A stretch of DNA of 20,000 nucleotides, taken from the NCBI GenBank assembly GCA_018649885.1, contig JABIHA010000036.1:110263-130262 (forward strand), given 5' to 3'. Position numbers and translations under genes: made by a program. This document shows, one piece after another, positions 1 to 20,000 of the stretch. Position 1 is the stretch's first letter. Each line of letters opens with the position of its first letter. The stretch comes from Bacteriovoracaceae bacterium (GTDB lineage Bacteria > Bdellovibrionota > Bacteriovoracia > Bacteriovoracales > Bacteriovoracaceae). Below the pieces are notes generated by a model, which was not told where the DNA came from, made no database searches, and saw only the letters and a program-made list of their open reading frames with translations.

Positions 1-1
1 C

Positions 2-1126
2 GAAACACTCGACGGTGGAAAACCCATTAAAGAATCAAGAGATGTAGATATCCCACTAGCAGCAGCTCATTTTTTCTATTATGCTGGCTGGGCCGATAAA
101 CTTGAGTACGCATTTCCAGGAAAAAGTGTTCGCTCCATCGGAGTTTGTGGACAAATTATTCCTTGGAACTTCCCTCTACTCATGGCCGCTTGGAAATTGG
201 CCCCAGCACTTGCCGCCGGCAATTGCGTTGTGCTTAAGCCAGCTGAGCAAACCTCTTTAACTGCCATGCTCCTCGCAGAAGTATTACAAGAGGCTGAACT
301 ACCTGATGGAGTTGTCAATATTGTAACAGGTGAAGGCCCCACAGGCGCTGCTCTTGTTGCCCACCCTGATGTCAATAAAATTGCCTTTACTGGCTCAACT
401 GATATTGGAAAATTAATTGCTAAAAATGTCGCCCACACTACAAAAAAGTTAACTCTTGAGCTGGGAGGCAAGTCGGCCAATATTGTTTATGAAGATGCGG
501 CCATCGATCAAGCAGTTGAAGGCGTTGTTAACGGAATCTATTTTAATCAAGGCCACGTCTGCTGTGCAGGCTCAAGACTTTTATTAGAAGAGTCCATCGC
601 AAAAGATTTTCTTAAAAAGCTCCAAAAAAGAATGAAAACCATTAGAGTTGGTGATCCACTGGATAAAAATACTGATCTTGGGGCCATTAACCATAAAGAA
701 CAATGGGAAAAAATTAAAACTCTTGTAGATCAAGGTAAAGAAGAAGGCGGAGATTTCTACCAAGCCGAATGTAAACTCCCTTCAAAGGGTTATTTCTTTT
801 CACCTTGTTACTTTGCCAAACAAAGTGGCTCTAGCCTAATATCAAGGCTCGAAATATTTGGACCAGTTCTTTCTGTTTCTACTTTTAGAACCCCAGACGA
901 GGCGATTACTAAGGCCAATGATACACCTTACGGCCTAGCGGCTGGCATCTGGTCTGAAAAAGGCTCTAAGATTCACAAGACTGCAAACGGTCTAAAAGCC
1001 GGTGTCATTTGGGCCAACACATACAATAAATTTGATCCCACCTCTCCATTTGGTGGATTCTTTGAATCAGGTTACGGTAGAGAAGGGGGGCTGCACGGTC
1101 TACTTCCTTACTTGGAGGTTAAATAA
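2..1126 (+). CDS. NAD-dependent aldehyde dehydrogenase, 5'-truncated by the window edge
   Basis: Frame is open from base 2 (ETLDGGKPIKESRDVDIPLAAAHFFYYAGWADK...), well upstream of the track start at 182. ALDH motifs: IIPWNFP, LKPAEQT, FTGST, LELGGKS (catalytic Glu), FNQGHVCCAGS (catalytic Cys), EIFGPV, PFGG..ESGYGREGG. Confidence 0.95.
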   Translation, partial: ETLDGGKPIKESRDVDIPLAAAHFFYYAGWADKLEYAFPGKSVRSIGVCGQIIPWNFPLLMAAWKLAPALAAGNCVVLKPAEQTSLTAMLLAEVLQEAELPDGVVNIVTGEGPTGAALVAHPDVNKIAFTGSTDIGKLIAKNVAHTTKKLTLELGGKSANIVYEDAAIDQAVEGVVNGIYFNQGHVCCAGSRLLLEESIAKDFLKKLQKRMKTIRVGDPLDKNTDLGAINHKEQWEKIKTLVDQGKEEGGDFYQAECKLPSKGYFFSPCYFAKQSGSSLISRLEIFGPVLSVSTFRTPDEAITKANDTPYGLAAGIWSEKGSKIHKTANGLKAGVIWANTYNKFDPTSPFGGFFESGYGREGGLHGLLPYLEVK

Positions 1127-1950
1127 TGAAAATTGAAAAAACTATAAAACTCTTTATTAATGGCCAGTTTGCACGATCTGAATCGGGCAGGACCTATCCA
1201 GTTAATGACAACTACGCCCGCGTTTGTCAGGCCTCAAAAAAAGATTTTCGAAACTCTGTAGACGCTGCTAAATCTGGCGAAAAATCATGGTCTTCAAAAT
1301 CTGCTTATAATAGATCACAAATCATCTACCGAATGGCCGAAATGTGTGAAGGCAAAAGAGATCAATTTGTAAGCCTTTTCAAAACCACACTCAGCGCGTC
1401 CGACAAAAAAGCAAATGAAATGGTTGATGAAGGGATTTCAAGCTTTGTTTACTATGCTGGTTTTTGCGACAAATACTCTCAAACAATTGGCTCAGTGAAT
1501 CCTGTTTCAGGACCCTTTCATAACTTTACGACTCCAGAGTCTGTAGGAGTGGTTGCACTTATAGATAGTGATGAATTTAATTTCGGTGCTACAGTCGATA
1601 GAATCTGCTCAATTTTAGTGGGCGGAAATTCTGTTATTGCACTACTGGGCCCAACTCTGCCTGCAGTTCTAGCTCCACTTTCAGAAGTCTTTGCCACCTC
1701 TGACCTGCCAGCTGGAGTTGTAAACCTTCTAACTGGACACCTGGAAGAGCTTGCAGAAGTCATAGCTTCCCACAGAGAAGTCAGATCAATTAGCTACCAA
1801 AATGAAAGTAAAAAATTCTATGAAACTGTCAGAGAAAAGTCAGTGGACAATATGAAGCGAATTGTCCCCAATCACAAGGAGCTTAAAAGCCTTGAGAATA
1901 TTCTCTCTTTCGTTGAGTACAAAACAGTTTGGCACCCTATTGGCGTTTAG
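1126..1950 (+). CDS. Short aldehyde dehydrogenase-family protein (274 aa) lacking the catalytic domain
   Basis: Overlaps the upstream stop (TAATG, 1124-1128). ALDH-like N-terminal domain (KLFINGQF, FVYYAGFCDK, LPAGVVNLLTG) and C-terminal EYKTVW strand are present. No ELGGK and no catalytic Cys motif. Confidence 0.85.
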   Translation: MKIEKTIKLFINGQFARSESGRTYPVNDNYARVCQASKKDFRNSVDAAKSGEKSWSSKSAYNRSQIIYRMAEMCEGKRDQFVSLFKTTLSASDKKANEMVDEGISSFVYYAGFCDKYSQTIGSVNPVSGPFHNFTTPESVGVVALIDSDEFNFGATVDRICSILVGGNSVIALLGPTLPAVLAPLSEVFATSDLPAGVVNLLTGHLEELAEVIASHREVRSISYQNESKKFYETVREKSVDNMKRIVPNHKELKSLENILSFVEYKTVWHPIGV

Positions 1951-1964
1951 CTATTTAGAAACTT

Positions 1965-3434
1965 TTAACTCGATGGAATTAAAGTTAGAAAGCATATTTT
2001 TTCATCCTCTGACTGAGGAACTTCAACTTCACAATAAGAAGTCGCCCTAATCATACAGTTATGACCATTTGAGTTGATTTTATTTTCATATTTACACTTG
2101 TAACCATGAACAGTCACCCCATCTTTATCGGTTCCGGTGGCCTGCCCACTGTCAGATTGTCTAACAAGCTTACTACTATTATCACACTTATCAGTCCCTG
2201 AAATACTGCAATACCCTCTTTGGAAAGAACTTCCATCTGGGCAGTAGGATGTAACAGTAGCCATATCAGTTCCATCAAATAATCCACTGTTTGGAGAGAA
2301 TGTACTTTTATAAATAAAAAATTTTACTTTTTCAGATGAAGAAGTAATTACCTTTAATGTTTTGCAAGTGTATTGTAATTTATAGGTTGCCCCGGAAGCA
2401 TCCTTAAACAATGGTCCAGAGACATTGCTAGTACTCGCACTATCCCAATCATTGGTGTCTTTGATATTATCAGTTAAAGTGGTGGTCGAGGCTATGGTCA
2501 TATCCTGAAATAGTGTTTCTGAAATCGTTCCTCCTTTAATCGTTCCATAATTGCTGAGATCACCCGTAATAGAGTTTGTGTATTGGGGGTCCTCACCATT
2601 TATATCAACTCCTTTTAATTTAATTTTTGTCAGCCACGACATAAGCATTGGGTCCTCACTAGCATACATTGGGTACTTTTTTGAATCGTGGAGATTAATT
2701 TTTCCATTAAATACCACGGGTGGGGGTAGTCCAAGAGAGCCTCTGATTGTCCCTCCATAGATTTCTCCCTCCCTATTATCTATAGAGCCATTATTAACGG
2801 TGGTTCCAAATAAATCCATGCCCTCACAGTGATTGTCAGCGTCCAGCGTGCCTCCAAAAACATCACATATTGCCCCTGTGGTGTCTCCTGAAGCAGAACA
2901 ACTTGTCAGCTTTCCAGAGGTCACATCAAAAACAATGGGAACACTGATTTTTTTTGTTAGGGTATTACTTTTATCGACCTTGAAACTGGTCTCTATTTCA
3001 AAATCACCGTATGCAACCGTGGCACCATCAGTAAACTTAAGACCTAGGTTATAGTCATCAATAACAAGCTTGCCATAGCTATCACCTTTATTTAAATCTT
3101 GGCTCCCAACTTTTAGTGCTCCAATTGTTGCTGCTGAAACAGTATCATCATAGTCCCCTGAAAAAGAAACTTCGTTGGACCCACCATCTCTGATCTGCTC
3201 AAAAGTTGCATCACAAATTTCAGATTTTCTAAGAGAGCCCTGTAGTAAATTGTAGGTGGTTTGGGCCTCAGAATAACCTTTATTTCTCGCCTGACCTTTA
3301 GAAACATTGGAATTCATTTTCATAAACCCAATACCCATAATGCTCATCAAACCGATGGCCATCATGATTTCTACCATGGACATGCCTTTATCATTTAGAA
3401 GTAAAGACGAACTATTTTGCTCTTCTATATCCAT
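1965..3434 (-). CDS. Large prepilin-type N-terminal cleavage/methylation domain protein (type IV minor pilin / pseudopilin-like)
   Basis: Class III signal KG|MSMVEIMMAIGLMSIMGIGF (Gly-1, Glu+5, hydrophobic helix), followed by a Gly/Ser/Thr/Asp-rich beta-type body and a Cys-rich C-terminus. SD AGGGAG at 3444-3449 precedes ATG 3434 (alternative TTG 3437). Confidence 0.85.
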   Translation of the reverse strand: MDIEEQNSSSLLLNDKGMSMVEIMMAIGLMSIMGIGFMKMNSNVSKGQARNKGYSEAQTTYNLLQGSLRKSEICDATFEQIRDGGSNEVSFSGDYDDTVSAATIGALKVGSQDLNKGDSYGKLVIDDYNLGLKFTDGATVAYGDFEIETSFKVDKSNTLTKKISVPIVFDVTSGKLTSCSASGDTTGAICDVFGGTLDADNHCEGMDLFGTTVNNGSIDNREGEIYGGTIRGSLGLPPPVVFNGKINLHDSKKYPMYASEDPMLMSWLTKIKLKGVDINGEDPQYTNSITGDLSNYGTIKGGTISETLFQDMTIASTTTLTDNIKDTNDWDSASTSNVSGPLFKDASGATYKLQYTCKTLKVITSSSEKVKFFIYKSTFSPNSGLFDGTDMATVTSYCPDGSSFQRGYCSISGTDKCDNSSKLVRQSDSGQATGTDKDGVTVHGYKCKYENKINSNGHNCMIRATSYCEVEVPQSEDEKICFLTLIPSS

Positions 3435-3531
3435 CAAATTTTGCTCCCTAAAAATAAATTTTCTTTATTATACTCAAAATAAAAATTGAAGGGAGAATTT
3501 ATCTATGGAGGTATTAATTATTTAGATAATT

Positions 3532-5079
3532 TCAGTCTATATAGTGGCAACCTAAGCTCTTTCTGTTTTTTGAGGCAGCGTAGATTATCAGTTGCGCCAC
3601 TTCCACGGCCGATCTTAAGTTGAGTAAAGTTCTTGTTAGAGCGCTATTTGAGTAAAACTGTTTAACTTCAAAGTTGATCTCACTGATAAGTCTTTCGGCC
3701 CGTTTTATACGCTTGGTGGTCCTGATAAGGCCTGCGTAATTCCACATGGTCTTTCTGATTAAATCGAGATCTTGCTCCATCAATGCCGTATCTTCTTGCT
3801 GAGTTTCACCCTTCCACAGTTTAACTTCAGGCAGGTAATAGTCTTCACGAAATTCTAGGAGATTTGCCTTCGCCGTAAGCACTCCCATAGTGACACATTC
3901 TAAGAGAGATGTGGAGGCCAATCTATTGGCGCCATGAAGTCCAGTGCATGCGCATTCACCAATAGCGCAAAGACCCTTTATATTGGTACGGCCTTCCATA
4001 TCAGTATGAATCCCTCCGCAGTGATAATGAGCTGCTGGAACGACAGGAATGGGGTCACTGCTAATATCGACACCTCTTTTAAGGCACTCCCGATAGATAT
4101 TGGGAAAACGATTTTGAATAAACTCACTATCATGAGCAGTCATATCTAGATAAACGCTATTTCCACTGGAATCAATTAATTCGAAAGCAATTGCGCGTGC
4201 GACGATATCTCTTGGTGCGAGCGAGCCCAGTGGGTGAATTTTGTCCATAAAACGCTCACCTCTGGCATTAATCAGTACTCCACCTTCTCCTCTTAGGGCC
4301 TCTGAAATGAGAAGAGGATTAAAGCCGGGCTTAACAAAAACTGTTGGGTGAAACTGCAAATACTCCAAGTCCATAAGCCTTGCGCCCACTCGCTTGGCCA
4401 TGGCAAGTCCATGCCCGAAAGCCTCCTTGCCATTAGTGGTATGGAGGAAAATTTGGCCAACTCCCCCTGTGGCGATGATCACATTTTGGGCCAGCACTGC
4501 ATAGACTTGATTTTGTTCTAGATCGAAGACATAAGCTCCAATGCAAGTTAATGACTTGTAGCGATCAGCATAAGATTTAGAGTTGTGAGATAGTGTCATT
4601 AAATCAATGGCCATAGAATTATGACAAACAGTAATATTTGTAAGGCCTTCAATTTTTTTATAAATAGAGTCCATGATCGCCACCCCGGTGGCGTCTTTAG
4701 AATAAATAATCCGCGCTTCACTATGAGCGGCTTCTTTAACTTTTTTTAAACTGCCGTCAGTATCCCTATCAAAAGGAACCTCCGCCTTGGTTAGAAGAAT
4801 TTCCTCGACAGCGCTTCCCCCAAATTTAGCAATGGTTTCAAGTGCCTCTGGATTGTGGGCGCCACAAGTGGCGACTTCAATATCTTTGATTAAAAGCTCT
4901 GGATCATGCCCTTCATTGTAAACCACGCCCCCTTGGGCCAAGTAGCTATTACTTGTTGTCTTATCTTCAGAGCTAGCGAGGACATAGACACTTTTCCCTG
5001 CATCCGCCATCTCCATAGCATAGGTAAGACCAGCAAGGCCGGCTCCAATAACGAGGGAATCAACTTTTATGGTTTTCAT
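3532..5079 (-). CDS. nadB: L-aspartate oxidase
   Basis: FAD motif VIGAGLAG, SNSYLAQGG, EAAHS, ATGGVG, QFHPT, LISEALRGEG, LAPRDIVAR, PAAHYHCGG, GLHGANRLASTSLLE. Coupled to nadA by an ATGA overlap at 5076-5079. Confidence 0.96.
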   Translation of the reverse strand: MKTIKVDSLVIGAGLAGLTYAMEMADAGKSVYVLASSEDKTTSNSYLAQGGVVYNEGHDPELLIKDIEVATCGAHNPEALETIAKFGGSAVEEILLTKAEVPFDRDTDGSLKKVKEAAHSEARIIYSKDATGVAIMDSIYKKIEGLTNITVCHNSMAIDLMTLSHNSKSYADRYKSLTCIGAYVFDLEQNQVYAVLAQNVIIATGGVGQIFLHTTNGKEAFGHGLAMAKRVGARLMDLEYLQFHPTVFVKPGFNPLLISEALRGEGGVLINARGERFMDKIHPLGSLAPRDIVARAIAFELIDSSGNSVYLDMTAHDSEFIQNRFPNIYRECLKRGVDISSDPIPVVPAAHYHCGGIHTDMEGRTNIKGLCAIGECACTGLHGANRLASTSLLECVTMGVLTAKANLLEFREDYYLPEVKLWKGETQQEDTALMEQDLDLIRKTMWNYAGLIRTTKRIKRAERLISEINFEVKQFYSNSALTRTLLNLRSAVEVAQLIIYAASKNRKSLGCHYID

Positions 5080-6140
5080 GGGCTTAACTCAAACATTTTA
5101 TCGATTGCTCTTTTCGCCTTTAAACGAGTCGACTCCTCAACAAAGACTTCTTGATCTGCTCTGGGATTTTCAAATACCTGGATAATTTTATCTAGGCTAT
5201 TTAGTTTCATATACTCACATAAGCGGCAGGCACCAATGAAGTTCTTTTCCTTCTCTTCAACTTCTAGTCGGCTAACGAGTCCACACTCAGTCAGCATCAT
5301 AAAGTAAGGTGCCTCAGTTTTCCGGACGTAATCCATCATGGCCCCCGTGCTGCCAACAAAATCACTTTTTTTAGTCACATCAGTAAGACACTCTGGGTGA
5401 GAGACCACTTTTAAACCAGGATAACGGATTCTCTGCTCATCAATTTTGTTGTGATCAAATTGATCGTGCACAAAACAAGTTCCATCAGAACTTACAATCT
5501 CTTTATTTATGCCACGCTTTTTCATTTCAATGATAATATTGTCGGCCATCAAACGATCGGGGATAAAAATAATTTTTTCAGCATCGAGACTTTCAATAAT
5601 TGAATAGACATTTGTAGAAGTGACACAAACATCTGATTCGGCCTTAACCTCTGCAGTGCTGTTAATATAACAAACCACGGGGCACCCTGGATGCTCCCGT
5701 TTTAACTCTTTGACTTGGTCTGCATTTATTGAGTCGGCCAGTGAACAAGCAGAGCCTCTATCGGGTACAAAAACTCTAGCTTTTGGGCTTACTATTTTTG
5801 CTGTCTCTGCCATAAAAACAACTCCTGCAAAAATAATCATAGAGGCCTTGGAATCTTTTGCGGCCAAAGACAGTGCATAGGAATCACTCTTAAAATCGGC
5901 AACTCCGTGAACAATTTCAGGTTCCACATAGGAATGGGCCAGTATCACAGCATCGTGCTCTTTTTTTAATCGATTGATTAGCAGTGTTTTCGGAGCAATT
6001 TTTTGACACTCTTCATAGGTCCACTTCCTTGAACTGTTGCAAGTAAGATTCATGAGTGATGAAAATAAGCGGTCTGCTTCGGCCTCTAGGGCCTCATTTG
6101 AAAAGTTTTCAGTGTGAATTTTATTGTGATCCGCGTCCAT
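5076..6140 (-). CDS. nadA: Quinolinate synthase
   Basis: ILAHSY, GVVFMAETAK, CSLA, YINSTAEVKAESD, CFVH, HPEC, GSTG, TECG, CEYMK motifs, including the three Fe-S cysteine motifs. Adjacent to nadB. Confidence 0.96.
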   Translation of the reverse strand: MDADHNKIHTENFSNEALEAEADRLFSSLMNLTCNSSRKWTYEECQKIAPKTLLINRLKKEHDAVILAHSYVEPEIVHGVADFKSDSYALSLAAKDSKASMIIFAGVVFMAETAKIVSPKARVFVPDRGSACSLADSINADQVKELKREHPGCPVVCYINSTAEVKAESDVCVTSTNVYSIIESLDAEKIIFIPDRLMADNIIIEMKKRGINKEIVSSDGTCFVHDQFDHNKIDEQRIRYPGLKVVSHPECLTDVTKKSDFVGSTGAMMDYVRKTEAPYFMMLTECGLVSRLEVEEKEKNFIGACRLCEYMKLNSLDKIIQVFENPRADQEVFVEESTRLKAKRAIDKMFELSP

Positions 6141-6220
6141 AAATACCCTTAATAAAGCCTATTCTTATCATAAAGTTTTTAAAAATTCACCTCATGATGC
6201 TCCCCCTAATGCTGATCATG

Positions 6221-6251
6221 TTGCCACATATACAAGCTTTGCTAGTATAAT
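6221..6251 (+). promoter_or_regulatory. Putative sigma70 promoter for the GMC oxidoreductase
   Basis: TTGCCA at 6221-6226 and TATAAT at 6246-6251 (19-nt spacer; overlapping TAGTAT gives 16 nt). GAGG SD precedes ATG 6281. Confidence 0.45.
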
Positions 6252-6280
6252 AACAATTCGAAACCACTTAAGAGGTAAAT

Positions 6281-7918
6281 ATGTCTAGGAAAACCAGTTA
6301 TGAGTACGATTTTGTCATCGTAGGAAGCGGCTTTGGCGGCAGTGTCTCAGCAATGAGATTGGCCCAAAAAGGTTATAGGGTTGCCATCGTAGAGCAAGGT
6401 GTTGACTACAAAAATACTGATTTTCCCAAGACAAATTGGAATGTAAAAAAATACCTATGGGCTCCGGTGCTGCGATGCTTCGGGATCATGCGAATTACTC
6501 TCTTAAATAAAGTGATGGTTTTAAGAGGTGTTGGAGTAGGGGGCGGAAGTTTAGTATACGCCAACACTTTAATGCAACCAGAAGAACATATTTTCAAATC
6601 CAACTTTTGGCCCGCAGGAAAAGATTGGAACAAAGAGCTTGGACCTTTTTTTGATTTGGCCAAAAAAATGTTGGGAGTAGTAGATAATGAAATTATGGAA
6701 GACGGTGAGCTAGCACTAAAAGCAGTGGGTGAAAAAATGGGCTGTGCTGACACTTTTCACGCTACAAAAGTAGGTGTCTATTTCAACACCCCCGGAAAAC
6801 TTCAACAAGACCCCTTCTTTGGTGGAGATGGCCCCGATCGTGAAGGCTGTGATCTTTGTGGAGGATGTATGGTTGGCTGCCCAACTGGTGCTAAAAATAC
6901 ACTCGACAAAAACTACCTTTGGTTTGCAAAAAAATGGGGAGCTAAAATATTCTCTGAAACTTGTGTTGAAAAAATCACTCCCGAAGGTGAGGGCTACACA
7001 ATTACCACAAAAAACTCAACCTCTTGGTTACCCTGGAAGGGACCAACTTTTAAGGCCAAAAAAGTGATCTTTTCAGCTGGAGTGCTGGGAACAATGGATC
7101 TTCTTTTAAAAAATAAATATGTTCATAGAACTCTTCCTCAAATCTCTGACAAATTAGGCCACGTAGTCAGGACAAATGGAGAAAGCCTACTGGGGGCAAC
7201 CTCATTTAAAGAAGAAATTGACATGTCTAAAGGGATTGCTATCGGTGCGGCCATCCACCCAGATGAGCATACTAAAATAGAGGCCGTGCGCTACTCGGCT
7301 GGCTCTGATTCTATGAGGCTTTTGGCCATTCCATTAACAGGAAAGGGCAATTTCATTACCAGGCCTATAAAGTTTCTCTGCAATATGGTGATCCAATTCC
7401 CAAATGTGGTTAAACTCTATTTAACTCCTGATTGGGCGAAAAAATCTCTAATTCTATTAGTTATGCAGTCCCTTGAAACAAAAATGAATTTAACACTGGG
7501 ATGGTCTATTTTTAATCCCTTTGGAAAGAGCCTAAAAGGAAAGCTAAACCCAGGTGAAGAACCTGTCCCAAGCTACATTCCGATAGCTCAAGAAGCAGCA
7601 AAAACATTGGCCACAGAGGTTGGTGGTATTGCTCAAAATATAGTGCCCGAAGTTTTACTTCAAACACCTGCCACCGCCCATATCTTAGGAGGAGCAATCC
7701 TCGCAGAAAGTGCAGCTGATGGTGTGATCAATTCTAACCATGAGGTTTTTGGTTACAGTGGCCTTTATGTAATGGATGCTAGTGTCATCCCTTCAAATTT
7801 AGCTGTGAACCCATCCCTTACGGTCTCGGCAATTGCAGAAAGATTTGCATCATTATTTGAAAATAACCCCCAGGTTGACGATAAATGGAAAAAACCCGAA
7901 ATTAAATTTACTGTGTAA
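6281..7918 (+). CDS. GMC-family oxidoreductase, cholesterol oxidase (ChoD)-like
   Basis: IVGSGFGGSVSAMRL FAD motif, GVGGGSLVYANT, CDLCGGCMVGC..GAKNTLDKNYL, RTNGESL, TAHILGGA, NPSLTVSAIAER. No N-terminal signal peptide. Substrate cannot be determined from sequence. Confidence 0.9.
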   Translation: MSRKTSYEYDFVIVGSGFGGSVSAMRLAQKGYRVAIVEQGVDYKNTDFPKTNWNVKKYLWAPVLRCFGIMRITLLNKVMVLRGVGVGGGSLVYANTLMQPEEHIFKSNFWPAGKDWNKELGPFFDLAKKMLGVVDNEIMEDGELALKAVGEKMGCADTFHATKVGVYFNTPGKLQQDPFFGGDGPDREGCDLCGGCMVGCPTGAKNTLDKNYLWFAKKWGAKIFSETCVEKITPEGEGYTITTKNSTSWLPWKGPTFKAKKVIFSAGVLGTMDLLLKNKYVHRTLPQISDKLGHVVRTNGESLLGATSFKEEIDMSKGIAIGAAIHPDEHTKIEAVRYSAGSDSMRLLAIPLTGKGNFITRPIKFLCNMVIQFPNVVKLYLTPDWAKKSLILLVMQSLETKMNLTLGWSIFNPFGKSLKGKLNPGEEPVPSYIPIAQEAAKTLATEVGGIAQNIVPEVLLQTPATAHILGGAILAESAADGVINSNHEVFGYSGLYVMDASVIPSNLAVNPSLTVSAIAERFASLFENNPQVDDKWKKPEIKFTV

Positions 7919-7930
7919 TTACAAGTATAT

Positions 7931-7970
7931 AAACATTACAATGACCCGCCGCGTCATTATAATGTTTTAT
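7931..7970 (+). terminator. Stem-loop downstream of the GMC oxidoreductase, probable terminator
   Basis: AAACATTACAATGAC-ccgccgc-GTCATTATAATGTTT: 14 of 15 positions pair, with a 7-nt loop, starting 12 nt after the stop codon. The stem is AT-rich and the U tail is short. Confidence 0.55.
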
Positions 7971-8061
7971 CCCTCCTACTCTAAAAATAATACAGAGTGC
8001 CAAACTTCACATTAGCATAACGCATCTCAGGTGATACCAAAATATCACTGAGGAGAGAGCA

Positions 8062-9696
8062 TTGTTTAGCAAGCAGATGAAAGTCAGAAGGTTTACCTTT
8101 TTATGGATAACCGCATTTTTTCTAGTTAATACCGCTTCCAGCAACTGGTGCCCAGCACTTACCAAACTTCAAGACGAAATTACTGATCTAGCAAAAGCAA
8201 AAGGTGAATTTGCCTTTGAACTCAAATACTCAAGCAGAATTACACATCTAAGGCATTGGGCCGGAAGACTTAGGGATGCCAAGTGGGTAAGCCCCACAGC
8301 TCTTAAATACAAAATCGAAACATTTTTAATTTCAAAAAACATATCCGGACTTAGAGGTCTAATAGCTCCTCTTTTTGGAAGGGTAGAGGTTTCCTATAAA
8401 TTTTTAGTTCACACAGAGGGACTTCTAAAAAGCATCGATGATATTGAAAAAATGCTTATCAAATCAGATGATCTGGCAGTCTCTGCTGATGAGCTGGCAG
8501 AGCTCACTTTAAGTATCGATAGGTTAACTGAAATGCTCACAAGTAGGAGTGGACTTCTCAAGCTGCTTCCAAGTAGCAAAGCTAGTGAGCTTGAAGCACT
8601 GGCCACTGGACTTAAAAGTGGCGCGATTTCTCCAAGAACTGGAGTGGCCGCTCTAGAATGGACAAGGTCTTTAAAAACCTATCTCACTTCAGTCAGACAA
8701 TACTTTTTAAAAATCTTCGGAGAAAATTTTCCTCAATATTCAATTGCTAGATCTTATATGGAAGCTTCCTTTGGAAAAAGAATGTACTCCCAAGCAAGTG
8801 GAATGCTGGAATCTGCTTTTGAGGCCCCCGCACTTAAAAAAGGCGAGTGGGAAGAGTTAGTACAAAGACTTGAGAAAATGTTAGGCTGGAATACCGAAAG
8901 GGCCACAAGCTTTCCAGCTCTTGATCCACAAAACCTTGGAAGGCCTTCACTCGAAGTTCTAGAGACATTTAAAAACTCCCACCCTCTGGCCAGAAGAGCG
9001 GCCATCTACAGAAGTTACCTTCTTGCTGTTAGACAAACAATGTCAAAAACTGTTCTAGATATTTTAGCATTTGAACGAACAGGTGATTTATTTAAAAAAT
9101 TCAAATTTTTAGATCCAGAGCTCGTTGATGATATTATGGAGGCCTTCTACCGGCTTGATGCGAGAGAATATTTTCTAGATGTCAGTGATATTGTCTACGC
9201 TGTAGAAATGACTACGGAAGCTAAGTATGCACAGTTTCTAAGAAAATTTGGCTACAAAGAAGATGATTTTCTGACAGCTTTTTTCACTAACCCTGATGCC
9301 AGACCTCTATGGAGAGAATTTAAAGACATTGCCAAGGCCACTGATCAAGATATTTTAGAGGCAATGGAAAAAGCAGAAAAAGCTGGCAGAGAAATTGGAA
9401 TTATTTCTCCCACAAAGGGCCTGGACTTTTCAAAACTTATGGCCACAAGTGTTCACCTTGCGATCGCCGGAGGTGTACTAAAAGTTGGCCATGATAAAGT
9501 CAAATCACCAATCTCAAGCGCAGCAACTTTTGCTTACCAGAAAGTCAGATCAATGATCACTGGCGATGACATGCTTTTAGACGAAAATATCCCAGTGGAT
9601 CTTCAAGATTCTGAAACGCTCGAGCGTTTAGAAAGAATGGATAAATTAGTAGACCAAACTATAAAAATAATTGATGGGCAAAATTTAGAAGAATAA
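8062..9696 (+). CDS. Hypothetical secreted protein (544 aa), apparently alpha-helical
   Basis: Long ORF with AGGAG SD at 8051-8055 before TTG. Signal-peptide-like KVRRFTFLWITAFFLVNTASS. Hydrophobic segment LMATSVHLAIAGGVL near the C-terminus. No family recognised. Confidence 0.8.
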   Translation: MFSKQMKVRRFTFLWITAFFLVNTASSNWCPALTKLQDEITDLAKAKGEFAFELKYSSRITHLRHWAGRLRDAKWVSPTALKYKIETFLISKNISGLRGLIAPLFGRVEVSYKFLVHTEGLLKSIDDIEKMLIKSDDLAVSADELAELTLSIDRLTEMLTSRSGLLKLLPSSKASELEALATGLKSGAISPRTGVAALEWTRSLKTYLTSVRQYFLKIFGENFPQYSIARSYMEASFGKRMYSQASGMLESAFEAPALKKGEWEELVQRLEKMLGWNTERATSFPALDPQNLGRPSLEVLETFKNSHPLARRAAIYRSYLLAVRQTMSKTVLDILAFERTGDLFKKFKFLDPELVDDIMEAFYRLDAREYFLDVSDIVYAVEMTTEAKYAQFLRKFGYKEDDFLTAFFTNPDARPLWREFKDIAKATDQDILEAMEKAEKAGREIGIISPTKGLDFSKLMATSVHLAIAGGVLKVGHDKVKSPISSAATFAYQKVRSMITGDDMLLDENIPVDLQDSETLERLERMDKLVDQTIKIIDGQNLEE

Positions 9697-9712
9697 ATAA
9701 GAGGAATTAGTT

Positions 9713-12700
9713 GTGAAAGAATTATTGGTATTACTCACATTTTTGATGGCATCACAAGCGGCATTTAGCTACGGTCTTCAAGGTTCAGGTTTTTACTTTC
9801 CTGACTCACAAAGAAAGCAAAGAAAGGTCCAGCATGCCAGTGACAAGAAGCTCTATGTCAGATCAGTAAATGATCTTGAAATCTATATCGGTTCAAAAGC
9901 AAAAGAAAAAGTTTCTAGTTTTATGTTAGATATCTCTGATGCACTAGACAGAGAGGATACTTGGACAAAAAACACTTATGTCTTAAAAATGATCGAAAAA
10001 TGCTCTAAAGAAGATATAAGTAGAGGGGAGTTCTTGCAGTGTATGGCAAATGGTTACGCAAATCCTCCCAAGATCACCAGCACATCTCGAAGTGAAAGTG
10101 TTAGCTCTCTTGAAAAAACGGTAGAGTCTTACTACGAAACTCTGAGCTCAGTAATGAGAAAAGAAAATAGAAGCTTAAGAGCAGGATTAAACCCAGAACA
10201 AATAATAGCTAAATGCCAAACATTAAAAAGATACAGAACTAGATGTGAAGCTACTGCCAATACATTTTCTAAATTCTATGATGCTCTTTATGGCAAAAGA
10301 AACCTAGAAAGAGATTTCGAAGAGTTTGCTCTTTTTGCTCTTGATAGCTTTGGTCTATCTGACAAAAAGATTATGATGGGAGTCAACGGAGTTCGAGGAT
10401 ATAAATTAATCAGCTGGTATGGTCAACCTCTAAAAGGCACCTCTGAAAACCCTATTACTAGCTCAATGAAAACTGCATATCTTAGAGAAATTGATACAAA
10501 TTACTCTTTTAGGGCCGGTGAATGGGCCTGCTCAACACACGAGAGAAATTTTAAATCCGGTGAAACCACAAGAGTAACCGAAGCACTTGAAGTAGGACAG
10601 GAACTTAAGGCCTATCTCAGTATGTACCCAAAGGTGAAAAGGGCCAGTTACTTGAACCTTGCAACTGCTGTAACTATCAAAGAATTTTACAGATCATATA
10701 AGTACCAAATGGGTGCTCTTCCCAATAATAATATCATTCTTGCAAAGAACCCTGCTTGTAAGCATTACGAAGGTCAATTAAAAGAGCTCACAAAGCCCAG
10801 CATGGAGCAAGAAGTAAACAGACTTGAAAATAAGCTACGCTTCTACTCTTCAAAAGAAAAAAGAGAAAGTAGCCAGCAAAGTAGATACTTTGCTGAGAAA
10901 AACTTTGTTGATATTTATGACTTACAAAAGCAGGGGAAAAAATCAACTGCCGGAACACTTGGCGATGATCTTACAAAATACACTTTTAAAGATCTAATGG
11001 ACGCTTATAAAGACCAAAAAGAATGCTGGGGCCAAAAATCTTATTATGAAAGAGTAACAAGATCCATGAACAAAAGCGTTGATCAAGTATGGCCTCATTG
11101 TACTAAATTCTACGCGAATGCTGAGCTCACTCAGGATGTCATCAAGGAGGCGATCATGGCCCGTGAGGGACAATTTCCACTTCTAAGAATGAACTTCGAT
11201 GTAGAAAAAAGAGATAAATTTTGGGCCAAAACTTTTGAGATAACTGATGGAAGAGAGTTTTTAAACAAACTTTCAACCAGCACCTACCAAGGACTCAATC
11301 TTTATAGTAAATCAAGTCACACCAAGTTTTTAACAAAGCTTGTATTGCCACAAATGCGGTTGAAAGGAAAAGAGATGGAAGAGCTTATCTCGGATACTTG
11401 CTCTGCACGATTTTTAAATAACGAAAATCACACCTCTTGTCCTAATAACGGAAAAATGTGTTGGGAAACTCTTGTAAGCTTCACTCCTCTTGTGGATTAT
11501 ATGGAAGAAAAGTCTTCGCCTACCTTTAATGGATTTAAGGGATGCATGGAAGCTACATTTAAAAAGAGAAGAAGAAATAGAACTATCGGATTTATCGCTG
11601 GCGCCGTGGCCTGTGTAGGTGGATCTATAATAACAGCTCCAGTAACAGGCCCTTTTGCTCCCTATATTGCAGCAAGCTGCGGCCTAGGCCTTTGGCAAGG
11701 GATTGATGTTCGCGAACAAACATTGGCATTTGATAAAACAGAGCAAACCCTAAGATGCCTATCAGCAGGAAGCATTTGTAGTGATGAAGACTTCAATGAA
11801 GCGGTAAACGAATTATGGTGGGCCGTCTTTGGAAAAAAAGTTGGCCTTGTTGGTGAAACATTGGGCCTAGGAATGGCCACCAAGTTTGGGACAAGATTAT
11901 TAAAAATTCTACCTCACTTGCGTTTGCAGGACCTCTCAGATCTAAGACAACTCAGAACAGTATTTGATATCGCCTCAGGATTTGATGGTGTAGGTGACGA
12001 TTTAGCAAAATTAACCGCCAGAGAAATGGATTGGTTTGCTGAAGGGCTCGTGCGCACAGATATGGAAGACTTAGTCAGGGCCGGAAGAGCAACGGCAAGT
12101 GAAATGGAAACATTTCTCCGAAAATCTGATGTAATAGAAAAGGCCACAAGAAAGGCGATGGAGTTTGCAGACTTTCTAGAAGAGAGTGCTCCCAAGTTGG
12201 CAGCTGATCTTCCAGATGCTCTAAAAGGTATGAAACTTGAATTACTTCTCAGATCAATTCACCGAATTAACCCACTGAGAGTACCCAAAGATACTGCTGC
12301 CAAATTAAGATATTTTGAGGATCTCTTTGGAGCAGGAGAGGCGAAAGCTGTCGCCCAGGTCTACGACGAATTGTGGACAAGTGCTAGGCACGCAGATGGT
12401 CTACTAGAAATCCTGGCCAAAGCCGGGTCAAGCCTTCCAGCTGATGTTAAAGACTTCTCAAAACTACTAGATTTAAAGAAAATCAAACTCGACCCAGATG
12501 TAATGATGGCCTGGGAGAGATCGGGCGCAAATGGAACCTTTGACGAATTCGCCAAAGACGTCTTGTCCGAGAGATTATCTATGGTATACGAGCTTTCAAA
12601 AATGCACAGCATGGATGGCGGCTTATCCATCAAGGTAAGTGAGTGGTTTTTCGGGACTCTACAAAAAAGTGGAAGCTCACTTAGAAAATCCGTGGATAAT

Positions 12701-12721
12701 TTGTTAACCTCTTGTAGATAG
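9713..12721 (+). CDS. Large hypothetical secreted protein (1002 aa) with internal hydrophobic hairpin
   Basis: GAGGA SD then GTG. Sec signal MKELLVLLTFLMASQAAFS, scattered Cys, and a basic patch KKRRRNR followed by TIGFIAGAVACVGGSIITAPVTGPFAPYIAASCGLGLW. No family recognised. Confidence 0.82.
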   Translation: MKELLVLLTFLMASQAAFSYGLQGSGFYFPDSQRKQRKVQHASDKKLYVRSVNDLEIYIGSKAKEKVSSFMLDISDALDREDTWTKNTYVLKMIEKCSKEDISRGEFLQCMANGYANPPKITSTSRSESVSSLEKTVESYYETLSSVMRKENRSLRAGLNPEQIIAKCQTLKRYRTRCEATANTFSKFYDALYGKRNLERDFEEFALFALDSFGLSDKKIMMGVNGVRGYKLISWYGQPLKGTSENPITSSMKTAYLREIDTNYSFRAGEWACSTHERNFKSGETTRVTEALEVGQELKAYLSMYPKVKRASYLNLATAVTIKEFYRSYKYQMGALPNNNIILAKNPACKHYEGQLKELTKPSMEQEVNRLENKLRFYSSKEKRESSQQSRYFAEKNFVDIYDLQKQGKKSTAGTLGDDLTKYTFKDLMDAYKDQKECWGQKSYYERVTRSMNKSVDQVWPHCTKFYANAELTQDVIKEAIMAREGQFPLLRMNFDVEKRDKFWAKTFEITDGREFLNKLSTSTYQGLNLYSKSSHTKFLTKLVLPQMRLKGKEMEELISDTCSARFLNNENHTSCPNNGKMCWETLVSFTPLVDYMEEKSSPTFNGFKGCMEATFKKRRRNRTIGFIAGAVACVGGSIITAPVTGPFAPYIAASCGLGLWQGIDVREQTLAFDKTEQTLRCLSAGSICSDEDFNEAVNELWWAVFGKKVGLVGETLGLGMATKFGTRLLKILPHLRLQDLSDLRQLRTVFDIASGFDGVGDDLAKLTAREMDWFAEGLVRTDMEDLVRAGRATASEMETFLRKSDVIEKATRKAMEFADFLEESAPKLAADLPDALKGMKLELLLRSIHRINPLRVPKDTAAKLRYFEDLFGAGEAKAVAQVYDELWTSARHADGLLEILAKAGSSLPADVKDFSKLLDLKKIKLDPDVMMAWERSGANGTFDEFAKDVLSERLSMVYELSKMHSMDGGLSIKVSEWFFGTLQKSGSSLRKSVDNLLTSCR

Positions 12722-12744
12722 TTACTTATCACAAGAGGATCCTT

Positions 12745-13920
12745 ATGAGTGTCTCCTATTGGCAAGACAGAGCTAGTGGCGTCAGTGAATATGATGTCAC
12801 TATCATTGGTGGAGGACTGGCAGGTCTTTCAACCGCTTTTTGGCTCGCCCAAAGTGACTCATCCCTAAAAATTGCCGTTGTAGAAAAATACCTCGTTGGC
12901 AGTGGTGCCAGCGGAAGAAATGCGGGTTTTATAACCTGCGGCTCTGTAGAGCACTTCAACAGGATGGTGGGAAAACACGGTGAAAAGCAGGCCTGTGCCA
13001 TTTGGAAATTTGGCGAAAAGAACTTAGAGCTTCTCCAAGAAAAAATCATAGGATCAAATGCTGAAGAGCTAGGACTTGAGAGTAAGGGCAGCTTTTCACT
13101 AGCTGGAAGTGAAGGAGAATTCACAGAACTAAAAGAATCTGCGGCCCTGATGAAAAACTTGGGTATAAATGTTGATGTGTTAGAGGAACAAGAAATTAAA
13201 GCTCGCCTCGGGGCCAACCACTTTGTGGGTGGAATAAAATATACAGGAGATGCTACTGTAAATCCTATCTCACTACTACACCACATGAAAAATAAACTTT
13301 TAATCCCTCAAGGTATTGAGATTTTCGAAAATCATGAGGTTTTTGAAATTCAAAACCATGGCGACAAAAGAATAGTCAAAACAAACCTAAAAAACTTTGA
13401 ATCAGACATAGTGGTCCTTGCTACCAATGCTTATCTCCCACTTATCAATAACTATTTTGCCGATAAAATCTATCCCACCAGAGGACAAATTTTAGTGACA
13501 GAAAAAGTCCCTCGCTTTATGGAAGGTCCATGTTACGCCAACTTTGTGCTCGACTACTTCAGACAACTTCCCACAGGGGAGATGCTAATTGGAGGATTCA
13601 GACAACTCCAAAAAGACACTGAAGTGGGTTATAGCGATCAAACGACAGAGGAAATTCAAACGGCCTTAGAAAGTTTTCTTGCTCACCATCTTCCCCCATT
13701 AAAAGGTAAAAAAATCACCCACAGATGGTCTGGAATTATGGGTTTTAGTGCAGATGGCGATCCATTTGTGGGAGCACTTCCTGCAGATCCACAACTATTT
13801 TTTATTGGAGGCTTTACAGCTCACGGAGTAGGCCTTGCCTTTCACACGGCAAAGTGCTTGAGTGAGCTGATATTTGGAGGAGAAGTTCCCTCTTTTATCA
13901 ATGCAAGAAGATTTGGATAA
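12745..13920 (+). CDS. FAD-dependent oxidoreductase, DAO family (PuuB/OrdL-like)
   Basis: SYW N-terminus, IIGGGLAG, GASGRNAGF, LATNAY, YFRQ, WSGIMGFS.DG.P, GFTAHGVG. GAGGA SD. Confidence 0.9.
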   Translation: MSVSYWQDRASGVSEYDVTIIGGGLAGLSTAFWLAQSDSSLKIAVVEKYLVGSGASGRNAGFITCGSVEHFNRMVGKHGEKQACAIWKFGEKNLELLQEKIIGSNAEELGLESKGSFSLAGSEGEFTELKESAALMKNLGINVDVLEEQEIKARLGANHFVGGIKYTGDATVNPISLLHHMKNKLLIPQGIEIFENHEVFEIQNHGDKRIVKTNLKNFESDIVVLATNAYLPLINNYFADKIYPTRGQILVTEKVPRFMEGPCYANFVLDYFRQLPTGEMLIGGFRQLQKDTEVGYSDQTTEEIQTALESFLAHHLPPLKGKKITHRWSGIMGFSADGDPFVGALPADPQLFFIGGFTAHGVGLAFHTAKCLSELIFGGEVPSFINARRFG

Positions 13921-14129
13921 CAAGTTGCTTTAAATTGAAAAAATATTCGCAGTTGTCACTATTGTAAATTGAATTCAAGATCATAGGTCAGAACTAGGAA
14001 CTCACAGATCACAGTGAATGAGTTAGCCAGTTCGATACAGCCGGCCAAGGCCCTAAAAATTATTGATTTACTATGTTTTAAAACTCTATTCATTCTCAGC
14101 ACTGACACTAACGGTTTCAGAGCTTACGG

Positions 14130-14156
14130 CCGTTCTTCAGCAGTAAAATTATATTT
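14130..14156. repeat. 27-bp direct repeat, copy 1 (putative IS end)
   Basis: CCGTTCTTCAGCAGTAAAATTATATTT, 26/27 identical to 18127-18153. Lies downstream of the transposase fragment. Confidence 0.85.
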
Positions 14157-14700
14157 TTGATTGGAAACAGGTCAGAGTAGGGGGGAGTTCACCCGTGGGG
14201 CCCTTTTTTTTCGGCAAATTGAGGTACTACCAAATATCTCAATGACTGTTTTGGCGGCACTGGTGAGACCTTTTGCTATGTTTTAGATTTTTTCTAAGGA
14301 CGTATTCACCAAGGTTGTGAATAAATAAAATCAGTGCCATCACCACCATAATTGCTTGAATGCGATCAACCCATTTTAAGTAGAGTCCTTTTCGAAGAAA
14401 TGCTGAGTCTTTAAAAAGCTTGAACTCTGCTTCGATATTGCCGTTTCTGGACTTGTAGGAGTTGAAGATTTTCTCTGCAGGGTAGAGCTTGTCATCATAA
14501 ATATTTGTCGCCAGGATAAACTTACCTTTTCGATTTCTCGCCATTTGAATTTTGTAGTGATTTTTTTCATATGAAAGATCCAGCCGAAACCCTCTGAAGA
14601 AGGGGTAGTTTCTCTTGATATTTTGTACTACTTTTTTTGCCTCTTTTTTGGAGTCAAAAATCTTTCCATTTTTCTTTTTTATAATTTTTAAAAAGCTCAA
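14130..14700 (-). mobile_element. IS1634-family-like insertion sequence remnant, copy 1 (3' part of transposase, internally deleted, plus end sequence)
   Basis: GKFILATN, YKSRNGNIEAEFKLFKD (YREK-type signature) and LYLK.VDRIQAIMVVMALILFIH. No N-terminal half. 125-bp deletion and frameshift relative to copy 2. Putative terminal sequence at 14130-14156. Confidence 0.8.
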
Positions 14701-14851
14701 AAGAGGCTATTTATACGACAAGAATTTGGAAATCTACACTAAAGTCTTTGGCGTTCATATTTTTCTCTCAATTAATGCAGATTAAGCTTATTGTACAAAC
14801 TAGTATCAAAAATGTTAAAAGTATGTGATAGAGGCGAAAGGAGGTAGTCAA

Positions 14852-15334
14852 TTGGAAAACGGTAACCAAAATAATGAAAATGAGCTTTTTGTTGAGCCCG
14901 GTCATGAGTTCACAACCAAGTCAGATGATCCCTTTATAGATGTACTTCATAAAATAATTCGCCTCGCAGTAAAACTACTTGCTGCATTAATGGTTTTGGT
15001 CATTGTCTGGGGTATTGGTGATGTTATCTATGTCTTATATCAGCGGCTTGTTGCGCCACCATTCTTATTACTTAGCATCAGTGATATCCTGGCAACGTTT
15101 GGTGCTTTCCTTGCTGTCTTAATTGCCATAGAAATCTTTATAAATATAACAATGTATCTCAAAACTGATGTCATTCCTGTCCGGCTTGTAGTTGCGACTG
15201 CACTAATGGCAATTTCACGTAAGGTTATAATATTTGATTTTGAAAAAATTTCACCACTATATGTAGCTGGTACAGCAGCAGTTGTTTTGGCCCTCGGAAT
15301 AACTTATTGGCTAATCAGTAAAAAGACTCGATAA
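14852..15334 (+). CDS. Phosphate-starvation-inducible PsiE family membrane protein
   Basis: Four hydrophobic segments with FLAVLIAIEIFINI, LVVATALMAISRKVII and LALGITYWL. The SD AAGGAGGT at 14838-14845 points to TTG 14852 rather than the track start 14825. Confidence 0.85.
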   Translation: MENGNQNNENELFVEPGHEFTTKSDDPFIDVLHKIIRLAVKLLAALMVLVIVWGIGDVIYVLYQRLVAPPFLLLSISDILATFGAFLAVLIAIEIFINITMYLKTDVIPVRLVVATALMAISRKVIIFDFEKISPLYVAGTAAVVLALGITYWLISKKTR

Positions 15335-15377
15335 AGATCAGGAAGTTAAAAGATTAATTGAAAATGCATAATAGAGA

Positions 15378-15465
15378 TTAATTCGTTTCAACAACTCCTC
15401 GTAAAAGTCTTCCTAATATATCTGAACCTGTGATAATCTTTTTTTTGATTAGTTGTCCAAAATAA
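15378..15465 (-). pseudogene. Frameshifted C-terminal scar, probably of a DUF21/CNNM-family membrane protein
   Basis: Minus strand reads LFWTTNQK, then shifts frame in an A8 run to KIITGSDILGRLLRGVVETN*. This resembles the W..KRIITGxDILGRLLRG tail I recall from DUF21 proteins (from memory, not searched). Confidence 0.5.
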
Positions 15466-15510
15466 TCCCAATGTCAAAGATTGATTTCCTGAAAAGAATT
15501 TTTTTATAAG

Positions 15511-15535
15511 GGTGTTTATATTTAATACAAACACC
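15511..15535 (-). terminator. Inverted repeat between convergent psiE-like and dsbA genes
   Basis: Minus strand GGTGTTTGTAT-TAA-ATATAAACACC, an 11-bp stem with one G-U pair. No clear U tract. Confidence 0.35.
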
Positions 15536-15655
15536 GGTTTTGAAGAATTTTCCTTATCAATAAAATGTTTGCTGAACGATTACCTCGCCTCAAAAATTTC
15601 AATTCATTTGCTGGTTCAAAAAATAATAGTTTAAGATATTAAGTATAATAATTAG

Positions 15656-16312
15656 TCATTGATAAGAATTTTTGATTTCTTCTTGAATGGCTTTCTTCAA
15701 ATATTCTATACCAAATCTTTCAAGAGGTTTTCCATTTACAAAAAATGTTGGTGTTCTTCTAACATTCAATTGCTTCAAGTCTGAAACTTCTTGAAGTATC
15801 CTTTTGTCAATTTCTGGATCATTCATATCAGATTTCAATTTCTCTATGTTAATGCCTATTTCTGGTAAATATTCAAATATTAGATTTGGTTGAGGATTAT
15901 GATGGTTTCCCCAATTTGGTTGATATTTAAACAGTAACTCTAAAGCTTCCCAGTATTTATTTTGCTTTCGAGAAGCCTCTAAGGCCTTAATCGCAAACTT
16001 TGAATTTCGATGAAAAGGTGCATACCTTACGACCAGTTTAACCTTACCCTTAAATTCTTTGAGTAGATTTTTTATTTGGGGGTAAAACTGACGGCAACTT
16101 TCACATTCAGGGTCTAAAAACTCAATTAAGAAAACTTTTGCATTTTCATCTCCAAATTGTGGGGAATACTCTCGTACAAAAATCGTCGAATCTTTTTGAG
16201 ACAAAAAACCTAGTCGATCACTTTCATAATCTTTGTAATACTTTGATGCGAAGGCAAACAGTCCTATAAGAGCAAAGCCAGTTATTGTTAGTAATATTTT
16301 TTTATTTTTCAT
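15656..16312 (-). CDS. dsbA: DsbA-family thiol-disulfide oxidoreductase (BdbD/thioredoxin-fold type), N-terminally anchored
   Basis: EFLDPECESC active site (CxxC), cis-Pro loop RRTPTFFVNG, N-terminal hydrophobic anchor. Likely start MKNKK at 16312 (track start 16321). Overlaps the dsbB stop. Confidence 0.88.
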   Translation of the reverse strand: MKNKKILLTITGFALIGLFAFASKYYKDYESDRLGFLSQKDSTIFVREYSPQFGDENAKVFLIEFLDPECESCRQFYPQIKNLLKEFKGKVKLVVRYAPFHRNSKFAIKALEASRKQNKYWEALELLFKYQPNWGNHHNPQPNLIFEYLPEIGINIEKLKSDMNDPEIDKRILQEVSDLKQLNVRRTPTFFVNGKPLERFGIEYLKKAIQEEIKNSYQ

Positions 16313-16745
16313 AAAAATCATTCCTCTTTAAAATTAATAAAATCCCAAGTAATAAACTAAAAGATATAAAAGACAATATTGGAATGGTGATAAATCCAAA
16401 CCAATCTATGTAAACAGTAGAGCAAGAGACACCTTCTAAACATGGAGATGCGGTTTCTGGAACAATTTCATAGTGTAATAAGTTGTGATATAAGGCAATA
16501 ATCCAACCAATTAGAGCTAGTGGCAGTGTGAAAGCAAAAGTGCTTTTCGCTGTTTGAAACGATCCTACTAAAAATAAAAAAACAAGTGGGTACATAGCGA
16601 TTCTTTGATACCAACAAAGTACACAAGGTGGGAATTCCATAACTTCACTAAAAAACAAGCTTCCTAATGTCGAAAAAGATGCAATTATCCAACAACAAAA
16701 TATCAACATCCAAGACTTTTTATCTTCATTCATTTTAGGCTGCAT
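16302..16745 (-). CDS. dsbB: Disulfide bond formation protein B (BdbC-like)
   Basis: GSLFFSE, PCVLCWYQRI.MYP, second Cys pair PCLEGVSCS, WFGFITIP, four TM segments. Start at 16745 or 16733. Confidence 0.92.
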   Translation of the reverse strand: MQPKMNEDKKSWMLIFCCWIIASFSTLGSLFFSEVMEFPPCVLCWYQRIAMYPLVFLFLVGSFQTAKSTFAFTLPLALIGWIIALYHNLLHYEIVPETASPCLEGVSCSTVYIDWFGFITIPILSFISFSLLLGILLILKRNDFYEK

Positions 16746-17352
16746 CTTTTAATTCTCCATAAGACTCTCTTAAGATTGAGAATGATGATTTTAGGAAAAC
16801 AAAGGCAATTGACATACCGACAATTACATCAGGCCATTTGCTATTAAGTAGTGAAACGAGTAATGCTGCTGCTAGTACTCCAGTGTTGGCAATAATATCA
16901 TTTCTTGAACAAATCCAAGTAGATTTCATATTAATATCATCATCTCTATGTTTAAGTAGAAGTATTAAACAACTGGAATTTGCAATCAAAGCGATCACTC
17001 CAACTATTCCCATCGTTTCAGCAATTGGTACAATGTCCGACATCATTTTTGAAATTGCTTCAGCTAAAACATATAAACCAAAAATCGTGATGATAATTCC
17101 CTTTAATAGAGCAGCTGTAGCTTTCCATTTAATACTTTTATTAATTACATAAAGGCTGAACGCGTAAACGGTAGCGTCACCTAACATATCAAGAGAGTCT
17201 GCAATTAAAGCCGTTGAACTTGATAAATATCCAAATATGAACTCAATGAAAAACATTAACGTATTAATAATCAATACAATTACTAATACATTTTTTTGCT
17301 TTTCCCTTAATGCTACTAGCTCGCTAGATTTATTTTCACAGCAGCTTTTCAT
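16735..17352 (-). CDS. Cation diffusion facilitator (CDF) metal transporter lacking the cytosolic C-terminal domain
   Basis: STALIADSLDMLGDA CDF signature, NMKSTWICSRND, WPD, about six TM segments, and the protein ends just after the last TM. GGAG SD supports the start MKSCC at 17352; the 41-aa track extension is probably spurious. Confidence 0.88.
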   Translation of the reverse strand: MKSCCENKSSELVALREKQKNVLVIVLIINTLMFFIEFIFGYLSSSTALIADSLDMLGDATVYAFSLYVINKSIKWKATAALLKGIIITIFGLYVLAEAISKMMSDIVPIAETMGIVGVIALIANSSCLILLLKHRDDDINMKSTWICSRNDIIANTGVLAAALLVSLLNSKWPDVIVGMSIAFVFLKSSFSILRESYGELKDAA

Positions 17353-17365
17353 TATCTCTCCAAAG

Positions 17366-17567
17366 TTAGTGACTCTGCTCTTTTTCAGTTGATTGTTTTC
17401 TACTCTCTTGTTCCTTTCTTTCTTTCTCCTCATTAGCATGACCATCACATTCATGTTCTGGTTTTCCACACTCATTACACATTAGGGCTGTTTAAGTAGT
17501 CTTGATTGTCGTCACTGCATCCAAACATCAATAAAGATGTAATTAAAAATAAAATAATTTTTCCCAT
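17366..17567 (-). pseudogene. Small Cys/His-motif lipoprotein gene (66 aa if repaired) split by a +1 frameshift; absent from the ORF track
   Basis: AGGA SD, then MGKIILFLITSLLMFGC|SDDNQDYLNSPNV* (17567-17475, lipobox-like LMFGC). It continues in a shifted frame as MCNECGKPEHECDGHANEEKERKEQESRKQSTEKEQSH* (17482-17366). The span of 202 nt equals 67 codons plus 1 base. Confidence 0.7.
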
Positions 17568-17572
17568 TGTGT

Positions 17573-17642
17573 TTATCCTAATTAATTTGACCAACATCAA
17601 AGTCAGGTTTAAATCAAAAATTTATCTAACTAATTAGGAAAA
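17573..17642 (-). promoter_or_regulatory. SD-sequestering mRNA hairpin between the leader ORF and the lipoprotein gene
   Basis: mRNA arm UUUUCCUAAUUAGUUAGAU (17642-17624) pairs with GUCAAAUUAAUUAGGAUAA (17591-17573). Perfect 9-bp core; 17 of 19 positions pair counting two G-U. The 3' arm contains the AGGA SD 8 nt before ATG 17567. Confidence 0.7.
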
Positions 17643-17999
17643 GAGTGGTGGTTTTAGGGCAGGCTCAATAAAAGGCGACTTGTAAAAGCGTTGGAAGTCG
17701 TGCCGCAGGCTTGTGTCATCAAGTGGTGATTGAGATATATAATTTTCTATCTTTGGTAAATTTATTACAACATTGCACGCACATAAACAAAATGAGTCGC
17801 AACATTCATTATTTGAACCTTGATCTCTACTTTCGGTATTATTAGATTTATTTAACGATAAGTCTTTTGAAAGGGGTTCACAATAACACTTAGCAGCAGT
17901 CTGGAAGCTTGTATCCAATTCAAAGTTGATACCAACTTCGCTTGCAAAGCTGCTTACAAAAGAAAATAATATAAAAATTGTAATAATTTTATTTAACAT
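17634..17999 (-). CDS. Exported Cys-rich leader protein with C-terminal Pro-Pro motif (CutF/CruR/DUF2946-like architecture)
   Basis: Signal peptide MLNKIITIFILFSFVSSFA|SE, Cys motifs CYC and CCDSFCLCAC, C-terminus YKSPFIEPALKPPLFS*. First gene of the CDF-dsbB-dsbA operon. Start ATG 17999 preferred over track TTG 18008. Confidence 0.7.
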   Translation of the reverse strand: MLNKIITIFILFSFVSSFASEVGINFELDTSFQTAAKCYCEPLSKDLSLNKSNNTESRDQGSNNECCDSFCLCACNVVINLPKIENYISQSPLDDTSLRHDFQRFYKSPFIEPALKPPLFS

Positions 18000-18008
18000 A
18001 CCTAACAA

Positions 18009-18036
18009 ATTATATACTTTTACCTCGCCACGTCAA
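18009..18036 (-). promoter_or_regulatory. Near-consensus sigma70 promoter for the leader-CDF-dsb operon
   Basis: Minus strand TTGACG (18036-18031), 16-nt spacer, TATAAT (18014-18009). Only 9 nt separate the -10 from ATG 17999. Confidence 0.7.
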
Positions 18037-18126
18037 TGTTCTTTCAAGGATTTAATTAGACAATTTTAAGTGGATTTGATCTTACCATTTTTGTTGATAA
18101 ACTATCCAGTTTTGTAAGTCTTATAT

Positions 18127-18153
18127 CCGTTCTTCAGCAGTAAATTTATATTT
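18127..18153. repeat. 27-bp direct repeat, copy 2 (putative IS end)
   Basis: CCGTTCTTCAGCAGTAAATTTATATTT, 10 nt beyond the transposase stop at 18164. Matches 14130-14156. Confidence 0.85.
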
Positions 18154-18535
18154 CAGGGGAGGGTTAGGAATACCCGTATATTCTCATGGCATCACTGCCA
18201 AACATCTCAATGACTGTTTTGGCAGCTTTTGTGATGCCTTTTATTTCCCTTACCCAGTCATTTTTAAACTTTAAAGTGACGACTCTAACGTCTCGAAGCT
18301 GCTCAAACGCCCATCTAAGGGAGGGGTTGTTGGTATTTTTGCCGAGCTGGTTAGGAATAGATCTTTTGTTTTGTTTAAGATTTTTTCTAAGGACGTATTC
18401 CCCAAGATTGTGAATGAATAAGATTAGGGCCATCACAACCATAATTGCTTGAATGCGATCAACCCGTTTGAAGTAGATTCCTTTTCGGAGAAATGCTAAG
18501 TCTTTAAAAAGCTTGAACTGTGCTTCAATATTACC
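18127..18535 (-). mobile_element. IS1634-family-like insertion sequence remnant, copy 2 (transposase C-terminus plus end sequence)
   Basis: GNIEAQFKLFKDLAFLRKGIYFKRVDRIQAIMVVMALILFIHNLGEYVLRKNL...IPNQLGKNTNNPSLRWAFE, a typical IS1634 C-terminus. Similarity to copy 1 stops near 18535. Confidence 0.82.
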
Positions 18536-18684
18536 TTCAAGACTATCTTGTTTTCGTTAGCACTATACAGGCCAAGGATGGTTACTACATTACATTCCAT
18601 CATTTTTCATTTGGGATATGGTTTAATCGTTTTATTTAAAATGTGTGATTAAAGTGGTATGTTATCTCTCGTTGGGAGGTAGCT

Positions 18685-19554
18685 TTGTCACTACGAAATT
18701 TATCGGATCAAAGACTTATTGAAGATACTAAAATGTGGAATGAAAAAGAGGAACTTTGCACTCGCCAGTTCCTCCGGCACATTAATGAGGTTAATAGACG
18801 AAGGCTTTTTTGTGATGATAAGACGGGCTCACTGTTTAAATATATTCGCAAAAATTTTAATAAAAGTGATAGTGAAACAAGTCGCAGGATTTTAGCAGCC
18901 AAAACACTTAGGCATGTACCCAGTGCCGATAAAGCTTTAGCAAATAAACAGGTGACACTTACAAACCTAGCAGAAGTTGGAAGCCTAGTCGGCGATATCA
19001 AAAGCAATAAAAAGAAAAATGAAATTCTAGAAAAGATTAAGGGAAAAACCCAAACTCAAACAAGAGAGTTGGTGGAGGAAATAACCGGAAAGAAGCGTGC
19101 CACCAGGTCTAAGTCACTATGTCACTCAGATGGAAGTATTAGAATCCATCTGACTCTTAAGGGCCAAACAGCAAATGATTATCAGTTTCTCAAAGAACAA
19201 CTTTCTAATAAAGGAATTTATAAACCAGAAGAGCTTATTGGACACACAATTAACCTCGTGGCTGAATCTATCAGAAAAAAGATCATGGGTATTGGATCTA
19301 GAAAAACTAAAGTGATGACAAACTCTAGAACTATTTCAGCTGCGATAAAAAAAGCTGTCATAACAAGATCTGGTAATAAATGCGAAAACTGCAGGTCTAA
19401 ATACAACCTCCACTTTGATCACATTATCCCTTACAGTATTTCAAAATCATCGACGATTGGTAACGTGCGCCAGTTATGCTCAAATTGTAATGCAAGAGCT
19501 GCTATCATGGCGCTTTCACAGGAAAAAATGGATTTATATATAAACCAGGGTTAG
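18685..19554 (+). CDS. HNH endonuclease with long helical N-terminal domain
   Basis: GGAGG SD then TTG. C-terminal CENC...LHFDHIIPYSISKSSTIGNVRQLCSNCN (two CxxC motifs, DH..P, N, N). Basic N-terminal region LRHINEVNRRRLF...SLFKY...SRRILAAK. Confidence 0.88.
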   Translation: MSLRNLSDQRLIEDTKMWNEKEELCTRQFLRHINEVNRRRLFCDDKTGSLFKYIRKNFNKSDSETSRRILAAKTLRHVPSADKALANKQVTLTNLAEVGSLVGDIKSNKKKNEILEKIKGKTQTQTRELVEEITGKKRATRSKSLCHSDGSIRIHLTLKGQTANDYQFLKEQLSNKGIYKPEELIGHTINLVAESIRKKIMGIGSRKTKVMTNSRTISAAIKKAVITRSGNKCENCRSKYNLHFDHIIPYSISKSSTIGNVRQLCSNCNARAAIMALSQEKMDLYINQG

Positions 19555-19882
19555 AAAATTCTCAAATCACCCTCAAATTTGTCTATTGCCCGGTGATGGC
19601 CATCAAACTGCGCCAAAAAAAGTAACTTGCTTAACCGTCAAAAAAATCAAACGCGGAAGCAACCATCCGGCCACAAATTCAACATTTCCATAAAAGAATT
19701 TGCTACCAAGGTATTTAAATTTAGCTGAAGCTCGACATCAATAAAAAACGACTTTGTTTAAAAATCTCCGCCTTGATAAGAGGCGCCCCTCGACCATGAT
19801 AAAACCCACTAGACTTTCTAGCGCCGTGAAGAGCAGATTACGTTCAGCTCAAATATTACCGACATAAAACTAAGGTTCAATA

Positions 19883-19949
19883 ATACGATTATACGATTAT
19901 ACGATTATACGATTATACGATTATACGATTATACGATTATACGATTATA
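19883..19949. repeat. Perfect tandem repeat (ATACGATT)x8 plus ATA
   Basis: Eight exact 8-bp units counted from 19883 to 19946, plus a 3-nt partial unit. Confidence 0.97.
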
Positions 19950-20000
19950 AGAACTGGTATTTCAGAATAAAATTAATTCTCTAGTCGATTATTTTTCTAA

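Follow-up and report, generated by a model that had tools for sequence, protein, structure and literature searches.

A CutF-like leader with a predicted anti-Shine-Dalgarno stem upstream of a lipoprotein-CDF-dsbB-dsbA operon in Bacteriovoracaceae

The window (the whole 20,000 nt stretch of Bacteriovoracaceae DNA analysed here) raises the question of what a short, Cys-rich open reading frame does directly upstream of an operon with a CDF transporter gene and a dsbB-dsbA pair. A sequence-only reading had proposed a ribosome-arrest switch that frees the next gene's Shine-Dalgarno (SD) sequence. The interpretation favored here, with a rough probability of 0.58, is that this open reading frame is a leader of the CutF type that would switch on lipoprotein-CDF-dsbB-dsbA when a thiophilic metal is present. 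The leader and its start region are as follows.

18009..18036, minus strand: sigma-70-like promoter, TTGACG-16-TATAAT, 11/12 consensus matches, best of 7 sites
17634..17999, minus strand: leader open reading frame, ATG 17999 to TAA 17636-17634, 121 aa, CutF-like, C-terminal FIEPALKPPLFS and stop
17651-17646, minus strand: codons CCA CCA of Pro117-Pro118, predicted pause site

The promoter candidate is situated 10 nt 5′ of the leader ATG and is identified by consensus match alone. The leader N-terminus is signal-like (MLNK, an apolar core, then SFA followed by S), as judged only from inspection and a hydropathy rule. Seven Cys residues are found at positions 38, 40, 66, 67, 71, 73 and 75 and include C67xxxC71. 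The motifs CYC and CCDSFCLCAC and the C-terminus EPALKPPLFS before the stop are both present, and the Pro-Pro codons are found where the sequence-only reading had placed them. C67 and C71 lie 50 and 46 residues N-terminal to PP, the Phe codon starts at 17642, and a gap of 66 nt separates the leader from ATG 17567 of the next open reading frame.

CutF-like proteins have been defined by a length of <150 aa, a signal, PP in the last 15 residues and a same-strand neighbor at <1000 nt (PMC9973294). The leader has 121 aa, carries PP at positions 117–118 of 121, is followed on the same strand by the next gene after 66 nt, and shows a Cys/His motif (CxxxC) 46–50 residues before the proline motif, close to the roughly 45 of CutF. 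It has ALKPP; the motifs RAPP/RGPP and PPP are absent. A profile search of Pfam and NCBIfam gave no family match for the window leader, and membership of DUF2946 was not borne out: the PF11162 profile matches 0 of 8 family members and nothing at any leader locus in 5 genomes. Thus the leader appears to work like CutF but is not filed as DUF2946. A second tblastn match of the leader in the host genome (contig C21) is an opposite-strand artefact and was rejected. A metagenome scan yielded only three copies of the leader, all identical.

Of the order's 238 genomes, 56 match a profile built from an 8-row alignment (E ≤ 0.01), the weakest matches being doubtful. The profile also matches 159 clusters at 50% identity. 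The leader belongs to a Bacteriovoracaceae family without an existing family name; 16 of 18 C-terminal motif matches come from entries named Bacteriovoracaceae, Oligoflexia, Bdellovibrionaceae/Bdellovibrionales, Bacteriovorax or Halobacteriovorax. PP is situated exactly 3 residues from the C-terminus in 134 of the 150 relatives listed, with a background of 6 in 2947 long open reading frames of the host genome, a count that is partly ascertained since the profile itself contains PP, and that comes from relatives not independent of one another. All four Pro codons are used at PP, thus the constraint acts on the peptide. The motif [CH]CxxxC is found 45–52 residues before PP in 120/120 proteins having it, and at 49 residues in 86. 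Directly before PP, 37 of 48 loci have K and 10 have R. The last Ser is a TCN codon in 45/45 and the stop is never TGA in 48, which carries little weight because shared descent can explain both. The middle of the alignment is highly variable and the C-terminus is fixed.

There are 61 leader loci, 56 of them with a usable next start (1 was too short and 4 were dropped). The open reading frames 3′ of the leader, scanned in 53 of 58 extracted loci (3 dsb loci and 2 others omitted), consist largely of outer-membrane efflux proteins (OEP, 44), with 2 of the AcrB type, 2 of the ArsR type, 1 DUF411 and 4 unmatched. In a quick tree the window leader falls into a group (SH-aLRT 88) of leaders rich in Cys, most of which precede efflux genes. 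Tandem leaders are found at L035/L070 (G130) and L018 (G142), the first one heading a small lipoprotein or short open reading frame. At L046 and L049 the leader is followed by a small lipoprotein and then by an ArsR-type HTH protein, with no efflux gene in that place.

The operon downstream of the window leader consists of the following.

17475..17567, minus strand: 30 aa lipoprotein-type open reading frame (MFG-C17), the sole one gated directly by the hairpin
17366..17482, minus strand: 38 aa candidate Cys/His open reading frame (CNECGKPEHECDGH), in another frame and overlapping the lipoprotein end
16735..17352, minus strand: short CDF transporter, 205 aa, N-terminal CC, PF01545 E = 4e-22, TIGR01297 over cut-off
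16302..16745, minus strand: DsbB of the PRK03113 'disulfide oxidoreductase' type, PF02600, NF002849 over cut-off
15656..16312, minus strand: DsbA-like thioredoxin (CESC), PF13462 E = 4.5e-24, PF01323

The lipoprotein named earlier is indeed of the lipoprotein type, but has just 30 aa and is followed by the 38 aa sequence in the other frame, for which only weak partial matches are found; these come from two further loci, where they are placed on the other side or the other strand. The short form is identical in 4/4 sequencing runs, whose contigs all cover the site without difference; the idea of an assembly error was therefore rejected. The runs that cover at least half of the window are marine metagenomes. 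The CDF frame can be read from ATG 17475 onward, a codon overlapping the stop of the lipoprotein, and the CDF gene is preceded by an SD-like GGAG of its own. The dsbB start overlaps the CDF stop, and the dsbA-like start overlaps the dsbB stop.

On the favored metal-switch reading, the leader would be exported co-translationally via Sec, as is CutF, and the ribosome would pause at Pro-Pro while the Cys cluster is predicted to stand just outside the membrane. By analogy with CutF, EF-P (which is present in the host genome), translocon pull and disulfide-aided folding would normally release the pause, and metal bound to the Cys cluster would prolong it. The inducer would be a thiophilic metal, likely Cd, Zn or Pb and possibly Cu. 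The paused ribosome would cover the Ser and stop codons, whose predicted pairing partner is the next SD; this SD would thereby be freed and would drive translation of the 30 aa lipoprotein. Expression may then be relayed to CDF-dsbB-dsbA via the overlapping stop and start codons and via mRNA stability. The cassette would export metal and add the disulfide-forming capacity that Cd and Zn stress demands. The weakest steps are the predicted pause and the relay from a 30 aa first open reading frame to the CDF-dsb genes.

Of importance to this reading is the company kept by the dsb genes. Plasmid homologues of the window dsbB adjoin metal genes in 4/4 regions examined (of 602 matched records), namely cadR/P-type ATPase, CDF/czcCBA, CDF/SCO/arsenic or PCuAC genes. 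At L304:2173-2595, a divergent CadR/PbrR-like gene (the best NCBIfam match, under cut-off) takes the upstream slot of the leader before CDF-dsbB-dsbA. Two things favor metal sensing: Cd/Pb islands carry this dsbB-dsbA type, and at this one locus a CadR-like gene is found in the leader slot. P. putida needs DsbA to tolerate Cd (PMC12041740), and the same paper also cites a need for DsbA under Cd and Zn in E. coli.

The link of leaders to dsbB-dsbA, which the sequence-only reading had drawn from one locus, is recurrent. A rule for dsb leaders, which asks for 65–150 aa, a hydrophobic N-terminus, three or more Cys/His and a PP among the last 15 residues, was applied upstream of 138 dsbB loci (of 144 matches) and fires at 24 of them, spread over 7 genera. 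Among 4246 background genes it fires 8 times within 1400 nt and 3 times within 250 nt. Three of the 24 are of the KPPLFS type (G000, which is the window genome, G007 and G134), and of the other 21, 20 are unlike these in sequence, being leaders of the RPP type or comparable ones with KPP. Profile scans of two sets of the other dsb leaders (16 and 6) against Pfam and NCBIfam gave no family match. In a quick DsbB tree of 136 rows (2 omitted for stops) the leader label needs 7 changes, with at least 4 gains or losses forced by well-supported branches. In other families of the phylum the rule fires at 2 of 37 dsbB loci, and a third leader was spotted by eye. CxC/RPP leaders of L308 and L319, from another family of the phylum, head a DsbA-like gene and then dsbB, or dsbB directly. 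CDF-dsbB-dsbA without a leader is found at L081, L083 and L086 (genus g12), after another gene, which we take to be purA-like.

This recurrence permits a different interpretation, that the leader is a SecM-like monitor of oxidative folding whose own Cys residues are oxidised by the DsbA that it controls, in a negative feedback. In its broad form, put forward tentatively, dsbB-dsbA genes of Bdellovibrionota would have acquired their leaders several times from those of metal-efflux genes, and in a single genus such a leader would head the only dsbB-dsbA pair found. As the rival account of the switch it is unlikely. In that account DsbA would oxidise the leader Cys residues in export, the pull of folding would free the pause, low DsbA/DsbB activity would lengthen the pause and give more DsbB-DsbA, and metals would act only through blocking disulfides.

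An adjacent CDF is present in only 7 of the 24 dsb-leader loci (none in 17), as this monitor reading would have it. In genus g20 the leader is found directly before the single dsbB(-dsbA) match in 15 of 18 genomes examined, often in RluA/PrkA synteny (the commonest context, 61 of 255 neighbors scanned) and with no metal gene among the neighbors scanned. G007 has lost the lipoprotein body and the CDF yet has kept leader, stem and dsbB-dsbA; the junction (L002:1402-1452) is consistent with deletion between two GATGCAG copies. A 20 aa signal remnant overlaps the dsbB start at this junction. The dsb leaders are also His-poor (median 2–2.5 His vs 8). Disulfide-aided release has already been proposed for CutF (bioRxiv 2025.02.05.636593), and a DsbA-dependent folding force is described as reaching the ribosome (bioRxiv 2020.07.06.189464). 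However, leaders poor in His and rich in Cys are not confined to dsb genes: of 52 leaders before other genes, 10 are of this kind and mostly precede efflux genes, and the window leader nests among them. MerR, CDF or RND neighbors are found at several dsb-leader loci, the window dsbB type is cargo of metal islands, no leader precedes 114 of the 138 dsbB loci, and G065 and G079, both of g20, show the same synteny without one. The disulfide feedback raised by the sequence-only reading may still operate, but gene context, with the metal-island dsbB and the CadR-like gene, favors metals. The two readings can merge, since Cu has been proposed to block the disulfides that help release the CutF pause (bioRxiv 2025.02.05.636593).

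The predicted stem on which the metal switch would act has two arms.

17628..17639, minus strand: anti-SD (5′) arm, with Ser codon TCC, the TAA stop and 6 bases beyond, from pair probabilities
17576..17587, minus strand: 3′ arm with SD AGGA (17579-17576), the SD 8 nt 5′ of ATG 17567

The hairpin had been described as 19 nt long, with Phe-Ser-stop in its 5′ arm and the SD in its 3′ arm. In the ungapped register 17639-17621 against 17576-17594, 17 of 19 positions do pair (2 G-U, 2 mismatches), but only 9 bp are firm. In the ensemble these first 9 bp (UCCUAAUUA/UAAUUAGGA, 17639-17631) have P = 0.91–1.0, the next 3 bp (17630-17628) P = 0.5–0.6, and the remainder competes with inner hairpins. The Ser and stop codons pair with the SD region, TCC with GGA of the SD (17579-17576), but the firm stem begins at the Ser codon and not at Phe. 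The 101-nt fold by itself is unremarkable (z = −1.67, 13 of 200 shuffles equally good). The arm-arm duplex, at −12.9 kcal/mol, is equalled by only 2 of 400 control gene pairs (400 used of 437 found in the host genome).

The predicted cost of opening the ribosome binding site falls from 8.1 kcal/mol in the free RNA to 3.4 with the footprint of a paused ribosome masked. If Pro117, the first Pro, occupies the P site, a mask to +15 reaches 17637 and takes in exactly the anti-SD TCC. The stem is likewise opened by a ribosome that terminates (2.8 kcal/mol); plain coupling therefore accounts for the hairpin alone, and the stem is no proof of a pause.

Pairing of the SD with the end of the leader exceeds P = 0.5 in 27 of 56 family loci, as against 23 of 400 controls, and a strong stem is absent in 29 of 56. 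It is seen in 6 of 19 RPP-type dsb leaders and absent in 13 (19 loci left after dropping 2 duplicates); the leader-dsbB locus of G134 gives an SD pairing P of 0.38. A gain in SD opening >0.3 is found in 16 of 56 family loci vs 23 of 400 controls, and duplexes with swapped partners indicate slight specificity only (p = 0.04). Covariation, sampled over 26 KPP[LM][FY]S loci, is modest: 75% of cells are paired, 10 of 500 shuffles are as high, and slid controls give 35–51%. Two-sided changes are not above shuffles (164 and 37 of 500), and in an anchored count single stem columns are mostly equal to shuffles. A stem-loop hiding the SD within reach of the paused ribosome, as in the CutF mechanism, is predicted at this locus, with weak covariation. 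Across homologues the PP position (134/150) and the Cys-PP spacing are conserved, whereas covariation of the stem is modest. The arrest/anti-SD switch is well supported by such comparison, in the PP-to-stop and Cys-to-PP spacings, the SD pairing over controls and the ribosome geometry, and the conserved CutF-type leader with its predicted hairpin can be taken as confirmed at the sequence level; the original observation holds.

Ordinary translational coupling, or a decaying passenger, is an improbable explanation of this arrangement. Here any terminating ribosome would open the SD, as it does in prediction, and the downstream genes would use their own SDs. The first open reading frame has just 30 aa with an out-of-frame tail, the module is found between IS1634 remnants at low G+C (0.324 vs 0.383), and the host genome has a second dsbB-dsbA without a leader, all in keeping with this explanation. 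However, for coupling neither the position of PP nor its distance from the Cys motif would have to be fixed, and no part is damaged, from promoter and leader through the stem to CDF, dsbB and dsbA. In 10 family loci, moreover, a tiny lipoprotein is the normal first open reading frame.

These tiny lipoprotein-type open reading frames (20–62 aa, lipobox rule) come first behind the stem in the window (17567-17475) and at L002, L003, L006, L020, L023, L035, L037, L046 and L049 (also L022). Several end in R(F/Y)ER or RYDR. A tiny first lipoprotein may serve as a translational coupler.

The IS1634 remnants are C-terminal parts of a transposase (14239-14700 and 18164-18442), have the same orientation and flank psiE and the operon. 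Operon G+C is 32%, compared with 38% genome-wide. The second dsbB-dsbA pair is at C92:1249-2330 (64% and 49% identity). An HNH open reading frame at 18685-19554 has at least 12 other full-length copies with 79–85% identity, plus split and truncated ones, in the host genome; it looks like a mobile multicopy family and gives a weak IscB match (E = 8.5e-7, under cut-off). Two long open reading frames, 8062-9696 (544 aa) and 9713-12721 (1002 aa), show no NCBIfam match.

It is very improbable that the leader is a periplasmic metal buffer acting in trans, of the CzcI/CopL kind, with an incidental C-terminus. Weak matches to NF045615 (CzcI-like) in 3 of 8 family members (best E = 0.007) and to NF033807 (CopL) in 1 of 8 (E = 0.0095) point that way; the window leader is not above the curated cut-off for either, and NF045615 gave nothing over cut-off in 5 genomes searched. 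Against a buffer, the middle of the protein is very variable and the C-terminus fixed, the Atlas structure model is unfolded, with a pTM of 0.15, and gave nothing informative in a structure search, and neither CutF nor CopL acts in trans. Least probable of all, with only a slight chance, is a CruR-like polarity, in which the pause is the default and ligand releases it, so that metal lowers expression, possibly via Rho: CruR works so (PMC9426467), CutF-like proteins are not isofunctional and no intrinsic terminator was found in 15300-18300, but efflux-gene targets should rise with metal, the gap is 66 nt here vs 162 in cruR-bfrG, and the leader has no RAPP.

If the leader is a metal switch only, the CutF class would be extended to Bdellovibrionota, with a KPP motif, a regular Cys-to-PP ruler and a Dsb-containing target, which is useful and expected. 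The recurrent dsbB-dsbA link matters more. As judged from sequence, what is new here is the target, a CutF-like leader on dsbB-dsbA, both unusual and recurrent. Novelty is lower than the sequence-only reading had supposed, since RAPP/RGPP leaders before DsbA/thioredoxin genes have been published (PMC12992588). The disulfide idea had been anticipated: the discussion of CutF in bioRxiv 2025.02.05.636593 proposes that disulfide formation releases the pause. The dsb-leader loci would allow a test of that idea in a setting in which the regulated product is itself the oxidase, and they include natural pairs that differ in the presence of the CDF or of the leader. If the feedback is true, disulfide formation would join Sec and YidC as envelope machineries under nascent-chain feedback.

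A literature search gave no CutF-type leader on dsbB-dsbA, though the neighbor table of PMC9973294 and the source data of PMC12992588 may hold cases. 'Dsb' is absent from the main text and three supplements of PMC9973294, whose neighbor table (File S1) may list some. No proven disulfide-monitoring peptide was found in the literature search, the nearest being PMC12992588, and the search for Bacteriovorax gave no relevant paper.

Among known systems, CutF-cutO of Rhodobacter capsulatus (PMC9973294) is the closest. Both leaders are <150 aa, the signal-like N-terminus of the window leader (judged by eye and hydropathy) recalls the Sec-type signal of CutF, CxxxC is found 45 residues before the proline motif in CutF and 45–52 in the window family, and a short gap with a stem hiding the next SD is common to both, as a prediction in the window. 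The commonest neighbor in the CutF-like class is outer-membrane efflux, as for the relatives of the window leader (PMC9973294). The window leader differs in KPP(LFS and stop) where CutF has PPP, in the absence of a DUF2946 match, in an anti-SD made of Ser and stop codons, and in its lipoprotein-CDF-dsbB-dsbA target, that of CutF being a multicopper oxidase (PMC9973294).

CruR of Bordetella pertussis (PMC9426467) is likewise an upstream open reading frame with a Cys motif, a C-terminal Pro-Pro and a downstream metal gene in cis, and it arrests with the first Pro in the P site (PMC12992588). CruR is however a DUF2946 protein with RAPP, Cu-repressed through Rho and with a long gap (PMC9426467), in contrast to the 66-nt gap, predicted anti-SD stem and efflux targets of the window leader and its family. 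DUF6660 (PF20365) of Bacteroidota is a language-model look-alike at 0.95 and of similar length, a lead only, since its profile matches neither the leader nor anything else at the window locus.

RAPP/RGPP leaders, enriched upstream of DsbA/thioredoxin genes and with arrest shown for SLIV_27375 (PMC12992588), resemble the window leader in being small, exported (by prediction, for the window leader) or membrane proteins with conserved Cys, a C-terminal PP and oxidative-folding genes next to them. The window leader has LKPP (RPP in other dsb leaders) and is soluble and Cys-rich. Sections 13 and 14 of PMC12992588 show arrest and not regulation of the dsb gene, and 'Bdellovibrio' has 0 occurrences in that text.

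SecM, MifM and VemP open an SD-hiding stem by arrest near the C-terminus (bioRxiv 2023.09.02.556018), as proposed here. They monitor Sec or YidC, neither disulfide formation nor metals, and 'Dsb' and 'disulfide' have 0 occurrences in that text. If the Dsb feedback is true, the window leader would resemble these peptides in a further respect, as a substrate of the machinery that it controls.
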